Source of the DNA: Entomortierella parvispora E1425
Lineage: Eukaryota; Fungi; Mortierellomycota
Length of the DNA: 64,000 nt
NCBI GenBank assembly: GCA_020891255.1
Contig: BQFW01000010.1
Coordinates: 1,488,001-1,552,000 of the forward strand
Direction of reading: 5' to 3'
Within the stretch, counting starts at the first letter, position 1. Every line of letters starts with the position of its first letter. Both the position numbers and the translations under genes were made by a program. This document shows positions 1 through 64,000 of the stretch, piece by piece. The notes under the pieces were generated by a model. That model ran no database searches and had not been told where the DNA came from. It saw nothing but the letters and a program-made list of their open reading frames with translations.

Positions 1-226
1 TTGTTCAAACAAAAGAAAAAAGAGTCGAGTCCCAGTCAAGCTTGAGCGCTCAGGTACCTTGTTTTTTTCCGACTTTGACCTGCATGCTGCCCCATTCGGA
101 GCTACCGGTTCTTAATATCCCGCAGCCATGATTTCATGGGCTAACGGCAGAGCCAAGAGGCTGAGATGATGGAAGAATGATGAAAAAAAAAAAAAAAAAA
201 GGAAAAATCTAGGGGGGGAAGGGGAA

Positions 227-227
<1 letters not shown>

Positions 228-268
<41 letters not shown>

Positions 269-269
269 C
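228..269. repeat. (AAC)n microsatellite
   Basis: About 14 perfect AAC units. Confidence 0.9.
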
Positions 270-3200
270 GGACGGTCCACACAAATTTGGATCGGTTGTG
301 TGCTTTTCATTTTGGAAGGTTCCGGCAGGGTCAAGAATGGGTTTCCTTTTGAGAGCCATCGAGGGTTCAAAACACGGGTAGGTGCGCAAAGGAGAGAGAG
401 AATCAGGCACACAAGCAACAGCAACGTCTTTTTTTTTTTTTTTTTTTTTTTACAACTCCCGATGTGTTTGACCAAGGTGGTTGGTTGTTAAGAACTTGAG
501 AGCGTTTGGATCCCTTTTGTGTAAACAATCGCATCCTTTCGGACGAAAAAAAGATTTTTTTATCTTCATGGTTGCATCATTTGTGTGTAAACAAACTCTT
601 TTTTTTTAGGTCTCTTGTTTTCAGGAACGAGCGTGCCGCGGTGAGGCGATGAATAATCGCGTGTCAACAAAGAAAAGGAGATTGAAAAAAATGAAGAGGT
701 TGAATGAGTATTCCCGAACATCATTAACCATGCCTAAACAGCAACGCCCTGGGCTGTCCTCATTTCTCTCTGTTGCTCGCCCTGCTTCACCCTGAATAAA
801 AAAAAAACAATAATAAAAAAGCGTTGCACAATCCAACCAGTGCGCGAGCAATTTGCTCCCGAGTTTAGTGTGTTAGGATGTTGGCGAAAAGGTTCAAACA
901 AAGTGGAGAATGAGCATTCGCGACGTGTAACCATGTCCCTGAAGCAAGTCGTCAGCATTCTTCGCGGGAAGAAAAAAATATGTCTGGGCGCAAGGGACAG
1001 GGACGGACAAAAAAAAAGCTCGAGAGCAGCAAGCGGTGGTTCCCAATTCCTCTTGGAGGCAAACCCTGTTTGGATTTCCAACAGGGGTGTATGTGAACAA
1101 CAGGCAAAACAGGTGGGCTTTGTTGACTATTTGCGCCGCCCATTTCTGGTGGCCAATCCCTTCAGCTCGGTCATGCCAAAGACGGAAGACAAAAAAGAAA
1201 ATTCGTTTTTAACGTTCATGTTTGTTTGTTTGTGCACCTACCCTCAATTCTTATCCTTCAGAAAAGTTACTAAGGGGGAGTTCTTTGGATACCTTCCATT
1301 CTGGTCGTCTTCCATCCTTCCACAATGGATGTTTCTACAGGTCTATTCCAACGTGGTCTATGATTTTGTCCACCCTCTCTTTATCTTGAATGTCAATTGC
1401 ACCAATTGGGATCAAAAATTCTGAAAGATTCTTCCAGAAAGTAATGCATGGAAAAGATCGACAAAGCACAAACAACAAAGCAAGGTTTTCTTCCCCTCAC
1501 AATCCCTTCTCCAGCTGCCCCTTCTCTTCCTTTTCCCCTATTTCTTTTTCCCCAATTCTATTGATCTTGACCACGTCTAGTTGCTTGGCACACTTCTTTG
1601 GAACAGGGACCCCGTACCGGAGTTTGCAGTGGTTAGATTCAGGGCCCTGGTCTGCACCCAGAAAAATTGGCCAATATCTTTGTCAAAAAGTGAGGAGGGG
1701 GCCGCGTTCGATTGCTTCGGGAGTCACCCCCCAGAGGGTAACCAAAGGCGTCCTCTTCGTTGTGTTTTTATTCATCGTTCCTATTTGTCATTTGTCGCTC
1801 AGATCGCCTTGAGCTTTCTAGTCCTGTTTATATCCCCTGCATCTCCGAAACGCAAGGCTGACTGAATAAGAACGTTTGTTACGCGACTTTGTACATAGTG
1901 AGTTCCGCTCTGCTCCCATTTCCAACCCTTCGGTCCCCCCCCCCCCCCTCGTGTCTTTAGACATGGTTTTCCCTATTTTAAAAATATTTCCGTGGTCGTG
2001 AAAGAATCACAGAAAAGGACTCGGACCTTGTTGTCCGGTTGCTACACCGCTTGCCATTTACAGGCTATCGCTCATTTGAGAGTTAAAGATACTGCGAGAG
2101 GTACAGAGAGAGACTGTGGGATATAGGAGAAGACCAACTCCCCCCCGAGTTACACAGTGGGCAATTGACAGAAAAAAAAAAGGATCGTGGTCTCTTTGCT
2201 TTGTTGACGATGATCAAACACCATTGGGAAGGTAAGATCGTAAGGAGGTCCACCTTCCTATTGGTTTTTTTTCACTCCACCATGTCGGCCAAGTGTGCCA
2301 TGTCTTGAGAAACCCCGGAAGAATTGCTTGTAGTCTGATGCGGACGTATACATTTGGCCCTTTCCTCCGCTCTCTTTCTCCTCTAATTCGTGTTGTGCTA
2401 ATTCCTGTCATATTCCCCCCCCCCCCCCCGAAGCCCCCTCCTTCTCTTTCTCCCTCCTATCTTGTTCCTTTCCCGACTGCTGATCCGTGATCAGTTGTTT
2501 TGTTTTTGTTTTTGTTTTTGTCCTGCGTCCATTGATCTCCCTAGCCCCTTTGGAGTGAGAGTTGGAGTGAGGGTGGTCCGTGTGCATGAGGGTAGAATGC
2601 TGTGGTGATTGTGGTGATTGTGGCGGCCGTGGGGTGCCAGTAATCTGGTAGATGGAGTCATTGAGTTCTTGGAGAGTTTTCCCTTTTTTTTTTTTTTTTT
2701 TTTTAATTGGTCTCGATGGTGTGGAGTTCGCGTCAAAGTCCAGTTTCTATCCCACATTTTTTTATTATTTGGGAGGCGGACTTTGAGTTTCTGTTGATTT
2801 TTCTCTTTGTTGACATGCCTGATGACGCTGAAGGGATGAGTTCCAATGAGACAGACTGGTAACTAAGGGGAGAGACAGAAGGAGGGGGTGGAGGAGGATG
2901 AGGAAGATCAGGAAGGGCTGGATTGTCAGAAGGGAACCTTCGTTTAATTTGTAATTTATTTTTATTCAATTTTCTAAAGCAACGCAGCGGCGGCAAGCCA
3001 AAGAGTCAAAGAGCCACCCACGCCCTTTCTTCTTCTGACTCTCCCCCCACCTCCCCCCACCTCCATCCCATTCACATGAGGGCGGAAGGTTGGCCATTGG
3101 CCATTTAGCCTTCCTGTTCCGCCATGAGGATCAATTCTCCGGGGAACAGGCCATTGGGCTTCTACGAGTTTTTTTTTCCTACGCAAAACTTTCGCCGCGC

Positions 3201-4104
3201 TCATTTGTCTTGGTTTTTCCATTCCTGCCCCTTTCCTTCCCTCGATGACCGTGTTTGCCGCTAGAACGGAGAATTGACTCAGAAGAAGTCAGAAAAAAAA
3301 AAAGAGAGTGCGAAACAGGGTATATGTTGTGCCTGTACCTGTGGACGACCCAGGTTGAGGGACGAAAAAGGAATCGAATTTTTTTTTTTATATTTCTGGT
3401 CATCTATCAAATGAGACCTCACAGAACAAACCAACCACCGGAAAGGGTGGGGGATCATAGTTTCGCTTATGTTTTTTTATGATTTTGGGTCCTAATCCCC
3501 TTGGGAAGAACCAGAAGCAAAAAGGAAATAAAAGAGCCTTGAGAGAAGATTACGGTTGTGACAAAGAGGATGGCCTGGTTCATTCACTGTGGAAGGGAGG
3601 ACCGACAGGCGGATGGACGGAATGACGGACGGTGCGGATCGGCCGATTGACCAACAGACATGAAATACCTCCCAACATTCATCCAGACAACGAGGAGTGC
3701 AGCAAAGGCAATTGACGGACAGAAACGGCCGGAGAGGAAAGTGAGATTATAGACAGAGGTAGAACGAGGCCTATAGAAGGGATCAGAACAGAAGGAAGAG
3801 TGATCGGATTGGTGCAGACCTCGGCCATGCGATTGGCCCAAGACAGCGAGACGGAGGAAAGGGTGCAAATCAAAGGTGTTTATTCAGTCGAGTGCGGGCA
3901 TTCAATGGAGCATGGCCAAAAGCATTACAGTAAACAAGAGGCGATTCAGTCGACGCGGTCAGGTCTATTCAGTCGGATCGATTGAAGAGAAAAACTAGTC
4001 GCGATAAATCACATAGAATACCTTCCCCTTGTCCCCCCTCCTTTGAATGTCCATTGTCTTGTCTCTTGTCCATCCGTCCATCCGTCTGTCCTTGCTTCCC
4101 AACC

Positions 4105-4110
4105 TATAAA
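4105..4110 (+). promoter_or_regulatory. putative TATA box of the WOPR gene
   Basis: TATAAA followed by a long pyrimidine-rich leader, then a strong donor (AG|GTAAGC at 4576). Confidence 0.45.
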
Positions 4111-4575
4111 ACCCCAAAACCTTTTTTGGCCCGTTCCTTTTTTTTTTTTTTTTTTTGTTCTCTTCTCTGCTTCTGTTCCTTTTTTTTCTCCTCTCCTTTG
4201 TCTGATGGCCCATTAGCTCCTCCTCTTCTTCATCTCATTGTCACCTTCCTGATCAGCCCCATCTCCAGCTCACTCCCCCTTCTCTCTCTCTTTCTTCATC
4301 CATTCCATTCCACCCACTCTCTCTCTCACTGTCGAATCTCAATCCCTTTGCATCTTTTTTGTTCCTTTTACTTTTTTCCCTGGAAACATAAAAACGCTTA
4401 ACGCAAACTCAAACCCTCCTCCTTACAACCCCTCCTCTGTCTCTCTCCTCTCCCTTCACCTCTCCACTTTTCCGTCTTTTGGTCTCTCCACCCCTTCCTC
4501 GAACGCGCACCTCTGCCCATCATTGTCCGCTTCACTTGATTTGATCCGAGTGATTTGCTACTGCTAATTCATAAG

Positions 4576-6042
4576 GTAAGCCATTGCAAAACAGTACAAC
4601 ACCGTTGAGAGTCTATTCCACCTGTTTCTTTTCTTTTCCTGGTTGTTTCCCCGCACCACTGTCCCATCGTTCCTCTCCCCTGTCCCCCTCTGTTTGATTC
4701 CGGGATGGGGATGCGATCGTTCCTTCTGGTATGGGCAGGGTGTGCAGTCGTTGTTCGACATTTTTTTTTTTTTTTTTTTTTTTTGGTTTGGTCACATAGT
4801 TTGGATCGCTATGGCTTTGTCACGACTGTGCCTTCGGGGAGAAAACTTTCTTGGTCTGTTGCATATCCACCGTTGTTGTCCCCCATGTATTCCCTTCACA
4901 CGCCCCCCTCTTCCACGTTGCGTTGCGTGCAACGAAGGAAAAAGAACAACGGGAGGAGATGGAAAAGAAAAAAAAAGGAAGGAAAAAAAAAAAAAAAGAA
5001 CACCTGACTCGAGGAGTGAGCTTTTTCTGTGTTCACTTTTTCAGGTGAAGAGCGAGAAAGAAAAAAGACAGAAAAGCATCGACCTCCCTCCCAGCTCGGA
5101 ATGTGTTTCCCTTTTCTTTCTCTTTTTCTCTCTTTTCGACCTTCCGAGTGAGCCCTCGGCATCTGTTCCCACTCTTTTTTTTTTTTTTTTTTCCTTCTCT
5201 TTTGTTACTGGTTGTTGGCCCTTGATTCCTTTTCGTGTCATCATCCCAGATGGGTCTGTCTTTGGATGCATGTCCCGATTCAGATGCCCCCCCTTCTCCC
5301 CTGACTCTTGCACAGCGTCTGCGACTCTGCCCTTGTCCTTTTTTTACGAGATAAAAGGGACTCTTTAGCATGACAACGCCACCCAAAAAAAAAAAAAAAG
5401 AGGGGAAGAGGGGTGGGGGGGAAGTGGGGTTGCAGATTTTGGCACAATGTTTTTTTTGAGATCTTTTTTCTTCTGTTGTGGTTGGTTGAGCATCGGGAGG
5501 ACCGTTGCAGAGTCATCGGGGGATAACACAAATCGGGGGGGATCAGAAGGAAAGGAAGAGACGGAAAGGAAGGAGCGAGAAAAAGAAGGCGGGAAAAGGA
5601 AAAGGAGAGAGTGTGTGTGAGAGAGATAGAGATAGAGAGAGAGAGAGGGTGAAGACTGCCATGATCGCACAGGGTGCACAAAGGCAATTCAGGAACAGGG
5701 CACCCCTACCCGCACACGCATCTTTAGAGAGAGAAGAGAGGAAATCGCCAAGCCGAGCTAGGTGAACGGGAGTCCGCCAACCAGTGCAAGGACAACGAGA
5801 GAGAGATAAAAAAGAGAGGCGAAGGGTGGATAAACCCCTCTTCCACTTGGATTGGTTCCCTTCTTGCGCCACCATCCACGGGTCATCCTGTGTGGGTCGA
5901 GCGTGTCTCTGATGGAGGCAGTCGGACGAGGCACAGACAAACAGACGAGCAGACCGAGTCGATCGCTTTTTGTGCCTCTCCTCGCAGAGAGTGAGTGAGT
6001 GAGTGGAGTGAGTGAAAGAGAGAGAGAGAACAGAGAGAGAGA

Positions 6043-6074
<32 letters not shown>

Positions 6075-6606
6075 ACAGAGAGAGAGAGATAGAGAGAAAG
6101 GACTTGCATGGCGTCCTGGATCCGACTCTGCCTTGTCTGCCTTGTCCTGTCCTTCCTGTCTGTCTGTCTGTCTGTCTGTCTGTCCAGAAAGAAAGAAAAA
6201 AAAGACGGCGCCGCCCCTGGCCCTGTCTTTCTTTCTTTCTTTCTTTCCTTCTTTCTTTCTTTCTTCCTTCCGTCCTTCTCGCTCTCTCTCTTTTTGTTCT
6301 TCCTCATCCGTCTTCCCTTCATTCCCTTCATCTCTTTCTCTCTGTCTCGCCCATTGTCCGTTGCTCCGGAACGTTCATTGCCCGTTTTGCCTCCTTCCTG
6401 GACCTCTTGTCCTCTTCTTTTCTTTCTCATCTGTCCTCCCTTCCTTCCTTCCTTCCTTCCTTCCTTTTTTCGTCTTTGTGTCCTTCCATGACCTCAACAT
6501 TCATCAGTGCTCAACAATAATAAGAGACAACCTAACATTCTCCTGCCCTCTCTTCTTTCTCTCCTCTCCTCTCCCTCTCTCCGTTCCTCTCCTCTCCTGT
6601 CATCAG
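4576..6606 (+). other. putative 2.0-kb 5'-UTR intron of the WOPR gene
   Basis: Donor GTAAGC at 4576; branch CTAAC near 6532; about 65-nt polypyrimidine tract; acceptor CATCAG ending 6606, 64 nt before the ATG at 6671. Confidence 0.55.
6016..6184. repeat. (GA)n-rich tract (6016-6097) and (TGTC)7 (6157-6184)
   Basis: Directly visible microsatellites inside the putative 5'-UTR intron. Confidence 0.9.
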
Positions 6607-6670
6607 TCTCGAGCACTACCTTGAGTCTCTACATCCAGCCTTCTCCCCTCTTTAACCCACAAGCCCATAT

Positions 6671-8887
6671 ATGACAATGAGTATTGTCGAAACCTTCCAC
6701 GGTTACATCGAGACCACCCAGGACACCCTTCTCATCTTTGAGGCATGTCGTCGTGGTCTGCTGCCCCGCATCTGCCGCCGCTTGCAAGAGAAGGAGCGTC
6801 GCATCGTCCAGTCCGGCACCGTCTTTGTCTTTGACGAGCGCGAGTCGGGCATCAAGCGTTGGACCGACGGCCTCGTCTGGTCCCCCTCCCGCATACTCGG
6901 CAACTTTTTGGTTTACCGCGAGTTGGATAAGCGTAATGCCTCGGGTAAAAAAGACGCCTCCCCGATCGACCGTGCCTCGCGCTCGAGCTCGAGCGATGTG
7001 GAGTCGGCCATCGAGAAGAACAAGGAGCGTGCCCTCGTCGGTTCCTTGACCAACTCTTACCGGTTCAAGAAAAACGGCCTTGTGAAAAAGACAATGTCGA
7101 TCGTCGTCAACGGCGTCTCACAGCATCTCATCTCATACTACTCCAAGGACGATGTCTTGGCAGGAAAGCTGCGCACACCTTCCTCCGTTCCCGAGTTTGC
7201 TGGTCTGGAGATCAGTCCCGAGTTCCTGATGAAGCAGAACTTCAGGATCCCTCCCACTGTGGAGCAATACGATCGTAAGTGGCCCCCTTCCATGAAAACA
7301 GTGTGTACACAACCCAAGGAGAGACAACAACATGAACCACGGATCAGAGTTTGGGCAAGTGAGGGAGGATATGCATTCGACGCATTAGTTAGACTTTTTT
7401 TTGACTTCACCACTCACACACAACACCCTGAGGAATGGAGGCAACTCAACAGGGGAGAAAAGAAGAGCGGGGATACTGGACAAAAAGGGTGCTGGATTTG
7501 GAGAGGGGTTTGGAGTGGAAGGGCAGAGTGGAACTGGCCGAACGGTGCTCGTCAATCGCTGTGCTGTGCAATCCATCCATGCTACCCCCAAAAGAGGCGA
7601 TCGATGATGACACCGTGTTCGTTGCCGGTCAAAGCGGGTCCCCAGCAAACACGGTGAAAATGGTGGCAGGGCGAACTGTGAGGGCTGTTGGTGCATTGTT
7701 TCCTGTTGACAAATCAGAAGGAACACAGGACTCGCAGGTGGTTTTTGGTGCCTGTGGCTGGCGTCAAAATCAAGCAGCAACAGGGCGCAAAAAGGAAAAA
7801 GCGGAGGAGAGCTGAGTAGCAGAGAAAAAGAGAGTCAGTCGGAGGAAGAGGAGAGCGAGAATCGCTCACGCCTTTCTTCTTTTCTTCTGTCTGTGGGTCG
7901 TCTCGCTTGAGCAGATGACATGGTCTCTTTGCAGAGTCACACAAAGAAACAAAAATCAGAGATGGAGATGAAAATGAGCAAAAAAAAAACCTCCCTTCCG
8001 AAAACAGGTTGCCTTTCTTGTTCCGTTCGCTTTGTTTCGTTGCTAACAGCCCTGTTCTTGTTTCGATCGGCTCTCTGTCACTAGTCGGCGACCATCTTCA
8101 GTCACCCGGATCAAGCAATCACAGCCCTCGTACGCCCAACGGACCTTTCCACACCATGGGCGCCAATGGCGCCGACTTTACCTCTGCAGGATTCAGCAAT
8201 CATATCCGGCCCAAGCAAGAGTCGGATCTGGTCGGAGCTCCCTCACCCCTGGATGTCTTTTCCAAGCCATACCATCATCACCAGCAGCAACAATCTCACC
8301 ACCACATGCATACCCAGCAAGGCTATCACAATGGCTTGCAACATCTTGGCCAGCATCACCATAACCCACCTTACAGTCCCCAGCACAGCTCGTTCCAGCA
8401 AAACTTTACTTATGGTCAAGTGTCGAACGGACATGGCGGCATGGCCCAGGATCAGACCTCTACCACCCCTCCTCCCGTCCGCTATATGCCCAGGAGTCAG
8501 CCCTTCATGCCCTATCCTCCGACCTCACAGGGCCAGTCACCGCAGTCATCACAGCAGCGTCATAGCATCTCTCCAGGGGGGCAGTACGCTGGATCACCCG
8601 CCATGATGATGCCCAGCCCTGGACCCAACGGTACCCCCACACACCAGATCTCAACCCATGACTTTAGCAATCTGTCCACGATGGGATACCAGTCACCAGC
8701 ACCCACAAGCCCCGGCACCTTTGGGAATATCTCTAATGGATCGCCTCAGTCAAACCATTCACAGCAGCTCCATCACCATGGATTGCCCCCAGTGACCCAA
8801 GGGTGGAGCGAATACGCCCCCTATCCATATCCCGCACCTGTCTCGGACCATCACAGTCAGCACGACCACGACAGCTCATCACCCTAA
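6671..8887 (+). CDS. Gti1/Pac2-family (WOPR domain) transcription factor, Wor1/Ryp1/Sge1-like; exons 6671-7274, 8085-8887 (468 aa)
   Basis: FHGYIETTQDTLLIFEAC..., SGIKRWTDGLVWSPSRILGNFLVYREL and GLVKKTMSI...HLISYY are the two WOPR halves. The intron GTAAGT..GCTAAC..CTAG joins exon 1 in frame to the Q/H/S/P-rich ORF 8009-8887. Confidence 0.93.
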
Positions 8888-9978
8888 AGTGTTCCCCGTC
8901 CGCATGACAGGGGTAGGGATGATCTTGGATGGTTGTTCTCCAGATAGCGTCCAGTGACCTGGAAGAGTCGGGAGATAGACTGCACTTGGCAATAAGCAAG
9001 TGCTGTTTTTTGTTTAGGTGCTTTTTTTCTCTCTCTGCTGTTTTTATTTTATCTCTTAACTATCGACTGTTCCTTGTCGATTGTTCCTTGTCGTCACCTT
9101 GTCCCGACTTACTCGAGCCTCTCTCCCCTCTTCCTTCCGTTGTCAATACCATACGAAAACAAAACACGGAAGAAACACAAAGACTTCATTAGAGGAATTC
9201 AATGCTGTCTCTCCTTTGTTGTTTCTATCCCCTCTTGTAAAAAGACTTTTTTTTTTCTTTTCTTCTTTTCTTTTCTTTTCTCTTTCTCTCTTTTTTCCTA
9301 GCTACTTTATTCTCGCTCTTGCTTCTTTTCTTTTTTTATCCTTGTTCATTGTCTTTCAGCAAAGCAAAAAAATATAATTTCTATCAAGAAAAACGATTGT
9401 ATCATAACCAAAAAAACACCCAATCCTCCCACGCCGATGATGCTCTTGTTGTTTTTGGATGAAAATCTCTGGTTCATATTTGATCGCGTGGTATCTTGTT
9501 GAATGACGGCCAGTAGCAAAAGAAGGTTTCGACTAAACGTTGAACCTTGTGTTGTTTGCTGCAGGTTCAAGTTTCGAAAACACAAGATGGGCCGACAAAG
9601 TTCTCACTCTGCTTGTATCTCTTTTATTCGTTCCCAACAGCAAGAAGGAAGGGGAAACAAGGTTGGCCCCCAGAACATCCAGAGTCGACTAGAGGATATT
9701 TTTTCTTGTTGTTTCGTAATCCAGCAGGACAACGCGAGAGTCAATTTTTTAATTTTTTTCAAGGTTTTTCTGCGCCTCGCTGGTCCATGCTGCGGATCCA
9801 CCAAGCCACAGACGCAGCAACCACCTTGGTTTCGCTATAAAAGCTCAGGGCCTGTCTTCAAGTAGGACCCTACGCAGCACCCCATCTGTACTCCCTATCC
9901 TCCCTATACCCCTCCCCCTTCCTCCTTTGACCCTTTACTGCACCAACACATTCTTAATACCTTTATTCATTTCTCATA

Positions 9979-10903
9979 ATGGCAGTCCGTAAGTCCTGTT
10001 CGTTTTACTTGTCGTCATAAAAAGATATCAGGGCAGCAAGGATAAAGACCCTAACGCTCCCGTTCGTTTCGCTCTGATGCCCCCAGGTGCTCAATTCGAA
10101 AACAACAATGAGATTGGCGTCTTTGCCATGCTCACAAACAGCTATTGTCTTGTCGCCAACGGCGGCTCCGAGAACTTTTATAGGTATGGATCGGCATGTG
10201 CTTGACTATCCTTTTCCCAACCCCCCTGGTCCAACGCTAACGAGTACCACCACTTTGCTCCTCCTATAGTATCTTTGAGACTGAGCTCAAGGACATCATT
10301 CCGATCGTTCACACGTCCATTGCAGGCACACGGATCCTAGGTCGACTCTGTGTTGGCAACCGCCACGGTCTCTTGGTCCCCAGCACGACGACTGACCAAG
10401 AACTGGCGCACCTTCGGAATTCCCTCCCAGGTTCTATCCGAATCCAGCGTGTGGAAGAGCGGCTCTCGGCCCTGGGCAATGTGATTGTGTGCAATGACTA
10501 TGTGGCGCTGATCCACCCGGATCTCGACCGGGAAACAGAAGAGATTGTCGCGGATGTGCTCCAGGTCGAGGTCTTTCGACAGACGGTGGCGGACCAAGTC
10601 TTGGTGGGCGCGTTCTTGAAGATGACGAACCAAGGGGCGCTGGTCCATCCTCGGACCTCGGTCCGGGACATGGAAGAGTTGTCGTCGTTGATGCAAGTCC
10701 CTTTGGTCGCTGGAACGATCAACCGAGGCTCGGATGTGATCGGGGCCGGTCTGTTGGTCAATGACTGGTGTGCGTTCGCGGGCTGGGACTCGACCGCGAC
10801 AGAACTGTCGGTGGTGGAGAATATTTTCAAGCTGCAGGATCATCATGCGCCTTCGGCTGTTGTACAAGATTTCCGGAGTACGCTGGTTGAATCCTATGTG
10901 TAA
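9979..10903 (+). CDS. TIF6: eukaryotic translation initiation factor 6; exons 9979-9988, 10087-10183, 10270-10903 (246 aa)
   Basis: Spliced product [26 protein letters not shown]...[19 protein letters not shown]...[19 protein letters not shown] is canonical eIF6; both introns are GT-AG. Confidence 0.97.
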
Positions 10904-11453
10904 AAATATATAAAGAACCTCCAGAAATAATGGACAGAAACCAAAGAGTAAGCGAAAAAAGATGTTTCAAAAGCAAAAAGGAAATCCGTTGGAAATGGGT
11001 CTGAATTTCAAGGGCCATTGGTCCTTGAAAAAGGTGGAAGCATGCATTGGAGCGCATACCATCAAGAGATCCTGTACTCTCGATATCGATTGCGCGAAGG
11101 CAGAAAAATTACTGGCCAAAAACCAAAACACAAAAGTATCCGCTCATGGAGCCATGGAGAGCAGAGCTTGACAAAATGGTTAAAGGCAGCTATTCGTCAT
11201 AGGGTGGGGAATGATCTGACCTGCTGTTTACGTGTGCAAGTGACCTTGGTTGGGTGGCATCCCGACTCTTGGACATAGTTGGGGCTGTGCAGGGTGCACG
11301 AGGGTGCAGGAAAAATGTCACGTGATATATTTTTAGCAAACTGAGCCTGGCGCGTAATTAATGCGTGCGCGGCAACACACTCCTTTGCATTCATTTGTTC
11401 CCTACATTCCCACTCTCAACTCTTTCCTCCTCATCGCAACATATAACCCAACC

Positions 11454-13215
11454 ATGGCATCCGACGCAGACCAACTCGTGGAAATGGGTTTCCCCAGGAA
11501 CCGTGTGTAAGTCCTCTTGCCGCAATGTTCCATCATTTGTTCAATGACATGCCGCAGCCTTTCAGGGTCCCTGACGTTCTTCGCCTTCTTTCCACGTCCT
11601 TTTGATGTGGCGTCTTAGAATCAAGGCCATGAGAGCCACCAAGAATGCAGGACTTCAGCCTGCAATGGACTGGTATGGACGACAGAAGTGGATTCGAGCG
11701 CTCAACAAAAGCGGCAGCGGAGCAAAAAATGAGGATTCATGGTCTACTGCGCCTAGAGTCCCAACACTGTGTTGACAAGTGACCATTTTGTTGTCTCTTT
11801 GTAGGCTCGTGGCGCATTCAGAAGATGCTGATATCGATGATCCTATCCAAGAGCATGTTGGAGGAGCCCTCGGAGCTGCCTCTTCCTCGTCGGCCCCTGC
11901 TACTGGAGATGAGGATTCGGCCGAGAAAGGTAAAGCACCGGATTGATGGTAACAGAATGGGCCCTCGGAATGCAGGAAAGAGGTAGCGCATAGGCCGAGA
12001 AAAGGATAATTTGGTCCGGATCCACCTCTTGTTTTTGGTGCCGACAGGAAGGTCGAGCGATATCAAGAGTTGATCATATGCACCTTTTGACGCCGTTTTA
12101 CTTCGCCATGATCCTAATTAGAGGGCGATGTTATCCAGGATGGTGAACAGACCGCACAGTCCCTTATTTGCCAGGATTGCCAGATGATTCTCCGTGATGG
12201 TAATATACAGTGAATGACTGGACTCCTTCGTTCACAGTATGACTTGATAGAGATCACTAGAGCTAACTGTTGTTTGACATGGTTCATGGAATCATAGCCG
12301 ATGCCGCTCAGAGACACGCCATGAGAACCGAGCATGTCAATTTTGCAGAGTCTACCACGGTTATCAAGCCATTGACGTAAGGAGTCTAAATATCCATTGT
12401 CTGTGGTACGGTCTATGATCCTGAGCGCTTTGACGATTAACGCGACACCCTCTTCTTCACCTCCATTTGGGGAATATCACTCTAGAGAGGAAGAAAAGCA
12501 GGCCAAGCTGGCAGAATTGAAGCAGCGATTGGCTGAGAAGCGTGCCGCCAAGGCTCAGGCAGAGAAGGAAGACCAGAAGATGTCGGAAAAGATTCGTCGC
12601 AAGGCTGGACAGGATCTCACAGAAGTCAAGGCTCGTCTGGAAGAAAAGGAAATGAAGAAGTTGGTTGAGGCCAAGAAGCGCGAAAAGGAACAGGATCGCT
12701 TGGCGAAATTGGCTATCAAGGCCAGGATTGAGGCTGATAAGGCTGAGAGGGCTCGCAAAAAGCAAGAGGCGACTTTGGGCTTCCAACAAGCAGCGGAGGC
12801 AGCCACAGCCCAAGCAGCAGCGGAGGCAGCGGCCAAGGCTGGACCACCCAAAGTCTATACAGAGACGCGTCTGCAGATCCGTACAACTGGCGGACAGCCT
12901 GTTGTTCACAGTAAGTGGTTGAAGCGTTCTTTATTGTTGCCTTTGGGTCCAGGACAGGTCCTGTACTAGATGGTATCGACACCAAGTCTTGATTCTTACT
13001 TTGTCTATTTGTGGTCCAACTTTTTGTCCGCCGTAGCATTCCAAGCCACTGATAAGCTGAGCGCTGTGTATGATTTCATGCGTCAGCATCAACCTGGCGC
13101 GTTCAAGCTGATGACGACTTTCCCAAGGAAGGTGCTGGATGGCGCAGAGATGGAAAAGACTCTGAACGAGCTTCAATTGGTCCCCTCGGGAACGTTGGCT
13201 GTTACCTTGAACTAG
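11454..13215 (+). CDS. UBXN1: UBA / C2H2 zinc finger / coiled-coil / UBX protein (UBXN1/SAKS1-like Cdc48 adaptor); exons 11454-11506, 11619-11672, 11805-11929, 12122-12199, 12298-12376, 12486-12910, 13037-13215 (330 aa)
   Basis: UBA motif LVEMGFPRNRV..A....N....AMDWL; CQDC-x12-H-x5-H; NFAEST..IKPLTEEEK; E/K coiled coil; UBX motifs ETRLQIR and FKLMTTFPRK..L.EL.LVPSG. All six introns are GT-AG and preserve frame. Confidence 0.9.
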
Positions 13216-16042
13216 AGCCTGTTCTTGCATAGGAAGTGAAGCAAGCCAGTCAAGAGTATGACAATGCCTTGTGTTTCTATAAAAAAATATAAATCGGCCC
13301 TTGCATGCGGTATAGACTGTAGTTGTGCTACCCGTAGGTCAACGGGTCACACGGCTCTCCAGCAAGGTGGTTTCTGCTCAAGACTTTGCTCTTGTCATTT
13401 CATCAGGTGCCACAATGGTGATTTTCGCCGCGGATTTAATTCTGGACACGAGGCTTGGGTTGTCCCACTCTGCACTCTGGTGATGAGGAACACACTCTCT
13501 CCTGGTCGTTTCATGCCGACATGCACATTGAGGAGATGAAGCAATGAGGAGAAGAGATGAGACTGGCAGGGAGGTGAACAGTGGACCGAGCGAGCGGTCG
13601 TGCACGGTGCAAGATCATCGCTCTGTGGTGTGTTCGTCATATCAGCGTGGTTGAAAGAAGAACAGACGAGAAAGGAGGGCCGTGTCCGCAATTTTACGAT
13701 GGAGTGTGTACGACTGTGGTTTTGGGCAGTATTGGTGGCAATAAGGTCTCTGAGAGCAAAACAGCCTCTTGCATCGGATCGTGTACGGGGGTAAAGATCT
13801 CCGCAACAAAAAGATCCTTGAACGCGCAGATATTCTCTTACTTTCTTTTTTATTTCATACTGGCCATGGACCCTCGGAGGGTCGACGTCCGCTCCGAGGA
13901 TGTGAGTGAAGGTGACCAAAAAGGCATCACCGTTTCAGAGACGCGTCCGACGCGCGTCCTTCAAATAACGTTTTTTTCCTTTTTTTTTTTTTTTTTTTTG
14001 ATTCTCATTTCTCTCGCGCTACCCCCGTGTTTTTTTATATTTCTCATTTCTTTATTTTGCGTTTGCATGACATGAAGAGAGCTGCTTTGTCAATGACTGA
14101 AGACGGTGATGGCTCAAAGAAAGGTGGTTGCAGGGAGGAAATAGAAAGAAAAAAAAAACCACGTCGATTCCTGCTCCTCTGTCTCTCTCTCTCTCCCCTT
14201 CCTTTTTGTTGTTAGCCCCATTTCCAACTTTGTGTTCGATAAGAAAGAGTAAAAAAAAAAAACAATAAGCGCAGTTCCTGCGTTTGGGTTGGAGCGTGAG
14301 GGGTGTGTGCGCCATTATGTGTCTATGTTGTGGTGTTTGTGTGTGCATGAAACGTACAGTACGATTGAAAAAAAAAAAAGAAAAAAAAAAAAGCATGTTC
14401 CAAGAAGGCAGCCAGAGAGACACTTTGCCCCCCAAAGCTATCGAACAAAGAGACATGCAAAGCAAGACCCTGTTGTGGTGCAACAATGAGCAAAGAGAGC
14501 GTCTGCAACAGTACACAAACAACACACACACACGCACACAGACAGACACACAGACGCGCCAGTGGTGGTGCCCCCATGAATCGCACGATGACGCCAAGGT
14601 AGTTAGAGGAAAAGAGGATGGATGGCGAGATGACAAAATCTTGCAATTCAATTGACCCTGTCGTTTTTCAACATCTGAGAGCCAAATAAAAAAAAAGATA
14701 GTGATGGGTCATGGTGTTTGAACATGATCTCACTTCAGGTTTTTTTTTTTCTACTCTCCGAAAAAAAATGGACGATCGAAAACAAAAGTTGCATGAGAGC
14801 GATATCTTGAGAAAGAAACAGATGAAAGATGGACTCTTTTTTTTTCTTCTGGGCTGTAAAGGAAACTGATGATGACAATCCTTCGAGGCATTTGAACTAG
14901 AAAAACTCTCAAGGGGGTGGAGAAGGGAGGGGGGACAGGTTCTTTGTGTATGTGTTGGGGGGGGGATCCAGTCAGTTGAAGATAATCCAAAAAGCGCAAA
15001 GGCATGACAACAGAAGATACAAAAAAAGGGGGGCTAACAGGGCGGCTGACGAAAGGTAGAAACGAAAAGAAGAAAAAAAAAAAATAAGAGCGCTCTCATC
15101 GCTGACCGCATGCTGTGGCTGCAATGGGGAGGGTTGGGCGGGGTAAGAACAAGAGAGATGGGCATCGCATTGCTTGCTGCGAATGGGCAATGGTCCAGGG
15201 GTTTGAAATCGAGCCCATGTGCTGTTTAAATCTGAGCAGTAGGTAGAATCGGATCAGAGCATGCAGATCGCTGCATGGGGCCCGGCTTGATTAGGAGGAG
15301 AATGGAAAAGAAGGTGAAAGAGAGTGTGGAACATGGTCTGGCGGTGCGCGATGCGTTGTTTTGGATTCGTGTCTTTTTTTTTTTTTTTTTTTTCTCTCTC
15401 TTTCTTTTTCTCGAGGAAGAAGGGCCATGGTGGGGTGTATATCTATCTGACTGACAGAGTGCGTGTGTGGGTGCAAGGGATGAGGGGACAAAAAAAAAGA
15501 AAGAGTCATCCGCATCCCCTTTGCTCCCTTCTTTCCTGTTCGATCAATCTCCATCCCTCATCCCTTCATTCATTCCCCTTTGTCTTCCTCACAGGCACCA
15601 TTGGCCGAGCATACGTGTTTTGGGAAACAGCTCTTGCGCTTTTTTTATTTTATTTTTTTATCCCTCTTCTCCCATCCCATCCCATTCCATCCCTCTTCCC
15701 ATCTCATCCCATTCCTTCCTTCCTTCCTTCCCACCGCTCCCACCCGCCCTTGCTCCCGTTTCGTGCTGTTTGCAACAGTCTCTTTCCTTCAATTCTCCGG
15801 CTCTTGCGCTCTCGTATCTACATCCTCCTTCTCTCGACCCTGGGACCCATACGTCCAGACCGGTTCGTCCTCTTCACCGTTGTCCGTTCCCATTGTTGCT
15901 CTTCTTTCCTGCAGGGCGCGAAAAGGGAAAAAAATATAGGATATCCAACAAACAAAAGAAAAGCCTGGTCTTGAAGAAACAACAACATCAACAGCTCCCT
16001 TTCTCCCAGTCTGAAAAAGTCACTCGCGCGTAACAGCCCGCC

Positions 16043-16717
16043 ATGAACGCGACTCAGTACGGGTACCATCCTTACCCTTCACCTTCCCAGTCTCAGACAC
16101 AGGCATCGCTCTCTCAGCAACAGCAGCAACAGCTTTCACCTCAACAACAACAGCTCTCGCCACATCTGCAGCAGCAGCAACAGGTACAACAGTCCCTGGA
16201 CGCCTCGCAATCACCTTCGCACCAGCACCAACAACAACACCAGCAACAGCAGCAGCAACAGCAACCGCACCAGCAACTCTCTCCCCAGCAGTCGCCTTCG
16301 TCTTCACATCAGCAGTCTCCAGAGCAGCAACACTCGATTCATGCCAATATAGACCATGCTCACCCGACCAGCACCAGCACCACGACTGCCAGCAACAACA
16401 ACAATAGTAACCAAAATAACAACAACAACACCATCAGTCATCTCAACAATAACCACATTGTCCACTCCCCGCCAACGCACCCAAACGATGCACAATCGCC
16501 TATTGAGGCCGATGGCGAGATCGATATCACAGGGACGGCTGGCCAGGGCCAACAGAACGTGTCCTCGGTCGCGTCCGGCTCCCTCCATGGACCCGGACAA
16601 CCCAATTCGCTCCTCTCGATGCCCTCACCAGCCCTGGCAGCCGCAACAGCCGCGAACACGACCGCCAATACCAATCCCGGGGGACGTCAGCTTATCCTGC
16701 ATCAATACAACCAGCAA

Positions 16718-16749
<32 letters not shown>

Positions 16750-19243
16750 ACAGCAGCAGCACCAACAACAGCTGCATATGGGCATGGCGATGGCAGGAGG
16801 AAACCCCGCGACGATCAACACTGCCATGATGGCCTTGGGTCCATCGTCCTACATGATGCCATCGGCTGCATCAGCAGCGGGGCATCCTACAGTGTTGGCG
16901 CCTCAAAGCACGGACCTGGATACGATCCTGGCAAAGTACGCGAACCAGCCTGATCTGCTAAAGCTGATCATTGCGTCCAAGACCGAGGAAGATCGCCGAT
17001 GGGCCGAGGAAGCACGGTACAGAATGATGGACCTGATCATGAGGGGCGAGAATCGAGGACTGGGATTCATGGCCGGCTACGAGGCCCTTGGAGGAGTACC
17101 GGTCAATGTGCCTGGAGGGATGATGAACATGAATGCAAAACGGTTCATGGACGAAGGCGGCTATGGTCACCCGAACGTCTTTGCTTTCCCTGGAAACCAG
17201 CAACAGCAGCAACAACAGCAACAGCAATCTGCAGCAGGATCGGCCGCTGGACTCTCTGGGGTAGCAGCAAGTGCTGCAGGAACACAGCCAGGAGCAACCG
17301 CCAGCCCTACCGCCACTGCCGGATCCACGTCCTCTATGGGCGTGCCTCCACTGTACTCACAGACACATATCCCTGGTACCTTTGGGATGAGTGGAATGCT
17401 TGGTATGAGTGCCATGGGCCACCCTTCTCAACAGCAGCAACAGATGATGAGCCAAGCCATGGGTGGGGGAGGCTTTGGACAGTTTGTGGACCCAAGTTTG
17501 ACAAGGAAACGCTCGGTCACCTTTGCAGGCGAAGTGCACCATATGAGGTCTCAATCCATGTCCTCCATGCCTTCAGCCAGCCAACTCGGAAACATGTCCA
17601 TGATGGGCATGACAGGGAATGGTGCAGAAGGATTTGGGCACACTCAACAGCAGCAGCAGCAACAGCAACAGCAGCAACAACATCACCAGCAGCATCATCC
17701 CCAGGCTGGACTTGCGCAATACCCCTTCCAACAACATCCTCAGCAGCAACAAGTATCTCATATGTCGTACCAACACCATGCTTCACAACCGCCACCCCCA
17801 CCCTCGTTTGCCAGCGGCAATCCTTATACGCATCCTCAGTACTCGAATCTCCCAGGCATGAACCACCATGGAGTCATCCGGAGGACAAACTCGCTCTCCC
17901 ACATCAACCCCAATCAGCTCCCGAGCCAGACTACCATTACAGAACAGCGATTGGTAGCAGGCAGACCCAGGAACGAGAGTTCTGCATCGATCCGGACCAT
18001 GGACGTTGATAGTGGTGAGTACTTTTTATTTTTCTTTTGGGTGGTGTTCACTTTGCTGTGTTTTTGTATGTGTTTGATCGCCCATTTCCAATGGTCAATG
18101 TTTGCTATTGCTCTCTTTTTCGATTTACCTTTTCGCCGTTTGGATTCCCTCGGACCACACTGCATACTGACGTGGCGAGAGACGAGTGCTCACTGCTGAC
18201 ACATGATGCAGGTGCATGAAAAGAGCACAAACGGAAACCACAGGAGCAGCCCATGGGGGATGGAGAGCGGACCTGTGGGAAGCCATCTTTTTTTTTTTTT
18301 TTTTTTTTTGGACAACACATCCAGGATTTCATTGAGCCCAACTGAACCTGATTTTGAACCTCAACTAACCCCTCCCCCTGTTTTTAAATTGACCATAGAT
18401 GAGGAGTCGGATGATGATGACTATGATAACCATCCGCTCATGGGAATGGCTAGTCGACCAGGATCCGCCTTGAGCATGCACAACAATACAGGAGGCAACG
18501 GCGAGACATCACTGACATTGGAGTTCTCAGGACTGGGATCTGTTTCGGGTCATCATCACCACCATGACCACGACCATGACGATGACCACGAACACATCAA
18601 CGGCAACGGCCACAGTAATAACAACTCGAACTCTTCCAACTCTTCGGCAACGACCTTTCTCCTGGGAAGCGCAGAAGGCCTGACCCGGTCCGTGTCAGCA
18701 GGGAAGGGCTCGAAATCATCTGGAGGAATTGGAGGGGTATCCATGGCTGGTGCAGATTACAAGCGGAAACGGAAGCGCCGAGAGATGCAACCAGTGAATA
18801 CGATTGTAGAGTCTGCAGAGCCTCATGTGGATGATTTCTTGTGGAAGAATAACGGCAACACAATCCAAAAGAAGACGGGATGCAAAAGTATTTATTACAA
18901 ATGTTCCAACAGCAATGCAGGATGCACGGTAGGTTTCTTTTTTGAACTGACTGGTCCTTTTCATATTTTGCAGTGAGAAAAGGGGGCGAGAAAAGGCCTT
19001 GTGCAACCTGTATTCAGAAAGTGTGCATTGAGTACTCACTTCTGAATGTCATTTTTTTTATTATTCTTTTGACAGGTGAACAAGACAGTGACAGAGAAGG
19101 AAGAAGGAGGCTTTGTGACAAAGTACAGAGGACTCCATCTCCCCGACTGCATCCGACTCAAAAAAGCTCAGCTGGCGACTCAGGCAGCACAGGCAGCGGC
19201 GCAACTACAGCATGGACATCATTCAATACAACGAGAACAATGA
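16043..19243 (+). CDS. poly-Q protein with C-terminal fungal-type WRKY (WKNNGNT) DNA-binding domain; exons 16043-18014, 18399-18928, 19076-19243 (889 aa)
   Basis: DDFLWKNNGNTIQKKTGCKSIYYKCSNSNAGCT|VNKTV...FVTKYRGLHLPDC aligns with WRKY (DDGY.WRKYGQK...SYYKC..C.V.K.V...TTY.G.H). Basic NLS KRKRKRR precedes it; the introns are canonical and in frame. Confidence 0.88.
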
Positions 19244-19713
19244 CCCGGCCGATGAAAGGTGTATTCTTTTCCCTTTCTCCTTTTTTGTTTTTTTGTTTGC
19301 GACCCCCCAAAAGAACCCTCGAATAAAACGGAAAAAAAGCTCTTGTCTCTTTGTACATACACCAAGGAACCCAATGATCTGAAAACAGAAAGAAGTAAGC
19401 GAGGTTGTCTTTAGGAGGAAGAAGAAGAAGAGGAACAAGAAGGAAGCATCCCAGTCCTGCCTACCCCACTCAGCCATCTGTGGCTCGTGCATCGATGTGT
19501 CCGTGGGAATCCAACTTAAGAGGTATTTTGTCTCATCAACAAAAAAAACCATTCCCGGACGCATTTCATCCGACTCCCCCCATCTGTTCCTTTCTTCTCA
19601 TCCTCATCCTCAATTCCTATTCTCTGCTGTCCCCCTTGATCCTCAAGTGATTTCAACTACTTTGCTCCACTCTCTCCCCTCTTCTTATTAACATTACACA
19701 TTACAACTCCATA

Positions 19714-21317
19714 ATGGCAGGACCCGCCCCAGGCATGAACCACGCTGATGTCGCTGTTGCCGTCCAGGCTGAAAAGGACCGCAAGGGCATCGAGCGCAAC
19801 ACAAAGTTCCTCAAGATCGATATGCATACGTAAGTGAGAAAGAAGTAGAAGAAGGTGGAGGAGGAGGAAAGGAGCATAAGAATACAAAATGCAAGAAGAG
19901 CTCTCTGAAGACTGACTTTTGAACTTTTTCTCTTTCTTCTCTTTTATTTCGTTGTCCGTCTGGTTCCGTTCTCCTCTGTCTGTTAGTCACATTCTCCCCA
20001 AGCACTGGCCAGACCTGAAGAAGAAGTACGGCTATGGCTCTTGGATCCAACTGGACCATGTCGAGCCTGTAAGTCAGAGACTGATAAAGACAAGGAGAGA
20101 GGACGAGAATCGACGCTGGAATGAAGGGGAACACAAGAGAGCTATGAGACTAACGGCTGGGTCCTTCCTTTTCTCCATGATTCATTCTCCTACTAGGGCA
20201 AGGCCAACATGATGATGGATGGCAAGAACTTTAGAACCATCGAATGCAACTGCTGGTCCTCGGAGCAGCGTGTCAAGGAATGCAATGCGACGGATGTCGA
20301 TGTGCAGGTAACATGAGGCCATTGGCTTGACTGATTTTTGTGCCTGTGACAACCCCTTCCCCCCTTTTCTGACTTTGGATCCTTTTTCATTGTTAGGTCC
20401 TTTCGACTGTGCCTGTCATGTTCAACTACGCCGCCCGTCCCGAGCACACCCTGGATTTGGCCCGGTACTTGAACGATCACATTGCCCAGGTGGTGGCTGA
20501 GGACCCCAAGCGCTTCGTGGGTCTTGGTACTTTGCCCATGCAGGCTCCCGAGTTGGCCGTCCAAGAATTGAGACGTTGCCGTGAAGAGCTGGGATTGGCT
20601 GGAATCCAGATTGGAAGCCATATCAATGACTGGAACCTGGATGCTCCCGAGCTGGACCCCATCTGGGCTGCGTGCGAGGAGACGAATGCCGTCGTCTTTG
20701 TGCACCCTTGGGACATGGATAGCAAGGGTCGCATGGAAAAGTACTGGTTCCCTTGGTTGGTCGGCATGCCCTGTGAGACCACCATCTCGATCTGTGCCAT
20801 GGTCATGGGTGGCGTCTTGGAGCGTTTCCCAAAGTTGAAGGTCTCGTTCGCTCACGGAGGTGGCTCCTTCCCCGCCACCGTCGGTCGTATCCAGCATGGT
20901 TTCGATGTCCGCCCTGACCTGTGCGCTACCAGAACCAAGAATGGCCCAATGTAAGATTTTTTTTTTTTTTTTTTTGTTGTTGTTGTGATCAGTATGGCTG
21001 CTGGAATTTTGTCCGAGGAAAACCCATTAACCCTTGCTTACGATCTTCTCTTTAGGACATATATGAACCGCATCTTTGTCGATTCTTTGGTGCACGACGA
21101 GGAGACACTCGAGTTCTTGATCAAGAAGATGGGCATTGACAACATCATGCTTGGATCCGACTATCCCTTCCCCTTGGGCGAGCTCCACCCGGGCAAGATG
21201 ATTGAGGAGGCTCAATGGCTGACGGACGAGGAAAAGATCAAGCTACTGAGTGGAAACGCCATCAAGTTTTTGAACTTGGAGCACTTGGATATGAAAGATA
21301 CCGTGATGTCAGAATAG
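19714..21317 (+). CDS. ACMSD: 2-amino-3-carboxymuconate-6-semialdehyde decarboxylase (amidohydrolase 2); exons 19714-19829, 19987-20068, 20197-20307, 20397-20950, 21056-21317 (374 aa)
   Basis: KIDMHTHILPKHWPDLKKKYGYG, LSTVPVMF, RFVGLGTLPMQAPELAV, FVHPWDM, KYWFPWLVGMP.ETT, FAHGGGSFP.TVGRI.HGF..RPDLCA and GSDYPFPLGE all match ACMSD motifs. Confidence 0.95.
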
Positions 21318-21433
21318 AAGCCTCCTCAGCCAACTTGTGGCAAAGTCGACATCTCTTTAACAATAAAAGAACCCAGAATACCAACTTGAATCCTCTACGT
21401 TGGCCAGCTCCACTCCATGCTCCTGCCCAGCCC

Positions 21434-22578
21434 CTACCGACGGCAGATACATTCATCATTGATATCAGCAAAAACGGAGAAAGGGCAAATCAGGCTGGAT
21501 CTTTGAAGGGCGATATTCGTACAATCCTGTAAAATGTCTGTTATATTTATGAACTTTGTAGATGGTGGTTCGCTAACAGAGTTCTTGATTCTCGAAACAA
21601 AAAGCCGCGAGTCTTGAGAGATTGTTGACCCAGGACTTGGACCTGAATTAGGGGTCAGGTGCTGAGCTGATCTGATTCAGTTTGCTGGCTAAGGGACGAA
21701 CTCATTACCACCCAGTCTTTCTTCTTGATGATCGTTGTCATTACTATCAAGCAGTGGATTCCACTGACCCCGTTCGCTGGCTGAGGAGTCTCAGGTCTGC
21801 GCAAGTATATGTGCGAGTTGCATTCCCGAGATCGCTGTGTCCATTGCCTTCAATCGTCCAATGGATAAGTCAACTGACTCACTAACGGCACTATTGAGAG
21901 CCGATGCAAAATGGTAGAGAACCATGTTAGATTTCAAGATTGTCGCTGCCACTGCAGTGGTTGTCATCGAAAAGTAAGCGTTACCGCTCCCACTTAGGGC
22001 ACATGCTGATAGACTGAATAAAATGCCAAAGGGTAAAGCTGGACAACCACTTTGGTCACGATCTCGATGTGCATCGTCCTCTTTGGTATTTTTAATGAGT
22101 GCTTGGTTCCACTTACGACCTTTTCGAGTTCACTAAAACGGCAACAGAGAGAGGTAAATATCCAGTTTAGTCGCAATATCACAACCACCGTGCCAACTTA
22201 CGCGCAGAAAGAGTGAAATGGAATGCCGAGGAAGAAACGATAGACAGGTCGCATTAACTCCTGATGTCGCTATCAATGTACCATTGTCATAGAGAACAAG
22301 CAACTGGTTCAACTTACAGCCTGATTGAGAGATAGACGGCCAAATTAGTTTACAGTGCCTGTGAACCTGCTCCATTGTCATCGGGAACGAGCAGTTGGTT
22401 CAACTTGTCGCCTAATAGAGTGAAATGAAGCGCCGAAAGTGAGAGGCAGAGAACCACATTTGTGCACGATGACCATTGCCGCCTTGTCATCGAGATCAAG
22501 TTATTTTCTATACTTACTCTACCGATAGTCGTGAGATTTGGGGTGGAAGTGCGGAGGAGAGTCTTGAAAGGCGGCGAT
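21434..22578 (-). CDS. unannotated micro-exon-rich gene, hypothetical protein; exons (minus strand) 22578-22518, 22320-22318, 22260-22202, 22132-22117, 22013-21994, 21890-21883, 21780-21709, 21642-21434; 5' end unresolved (candidate ATG at 22777 with donor at 22730)
   Basis: Regular series of GTAAGT/GTGAGT/GTAATG donors and YAG acceptors, most with CTAAY/CTGAC-like branch points. The spliced exons give a 148-codon stop-free frame (SPPFKTLLRTSTPNLTTIGR-A-ELMRPVYRFFLGIPFHSFCAELEKVSISMCPNAVTSERGQWNPLLD...ICRR*). Confidence 0.6.
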
Positions 22579-22680
22579 CTATGACAAAAAGAATAAAAAT
22601 GAGACTTACTTTCTCTTTTCACTTCACCATGACCACAAATCCTTCATAGACAAGTGGGATGCGATGGTCTGCGAATCCCC

Positions 22681-22712
22681 GGGGTGCTGTTTCCGGGGGG
22701 TGTTGTTTCCGG
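22681..22712. repeat. 16-bp tandem direct repeat GGGGTG(C/T)TGTTTCCGG x2
   Basis: 22681-22696 and 22697-22712 differ at one position; the repeat lies between the micro-exon gene and CWC21. Confidence 0.8.
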
Positions 22713-23014
22713 CGAAAAGAAACTGAATACGCGCTCGTCGTTGCCTGCAGTTGCCTGCTTGTCGGTGACAGGTCCATTCCAGCCCCGTGACCCGCAGGTG
22801 CTCGGTGGCTTAGCCTTTTCAACATGCATTTCGTCAATGCACAGATGTCTGTCTCCAAAGTGCATCTTTTAATCCACATCGCCACCCAGAAACGTCTCTT
22901 GTCTTTTCAGGATTCAGGACTTTGACCCATCTGCAGGACATCCATCTCACCACACCACACCACACCGTCCTCAAGCAGGTCCCTTCTATTCTTTCTTCTT
23001 CTTGAAACGACATC

Positions 23015-24223
23015 ATGTCTTATAACGGCATCGGTCTTAGCACAGCCCGTGGCTCAGGCACGAATGGTTATGTCGTCCGCAATCTGAGCACGTTGCGATC
23101 ACGAAGACACGACTTCAAGCCTGCGGATCCTTATGAGGATGAACCCCTGATTCGCAATCCCAATGCCGAGCTTCTGCAGCATGAACAAAAACGCTCTGTC
23201 GAAGTCAAATGCGCCACCTTGCAGGCAGAACTGGAAGATGAAGGGTATGCGTTTTGGTTTGCCTTTTGGTCTCTGTTTGTCATGGATAGTTGCTCTTCTT
23301 ATGGCCGCTTCAACTAATACTTGTTGGTTTCTCTTCTCCTTACTCCCTTGCTTCTTCTCTTTTTTCGCTATGAACGTAAATGACCTCAAAACAACACCCT
23401 ATATCCGACCCTCAGAGTGGACGAGGACGAAATTGAAAGACAGGTCAACGGATTGAGAACAAAACTGACAGTACTCTTGGAAAAGGCGACGGCAGCGAAA
23501 GCAGCAGCTAAGGACGCAGAGGCAAGGAGAGAGGCAGAGCTCCTCATTGCAGAGGAGCTTCGTCATCAACGGAACGAGGAGTGGCTGGCACAAAAGAAGG
23601 CTGCCGCTGAGAAGGCAAGAGAGGAGGCCAAGGCCAACAAGAAGAAGAATAAGACGAAGGCCTCATCGTCTCGTCGTCGGGGTCGTGACCGCTCCGACTC
23701 TAGATCCCGGTCCCGTTCTCGCTCGAGTTCAGGCTCGCGTTCGCCCTCACCCAAGAGGAGGAGAAGACAGAGATCCCCTTCCAGCTCTCGATCCCCCTCT
23801 CCAGTGGCTGCCAAGGCTTCTACTCGTGGTCGTTCCCGCTCCCGCTCTGCCTCCATGTCACGCTCGCCTTCCCCAGTTCGTCGTCGTGATGGTCGTCGTT
23901 CGCCTTCTAGATCAGTCTCGCGGTCACGTTCCCCCGTAGCGAGGAAACCCTCAGGTGGTGTTAGACGTCGATCCCACTCTAGATCACCCTCTCCAGCAAA
24001 GTCGTCGTCCAAGGCTGGCAATCGCCGCCAGCGCTCCGTGTCGAGATCTGTGTCTCGATCTCGCTCGCGTTCTCCTGTGGCAAGTCGTCAGGCAACAAAG
24101 CGTGGCCGATCAGTATCAAGATCGCGCTCTCGTTCAGGTTCGCCTCGGTCGCCATCGCGCTCGCGGTCCCGCTCTAGATCCTCTTCTCGCTCTCGCTCAC
24201 CTTCGCGGTCCCGCTCGCCTTAA
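23015..24223 (+). CDS. CWC21: pre-mRNA splicing factor Cwc21/SRRM2-like with RS-rich tail; exons 23015-23244, 23416-24223 (345 aa)
   Basis: MSYNGIGLSTARGSGTNGYVVRNLS; cwf21 domain LLQHEQKRSVEVKC..LQAELEDEGVDEDEIERQVNGLR.KL; long RS/SP repeats. Confidence 0.95.
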
Positions 24224-24795
24224 AGGACTGTTGGAAGGATAGGATCAGTTTTGCCAGGACAACCACATGAAGGGAGAAGAAGGATGATTTTTTAAGCAGT
24301 GTATGTACAATAAAACATTCAATATCAGTGAACAAGCACAGACGCCACTGCAAAGAGAAGGAAAGAGAAGGAAAGAGAAAGAAACAAGGAAGGGTGGACA
24401 AGGCATGGGGATGGCTGGCTGGCGTGGTTGCCCCTGAGGGAAGAAGTGAAGGAAGGAAGGGACACAGCGATCGTCACGTTCGCACTAAAAGTACTGGATG
24501 CACATAATACACATACACACACACAAAAAAGAATGCTCTCTTTCTTTCTTTCTCTCCCTTTGTCTCCTCACCGCTCGTCCTTCTTTCTTTCTTTTCTTCT
24601 CTCTTCTCCATCTATCCCCCCCATCGTCTGCATCTCTCTTTTCTCTTTTATTCATTTTCTTCTTTTCGTTTTTTATTCCCATCTGTCAGAGACCGCGTGC
24701 CTGGGACCTTTTTTTTTCTTTTCAGTCTCTCTCCCTCTCTCTCTGCTTCAAACACACTAGAAGAACCGCCTCTTTCTTCCTCCCGACTCTTCTGA

Positions 24796-27700
24796 ATGGC
24801 GACGACATCGACAGCATCGGCGACAGGACAGTCATCGACCACCGCGACGGCGGCTGTCGCCACCCCGCCTTCCAACGGAGGTCTCGCCAACGGAGCCAAC
24901 CACAACAACCTCAACAGTACCAGCAGCAGCACCGAGGTCTGGTCGAGTCTTCTCAAGAGCGTCGCCTCATCTCGACTGGTGCCTACCAAGGACGTGATCA
25001 TCCTTGGTGACCCTCAATCGGGTAAATCCACCCTGATTGATCTCCTCAAGACGGCCCAATCGACCTCGCTGGACCCTTCTGCCAATGGTTTGGATGGCTC
25101 GTTAAAGTCGGGCGCGAATGGCGTGGGGGCCACTGGTGGAGTGGTTGGACCTAATGGCGCCGTGAATGGAGGTGGAGTCACGACGGCCTCGAACAATGGC
25201 AACGGGAGTGCACCGGTGATGGTCGAGATGGGCACGGGTACGAGCGAGGACCACATGTTTGCAGTCGGCCAACGCAAGAACGACCTTGCCCTGAGCTACT
25301 CTTTCTGGAACGTGGAGGATGATGAGAACGAAGGTAAGGACTTGCCTGACCCCAAAGAACAAAGCCAACAAGCACCGACCATGAGATGCCTTCCTTTTGC
25401 TACGAGAATCGAGGAAAGAGAAACGCCATGTTGAAAAGCGCGTATCTCTCTCTCTCGGTCTTCCGGTCGGTCTTTGTACGGTATGCTCGGTAACAAAACT
25501 GACATTGTTTTCTTCTATCATTTTATTCTCTATCGACCTCTTCATTCCATGATATCCTTCATGATATCTCTGTCTCTCTCTCTTTTTCTTGCCTGGATGA
25601 CCATCTTCATGGACGACGACAACAACGACAACAACAACAAAACAACAACGACTTTAAAACGAACTAGAAACTGTGGCGAGATTGGGCATATACCAGATTG
25701 CAGGATCGCACAAAAGCTACCACGCTCTGCTAAAGTACTGCCTCAACACAAAGACGGTCGCAGACTCGGTCGTGATGATTGTCCTGGATTGGTCCCGGCC
25801 CTGGACGTTCATGGAGACATTGGAACGGTGGATCAAAGTCCTGGAGGTCGCTATCGAGCAGATCCGCCAGGAGGGAGCCATCTCCTCAACTGCCAACTGG
25901 TCCAAGGGCAAGGCTCTAATGGAGGAGCTCCAAGAGAAACGTACGTTATATTGGTGTTTGATATTTGACGTATGCAGGACCCTTCTTTTTTTGTGGTGCC
26001 GAGAGGAACGGTGGTTGTGGATGGATATTTGTTGGGCCCTTGACGAGACTTGGGATGTTTATTTTTCTCTCTTAGTTTTGTTTACTCAATGTGGTGTGAA
26101 TGTGCCTGTGTGTGTGCGTGTGTGTCATCCATTCAACCCAAGCGTGTCCGCCCATCGTTGCCCTCTTCCTTTTGTGATTCCTTTTCTTGTCTGCTGCCCG
26201 CTGTCTGTCCGCTTGACCGATCACATTTCCACCCCGCGAATTTTTGGCCTCTGATTGAAACAGACGAGACGCGTGAAGTTGGGCAACCACTTTCACATGG
26301 CCCAGACACGACGCGCTCTTTTTTTTTTCTTTTCTTTTTTCTTTTTTTTTTTTATTATCACTCTACTTATTACAGGACGCCTTGACTGAGTTACTTGCTT
26401 ACCTCTTCCTTCTCTTTGTTCGTTATAGTGGGGCGTTATCTGCAGGAATATGTCGAGCCGCAGCCAGCGCATGGTTCATCTACTACCTTCAGTGAGAGCC
26501 AGACTTTTTCGCTGGGATCGACCGACCCTCAATCTGTCTTGCTGCCCCTCACAGAAGGATGCCTGACCGACAACACGGGTGTTCCCATCATCATTGTCTG
26601 TACAAAGGTAAATGTCGATGCTGTTTGGACGACGCTGGTCCTTGGGTTCGCAGAATGGAGCATGAGATTGACAGGTGCAATACGATTCTAAATTTCATTT
26701 TAATGTTTTAGTCTGACCACATCAACAACTTGGAGCGCGAGATGGATTACCAGGAAGAGACGTTTGATTATATCCAGCAATCGTTGAGAACTATTTGCCT
26801 GAAATACGGCGCCAGTTTGTTCTATACCTCGATTCACCACCCTCACACGTTCGCGCACTTGCGCCAGTACATTCTTCATCGACTCTTGACCCCCTCCAGT
26901 TTGAACAACCCCCAACAACAACCTTCGTCCTCGCCCTTCAAGAGACGTGCACAGGTCGTGGAAAGGGATCAGGTTATGGTGCCTGCAGGCTGGGACTCGA
27001 TTGGAAAGATCAAGGTTCTCCGGAATGGATTCGATTGTGAAGGTGTCGCAAAGGGCTGGGATTTCGATCAAAATGGCCTGGGAGCACAGCAAGAGAACGA
27101 GAATGGTACTGGACACAGAGCCAGGACAGCAAGCGGGACCCTGGAGAGCGCGAGACAAGTTTATGAGGAGGTCATTATCAATCCAAAACTCAACCATGCG
27201 GTAAGTCTCCATTATGTTCTTGTTTCCAAAGACGTATCGTGGTAGAATAGGAAAAGGTCTCTGGGAATAGTCACTGACGATTTTGTGTCCCTTCGATTCT
27301 CTTCAATAGCCCGTGACGATACAACCCATTATTACTGCGGAGGATGATCAAGTATTCCTGGATCGATTCTTTGAGACGTTACAAAAGGCGAACGAACGAC
27401 CTGGCATGGCTTTGGGTGGCGGCTCCTCGGTTGGAATGGGAGGCGGATCGCATGGCTCTCATGGCAGCATGAGCGGACCTCCAGTGGTGGGACCTCTGGG
27501 ATCAGGATACACTTCCATGTTAAACAGTCACCATGCCAGCAGCCCTCCTCCTCCTCTGTCTGCTGGCGCTTCCTCTGCTGGTCTTGGAGCAGGACGTGGA
27601 TTGAACGGATTCGATGCTGATGATGTGGAGGGTCGCTTGAAGCATCTCACCTCAAAGTCCAAGGTCAACGGTGGTGGATCTTCCTCTGGACTGCTGGGAC

Positions 27701-28059
27701 CGTCTTTGACAGAGGCTGGAGTGGGAGGTCCTGGTAGTGGTGGACTGGCGAGCTCGAACGCAAAGATGATGATGGAACAGGGACGGACACATTCAGGATC
27801 ACCTCCCGTCTCTTTGAACAATCCCTCTGCCTCTTTGGGAGGCATGGCTGGTTCTTCTCCCTCATTGAGCACATCGCCCTCGGTCCAGCAATTCTTCCAG
27901 TCCTTGATGACCCGGAAGCCCACGTCAGGGGTTCCCCCACTGGGTGGCGGCTCTGTCGGAGCTACGGCAGCTACGGGTACAGGTGCTGGTACTGGATCTG
28001 GATCGGCGTCTGTTCCAACGGCGGCGACGGTCACTTCACCTTCTGGAAGCAACCCATAA
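24796..28059 (+). CDS. DLI1: cytoplasmic dynein light intermediate chain; exons 24796-25333, 25668-25940, 26429-26607, 26712-27200, 27310-28059 (742 aa)
   Basis: VWSSLLKSVA; P-loop GDPQSGKST; IVLDWSRPW; GVPIIIVCTKSD; FDYIQQSLRTICLKYGASLFYTS; ERDQVMVPAGWDSIGKIKVL; C-terminal helices FLDRFFETL and VQQFFQSLM. Confidence 0.93.
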
Positions 28060-28487
28060 ATAAGATGTTCTTTTTTTTCTTTTCTCCTCCTTGATGTTCT
28101 TTTGTCCCCGTCTTTCTTTGTTACCCCATATCCGATATTATGAACATGATTCCCCATCACACACACACACACACACGCTTGCTTCATCGTGCCCTCCTGC
28201 CTCTCTTCAACATTTCTTCCCTTTTTTCTTCTTTTCTGGTGATGATAACGTACCACAAACACACAAAAAATAAACATGCATCTTGTTGGAAACGAAAGAG
28301 ACATGATAGATGCGAGGATGGCAGTCATTGGCATGATCATCTCGATCGGTATCAAGCAGAGCCATGGAGGAATAGTGCAATACGTTGTATATTTTGGCAG
28401 GTATCTAGTACAAAAAGTCCGTTTTCCTTCTCTCTCTCTTCTTTTCCTTTCTCGCCTCTTGGTTTTTCGGTTGGTTGGGGGGGTTTT

Positions 28488-30842
<2,355 letters not shown>

Positions 30843-31212
30843 TGTTATGAGAGTGGAGAAGAGAGAGAGAGAGAGAAAGAGAGAGAAGGGGGAATAAGAG
30901 GGAAAGAGAGAGAGAGAGAGGAGAAAGGACGAGAAAAAGAGTGGAGAGAGAAAGAAGAGGAGAGAAAACGAGTGGAGCGGGGGAAGAATATCGGCGTTTT
31001 GTACCCGCGAAAGAAGTATCGACCGTATTGTATGAAAATCAATCGTCTCAATTGAACGCACACAGAAAGAATGAGTTGTGAGGCACAATTGGACCCATCA
31101 CGTGAAGGGAATACTTTCCCCGGCACCCCCTGGGCCCGGAGCGGTCTCAGCTTCGATTGCTCCTGTTCCTCTTTCGTTTGGTTCATTTGTTTGCTGTGTG
31201 GTCCGTTGGCTC

Positions 31213-31248
31213 TCGTTCGTTCGTTCGTTCGTTCGTTCGTTCGTTCGT
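31213..31248. repeat. (TCGT)9 microsatellite upstream of GUT1
   Basis: Nine perfect TCGT units. Confidence 0.9.
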
Positions 31249-31654
31249 TTGTGCCTGAGTACCTCCCTGCCTGCCCTGCCTGCCCTGCCTGCCCTGCGGG
31301 AGATCGACAGGGAGGTTCTCCCCCCCCCCTCGTTCTCTCTCCGCCATTCAGGTTCTCTTCTCTCTCATCTCTCGTTCGCTGTCTTATACAGCACCCACCT
31401 CACCGGTCTTGCGCACACGGACCAACGCAAACCCGTTGTTCCGTGGGAGCGGGGCTCTTGTTGCCGGGCAGGGGTGATGACCTTTTCTTTCCTCTTTCTT
31501 TCCTTCTCTTTCCCTTTGAAAAAGAACCCCACAATTGAAGGGGAAACTCATAAACACAAGAACAATGTTTCTTTTTTGTTTCTTTTCTTCTTATCTTGAT
31601 TTGTGTGTACAAAGAAGCAATACTCTATTTTTTTCACTCTGTTCTTCTACAACT

Positions 31655-32548
31655 CTACAATGGCTTGAAGAGGTCGGCGGTGCCATCTTTACCTTCAGCC
31701 TTCAACCCGGCCCAGGTTGCCCATTCGTCGTCTTCTCTCCATCTGGGATCCGCGCTCTTGAGCTTGATCTCCATGTCCTCCTTGAACGTCCTGCAGTTGG
31801 GTCCCTTGGTACCATCAGCGTACATACCCGTGCCCAATGGGTACAACCAGGGAAAGAGCAACGCCTCTGCGTTCTTGCCCTTGGCCTTGGCGGGCGTAGG
31901 GCAGCCGGCGACACGCAGGACACGACGTTCTTCCAGGGTCAAGTCCTGCATCTCGCGAGGGATGCGGGAGAACATGGACAGACGAGGGGCCCTGGGGATC
32001 AGGTTCTTGGGATCACCCTGCAATCCATCGCCCTTGTCAAACAGATCGTGACAGGCCTTGCAGACCTGCAAGTAAAATGAAACACAGCAGAAACGTGGTG
32101 GCATTGGTTGGGAGAGGGTTGTGGGGGAGAAAGTCTGGACATGCAGAGCCTTATTTTGATAAGATTAGATCCACGGGATGGGGTTCAAAGCCGAAATTTA
32201 CCTGGACTTTGGTGGTGTCCTTGGGGTTGAGGGTGGGGGCATCGCCCAGGATAAAGTGGATAGGCCACTTGAGAGGAGGGCGGTTGTCGAGAGCAGCAGC
32301 ACCATCTACATGTGGAGAGAGAGGAGTGGTTAGAGAGAGAGAAAGACAAACGGAAAAAAGAGTACTTCTCTGACGTGTCTCTGATGACGCCGTGTCCCTC
32401 GCCCCCCCGCCGCCGTGGCTATCTTACAGATCGTGTTGGACAGAGGCGTAGGAGGAGGCACGGCCTTGTTGGGGATATAGAAGGGAGCCTCTCCAGCAAG
32501 GAGAATCAGGCAGTTGGCGCAGGCAGCGCGGTTGTTGGAGGCGGACAT
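31655..32548 (-). CDS. small Cys-rich protein with Helitron RepHel-like (DUF6570-like) motifs; exons 32548-32428, 32305-32202, 32065-31655 (211 aa)
   Basis: Introns GTAAGA..TGTAG and GTAAAT..TGCAG give a continuous ORF with CANC, CKAC, IPREMQDLTLEERRVL, EALLFPWLYPLGTG and LKSADPRWRED. The gene model is well supported; the family call is motif-based. Confidence 0.75.
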
Positions 32549-32812
32549 GGTACAATGAGGTTGAATGAGAAGAGAACAAGCATGAATGAATGAATGAATG
32601 AATGAAGGGAGGAAGGAGATCAAGCAAGAAAAAGAGGCTAAACGGAGCACGTGATGCAATCTATTTTTTCAACGATCAATTTCGGACCACCGATGTGTGT
32701 GTCTCTTTTGTTACTGTCCCTCTGTGTGCCTGTGTCTGCTTTTCTTGTTCAGGTCCGCTTTGCTTTCATCCATCCATTCCATCTTTCTCCCTCATCCCTC
32801 AAGAACTGCACC

Positions 32813-34963
32813 ATGACCGTCTCTGAACCCACCAAGCAGGAGACCCTCGACCTGTTCAAGCGCCTCAAGTCCCAGCATGCCAACAAGGCAAGTCAAACAA
32901 GTCAACCTTCTTGCCCTTTTGTGAAAGAGTCGACCCTCCGTCCTCCCCCCTTTTTTATTAGCCTTTTATCCTTCCTGCTCTGGCAGATGATGGACCTTCA
33001 AGGATGGACAGCATGCAAGCACAGGACCCCCCTTCTTTCTCATTGTCCTACCTGTTGGATGTCTAGTCATGCAGTTGACCCAAGCACATGGACACCTCTC
33101 GATATATTCACTGACATTGCACGCAGACACAACCAGATTGGCATCAGGATGGCACATGGACACTTGCTTTGTCTGCCTATACGACAGGCCAACATGAATG
33201 TGATCCGACAAGCGACTAACCTTCTGCGACCATCCATTAGATGTGCGCGGACTGCAACGCAAAGAACCCTGACTGGTGCAGTATCCCATTCGGCATCTTT
33301 CTCTGCTTCGAATGCAGTTCTGTTCATCGCAATCTCGGCGTCCACATTTCCTTTGTCCGGTATGGAGATCACCATCTCGGCCATGGAACCTCGGTCATCA
33401 TTGTCAGGCACTCCTCAATGCTCTCTCTTTCTAACCAAGAATACATCCTCTCTATCCCTTCAGCTCTTCTCTGTTGGACTCGTGGTCGTGGGATCAGCTC
33501 CGCACCATGAAGGTCGGAGGCAACGCCGCACTGCACGAGTTCTTCAACAAGTCCATGGTGGGCAGCAGTAACAAGGACGCAAAGACAAAGTATACCTCCA
33601 AAACCGCCATCGCATACAAGGAGAAGCTGGAGCAGCGCAAGGCAGAGGACATTGCTAGGTAAGCAACGCCCTTCGTCAGGATCTGTTTCTCTGGAGATTA
33701 TCACCAGAGATCCAATTTCAGGACCGATTCGAGATTGCTCTAAATTTGCTGTTGACAGTTGACAGCCCCTGCATGTCAACAGGACATTCATGCTGGTAAT
33801 CAACAAACGTCTGATCGCCTACTTCTTTCGTCTGCCTACACTTTTTTCTTTGTAGCAACCCTGGACGTATGATCCCTGAAGCTGCCAAACCTGCCACACC
33901 CGTTGCAGCAGCTGCTGACGAAGATGATTTCTTCAACACCTGGAACGAGCCCAAGAAGCCCTCCTCCGGATCATCTACTCCCACTTCGTCCTCTACCCCT
34001 CCTCCTGTCGTCGGATTGGGCTCCGCCACCTCTTCTCCCCAGCGCACAGGATTGATCCGCCCTCAACGCTCAACTTTGACTCCTAAAAAGACTACCTTGG
34101 GCGCATCCAAGCCCATGAAGCTTGGAGTGAAGAAGGTTGGTGGCGTCAACTTTGAGGAGGCCGAGGCAAGAGCCAGAGCTGAGGCAGAGAGGATTGCTAC
34201 TTTGGGTGCCGAGGCTGCAGAGCAGGAGAGATTGGAAAAGAAGGCTGCTGCCGACAGAGCACTCCAAAGAGCTGCCGATTTGCAGAACGCTAACAAGCAG
34301 CCCCAAGCAGCCCCCGTCCGCACCAACTACTACCAGGCCAACACCGCAGGAAGCTCTGCCTCCAAGGCAAACGATGACGGTCTGGCACGACTTGGAATGG
34401 GCATGGGCCGCATGGGCTTTGGCGCTGCTCCTTCAGCTCGCTCCTCCAACTACTCTACTCCTCAAGGTAAAAACACTCGCAATCAACTGGGTCACATAGG
34501 GGGCGTCCATAGGATACGTATGTTCTACTGTTCAAATACTAATCTTTGTTTCTTTATACCCACCTCCTAGTCGAACAAACGACTGCCCGTGAAAAGTTTG
34601 GCACCCAAAAGGCTATTTCTTCGGACCAGTTCTTTGGTCGCAACAACTACGATGCCAAGGCTCAGGCCGAGGCCAATACCCGCCTTCAGTCGTTCTCTGG
34701 AGCCACCGCCATCAGCAGTAGCCAGTACTTTGGACGCGATGAGGAGCAACCTGTGGATGATGAAGGTAATTTTGAATTCACAAAATGAATATGGAGCCTG
34801 GATATGCTTGTTTGCAGTCGACTCATCTTTTATCTCGCTTTCTTTCCCTATCACAGTCGACCAGCTTAGCGCTGACTTTGCCGCCATTGGAAACGCAGTG
34901 ATGAAGGGCGCCGACCTTCTCAACGATATGATCAACGACATGTCTTCACACTATAACTATTAA
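32813..34963 (+). CDS. GLO3: ADP-ribosylation factor GTPase-activating protein Glo3/ArfGAP2-3; exons 32813-32887, 33241-33359, 33464-33658, 33856-34466, 34571-34765, 34857-34963 (433 aa)
   Basis: [61 protein letters not shown]; two Glo3 motifs ([19 protein letters not shown]). The first intron is GC-AG. Confidence 0.95.
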
Positions 34964-37900
34964 AGGCGACAACCCAGGACAAGTCTGTACTTTTGGATTC
35001 TAGACCAAGGACGCAGGATATCGTCTCTTGATTCCCCATATTTATGATGAGTTGCTGGCCTCCTTTGAGACGTCGATTGAGACTCAATCTTTAGAAAGAT
35101 AGACGTGTTTCCTCTCTTCTCCTTCCCCTTTCCTTCCTTCCCTTATATCATTGTATTTCAAACTTGTAGTAAACCAACTAATCAAACTCTTTGTTTTTTG
35201 CCGAACTTTGATATACTTGCGATAAGTTGTGTGGAGGTGAGGGCGGCTAGCAAAAGTCGCCATTAAAGATATCAGGCTTGCCTGCTGCCAAGCGCCTTAA
35301 TCCCTGCCCGTCTTCCAGCCCTCCACATCCGCTACCTCATATCCCTACGGCGCAGATGAGAAAGAGATCCTGCAGTCCTTTTTCATATGCCAAAGGTTGG
35401 TCATCTTTTTTTGTGTGTCGGCTCAAAAAAAAAAAAAAAAATCTATGTTTTCTCTTTTCCCTCCTCATCCTCTGACTCGTGTCAATCGCCCTTTTTATTT
35501 TCTTGGCTCCTTGCTCCACCTTCAGCAAAGAACACAGCGGTGAGGATAGAGTGCAGGCTTACAAATACGGTTTTCCTCCCTCCTTTTTTTTTTTAACCTT
35601 TGTTCGATGGTTCGAAAAAACGGCGATCGCTGTGCTACTGCGAAACGTGGCCATGGAATGAACCGCCGCCGACCTGAGTGCAGTTGAGACATTGAGGACT
35701 GTGGCTTTCAGGAAGGCCGGTACCACCGTGCCCATGATTTCACCTGTGCTTGTGCTATCGCCTCACCTGCTTCCCCTTCCACTTCCCCTTGGGCACGTTC
35801 AAGCGACATTCCACTCTCTTACCTACAAGCGCACCCTTATTATCTTGTGCACCCACAAGTCTCTTGGACACCCACCTAAGCCTCCAAACTTACAGCCGAG
35901 CCACCATTTCAAACTGATGCCGCTGCCCCTGTCCCCTCCTTTCCTCTTCCCCCCCTCGCCCCCGTGGCTTGGTCCTCTTGGGCAGCTTACAAATGGCACC
36001 TCAATTTTTGACCATTCTCAGACCACCATGGTAACACGACGCCAAAACTTGCATGCAAAGGTTTTACGAACAGGACGTTACATTTTGACAAAAAAAAAGG
36101 CTCTTGTTTTTCAATTGTTGTCCCTTCCATTGAATTGAATAAAAAAAAATAAACCAAAAAAAACCTGGAATAAAACTTGATTCAATTGAGTCGTTTGTGA
36201 ATGCGGTGTGTATTGTACGTATTCAGGCACCATGGGCGCACAACCAAGGGACATAGAGCACACCTACAAATACACAAGACAAAACGATGGGCAACGCACG
36301 CAAAACAAAGATGCACGCGATGACGAATGCCCAATCGAAAAGACTTCCAAGTTTGGTCATATCAAGCCGAACTCGTTTTTACTCTCCTTGATTGGTTCTA
36401 GTCCTCTCTCTGTGTGTCTGTCTACCCTGACTTTTTTCCCCTCCCCTCTTTCTTTCTCTGGCCGGTCTGCTTTTTTTCTGACTCCATGGTTTCAAAAAAA
36501 AAAAAAAAAAAAAAAAAAGAAAAGCGTCAGAGTACACAGTGCGCGAGTCTGGATCGAGGGCGAGGGGAAGAAATATACATGTCGCATCTACGAAGGACAA
36601 GAAAGGATAGGAAACCACATCAAAGACTTGACTCTTTCGAGCGACCAGATTCGAGGCCATTAACCCATATACTAGATGATCCCAAAGTCGATACTACGCA
36701 TGGTCATGAGTGAGTAGATTGCGTTTTCAGGACAAAGAATGCGGCGAGGGTCACGATGGACAATGACCTTGTCAGCCATGCAAGAGAGATAGAGAGAGAG
36801 TTAATTGCAATGAATTCCCGGACCTGCGCAAGGACGACAACAAACGAGATAACGATGGGTCTAACAGCCAGCCGTCATTGCGCGTGGGGGTCATGATGGG
36901 TGATGGGAGGTTCGTGGCATGGACCTACATGCAGACGAGGATCTCCACAGCCGATGGAAGAGATGAGGCAAGCAGCAAGTAAGTAAGAGGGTGGGGTGAC
37001 TGTGAAAAGGAAATGGTTATCAGATCCAATTTCCATTGAATGGGGAAATGGACCATTGGTTTTTGCGGAGAATAAGCATAGCCGAGAAAGAAGAGCGTTT
37101 GTTGTTTTGGATTTGCCTGGTCCACGGATACAACAACCCACAAAGAGCGCTAAGGAAAGAGACGAGAAAGGAGAATGGGAAAAAAGGTGGGGACCTTCCT
37201 TTTGAGGCTTCGACAGCGCAAACAATAAAAAAAAAAGTGCGCCGTCGACAGGGCTCAACAACGCGTCGTGAGCGATTCTTCTTCCCTTCCCCGTCTTTTC
37301 TCTTCCTCTTTCGCTTTTGCCCATAGATTTACAGCGAAATGATCGAAAAGTGCTCATAATATTTAACAGTCGATAGACCCCATGTCCCCTCTCTCGTCCA
37401 TGGAGCACCTATTTTTACAACATTGCTCACCGTGATAGAACGCGCTCTCGACGCGAAAAAAAATAATAATGAGCACGCGTCCTTAAACGGGTGAGGAGGA
37501 AGGAAGAAAGTAAGAAAGCAAGAAGGGGGATGAATGGTCTACAAGAGCAAAAAGAGATTGCCCCTGTCCGAGGCTCTTGTGGAGATGAACCCAACAATTT
37601 TTTTCTTGTTTTTCCTGTTCGTTTTCTAGACTACTGATCGCCCATGATCCTCGGTGGACCTGTGGGTCCATTGATCCGCTCGGTTCTACTACTGAGCGCA
37701 ATTGGGGGTTAGCGGGAGAGAGGACAGGGCGACGTTGAGCGCTACTTTTCTTTTTTCCGTTCTCGAACCTCTCCAATTTGTTCAATGAGCGAAACACATG
37801 CACAAACATACCACACCACAGAATGGTCAGGACCCCCACTCCACTCCACTTTGTCTGTCTCTCTCTCTCTCTAGTGGTCTACTGAGTCATCGACTTGTGT

Positions 37901-40900
37901 TGCAAAAGAAAAAGAGAACCCGAACTGAATGAGAAAAATGAAAAAAGACTAGGGTCATTGAAGGGAAAGGGTGCGGACGTTCAAATTCAAGGACCACACG
38001 CGATCCCACGAAGTTTTTTTTTTTCTTCCTCCGTTCCCATGCAGTGCCTTTTTTCTCTTTATTGAGCTGAATGCCTTGCTGCAATACTATCTCTCCACAT
38101 ATTACACAGCGTGAATCTGCGCCCGCTATCTTTTTACTTCTCCCTCCCTTCTCTCCCCGCTCCGTCCGTCCGATTGAGGTATTTGCCGAAGAGGGAACGT
38201 AAACCAAAGAGATAAAAAACTTTTTTTTTGTGCTGTGTAAGGACACGAAATTACCAGCGGGACTGGCCCCCGGACCAAGAGGGCGGGAGAAAAAAATCAA
38301 TTGCCAAATAATTGGATTCCCTCCCTCCTCCCTATTGCTTATTCCACCCCTTTGAACCGCCAAAAACGAAGGTCCCCTGGACAAAAGGAATTCGAGGGCT
38401 GAAGAAGGCTCTCGTTTTTTTTTTGACTCCACATAGCCTAGCTGATGAGAGGGAAAAGAGAGCGGGGCGTGTGTGCGCTCGCAGCTGTGTGCCATCTGAG
38501 GCATAGAACGTGTGGCGTGCTTGAATCTCGACAGCCGTGCATCAGTGCTCTGGCTCTTTTTTTTTCTTTGTTATCTTCCTTTTGCCACCTGTGCTGATGA
38601 TCTAGACCGCCGCCGCTCTACTTTTCTTTCTTCCGAAGGATGATGAATATTAGCTTATAATTTTAACCCATTTTTCCCCCTGATCACAGCACAGAAAAAC
38701 TCGCTCTTTGAGAAAGATGGATCTTTCCTGCCTGCGCCCAACATGGGGGGTCATACCTTAGTCTTTAGGCGAAAGAAAAGAATGATGCGGAATAAAATTA
38801 TGATGATAACCCACTCTCACCCTGGGCTAGGCGATCTTTTCCAAATCGCTGACGTTTTCTACCAGTACTAGCTTTTGTTAGTTCGCACCTGATGATGCAG
38901 TTTTTTTTTTCTTTTTTTCTCTCTTACACTTCAAGGGACCGTGACATTGTCCAAGTCGACGTGCATCTCCTATCGGAGATCCATCTTGTCTATAGACTGA
39001 ACATTGCGACATCATGTATGCCTCTGTCTTTGACGTCGTCTTTATTATTGTTGGCTTACTTTTCGGGGTTTCGACTTTTTTAGAGTCGCAAAGGTTCGTC
39101 GGTGCGGACTAAAACATACAGAATGCAACTGATCCTCCCTCTATGCTCTTCCTACAGTTCTTCCTCGTTGTCTCTTTTTACTATTGTTCCTTTCCCTTGG
39201 CGTTCTGCATTTGTATCTCCTCTTCGTTGTGGTCCCGTCTGAGAAAAAAAAATATAAGGCGCAAACTATAAAGCACGGCGTTCAAGGGGCAGAGTACGTA
39301 TGTACCTGTTGGTGCAACCAAGAAGAAGGGCCTTGATTGATGACAGAGAAGGAGACGGAGAAGGAAAAAAAAAAACATGGCAGCAAAAAACGTGCTTCAT
39401 CATGAGACCTTTTTTTTTTTTTTTTTTTTTTTTTTGGACAGAACAAAGAAGAAGAAAAAAACCTCACGCTTCACCGCATGTTCTCTTCACCTTCCTTTTG
39501 TTTTTCTTTTTGAAAACAACAGAAAATCTGAGCAAAATGGAAAGTTCTTACTATCTTAGAGTTGTTGACCATGACATCCCCCCCTTGCGGAGGATTTGCT
39601 GTTGATGTTGCGGTTTGGGCGTAGGGGTTCAGTGTCACTGTGCTGCACAACGAGCCATTATCTAGGGGCATGCGGGCCATCATAAATAAATAAAAAAACA
39701 AAGAAAACTCAATTGAACTTCAATTGACGATGACCCATGGTCTGCTCACCATTGCTATTGGAGGGGGGAGGGACTTCTCCCAACCTGAAAGGGGTCAGTC
39801 TCCAAGGCCCTGCCTCTCCCTCACGGACAAGGCATATATGCACGCACGCGTGCACGCGCTGCGCGTCCCGCCTAGTCACTCCCCCTCTCTTTGTCTTCAC
39901 TCTCCCTCCACTTTCCAATTTTTTTTTTTGACACAACACCCCACTCTGGACTTTGTCCTCCCCTCTCCGCTGCTCAAAGAGTTGACACCCCCCTTTCGTT
40001 CCCTCCGCCTCTGTGCCCCCTGGTTTTTGTTGTTGTGGGCGAAACCTTAGGAGGTGTCACAAGAAACAAACAAAAACACAAACAACACAAACAATAGCAA
40101 CAAGACCCACATGGCGAAAAAGGTTTCTGTGTAACCTTCAATGGGGACAAGACGCCTCAAAGAGAAAAAAAAATAACAATAACAAAAAGGGAAAAAAAAA
40201 ATACAAGGGACCTGGAGCTCAGAAAACGATCGTGTTCTTTTAGAAACAAATTTTTTCTGTTTTTTTTTTTTTTTTTCGCTCTCAGTCCCTTGAACGGGTA
40301 TTTCGTAATACCTCTGTGGGATAATGTACCTCCTTCTTCAGAAAACGACAGGGAACGACAGAACATCTCGCATGAAGAACTAACAGAAGGTCGAAAGAAC
40401 AAGGGGAAAAAAAAAAGCAACAAAAAGGAGATCAGTACGTCTGCGGGAGTCGGCGCTGAAGACAGAGCGAGCACCAATTGTGTGCTCGGAACCGAGCACG
40501 AGGATTGCAACTGTTGCCTTGTCTTCTCCTTGTATCCTCCCTCCGTTTTCTCCCCGCCTATTTCGTATCACTTCTCCCAACTCATTTTTTTTTTCAAGGT
40601 TGGCAACAAGCACAGCGATCGTCACTCCTCTGAATTTTACAGGGATAAAAAATTAAATTTTGCCGCCATTGTGCGGACAGGGCTCGAAACCGGAATAAAA
40701 TTTAAACCAAAGATTCGCGTCCCTGTCGCGTTTTTTTTTTCGCTTTTTTTTGTATGTTTCACCTTGCTGCAATCGACCCCGCAACCCCAGACGGCGATCG
40801 ATGCAGGGTAAAAGGAGTCCAAACTCCAAACAGGAAACCAGACGACACTCAGCTCGCTTCCGCTCTTACCCCTTTGTTTCCCCTCTTTACCCGAGCCGAG

Positions 40901-43424
40901 GACCTGCATGCATGCAAATGCAATGCGGAGTTCTCATTTTGGAGTAGAAAACTGCAAAAAAAAAATAATCTCTCAGCCCTCACCTTTTGAGCACCGAGAT
41001 CGATCCTTTTTTCGGTAGTGGGCCTTGCGATGGGGGATGGAGGGCGTGCGTTGTTGACTCTTTTGTCTCTTTGTGAGGCCTAGAATGGTCTCCTTTCGAC
41101 CGCCACTTTTTTTCGCACGCAATTGACCAATTAGTTCCAAAAAGACCCCTCCAGTGGTTCGATCAGCCCTGAACTACGTTTGTAGTCCCTGCTGGGTACC
41201 CCTCCCCTTTCGATGAGATGCATGCAAGTCGCGCGCAAATCCTCTTTATTTGTTATCACTTTCTACTCTTTCTACTCTTTCATGTCCATGATCCTTTTCT
41301 TTTTCCTCTTCCCTTTCTTCCCCCCAAAAAAAGTATATAGAAGGCTAAGGAAAATGTTGGATCGGGGGCAAAGAGCGCGTTGACTTTGAAGAGATGCTTT
41401 AATGCCTCATCTTGACCACGGAACGAGCTGTGCGATGAGTCAGATGTTGTAGATAGTTTAGATTACACAACGATCCTACCTCGTGGTCGAATGGCTCAAG
41501 GACACGGGCGTGGAGAAACAAACGCGAGCGCGCGCGCGAACACAGACGACAATTTCTCTTCTTGTACTCAACTGTCTGAGTCATCCCTTTGCCCGAAGGT
41601 CCCCCCACGCAAAAAAAGACCCCCCCAGGAGCATGGCGTTGTGTACGTTTGTGCGTGCGTGTGTGTGTTTATCCCCTCTTCTTCGTCCTACATACCCTTA
41701 TCCTGCCCTGGCCCTCCGCGTCCTTGGTACGACTCTCCGTTTGGAGGGCTGGTGTTCCAGCAGAGAGACTAGTCAAGGAGGAGAAAGGGGGAGGGCTGGC
41801 GTTCCCAATGAAGAGAGACTACCCATTGAAGACAAAGGAGGATAAGAAAAGAAAAGAAAAAAGCGCGACTCGTTTGGGATCATTCTGTGCAACCTTCATT
41901 TACAAGAAGCGAAGTGAATCGATTTCAATTATTCTGAAAAAAAAAAAAAAAAAAAAAATGGTCTCGAACAAATGAGTTTTTGCTTGGATCATCCATTGAG
42001 AAAAGGTACAGAACAGATGCTAGTGAGATGAATGCGGCGTAATGGACCTGCATGCATGCATGCGCCCCTCTCCCTTCTCTTTGCCCTGCTCCTGACTCGA
42101 GCGGACCTGACAGCCCTATAATGAAAATGGACGATAGGTAGTTCTATCGTTCAAGACGGTGGTCTCCCGTTCCTCCCTTTTTCATTACCTCTTCCGGAAA
42201 TTAGTCCATTCCGCTTGATCTAGTTTTCGACCACACGCCTTCATTTTCTGTTCAGTTACCTGCTCAACGGAGAGAAGGGGCGTTGCTTTCTTCATTTGTG
42301 CTGTGGCATTACGTGAGATAGGGGGGGGAATGAATAGGGGGGCTAGAGCAAGGGTAGAACATTTGACTCCCTCCCGACTTCAAAGAGACTATGACACGTT
42401 TTTTTTTTCTTGTAGTCCTAATGTCCAAAATGATCATCCTTTTCAGGGGCAGGACGATGACGAGAGGTGAGGATTAGAAGTGGACCATGCTAAAATGAGT
42501 ATTGAGCATGGGGAATGAGTGCCCAGCGGCTCTCATGATGCCCCTCCTCCCCAATTGGGTACAGACATGGTCTAGTGGTGTGGTTGAGGCGTTGACCCAC
42601 TGCAAATGAACCATGCAAGCCGCGCCCCGCTCAATTTTACCAACGGGAAATTGCTGCATCACTTTAAAGGACTCGGAGTTTTTTTTCCCTACTTTTTTGC
42701 AATTGCGACGGCACAGCAATAAAAAGAGTTAATGCAGAAGCGTAAAAGAAAAAAAAGAGAGCCACAGGTTTCTGGAAGAAATTTGGAGGGGGGGAGGGGC
42801 AGGGAAAACAAACAAGAGTGAGGGCGGCGGGGGCAAAGGAACCAATGGCGACCTCTATCTAAAACAACAACCTACCTTTCAATTGAAAAAGAAACTGGTC
42901 AACAGCCCTGTTTTTCTTGCCCACCCTACCCCACCCAATTCAATGAGTGAGAGCCAGGAACCAAAAGCGGTCAAAAGGAAAGGAGGGGGGGCGTGAACAA
43001 CAACGAACGCACTCAACCCTCGTTCCCGTTGAGAGCGTTTAAAAATAACCCCATTAGGACATCGTCTCTCTGTTGTGGGAGAAGAACCTGGAATAATTTT
43101 CTCGAGTTGCTCTCTTCTTTCTTTAGCTCAGAACGAAACAAGAGCAATTGCGGCGGGTCCAGGAGGTCGACTGTCCTTCCCCCCTGCCTCTCTCCTTACC
43201 ATTTGTCATCTATAGAAGGAATGCCAGGCTCAGGGACAATGACCTGGGGGAAGGAGGGGGGTAATAAGGTGAAGGAGGAACCCCGACTAAAATTTCGCTT
43301 GGCTCTCCTTTTTTTTCGGCTCAACAGCAGAAGAATGTCCCTCACCTTCCCCCTTGCCATGGATTACAAACGCCCACAGCGTTCAGTAAGGAAGAACCGC
43401 AAAGGTTGTTTGCTGTTCTCGAGC

Positions 43425-43458
<34 letters not shown>

Positions 43459-46400
43459 AATACATTGCCAAAAAAAATTTCCCGCAGAAATGTGTCACCA
43501 CCGATGAAAGATGATCTCCTTTCAGGCAAAGGGTGATTGTCTATAGAGCGATGGCGACAACGTGTTTGGTGGATGGTATGCAGTGGAAGATAACCTTGTG
43601 TCATTGACATGTCTGCTCCCGAATGATCCTATTTCAACTTTTCATTCTTTGAGTCCCTTCCTCTTCCTCCATTGGAACAATCTTGATCTCTTTTCTGCTC
43701 AATGGAAGCGTGACTCTAGGGCGGCAAAAGTTGAGTTAATTAGCGCGCAGGCGAGAGAGATCTTGTGGAGGAGGCGGGATAGGTGAATGGAGACATAAGC
43801 TCCAAGAGCTATTTCGGTGAACCTGCACTCCATCCTAGGTGTAAAGGTGAGTTTACAATTGAAGTTGGATGACCGAGGTTTCTTTGGTGTGGGTTCTTTG
43901 GTGTGGGTAAGCGAGGAGTTACACGCGTCAGATTGACGCGTTTGCAGGTGCCCAACTCGTGCTGTTAACCATTGCAACCCCACAGTCCCTCTTAGATCAT
44001 AACAGGTCTGCAGCTTGCTGCTATTTTTGCATCCTCCTCCAGCTTTCCGCTCTTGTTCGTTTCGTGTCCCTCTTGGTCGAACATGAACGTGGAGAAGGGA
44101 AATTAGGTGGAAATAAAAATACAAGGGACCCTCTCTCCCATTCGGTCTAACTGGTTCTTCTCCGTTATCTCTTTGTTCCTTGACCTCTCCAATTCCCCGG
44201 ACTGCATTATCTTCAGGCATTATCGCGCAAACAAAGAGGGGTAAAACAGAAGTGAGTCGAAAACTTTTTAATAAACCGCGACACGTTATTGCGCTTGTTG
44301 GGCAAACTGCCCTTGTACTCTACTCTGGGCCATGGAGGAGGGCAAGGTGACACTAAGTGGACAGACTAACAGGTCTTCGGATCTCGCAGGGACATTGCAA
44401 TGTTGAGCCAATATAATAAAAAAACGAGGTTGAAAATGGAAGTTCCGAGCAGTGCCCCTAAATTGCGTTCAATGCATCCTCGTCCACCCATACATTGATA
44501 CCTCCACAGGGCTGACCACATACACAGGTACACATTCATTATCAAATTCCTCCTTGGTTGCACTCGGTTCTTTTTCCCCTTCCCCGTCCCCCTCCGCCCT
44601 GCACTGCATTTGGGATCATTGGACGCGTCTCCTCGGACCAGTCGACTTGCTCTCGTGCGCCTGCTGTGCATGGGTAAATAGCTACAGTGTATTGTGGATA
44701 GTCCGCCCGTTGTGCGGTAATACAACCTGGGGATAAATGCTACATTTTGCTTTTCTCGCCCGCGCCCCCAAACTAAAAAAGAGGATTGATTATTCCGAGA
44801 CCGTCCCTGGAGGGTCAGACCCTTTCTTATTTCATTGTTGTGCCGGGGAGGAGAAAAAAAAATCCCTCAGCTTCTAGGCAAAGGCGAAACGCGTCGCGTC
44901 ATGGTCAGTGGGATAGACCGAGAGGGAAGGAAACAGCTGTCGAGTCTTGCTCTCCGCATCTCTCCTCTCCCCCCTCCCTTTGAACATCGTCCTTAATGGA
45001 TGGAAGGTAGAAACAGAAAACTGGGGTCAGCCTTCACGCCAAGAGGAGTGTTATGACCGATCAGCAGTGGTAATTTCAAACAGACTCATGACCCAATGCT
45101 CCCATGGTCCCTTTGTCTCCTCCGTGCTCGTTGTTTTTATTTGTGCCATGCTCGTCTCCCCTCTCTTCCCCTTTCCTGCTTTGGCAAACGTTTTCCGACA
45201 AATGACAAAGGGCGAGAATAACAACACATACAAAATCCAACGACATGGCGCTTGGTGTTTTGCTGAAACGAATCCGAGAGGAGGTCCAAGCCCGGATGGA
45301 GAAGACTGATAACATCATTGGGCAGGGCTGTTCGAAGGGAGGGGGTGGGCATGCTTTGTCTTCCCTTCTTTTTCAGTATTTGTTTACACACCCAAAATTT
45401 TGTTGATGACCTTACATACTCAAACGACCCGTGGAGCGAGGGAAATAGCATGGACTCTCTTCCGCTCGTCCCCCTCCAGCTGACATAGTCGCAGCTTTGT
45501 TTAACCAACAAAAAAACCGTCCACACGGATTGGTTACTTTGTTGCGGAGGACAAGCGCTCGTTCGCCTATCCATGGCCTCGGTTGAGGAATGCTTCTCGG
45601 TTGCGGTTTACGATTGGCACAATGGGAGCCGTCCACATGGTCCAAGCAGAGCAATTGATCCCACCTTATTGCAATGTTCTTTGTTTTCTTCAATGATGAA
45701 GAGTCCAAAACTGGCCATGCCGCGTCTAAAGGGCCTCTGCAGATCGGAATCCCTCGCTCTCCTTGTCTGTTGTTTGCCCTTGGCAGGACAATCTCATGTT
45801 TGTAAAGAAAGAAAGCGGTTTCGCGTCAAGTGGTTTGTTGTGCCGACACTCTTTCGTTCTTTAACAGCAAAGCGGCCGTTTGGTGTGGGATGGGGGATGC
45901 ACGCGAACGTTCGATCGCGATCGTGCCAAAGACAGCTGTGGAGACTTTGGAAGCGAGGTTGTGAAAGAGAGAGCGTAGGCAGTGCAGGCAGTGCTAGGAT
46001 AGAGCGATCAATAAGAAAGAACAGACGCCAACGTATCCTTTTTGTCGTACTCTTGGCGCAGTTGGAAGGAAGGGGGGTTTGATACCATCTCTACCACTCG
46101 TCGTTCTGGGCGGAGAATTCTTTTTGATTTCGTTCGACTAAACAACAATTGTCCGGGCGGGATTAGAAAGACGGATTGGCCAGCTGTGCTCGGTCGACGA
46201 CTCATCGTCTTGGTCGTCTTCGTTTTTTTTTTTTTTTTTTTTTGTACTTTCTGACAGTGGATCAAACAACTCAACAGACCTGTTCCGTCATCCTCGAACG
46301 TGGATAGTTTGTTCCTGTTCCAGGGGCAGCAACGACGGTGAGGTGCAATAGAGCAGTTGGAGGATCAAGGAGAAGGGGTGGACCCCTCATTTACCTCAGG

Positions 46401-47034
46401 TTCACCTTTTTAGGCCCTGTCCTGTCCTGCCCTTAGCCTTAGTCAATACTTTTTTTTTTTTTTTTTCGCGCGAAAAAAAGAAAAAAAAAGGAATGCCCCT
46501 GGGCCTGTCATTGCAGTGCCGTTACCCATCCAGGGCAATGAGCAGCAGAATAATAATCATAACAATTACAGAATAGTGAGAGCCTTTCTTCACTTTCTTT
46601 TTTTTTATTCGCAATTGTTCGTGCCTATTTTAAAGAAGGCCAAGGATTGAATTGACCGATGGTCGTACGCAAAGGAGGGGAACGGGTGGACGCTCTCTCT
46701 TTATTTTCACTCTTTACTTTTTTAGTAGAGTCGAGTTCCTTCTTTGTTTTGTGCAGCTGTTAGGATTGAATCGGCCCAAAAAAAAGGGCCCACGGACTGA
46801 ATCAAAGTGAATGGATTCCCAAAGAGCAGGGCAGCGCTGAGCATTCTGAGGGCAAGCAGGGCGAGCGAAGAGGTGGCAGAATGGGCCATTGGTCTCGGTC
46901 CTCATTTCGATGGTCTTTGGATGACCACTTGCCCTCCCTCAAGGCCTTGGGATGGATGCCATTGCTGTTGCTGTTGCTATGCAATAGACCCTCTGCGCTC
47001 AACGCTCCCCTGCCTTGTCTGCCGCCGTCGTTTG

Positions 47035-47041
47035 TATAAAA
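47035..47041 (+). promoter_or_regulatory. putative TATA box of the GATA gene
   Basis: TATAAAA followed by an ATG-free pyrimidine-rich leader ending at donor CAG|GTATGG (47501). Confidence 0.45.
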
Positions 47042-47500
47042 GTCCAGGACCAACGCAGTTCCCACCCTTTTTTTTCTGTTCCTTTTATTCTCCTGTTTTC
47101 TCTCTTTCTTCTCTTCATCGTCATCATCATCCTATTCTTTTCTGTTCATTATCTTGGTTTTTGCATTATCTCTCTCTCTCTCTCTCTCCACTCAAAGACT
47201 CACCCCCTCGATCAACTCTCGAAACACAGCAAAAAAAAATCGATACCCATTCAACTGTACTTTCACCTCTCCCCTCTTGCTGTACCTCGTTCCGTTCACG
47301 TCCATCTTTTCAACCACACGAATCGACACTCTCGACTCCCTCCATTGCCAAAAAGAAAAGCGACTCTCTTTCCTCGCTCCCTTTTTTCACTTTCCTATAT
47401 CGTTCCGTCTCTTTCGTTTGACGAGTCAACGAATCAACACGACAACAACCCGTCGACAACATCCACATTCCTTCACCCGTCTCGTCACTTGTGCCTCCAG

Positions 47501-48599
47501 GTATGGCCATGTTCCTGTGCTCTCCCATCCACCTCAGTTCCTTTGCAATCACTGCACTACACCGGATGTCCCCACCCCTCCCTCTCCCCTGCTCTGTCGT
47601 CTGCAGTGCCTCTTGTGCCCCCCACAGCAGTTCTGTTTACAATTTAGCGTACCCGCACCACACTACACCACGTTTTTCTTTTTGCCCACACGCACACGTC
47701 CCTGTCTGTTGTGCACCCTGCTATGATTGTCGTCTCCCTTCCTCTCTCCTTCCATCCCCTTGCTCGATTTCTCTCCGCTCTCGACAAAGTTCAACCGTCT
47801 ACTGCCATTTGGGCCAGGGCTGGCCTTAGTCCAGGTCCCTGGTCTCTGTGCCCTTTGGGTGGGTGGACAGAAGAATTCTCCGCTTCACAGCGATCCTCTC
47901 GTTCTATCCCCCCCTTTCGCCTTCTGCTCTTGAACTTTACTTTTTTGTTGAATTGGCCTTTGCTTGCCTTCCTTGAATGGGACTTGTTGGCCATGGCCGA
48001 CTCTCCTCTCTTTGTCTCTGTTCTCTTTTGTCTGTCTCTGTTTCCATGAGACGGTGGGCGTGAAAGAGCAAGAGGAAGAGAGCACCCTCCTTCCATCGGT
48101 CACTACCCCACTCTTCTCCACTCTACCCATGCACCCCGCCCTCGCCTGCCTCTGCACGGTCTCTGTTTGAAAAGGAAAAGGGACGGACCGTCCTGTTGAC
48201 AATGGGACCTTTCGTTTGTTTGCTGGAAGAGAAAGAAAGCATTCTCCGCTCCCTCCCCTCTCTGTCAGCGCACTCTCCCCCACCTTTTTTTCCTTTTCTT
48301 TATTCAGTCCCCTCTTGAACCTTGGGAGGATCCTTGAGGTGCCACCCTCGGGTTGCGTTCTGGGCCTCTTTCTTCCTCTTTTGGGTCGTGTCTCTTTTTG
48401 CATGGCTGCATGCAGTTGCACCATGGCGTAGAGGAATGGAATCAGCTACCCTTCTCCTCTCTTTCTCTCTCTTTCTCTCTCTTTCTTGATCACCTTGTTC
48501 CTTCTCTGCTCTCTCTCTCTCTTCATTCCCACCGAGATCACCTCCCGACTAACACGCGTCTCATTGTCTCCTTGTTTCCTCCCCCTTCCTTTTTCTCAG
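47501..48599 (+). other. putative 1.1-kb 5'-UTR intron of the GATA gene
   Basis: Donor GTATGG; branch GACTAAC at 48547; polypyrimidine tract; acceptor CTCAG 3 nt before the ATG at 48603. Confidence 0.55.
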
Positions 48600-48602
48600 T
48601 GA

Positions 48603-51600
48603 ATGAATCTCTCCTCGACACAAAACAACCCCTTGATCAGCCTTGACAACAATCACGACCTAAGCCATACCAGCCACAACAGCAACAGCAACAACAACAA
48701 GAACAACAACAACTCTTTTGCCGGCAGCATCCACAACCACAGCATGTTCAATAGTGCCAACAACAACCTTCCACAAACGCCTACCCCTGCATCAACCGCG
48801 ACCGATACCTCGTCCTTGTCCTCCACAGCCCCCATGTCGCTCAAAATGGACCAGCTCGACCCCCAAGTAGCAGCAGCGCTTGCGGCGGCCACCCTCCCCA
48901 ATGGTGGCGTCAACATGAGTCTTGGTGGCGTCACAGGCTTGATGACAACGGTTTGGCCCCTGACCCGCCACTTTGGGAGCCCAGAGATCCCCCTTGGATT
49001 CGAACCCTTGAGCCCCGAACAGATGATTCAGCAGCAGATGCTGACGCAGTCTAGAACGTTGATGGTCCAGAACGTCTCTTCTGCATCTGCCTCCTCTGCC
49101 TCCTCTGCCGTCTCCTCTTCATCCTCCTCGTCCTCGTCCTCTCCCTCCCTCTCCTCCTCACAGGGAGGAAGAGGAGATAGCAACTCGCTCTTGCTCCTGC
49201 ACGGATTCTCAGGTAAGAGAAATGAACGAAAAGAAAACTGGATCTGTTAACTGCCAGAAGCAAAAACACAGACTGCTTCTTTGGTTCAAACACGCGCGTG
49301 AAAAAAGAGTCGGTTCGTTCCTTTACTGTGCTCTGTTCGTTCTTTTTCGTTCTTCCCGCTTCTTTGTCCCATTCCATCCCACGCAACGCCCTTTTGGGTT
49401 ATTTGTTGCGTGTCGTGTTTTTTTTTTTTTTTTTTTGCACAAGTGATTGACAGGTGCTACAAAAGAGAGAGAGGAGAGGGACGACGCGAACGAACGGCAC
49501 ATGCTGTTGACACCTGCACGCGCAGGGAAAAAGAGGGGGGAGGGAAGGGAGGGAAGGAGGATAGAGGGGGGGAAGCAAGCCAAAGTGTGTTGACAGTATG
49601 TGCGTGTGTGTATGTGTGTGGTTGCCGTCGCACAGACTGGAGCTCTTTCGTTGGACAGGTTGGTCCCTTTTTTCGAGCCCAAAAGTTCCCGACAGTTGGG
49701 GAACGGACTTTGAGCACAACACAGACACGATACACGAACACAAGACCATCCCTCCCTTCTAGCATGTTCACGAAAAGAACTCTATGGAACCAACCAACTG
49801 CCAGACCAGTTCTGTCGTGTTCTGGCTTTTTTCTGTCCTGCTCCAACTGGACAGGGGGAGGTTCTAAGGGCGAAAGAGCGAAAAGAGAAAAAAAAAGAAG
49901 GGTGCAAGCGGGAAGCGAGGAGGTGGAAGAGGTGGAAGAGGTGGAAAAAGGAGTGCAGTACGAAGGGTTGGCAGTCTACACACCGTATTTTTCTCCCTCT
50001 CCGGGTCCACATTCCAAAGCGAGTGGCTTCGTTGCGACGCGCCACAGCCTCTTTTCTTTCCATTTCCGTGTGGCGCCTCAACGTCCACTTCCTTTGGGAT
50101 TGTGAGCCTGAGGGAAAGGGTGAAGCGTGCGAAGGACGGAGGATCAACACGCGTTCATGGGTCTACCTCTCCCCTTGGTTATCCTTTTCTGCGTTCGCAT
50201 CCTCCACCGTCTCCTGATCCTTGGGAAGAAGCCCTTTTGCACTCGACTCTCCTCTCCTCTCCTCTCCTTTTGTTGTCATTATTCCTCCCACTTTGTTGGC
50301 GCTGCTTTTCTGCTTTGCTCCTTTTCTGCTCCTCCAAAGGTCCGTCTGACCTAGAGTTACCCATTATGCATTTGTGGCCTTATTTTTTTCGAGCATCCCA
50401 CTCAATCCAACTCTCTTGTCCCCTGCTCGTTCGTCGTCCCCTTTGACCATTTCTGTCCCCTTCTCTCCTTTTTTCTTCACTCTGCTTTCTGTCCCTCCTG
50501 GGCCTCACCCCATTGTCCACCTAATGGGTCTCATGGGCTCCTCTGTCTCCCTGTCCCTTCCCCTCCACTCCTGGTGCATACCAAGCCCGTGCATCTCTGT
50601 TTGTTCTACTTATCCAGCTGTCGTCCTCCCAGTGATCCAACCACCATGGACGACCTGAAGGATTGCTCCGTCTCTTTTTTTTTTCATTCCTGCTTGTTAC
50701 TACTCCCTTTCTTTGTTCTTGCATGTCCTCGTGCATACCCATTATGTTCAATGAGGCAATTGTGCCCATTCTTCTATGCAGCACATCAGCCAATAACGAC
50801 TCATTCAACGCTGGGAACCAGGTTCGCGTGTTTATCTTCCTCTGCTGGTGCAAGAGAAGGATGTCTGCTCTCCCCTTTCTTTTTTTTTTGTGTTTTTTGT
50901 TTTACGTCTTTCTGTCATTTGTTGGTGACGACCTGGCTCCTTCGCGTCCCCTCCATTCTATCACTCTATCCTCCTCGCTCCTCCTTCTTGCCTCCGTCTC
51001 TGCTGCTGTTCTTGGCCCTCTCCTCTTTGCGCTGCAAGTGTGGAACGTTCAACCATTAGCACACTTTAGACTTGCGTGGTTTTTTTCTCCCCCTTTCTCT
51101 TTACTGACTAGTTCGACCCCTCCCTTTGGCCCTGTCCTTCCACCTCGTGCTCGGTTGCCTTGGCCCATATAACAAACGCCGTCCGGATCCTAACAGCCAC
51201 CTTTGCTCTTCTCTCTTTGCTTCCCCCCATTCCTCAATTGGTCTCTTGTATAGAAGGACAGAATCTTGGCGCCTCGTTCTCTCAAAGTCAACAACTCCAA
51301 CGATCCTCTCACTCTCATCAGCCATCCTCCACACCCTCTGTACAACAGCAACCACCCTTCTTTACGAGCACCTTGACGACGTCCACCTCTCCTCCCTCTT
51401 CTGCCGCTCCCAACAACAGCCTCAGTTCATCTACCGCTTCTTCCAACGCCTCCTGGGACCAACAGTCAAACAACACCAACACCTCGACAACCACCCAAAC
51501 TCTAACCAATCCCTTGAACGAACCGTGCCCTCAAGAATTCCTTCAGCCTCCACAGCCATCATCCACTCAGCCTCAGGAACAGAGCCCATTGCATCCAATG

Positions 51601-52875
51601 CATCATCAACACCAACAGTACCAACAACAGCAGCAGCAACAGCAGCAACACTATGAACACCAAATGATGTACCAAACCCAGATGCACCACCCACAACAAC
51701 ATTTGCAGCAGCAGCACAACGACGAGGATCCCTTTGGTGACTATGTTGTGATGGACAACATGTCCCATAGCCAGCTCATGGCCAGCAGCTACCCTACTGT
51801 CGAAATGGGGCATCATCTCCACCAACAGCACGCTGCGAACGCGACCAATCCTACGACGGGCTCAGATATCAACGCGGCTGGGATCGCCCACTTTCAAGGG
51901 AACATGATGCCGTCCAACCAGGTCTGGTCTTCTCTGGCAGTCGCCCTACCCTCTGTTCATCTCAACAACAACAACAGCGGCAACAACGCCACCGCTGGCA
52001 GTAACAAACCCCACACAAAGGCGGCCAAGGCTAAGGCTGGCACGGCCGCTGCGGCTGCCGTTGCAGGGACGACGGTCAAGGCCAAAAAGTCTTCTGTTCG
52101 ACCCCCTCGGGCCTTGGAATGTTTCAATTGCAAGGTCACGACGACGCCTCTCTGGCGTCGAACACTGGATCGTAAGCATTCATTGTGCAATGCTTGCGGC
52201 CTCTACTACAAGCAATACAATGGTCATCGACCCTTGCATATTCGCCACAAGCCCTCACTGAGTCAGAGTCAGCAACGCGAGAATGCCGCGCCTTATACCC
52301 TCCCCCCTTCCACCGGCGACGCATCCAAGAAGGACTCTGCTGACAACAGCAACAGCAACAATGCCCATGCCACCAGCGGCTCACCCGGATCCCTCTCTTC
52401 GTCCCCGTCATCGCCTGCAAGCGTCAAGGTTGAGGAGCTCGAGTCCTCGTCATCGTCCTCCCCTGAGAAGGACGACGAGGGTCAAGGGGAGTCAAGTGAC
52501 ATTGCCCCTAGAGCCGAAGGTGAGGGATCTGGCGCGGCCCTTTCGGCATCCCCCTTGGCGGCCAAACAGGACCCCGAGTCTGCTTCGAACGAGGAAGAGG
52601 CCCAAAAGTGCCCAGGGATGTATAGCGAAGGTCAGCCGGCTGCATCCGCGGCCTCGTCTGGGTTCCCTGTCGATGGTGCTCGCGTCAAGAGGAGCAGCAG
52701 TAGCGGCAACAGCAGTAGCACCAAGGCCCTGAAGGCAGGCTCTCGTCATCGTCAGACGCGCTCGTTTACGGGACCCATCCACACGGATTCATACATGGGC
52801 ATCCCGATTGGCCAACCTTCCTTGAATGAGTGGCAACCTGCCTTCCATCCCCTGGATCTCTCTGGCCATCGCCAC

Positions 52876-52910
<35 letters not shown>

Positions 52911-53961
52911 CCAGTTCCCTCATCACTCGTCTTCATCCATGACTGTTGCTCATCATGTGTTGACCCCCTCCACCACGCCAACAGGGTTCTTGACAGAGGA
53001 CCACCTTCGAGGAGACTCACCCTTGCTGTTGGGAGAGTGTGGCCCGTTCTCGCCCTCGAGCTCGCTCTGCTCACCCATGACTGGATCCACGGTGCCGCAG
53101 TCTTCCTTGGGTCAAGGACCCATGGCACCTTATAGCCTACCACCCATGGCTCTGTCCGAGGACCAAGCGTCACAGCAACAGCAGCTGCAACAACAGAACC
53201 AAGAGAATGCAAACCAAAAGTCTCTTATCTTTGACGACATGCGATTCCAAGTGTTGGTAGAGCACATGCGTCCCGGTCAGATGTACAAGTTCTTGAACGT
53301 TCTGGAGAACCGATGCCATGTATTGCGTCATCGCCTAGGGATGAACGCCAGCGCGGCCGAGGCATTGGCGATGCTGTCGCCAGAACAACAACAGCAACGA
53401 ATGAATGTAATGTTGGCACAGCAGCAGCATCAACAGCAGATGGTCAACACCCCGACCACTGAATGTGGCTTTCAGTCTTTGTCGCTCTCCTCTCCCCCAG
53501 CCAAGGAGAACGAGTCATCATCCTCCTTGTCGTCGAGACACCCGATGCAGTATCCTTGGTCGACCTCATCCTCGTCATCTGCACAGCAGCAGCAGCAACA
53601 GCAGCAAGATCAACTGTTGGTGTCCTCCTACGTTTACCAAAGGGGGGAAGAGTCCTCGAACAATGGTCAGCATCATCACGGTCAGCACGGGTCCATGATG
53701 GACCAGGACTATGAGCACCACCATCATCACCAACAACTCCACTTTCAGCAGCAACAGCAGCAGCACATGCAGAACATTGGTGGCGATGATTCCGATATTG
53801 AAGAGGACGAAGATCGACACCGTCGCCACCACCAGCAACAGCAACAGCAGCAGGCCGCCGAGACGTCGACCACACTGATGGCTATGATGGCAAGCGAGCC
53901 AAAGTTTTGGCAACAGCAGAACCACCCCAGAGCCATGGCTGTTTACGCCGCCATGGATTAA
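48603..53961 (+). CDS. GATA-type zinc-finger transcription factor (C-x2-C-x18-C-x2-C), Q/S/H-rich; exons 48603-49212, 51254-53961 (1105 aa)
   Basis: [41 protein letters not shown] 2041-nt intron (GTAAGA..CCTAAC..TATAG) joins ORF 48603 in frame to ORF 51160-53961. Exon 2 is certain; exon 1 is likely. Confidence 0.88.
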
Positions 53962-56292
53962 AGCCATCCTGGAGATCTCCAGCCCCTGCCTCCTCACTTT
54001 AGTTTTGCAACTCTAGACATACTTCTTTTTTTTGTCCCTCTTTTGTACTTGTAATTGGGTCAGTCCTCTATTAGAACCCCTCCTTGGCCGGCCTCTTTCT
54101 CTCTTGCTCTTTTTTCCCTATATCTCTCTACCTCTCTCCGCCCCTTTGTACAAATAGTCTCTATACTGGCTCATAAAAAATAACGGATACCTTTCGCATC
54201 TCTTTGGACACTTTTGTTGGATGACTGCCGTCCTTGCTTTTTTTGTCTTTTTTTTGTATCATCTTGCTACGCAGCGAATGACAACTGCGTGTGGAGAAGC
54301 CCCTCCTTGCTCCCAGAGGAGGTTTTGGAAGCATGCTTCCGAGCGCCTTGTACGCCACATTCAGTGGATGATCGAGAATTATGTGAAAAGAAACCCGAAG
54401 CTTGGGCCTCTTGAGGCTAGGTAGACAACTCGTGATCGAGCGAGCACACATCGAGTGTCCTTAGAGAAGAGGAACAGACAAGGGGCATGATATTCTACGG
54501 GCACAAGATCTTTCCTGCCCTTCCTTTTGTTTTTTCTTTTGCTGTTGCTGATGTTGCTGATGAGGCTTACGCTGGTGCCACCCAACGCAGGGGTTGGCTA
54601 ACCTTTTTGATCCCTGCTGTTGGGTGGGGGTGTCACATCTCTTCTTTTTTTTTGATTCATGCAAAAAAAAATTGAACCCCTGGATTTCAGACAACGTGCA
54701 ATTCTTTGGATGCAGCCACCCCCCTAATCTTGTCTAATTGGGTTGTTGTTGATGTCGTCGTCAGGATATGGCTCGCCAAAAAACCTGTTGCCTCTGGTCC
54801 TGAAGGGTGCCTCCTTGGCTCTCGCTAGAAGGATCTAACAGCTTCATGGTCTGAAATAATCGACAAGAGACCCTGGAGGGGGACGGTCGCGTTCTTTTTT
54901 CGCTAGCCTGCCGACAATGGAGGAAATCACCCTTGATTCTTTGTCTTGTCGTTGAGGCGGGTGAGGGCCCTCTTTTCTTTTCTCGAAAAGATCTTGATCT
55001 CGACCGCTCTTTCTTGCGCCCCCCTTCACTCATTGTGATTGAACCGTTAATTGGAAGAGATGCGCAGGACATGTTATTTTCATTTTGGGCGTTCGAGGCT
55101 GCATGATAATTCCTTTCGCGTACCATCTGCAAAATAGGGGTTTGGGGGATGGATGAACGGAAAAAAGGTACTCTCCACCTTTCCTTTCAACCTCCGTGTT
55201 TTTTTCTTTTTCTTTCTTTCTTCCTTTTCGCTTGTTCTCTTGTTGCTTATTTCCGGTTTGCATATCGGCCCAATGGAGAAACAATGCAACAAAAGCAAAG
55301 GTCAATCTGGGGTGAGCATCGGCTATCAAACTTCTTGGATGAGCATAGTTCCTTCTTTCAGACTTGAGATTGTCCGCCCCCAATCCTTTTTCCATCTCCT
55401 TGATCACGCAGCTTTCAACAACATGTCAACTTGAAACGGGGTCCAGTTGGACCTACTGGAAGAATCCTTTTGCTTTTGGGTTCTTGTTCGAGGAATGATG
55501 GGCAAAGCTTCTTTTTTTTTCTTATTTTTTTTTTTTTTTTTTTTTTTTTTGGTGCATGGATACTTCTCTAACGCGAGACAAAACTGAGTGCATCTTCTCC
55601 TCGATCGCAATAGCCCCTCGCTTGCACTCTCCCTCGCCCTCTTCTGTTTTGTTGTTTTACTCATCCTTGATTGGCTTCCTCCAGGACAGAGAGAACATGA
55701 TTGCTTTGGCCAAATGATATTGCACAGCACGACGCGTGTTGCCAATGGTGGAAAAAACAATACCAGTTGGACGGCTCTCAGGGTCCCAGATCCCCCTTCC
55801 CCCTCTCCCCCACACTTAATTATTTTCCCTCCTTGCTCGCCTTTCTCGGCCCTTGGGTAATAACGGTCGTCTGTTACTTGTCCCCCAACCCCCTTGGTCC
55901 CCCCGCTCCCTACTCTCATCACCCCCTTTGTTGTTGTGTCCCCTTCTACATTGGCTCTCCGTTGTCATTTGCGTCACAATTGCGGTTGCATTTTGTGTTC
56001 CAACGAACTATGGACCGAGAAAAGAAAAAAAAGGGACGATCTTTCGGAGGCAAAGATAGAAGCAAGAAGGAGGGACGACCGATTATTAGAAAAGAAAGAG
56101 GGAAAGAGCTACCTGCACGCACACTATGCTTCGGAGAAAAGGGGAGGAGGAAGGAGGGAACTATCGTTCTCCACAAAGAAGGATGACCAGCGGACAACTG
56201 CACGGGGGAATTTGCTTCCACCCTGAACTGCAGGGAGCAAGAGGCGCCAGACAACGCGACGATAGGCGGGGTCCAATCGTAGACGAAGAGAA

Positions 56293-56296
<4 letters not shown>

Positions 56297-56332
<36 letters not shown>
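56297..56332. repeat. (GA)18 microsatellite
   Basis: Perfect dinucleotide run. Confidence 0.9.
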
Positions 56333-56336
<4 letters not shown>

Positions 56337-57905
56337 TTGTCACTTTCTCTCCTTGATCTTTGGGCGCACAATGCAACAACGCGGCTCGAGTGGCATTCAC
56401 CGACCATGTGCCCCTTCATCAACTTTTTTTCATGCAAAATGGTACTTGCGCGTGTACTACAGAGACAAGCAAAAGAATCGTGGCAGAGAGAGTGGCGGCT
56501 CGATCGTAAATTGGTCATATCTTGCTCACGTATCGATTGAAAAGGGAGGAAGGGGTGACACTGTGGATGCCACTGACCATCTGTCCTTCACATCTTTTCC
56601 TTCCACGAGATCAAGTTTTCTCCAATTAGACCTAGGCGTGGATGGCCCGAGTGTTCAAACAAAGGACAAAACAATACACAGCTCCACTGGGCGAATGGTT
56701 GTGGCCCCGACTCTAACATGTTGACAAATAATTGCCAACTGTTGTCCGTTGCCCGTTTCTGACACTTTGGAACTCTCTGTCTGTCCCCTTGAAATGCCTG
56801 ATATTGTTGTTGATGTTGCTGCCGCTGATGTTGTTCTCGTTTTCGCTGCTCAGTCAATGTCGGCTGCCACACTGCTCATGGAGGACCCGCTTGTGCACCA
56901 ATGTTGTGTTGCCTTGTCGCCTTTGCAACATTGAACTTTCCTGCACAAGAAGGCTCCCTGAATCCGCGGTTTTTTTTTATAAAAGGAGGACCTGTCTTTG
57001 GACAAAATGATCTTTTGTCCTCCACCCTGCAGTTTCTCTCTCTCTTTTTTCTCTGTCTCCTTCTGTTCCTTCTTCTGCCCCTACTCCTCTCTTCCGAGAA
57101 AAGAAAGAGGATTGCGCTGCCCTACACCCGTCCGTACTCACGCCATCTTTTCTTTCACACATTTGACCCACTTCCCCCTTTGATTCAGTCTACCTCATCA
57201 TACCTTCTCGATCCCTCCTGGCCCTCAATAACCGAATCCGATCCTACACCCGTCTACCTTTAATCTCTCGTTGACGACTCTACTCTTCTCTCTGCGCTCT
57301 TGAACATTCCACCCGCCCTTATCGATGTAAGTTTCATGTTCTCACAAAACTCGCGCGCAAACACTTTTCCGAACTATCTATGAGCGCGCGATTGTCTTCC
57401 ACAGGATGAGTGCTCTGTTGTTGAGAGCAGAACAAACCAGGTGCCTTTAGTCATTCTAACGCTGCTCCTTTTCTTCTCAGAACGCACGCTTTGTCTGTCT
57501 GTGCTGAAAGAGTCCCTGTCTTTTCTCTCTCTTTCTTCCTCTCTCTTTCTCTCTTCTTTCTTTTCCACTGACATTCGCTTGTTGATACCTCTTTCCTCTC
57601 ATCAACCCTCCCTCCTCCCCTTATTCTTCATCAATTGCAGTTGGTTTGACCCATCTTTTCGGACAATAGCCTTTCTTTTTCCACTTTCCCCCTTTTCTCA
57701 TACCCTGCATTTGCATCTGCATATCTTTATCCCTCGATAACGACTAAAAAAAACTCCTCCCTCCCTCGCGTTCCTTCGCACCCTTCTGCTTGCACAAAAG
57801 AGAAAAACAACCACGCTTATCCAAAGAACACTCAACGGACAACCCAAACAAAAAAAAAAGTCGAAGTTTCTTTCCGTTCAACTATCCTGGACACGGAATA
57901 CAACC

Positions 57906-58169
57906 ATGTACACACCAGATCCAGAAGGTAATCATGGAGTGAACGCCCCTCTTGCATTCCTTTGGAGAAGAGCGCGCCAAGACATTCCTGGTGGCCAGTC
58001 AGTTGACCGTGCCCTGTTGTCTTCTTGTTCTTTCTCTCTCCTTTGCTCCATACTCCACACACGGCAACTTCAGTACAAACCTCCATGGCTCCCCTCCTGC
58101 ACCATCTTGAATCATGATTAGGTGATGTGAGCCAATGCTTCATCCCCTAAACCCTCCCCTTCCCCCAAA

Positions 58170-58200
<31 letters not shown>

Positions 58201-59820
58201 GCGAAAAAAAAAGAAATTCAAGGGGGAAAAGACCAAAAAGAGAAATAGAGCAAACAACATTGTGGGTGCATGGTATAGTTTGCATGAACGCAATTATGAA
58301 AAAAGCGCAAACGGCCAACCATCGACTGCAAAACAACAAAGCAACAAAGCACCATCGACAAACAAATACGCCTTCATCTTCGATCTTTCTTTTTTTTTTT
58401 TCGTTTCTTGCGCGATCTTAATTCTTCTTTCCCCCCCCCCCCTGTCGCCCTCTTTGTTTTGGCCGTGGAGACCTCTCGTGCCCATTTGCCACCAAATCCC
58501 GAGAACTGACACCCTATCACCTCTTTCTTCTCCCTGACCCATGCGAACGACCCAATCCAAATAGAATCGATCTCGCTCTTTATTTCTCTAGCATGCATCT
58601 CTCTGATGTCGGTACTGTTTGGTCGCAAGACCGCAGGCACGAAACTGTCAACCGTCAACTATGCTCGAGGCCTGGTCATTACACTGTACCTGGTCTCATG
58701 GGCCTTCTCGGTCGTGGCAGCCATGTTGGTTCAGACCAACAATTTTAATCCCGTCTCCTGCACCATGTCCGTTTACTCGTGCATCATCCTCTATGCTTGC
58801 TCAAAGATCTTCATTTACCTGTTCCTCATGGAAAAGGTCTATGTAGTCACGGCCGTCGGTTCCACGCGATTTGACTTTATGGTAAAATGACAAAGACCAA
58901 TATTTTTTTTTTGAGTGTGTGTTCATGATTTGGCGATCTCTTCACTGCTTCCTGGAGAGGAGAGAATGCCATATGTTCATCTCTCTCATCATTCTCCATC
59001 ATTCTTCTTCCTCCCTCTCTTTCATCTTTACAGCTGTACAGGATCAACCTAGCCTTGCTGCTCCCCTATCTCGGCATCTTTTCCCTCATGATCATCTTTC
59101 GCGTCTCCCAACTCCAGCCGAATGGTGAGTGCAAGATCGGACTCTTGCCGCCTGCCTCGGTCACTTTAATCCTGTACGACATCTTCATCTCGTCCTGGTT
59201 GACCACTCTCTTCATCCGCCCCCTTTTGTCTTCGACTTCCTTGCTTCAAGGACCATCCAAGGGCAAACTCCGAGATGTGGCTCGTAGGACCTTGATGGGC
59301 TCGGTCATTGCGCTGTGCTTAAGTACCGCGAACGTCTTTACGTTGGTGTTGTTCAAAGGTCATGAACGAGGTTTAATTTGCTTGGTAGGTTTGCAGTTTT
59401 TTTTTTTTGCCTCTCTCTCTTTCTCCCTCCGTCTCTCGGCACAGTACATTGCTCCTCCCGGTATAGTTTCCTTTATTGACACACTCTTTGAATGTTTTTT
59501 GTTTGCTTGTTTTGTAGGCTTCTTGCACGGTCGATGTGACCTTAAACGCAATGACGATCCACTGGGTTACCTCCAGAGGAGGCGGATCTGGCAATGGCAA
59601 TGGTCGGTCGGGTCAGCAAGGCTATGTTGACAGAAGCTCGATGGATCGTCGGCCGCATGGCCACTCCGGGGCCGGTACGGCATCCTTCCCAAGCATGACC
59701 GAGAAGCAGGTCGCACCGCTCGAGAGTCATATCTCGGTCACCGTCGAGAGCTACGTGGAGCAATACCATCAACAGATGAGTGCTGGCACCAGCAGCAGTC
59801 ATTCTGAACATCACTTTTAA
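57906..59820 (+). CDS. orphan seven-transmembrane (GPCR-like) protein; exons 57906-57927 (or to 57990), 58565-58881, 59034-59384, 59518-59820 (about 330 aa)
   Basis: Seven hydrophobic segments after splicing, from ESISLFISLACISLMSVLFG to GLICLASCTVDVTLNAMTIHWV; Cys at the TM3 start (VSC) and in loop 2 (GEC); MEKV at the TM3 end; polar C-tail. The exon 1 boundary is uncertain. Confidence 0.8.
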
Positions 59821-60609
59821 CAAGAACTGCAACCACAGAGAAACAAACAATCCAAATATTGGAAATATAATCTTTGCTATGGAACAAACGAAGAAAGCAA
59901 GAGTGCCTATCTTCCTTGGGAACAACACATGGCCAAAGGAGGGGCGAGAGGAGAGTGGTGCATGGAACGTCGTCCTTCAGATCGATCGCAGAAAAACACG
60001 CGCAAACCAAAAAGGAAAGAAACGACGCGTGTTCCCATCCTCGTCGTCTCATGGTAGTCCAAGACAGACTGCGCTTGTTCCTGCATCCGAGCTGCGTGTG
60101 TGCCTGGCGCATGGTTCTTGATGCATTCGCCTTCACCCCTGTTTGTGAGTGTCATTGTCAACTTCCCCCCTTCCCCTCTTCCCCTCTTCCCCCGCTCTTT
60201 CTTTGTCCACAATCCTCTTTTCCTTGGTATTCTTGTATCCCTATCCTATCTCTCTGCTTGTCCTCGTGCCCTCTTGTTTGTCCATGTCAGCAGTCCAAGT
60301 CCTGTGCACTGCACTGTGCAAGGACCTTAAACTCGACTTCGAGCAAATCGGTTGACCCTTTTTTTTTTCGGCCAAGGTCACCTCCACTCTGGCCTCCTTT
60401 CACATTACCCTTGCCCTCACAAAAAGGAAATCTGAGGTCACAGTGTCCAACCCTTGACCCCCGCTCCTTCTTTTTTCGTTCTCTCTTCCTTTCATCCCAT
60501 TCATCTTCTTCGTGACCATTCTTTCATCTTGTTTCGTTCTCTCTGTCTTTCTTCGATACTTCCCCCCCTGTACAATTTCATTAAATAATACCTTAATACC
60601 TTAACTCGG

Positions 60610-62502
60610 ATGTCGTTGCCATTCCCCCCGATCAAGCCCAATCATATCAAGTCCTGCATCGCCAAGAACAATGGTCAAGGATGCAACCGTGGATTCCTAC
60701 GAGAGAGATGCCCAAAGTGCACGAACGGATCCCTGGCTTGTGAGATGTGTCAGCATCAGCGGAATCGCAATGCATCTACGTCGTCGTTGCTTTTGAAAGG
60801 CTGTCCATCCCCGACAACAACCACGGCCACAGCTGCAGCGATCACGGTCCAGGATCCAGCATCAACAGGACCGCACATAGCTTCAAACTTGTCGCCTCAC
60901 GCTCTGCCCTCACCGTCACCCGCGGCTCTGTCATCTACATGTCCGAGTTTCGGGCTGGGCGACGCGTCCACAGTAACAATGGAATCTTCACCACCATCAG
61001 CGGCAGCAGCAGCAGCAATAGCGACCGTGAAGACAGTCTCGATATCGTACCAACTCCCACTTCCTTCAGGCCACCCCCAACGCTCCCTAGTCTCATCTAC
61101 GCCATCAACCCCGGCTCCATCCAAGGACATTAAACTTACAATCATCACATTGCCTTCGTCCCCACTACCTTCTTCTCCTTTATCCTCTCCCCCGACGGAC
61201 GGGGCCATGACCACGGCCTCGATGATCTCCCCGCCCGTCTCCCCTGTCTTGGCCCCTTTCTCCTCCTCCTCGAAACCCTCTCTTCGGGCATTGACCATAT
61301 CAACGACAGAGCCGGCTATGGACACGCGATTCCACTCCAAGAGTTGTCCCTCATCGCCTGTGTACGCTCTCGGTCATCACCCCTTTGGCTCTGCCTCGAC
61401 CTCCTCATGTATCTTTTGTTTCAATGGCCGAAAAGCATGCGATGACTGTTTTGGACTGGGCTATGTTCAAAGAATCTGTCAAGACTGCCTTAAAGACCTT
61501 CACCAGAACCGTCACCATCAGAGTCAACCTTCCCAGTTACCACCACCACAACCAAACGAAAACCGTCGACTGAATCATCATCGACAGAAATCTCTGCCGG
61601 CCCTACCAACAACGTCGCTGCCGGCTGTTCATGAAGCTTGGAACCAGATCGGGACGCGCTTCAAAAAACAGTTTTTTCCTCAACAACAACAACAACAGCA
61701 GCAGCAACAACAACAACAGCAACAGCAGCAGCAACAACAACAACAACAGCAACAACAGCAGCAACAGCAGCAACAGCGCAACCGTCGACCAGACCTGTCT
61801 GAATCCGCGGTAGATAATGTACCCTACTCTTCTTCTTCTTCGTCTTCTTCCTCCTCCTCAGCAGCTTCTCCTTTGACTTCGGCTGCGCACACTCCAACAT
61901 CCTCAGGACTAGTCTCTGCAAAGATCAGAATGACACTGGGATTGAGAAGGAGTCAGTCCATGAAAAGCGAAGGTGGATCCACATCCGTGGATGTGAATGA
62001 AGGTGCTGCGACTCATCCGGGGGTCCCAGAGAAAGCGGGGCTGTTTCGTATCCCGAGGAAGCAACCACAGGCCCTACGGCCATCCAAGCAAAAACTGTCA
62101 CCGCTCCGCTCTAAAAGTATGATCTCGCTCGAGATCAGGTCGCCGAGGCTTGGAGCTTTGGAGGAGGAACGCGAGGTTGACTTTCACGCCTTGAGTGAAA
62201 ATGAAACAGATGCGAATGGAGAGGATAATGAGGCTAGGTCAGAGCAATTCAGGAACATTGGGGCCACTGCTATCGGGAACGAGGCCGAGATTCGGACAGG
62301 CAGCCCAGGGGATCGAGACAAGAAAACGTTCCGAGCTGCAGTGTTGCGCGCGCTCAAACTTCCCCTGTTCAACCACACAGGAGATCAGGCAAGCAATAAC
62401 AACAACTACAGTGAGAACAACGCGCGTCGACCGCCGCATCGTCGCCATTGGTCCCTTGCCTCACTTTCCGTTACTAGCCTTCCTTCCACCAATGCTTCTT
62501 GA
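60610..62502 (+). CDS. hypothetical 630-aa S/P/Q-rich protein with two CxxC clusters (DnaJ-like zinc-finger motifs) and a 32-Q tract
   Basis: Single 630-codon ORF; CPKCTNGSLACEMC and CIFCFNGRKACDDCFGLGYVQRICQDC; CAA/CAG tract at 61681-61776. Confidence 0.8.
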   Translation: MSLPFPPIKPNHIKSCIAKNNGQGCNRGFLRERCPKCTNGSLACEMCQHQRNRNASTSSLLLKGCPSPTTTTATAAAITVQDPASTGPHIASNLSPHALPSPSPAALSSTCPSFGLGDASTVTMESSPPSAAAAAAIATVKTVSISYQLPLPSGHPQRSLVSSTPSTPAPSKDIKLTIITLPSSPLPSSPLSSPPTDGAMTTASMISPPVSPVLAPFSSSSKPSLRALTISTTEPAMDTRFHSKSCPSSPVYALGHHPFGSASTSSCIFCFNGRKACDDCFGLGYVQRICQDCLKDLHQNRHHQSQPSQLPPPQPNENRRLNHHRQKSLPALPTTSLPAVHEAWNQIGTRFKKQFFPQQQQQQQQQQQQQQQQQQQQQQQQQQQQQQQQRNRRPDLSESAVDNVPYSSSSSSSSSSSAASPLTSAAHTPTSSGLVSAKIRMTLGLRRSQSMKSEGGSTSVDVNEGAATHPGVPEKAGLFRIPRKQPQALRPSKQKLSPLRSKSMISLEIRSPRLGALEEEREVDFHALSENETDANGEDNEARSEQFRNIGATAIGNEAEIRTGSPGDRDKKTFRAAVLRALKLPLFNHTGDQASNNNNYSENNARRPPHRRHWSLASLSVTSLPSTNAS

Positions 62503-62686
62503 TAATAAACTCGGGTGATGAAAGCGTGAGTATCTGCCCTGATGTGATTTTTAAGCGATCGCTTTCAAAGACATCCTGTGTTTGTGATCAGCGGCGTGCG
62601 GTCTCATCGTAAGAGTTGGTGTCTTGGGCTTGTCTCTAAAGTCTTTGTCTCTTATTCTGGCACACACACTGACCCACTCCGAAACC

Positions 62687-63277
62687 ATGCTATTCCCAGT
62701 GCGCAAACCTTCTGCCGCCATGAAGACTCATGTTCATAAGGACGAGCATCGACTTCCAAATATTGAACCCTTCTCTAGCTCTCGTCTTTATCCGTATGCA
62801 ACTACTCTTCATCAGCTTTGTACAGGAGCCAGCAAAGCAACCTCGATCGAAGAGGTTATATCCAACCGGCGAAGATTCCTTGCCGTGTATGAAGACATGC
62901 AGGAAGAAGCGGCCCAACTCATAGATCAGGAGAGTCTTCTGCTTTTTCGAGGTGCGAGGGTTCTTCGAAACGAGCACATGGATAGATGTTTACAACATAT
63001 TTTAATCCTACGAGGCACAACGACCAGCGATGATTTGTCTCGGGTGCGTTCGACACATCCTGCTCCGGGGAACATTCCGAAGAGCAAAGACGACAGACTG
63101 GCCCGAAGAGAGCTGAAGAACAGCTACACAAGCATTCTTCGGAAATGGGTTGAAAGTCATACAACTCATCCCTTTCCCACGAAAGCAGAGAAATCTCAAC
63201 TCTGTCAGCAGGCGTCGATCACCGAACGACAGCTGAATACCTGGTTTACGAACTATCGCAGGAGACACATGAACTAG
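62687..63277 (+). CDS. TALE-class (Homeobox_KN) homeodomain protein, 196 aa
   Basis: ILRKWVESHTTHPFPTKAEKSQLCQQASITERQLNTWFTNYRRR: three-residue loop extension (HP[Y/F]P) and helix-3 WF.N.RRR; first in-frame ATG at 62687. Confidence 0.85.
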   Translation: MLFPVRKPSAAMKTHVHKDEHRLPNIEPFSSSRLYPYATTLHQLCTGASKATSIEEVISNRRRFLAVYEDMQEEAAQLIDQESLLLFRGARVLRNEHMDRCLQHILILRGTTTSDDLSRVRSTHPAPGNIPKSKDDRLARRELKNSYTSILRKWVESHTTHPFPTKAEKSQLCQQASITERQLNTWFTNYRRRHMN

Positions 63278-64000
63278 AAGTGCTAAAATAAAGCAATACA
63301 ATCGGCAACCGTGTCCATGTGACAATGACAAGTATAATAACGACCTAGCAAGAGTCCTTGATGACCAACCAGGATAACCTTGACGCCAGCTTCGCAAGGT
63401 CCTCCCTCGATAGAATCGCTTCGGTGACGTCATAAATCCCAGAATTTGAACCTCCCAGACCGTTGAACCACCATGGTCTCGTTGAATCCAACCACAACTG
63501 CCTCCGCCAACAATAATGACCAATCATCCAAAGGAGCTCGACATTCACATTTCAGGAGGCCCACCAGAGGGGCTCATGTTCTCCATGAGTCCGGACGAAG
63601 ATGATCTCATGTCCATGATTGACTCGATGCAAGACATCACTTCTTTTGGAATTGCAGGACGAATTTGGGAAAGGTTCGGGCGCGAAAGTTCTTTTCAAAT
63701 GAGCCAGTGGCGATCACAAGCTGGGGGCGGTACCTGATTTTTTTATTACTCTTGTCACCCCCCTTTTAGTACCTACGTTCTGAATGCGTTTCTTCGTCGA
63801 CCATCAGAACAATTGACATTCACGCCTCAATGTCCGATACCCTCCGAGTACTTTTTAAGCTCAACAAAGACCTCTGCGGGGGCGGGGGCGGTGAAAGGTA
63901 AATTGAAACAAGACATCCAATGGGAAAGAGCGGCCGTTTTCTCCTCTTCTCCCCCAAAAACTCACAGGATTTCGTTTCTCCCCCATATGATAGAACAATC

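Follow-up and report, generated by a model that had tools for sequence, protein, structure and literature searches.

A small three-exon gene of Entomortierella parvispora, designated here as gene X, is a real host gene under purifying selection. Its 211-aa product most likely descends from the non-catalytic N-terminal region of the RepHel protein of a Helitron-like element (we give this reading a rough probability of 0.8), and the source was probably a DUF6570-bearing element of the HLE2 group. The homology, the gene structure, purifying selection, and the phyletic spread are shown; the evidence for transcription is indirect, and only parsimony and an unrooted tree speak for the direction of descent. 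Throughout, the window means the whole 64-kb stretch of DNA that was analysed, and positions are those of the window.

Structure and genomic context of gene X

Gene X occupies positions 31655-32548 on the minus strand and has three exons, whose spliced length of 636 nt corresponds to 211 codons and the stop codon TAG. Exon 1 (32428-32548, minus strand) carries codons 1-40 and 1 nt of the next, with the ATG at 32548-32546; it is kept in L001, L002, and L010, as revealed by DNA comparison. Exon 2 (32202-32305, minus strand) contains the remainder of codon 41 through codon 75, and exon 3 (31655-32065, minus strand) codons 76-211, with TAG at 31655-31657. Both introns are of the GT-AG type: intron 1 (32306-32427, minus strand, 122 nt, phase 1) reads GTAAG...AG and intron 2 (32066-32201, minus strand, 136 nt, phase 0) reads GTAAA...AG. 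The putative first zinc knuckle, C10-x2-C13, is located within exon 1 (32510-32521, minus strand). The putative second one, C77-x2-C80 with H81 next to it, is encoded at 32051-32062 (minus strand) and lies at the start of a predicted helix (residues 78-84 in the model); C77 and C80 are invariant across the gene X family. Residues 103-127 (31910-31984, minus strand; S-M-F-S-R-I-P ... L-x-L-x-E-R-R-x-L) are the counterpart of the DUF6570 start in Helitron-like RepHel proteins. Residues 134-196 (31703-31891, minus strand) form a module matching the RepHel stretch immediately before the Pfam Helitron_like_N core, with the motif E-x3-F-P-W-L-Y-P-x-G-T-G ... K-L-x-S-x-D-x-R-W-R-x-D-D-E-W-x-x-W-A. 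The protein stops ~15 residues past the D-x-R-W-R-x-D-D-E-W part of this motif.

The downstream neighbour is a GUT1-like gene for an FGGY carbohydrate (glycerol) kinase (28557-30845, minus strand; FGGY_N exon at 30714-30845), and the upstream neighbour is an ArfGAP (GLO3-like) gene on the plus strand (ArfGap exon at 33241-33363), divergent from gene X. The 265 bp separating gene X from the ArfGAP gene (32549-32813) are presumed, by inference only, to be a shared promoter region. Just upstream of the gene X ATG, in the 5' leader or promoter, positions 32571-32620 contain 4-nt repeats of the (ATGA/TTCA) type (cattcattcattcattcattcat, minus strand). The spacer between gene X and the kinase gene contains homopolymer and CT-rich tracts at 31300-31560 (C10, TCTC runs) and shows no conservation with other genera.

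Orthologues, annotated as hypothetical proteins, were found in about seven genera: Mortierella (M. antarctica, M. alpina, M. hygrophila, M. polycephala, and unnamed species), Gamsiella, Entomortierella, Linnemannia, Dissophora, Haplosporangium, and Podila. NCBI gene models of Mortierella antarctica, Dissophora globulifera, and Haplosporangium encode 210-211 aa, and their introns interrupt the frame where those of gene X do, in phase 1 after codon 40 and in phase 0 after codon 75. One intact copy is present per annotated Mortierellaceae genome, and one copy in the window. Pairwise comparisons among five Mortierellaceae copies gave dN values of 0.06-0.16, dS above 1.5 (saturated), and dN/dS of 0.03-0.06 in seven of ten pairs; in the remaining three, dS was too saturated to be estimated. 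DNA similarity between genera was confined to the gene X exons, and the flanks were not conserved. Since this similarity stops at the exon borders, there are no conserved element ends.

Gene X adjoins the glycerol kinase gene in the window, in M. antarctica, and in Dissophora, and the same adjacency is implied by fused gene models in Entomortierella chlamydospora and Mortierella sp. AD094. The latter are two "glycerol kinase" models within the X protein cluster, P0054 of E. chlamydospora (661 aa) and P0058 of Mortierella sp. AD094 (546 aa), in which the annotation has probably joined X to the neighbouring FGGY kinase gene. Outside the window, adjacency to the ArfGAP gene was seen only in DNA contigs of closely related strains, from four sequencing runs, and the neighbours of gene X differ in Haplosporangium and Podila.

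The first-pass annotation, made from sequence alone, had described a frame-intact, three-exon ORF of 211 aa between GUT1 and GLO3 and had interpreted it as a host gene, to be refuted, among other outcomes, by a lack of expression together with a dN/dS near 1. The ORF and its flanks held: all quoted peptide stretches were found, and the FGGY_N and ArfGap exons were located. The status of a host gene is supported by the dN/dS values, by the conserved introns, by one intact copy per annotated genome, and by partial synteny. Synteny of the GUT1-X-GLO3 order, suggested there as a check, is only partial; the X-GUT1 pair is widespread and the X-GLO3 pair is limited to close strains.

Podila humilis has two copies of gene X, an intact intronless one (L009:1688-2461) and an intron-bearing one (L004:6244-10215). 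The L009 copy joins the exons exactly at both gene X intron junctions. Similarity between the two loci extends from 39 nt before the ATG to ~95 nt past the stop codon, ending at A(11), and the L009 copy carries the 5'UTR, the 3'UTR, and the A(11) remnant of a tail. It is a processed retrocopy of gene X. The L004 parent has decayed: its start codon ATG now reads CTG, a deletion shifts the frame in exon 3, and the first intron measures 3.1 kb. In the NCBI annotation this parent appears as a chimeric 185-aa protein (P0007). The retrocopy is intact and the parent decayed, and therefore the function was kept while the locus moved. A processed, polyadenylated, and correctly spliced retrocopy also provides indirect support for the transcription and splicing of gene X.

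Similarity to Helitron RepHel proteins

A search of 1.84 billion representative proteins with a family profile built from seven sequences (cut-off of E ≤ 0.001) recovered 26 proteins, the first dozen being the gene X family; all non-family matches (E from 6e-7 to 8e-4) cover profile positions ~130-199. The bona fide RepHel proteins among them have E from 6e-6 to 7e-4. The ten non-family matches longer than 180 aa were scanned with Pfam, and seven of them have a Helitron_like_N match; four of these seven also have a weak REP_ORF2-G2P match. Helitron_like_N is accompanied by PIF1 in P0020 (1514 aa) and by DUF6570 and weak REP_ORF2-G2P in P0029; it is above the threshold in P0019 and P0023 and weaker, below the threshold, in P0022, P0024, and P0027. 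The scan of P0018, P0025, and P0028 gave no Helitron model. Profile comparison by hhalign of the family with three RepHel proteins yielded a probability of 96-97% and E of 1e-9 to 1e-11 over residues ~134-196 (E-x3-F-P-x-L-[YF]-P-x-G-x-G ... K-L-x-S-x-D-x-R-W-R-D-D-x-W).

As an independent comparison, 33 soil-metagenome loci from one Helitron clade were retrieved. Fifteen soil RepHel ORFs match window positions 31688-31894 in tblastn (36-41% identity over ~63 residues, E down to 3e-9), and Helitron_like_N together with PIF1 was present in all three matching ORFs that were checked. Nothing Helitron-like was found by tblastn in the 64-kb window outside 31688-31894 with these 15 ORFs and all retrieved proteins, and no Rep or helicase sequence was detected in it with the full RepHel ORFs. 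The HUH motif, the catalytic tyrosines, and a Pif1-type SF1 helicase domain are all absent from the gene X protein.

In the three soil RepHel ORFs that were checked, only a few residues lie between the end of the X-like module and the start of the Pfam Helitron_like_N match (in L014, the module spans 403-465 and the Pfam match starts from 471). Pfam misses gene X because its homology falls in a stretch which the Pfam models barely cover. The exon pieces and 11 family members searched by hmmscan at E up to 10 gave no match to DUF6570 (PF20209, gathering threshold of 24.3 bits), to Helitron_like_N (PF14214, gathering threshold of 28.9 bits), or to any other informative Pfam model. The family profile searched against PDB sequences found only chance matches to ribosomal proteins.

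Evidence for the N-terminal half is weaker than for the C-terminal module but points in the same direction. Residues 1-135 aligned with P0029 collinearly over 104 columns in hhalign (E 6.6e-4, probability 27%), with CANC paired to CANC, the second CxxC to the second CxxC, and S-M-F-S-R-I-P-E-x-M-Q-D-L-x-L-E-E-R placed opposite F-S-D-F-G-E-R-P-Q-E-L-E-V-L-N-L-K-E-R. The Pfam DUF6570 match of P0029 starts at the counterpart of gene X residues 103-127; by this alignment, gene X keeps only about the first 30 positions of DUF6570. The alignment score was 29.9 versus 12.6 ± 2.4 for residue shuffles (maximum 21.9), and none of the 300 shuffles reached it; this control is generous to the N-terminal match, since shuffling breaks the CxxC motifs. 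Comparison of the N-terminal half with a second Helitron clade (P0022 and a 15-sequence alignment of soil Helitron N-termini) was not significant in hhalign, and a protein homology search with the P0029 N-terminal region recovered only P0029 itself. By language-model features, 68 of the 100 nearest clusters were DUF6570 (score 0.93), with a recognition value below the reliable level of the tool. We consider that the N-terminal half may be akin to the zinc-finger/DUF6570 start of RepHel, with significance reached for one Helitron only.

Structure prediction by AF2 with seven sequences was unusable (shallow alignment, pLDDT 46); with 28 sequences it gave a compact single domain (pLDDT 86.9, pTM 0.84). 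The latter alignment comprised only the family and Helitron C-modules, and the structural match of the C-module is not fully independent. The matches of the N-terminal half are independent of the folding alignment. In a Foldseek search against 2.3 million AlphaFold DB clusters, about 20 of the 30 best matches were named DUF6570, Helitron helicase-like, PIF1, or replicase-helicase. The top match placed X residues 8-200 on residues 9-329 of a DUF6570 protein (TM 0.51 by query). Several matches to DUF6570 clusters span only X residues 8-125, and many others only residues 137-200 (2-3 Å rmsd). Against the PDB, Foldseek gave no match at E ≤ 0.001. A Foldseek-independent search ranked Helraiser (7lcc_A) first of 48,161 PDB chains; the match was weak (Z 3.7, 88 residues) and paired X residues 103-202 with positions 157-450 of the chain, a region which includes the Y-P-I-L-F-P-H-G motif at ~371-380.

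Residues ~7-100 superpose weakly (Z only 2-3.5) on GATA, FYVE, and LIM fingers and on Cas9 HNH domains; as in treble-clef fingers of the GATA type and in the HNH beta-beta-alpha-metal fold, the second CxxC of X is located at the N-terminus of a helix. The Atlas shape search gave only low-TM matches, to HNH endonucleases; an HNH nuclease was considered as a candidate and was rejected: His57 and Asn67 are not conserved in chytrids and Mycena. Because the HNH-type His and Asn are not conserved, a nuclease is unlikely and a structural four-Cys zinc finger is the preferred reading; C10, C13, C77, and C80 are inferred to form it in a treble-clef-like manner.

The ancestry from the RepHel N-terminal region, as proposed by the first-pass annotation, is supported by the profile search, hhalign, tblastn, and the structure matches, which were mostly to DUF6570 and Helitron models in AlphaFold DB, with Helraiser best but weak in the PDB. 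The compressed motif order noted there is collinear with RepHel, its N-terminal part being less well supported, and the absence of an HUH motif and of a helicase nearby was confirmed for both the protein and the 64-kb window. One point needs correction here. The Pfam thresholds of DUF6570 and Helitron_like_N, the models named there for a check, are not reached, and the well-supported homology sits between these two models.

Distribution of the gene X family and rival explanations

The first-pass annotation had suggested looking for orthologues across Mortierellaceae; the family is not limited to them, and full-length relatives extend to chytrids, Mycena, and soil metagenomes. The chytrid Rhizophlyctis rosea has a relative of 211 aa with ~51% identity, and Borealophlyctis nickersoniae a 125-aa model. 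Relatives with 34-38% identity are present in Mycena crocata and M. rebaudengoi (three copies), and others were found in soil metagenomes. The chytrid, Mycena, and soil relatives all sit among ordinary genes, and the intron positions are not shared between phyla. The three copies of M. rebaudengoi (P0011, P0049, P0051) are located on one 1.8-Mb contig (L007). One of them is longer by 100 aa at the N-terminus and another is truncated; the expansion is specific to this lineage, and Mortierellaceae show none.

In a tree of the 74-column module, all 13 family members formed one clade (support 98/97) on a long stem branch, and the 26 Helitron modules fell outside it. Because all family members form one clade, the compressed architecture arose once. 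The tree is unrooted; midpoint rooting nests X among HLE2-type modules.

Four other explanations were weighed. One is that gene X is no host gene but the ORF of a Helitron-like element, either non-autonomous or in decay, that happens to lie here, as might be suggested by the two copies in Podila humilis, the three in Mycena rebaudengoi, and the different neighbours in Haplosporangium and Podila. We regard this as all but excluded: dN/dS values are low (0.03-0.06, dS saturated), the genera share their intron positions, similarity ends at exon borders without conserved element ends, each annotated Mortierellaceae genome has a single intact copy, and the window has one copy and no Rep or helicase. 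The extra Podila copy is explained by retroposition and decay of the parent. That the resemblance is convergent or due to chance, X being an unrelated small zinc-finger protein with a few short Helitron-like motifs, is very unlikely. The lack of a Pfam match, the weak PDB matches, and the likeness of the N-terminal half to generic treble-clef fingers (GATA, FYVE, LIM) and Cas9 HNH domains speak for it. Against it stand the library-wide E-values down to 6e-7, with Helitron_like_N in most matches of classifiable length, the hhalign probability of 96-97%, and the 36-41% identity to independent RepHel ORFs over ~63 residues. The AlphaFold DB matches are moreover mostly DUF6570 or Helitron proteins with the order of parts preserved.

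The direction could also be reversed, an old X-like fungal gene having been captured as an N-terminal domain by a Helitron-like ancestor. The unrooted module tree with X on a long stem, the occurrence of X in three fungal phyla, and the known ability of Helitrons to capture genes (PMC4778049) would fit this reading, which we nevertheless hold to be very improbable. The F-P-x-L-F-P-x-G module occurs in very different kinds of RepHel, including the bat Helraiser (Y-P-I-L-F-P-H-G at ~371-380). Among the 1.84 billion representatives, no lineages other than Mortierellaceae, Rhizophlyctidales, and Mycena were found to have X. Midpoint rooting places X among HLE2-type modules, and X resembles a deletion derivative, with residues 9-329 of a DUF6570 protein aligning to X residues 8-200. 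A Helitron ancestry followed by horizontal spread of the gene, or of a mini-ORF on a mobile element, among soil fungi, with separate fixation in Mortierellaceae, Rhizophlyctidales chytrids, and Mycena, remains possible. It is suggested by the patchy distribution, by intron positions not common to the phyla, and by an identity of 50-59% between Mortierellaceae and chytrids versus 34-38% between Mortierellaceae and Mycena, which goes against the species tree. On the other hand, each lineage carries X among housekeeping genes, a faster rate in Mycena (where paralogues are present) combined with many losses could give the same pattern, and no donor or vector was found. The patchy spread over Mortierellaceae, two Rhizophlyctidales chytrids, and Mycena poses the question of ancient origin versus horizontal transfer.

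Putative origin, function, and relation to known systems

According to the preferred reading, descent from the N-terminal region of a Helitron-like RepHel, X would keep in their original order the four-Cys zinc finger, the L-x-L-x-E-R helix, and the F-P-x-L-Y-P-x-G-x-G ... D-x-R-W-R-D-D-x-W module. The ~130-200 residues separating these three pieces in the transposases would have been lost, together with the nuclease and the Pif1 helicase, and the pieces are predicted by the model to fold together as one compact domain. Among Helitron-like elements, DUF6570 has been reported to mark the HLE2 group (PMC11417382).

There is no experimental basis for the function of X, which is inferred by analogy. 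X is likely to bind nucleic acids in a zinc-dependent, non-catalytic manner, given that Helraiser needs its N-terminal 489 residues for ssDNA binding and cleavage (PMC4778049). Without a nuclease and a helicase, X is unable to transpose anything. Among more specific roles, participation in another DNA transaction (transcription, replication, or repair) takes the highest share of a rough split and is still only a tentative choice. A role as a competitor or repressor at Helitron ends, also untested, comes close behind, and that of a protein-binding adaptor, though possible, ranks lowest. A bolder possibility, likewise untested, is that X serves specifically to counter Helitrons, either by occupying their termini or ssDNA intermediates or by poisoning RepHel assembly. 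Such an anti-Helitron factor would be a free-standing copy of the end-recognition domain of the transposase, and soil fungi would have kept it over hundreds of millions of years or gained it more than once. The first-pass annotation had offered a Zn/DNA-binding regulator or a dominant-negative factor of transposon defence, and neither is shown.

Hosts are known to keep DNA-binding domains of transposases without catalysis, e.g., in THAP, BED, and CENP-B-type proteins, and truncated transposases may act as repressors, such as the KP protein of the P-element. Unlike X, these cases derive from cut-and-paste elements of the DDE type. Full-text searches of the literature (DUF6570, Helitron domestication/exaptation) revealed no description of a host gene derived from the Helitron N-terminal region. 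X is a transposase-domain domestication of a known kind, from a transposon class without such a report in the literature searched. If the anti-Helitron reading is true, it would be the first host defence or regulatory protein from a rolling-circle transposon, and X is a test case for the question of whether fungi control Helitrons with transposase fragments. The family has so far been annotated only as "hypothetical protein", without a Pfam model. X, with 211 aa and a single compact domain predicted, is a naturally reduced form of the RepHel part needed for DNA binding in Helraiser; it is tractable for biochemistry and structure work, and the Helitron N-terminal region is poorly understood.

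Among known proteins, the RepHel of HLE2 elements (Helentron/Helitron2), in which DUF6570 is followed by Helitron_like_N, has the same order of parts as X: CxxC ... CxxC, a P-x-E/L-x-L-x-E-R helix, and F-P-x-L-[FY]-P-x-G-x-G ... D-x-R-[WF]-R-D-D-x-W. X differs from it by lacking the ~130-200 residues between these parts, i.e., most of the Pfam-defined DUF6570, as well as HUH, the catalytic tyrosines, and the Pif1 helicase, and by its spliceosomal introns, low copy number, and strong purifying selection. Helraiser (bat Helitron, 7LCC), the best PDB match of the X model, carries Y-P-I-L-F-P-H-G; however, it is a 1496-aa enzyme of the HLE1 type, its similarity to the model is weak, and the X profile found no match at the sequence level in the PDB. 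The RepHel ORFs of the soil contigs (L011-L043) form a diverse clade of ~1250-1320 aa, apparently intron-free. Pfam DUF6570 gave no score in any of the three ORFs that were tested, and their N-terminus has the pattern F-P-D-x-P-C-x-E-C ... C-x-x-C ... L-P-x-R-S-x-x-F-L-S-P-F.
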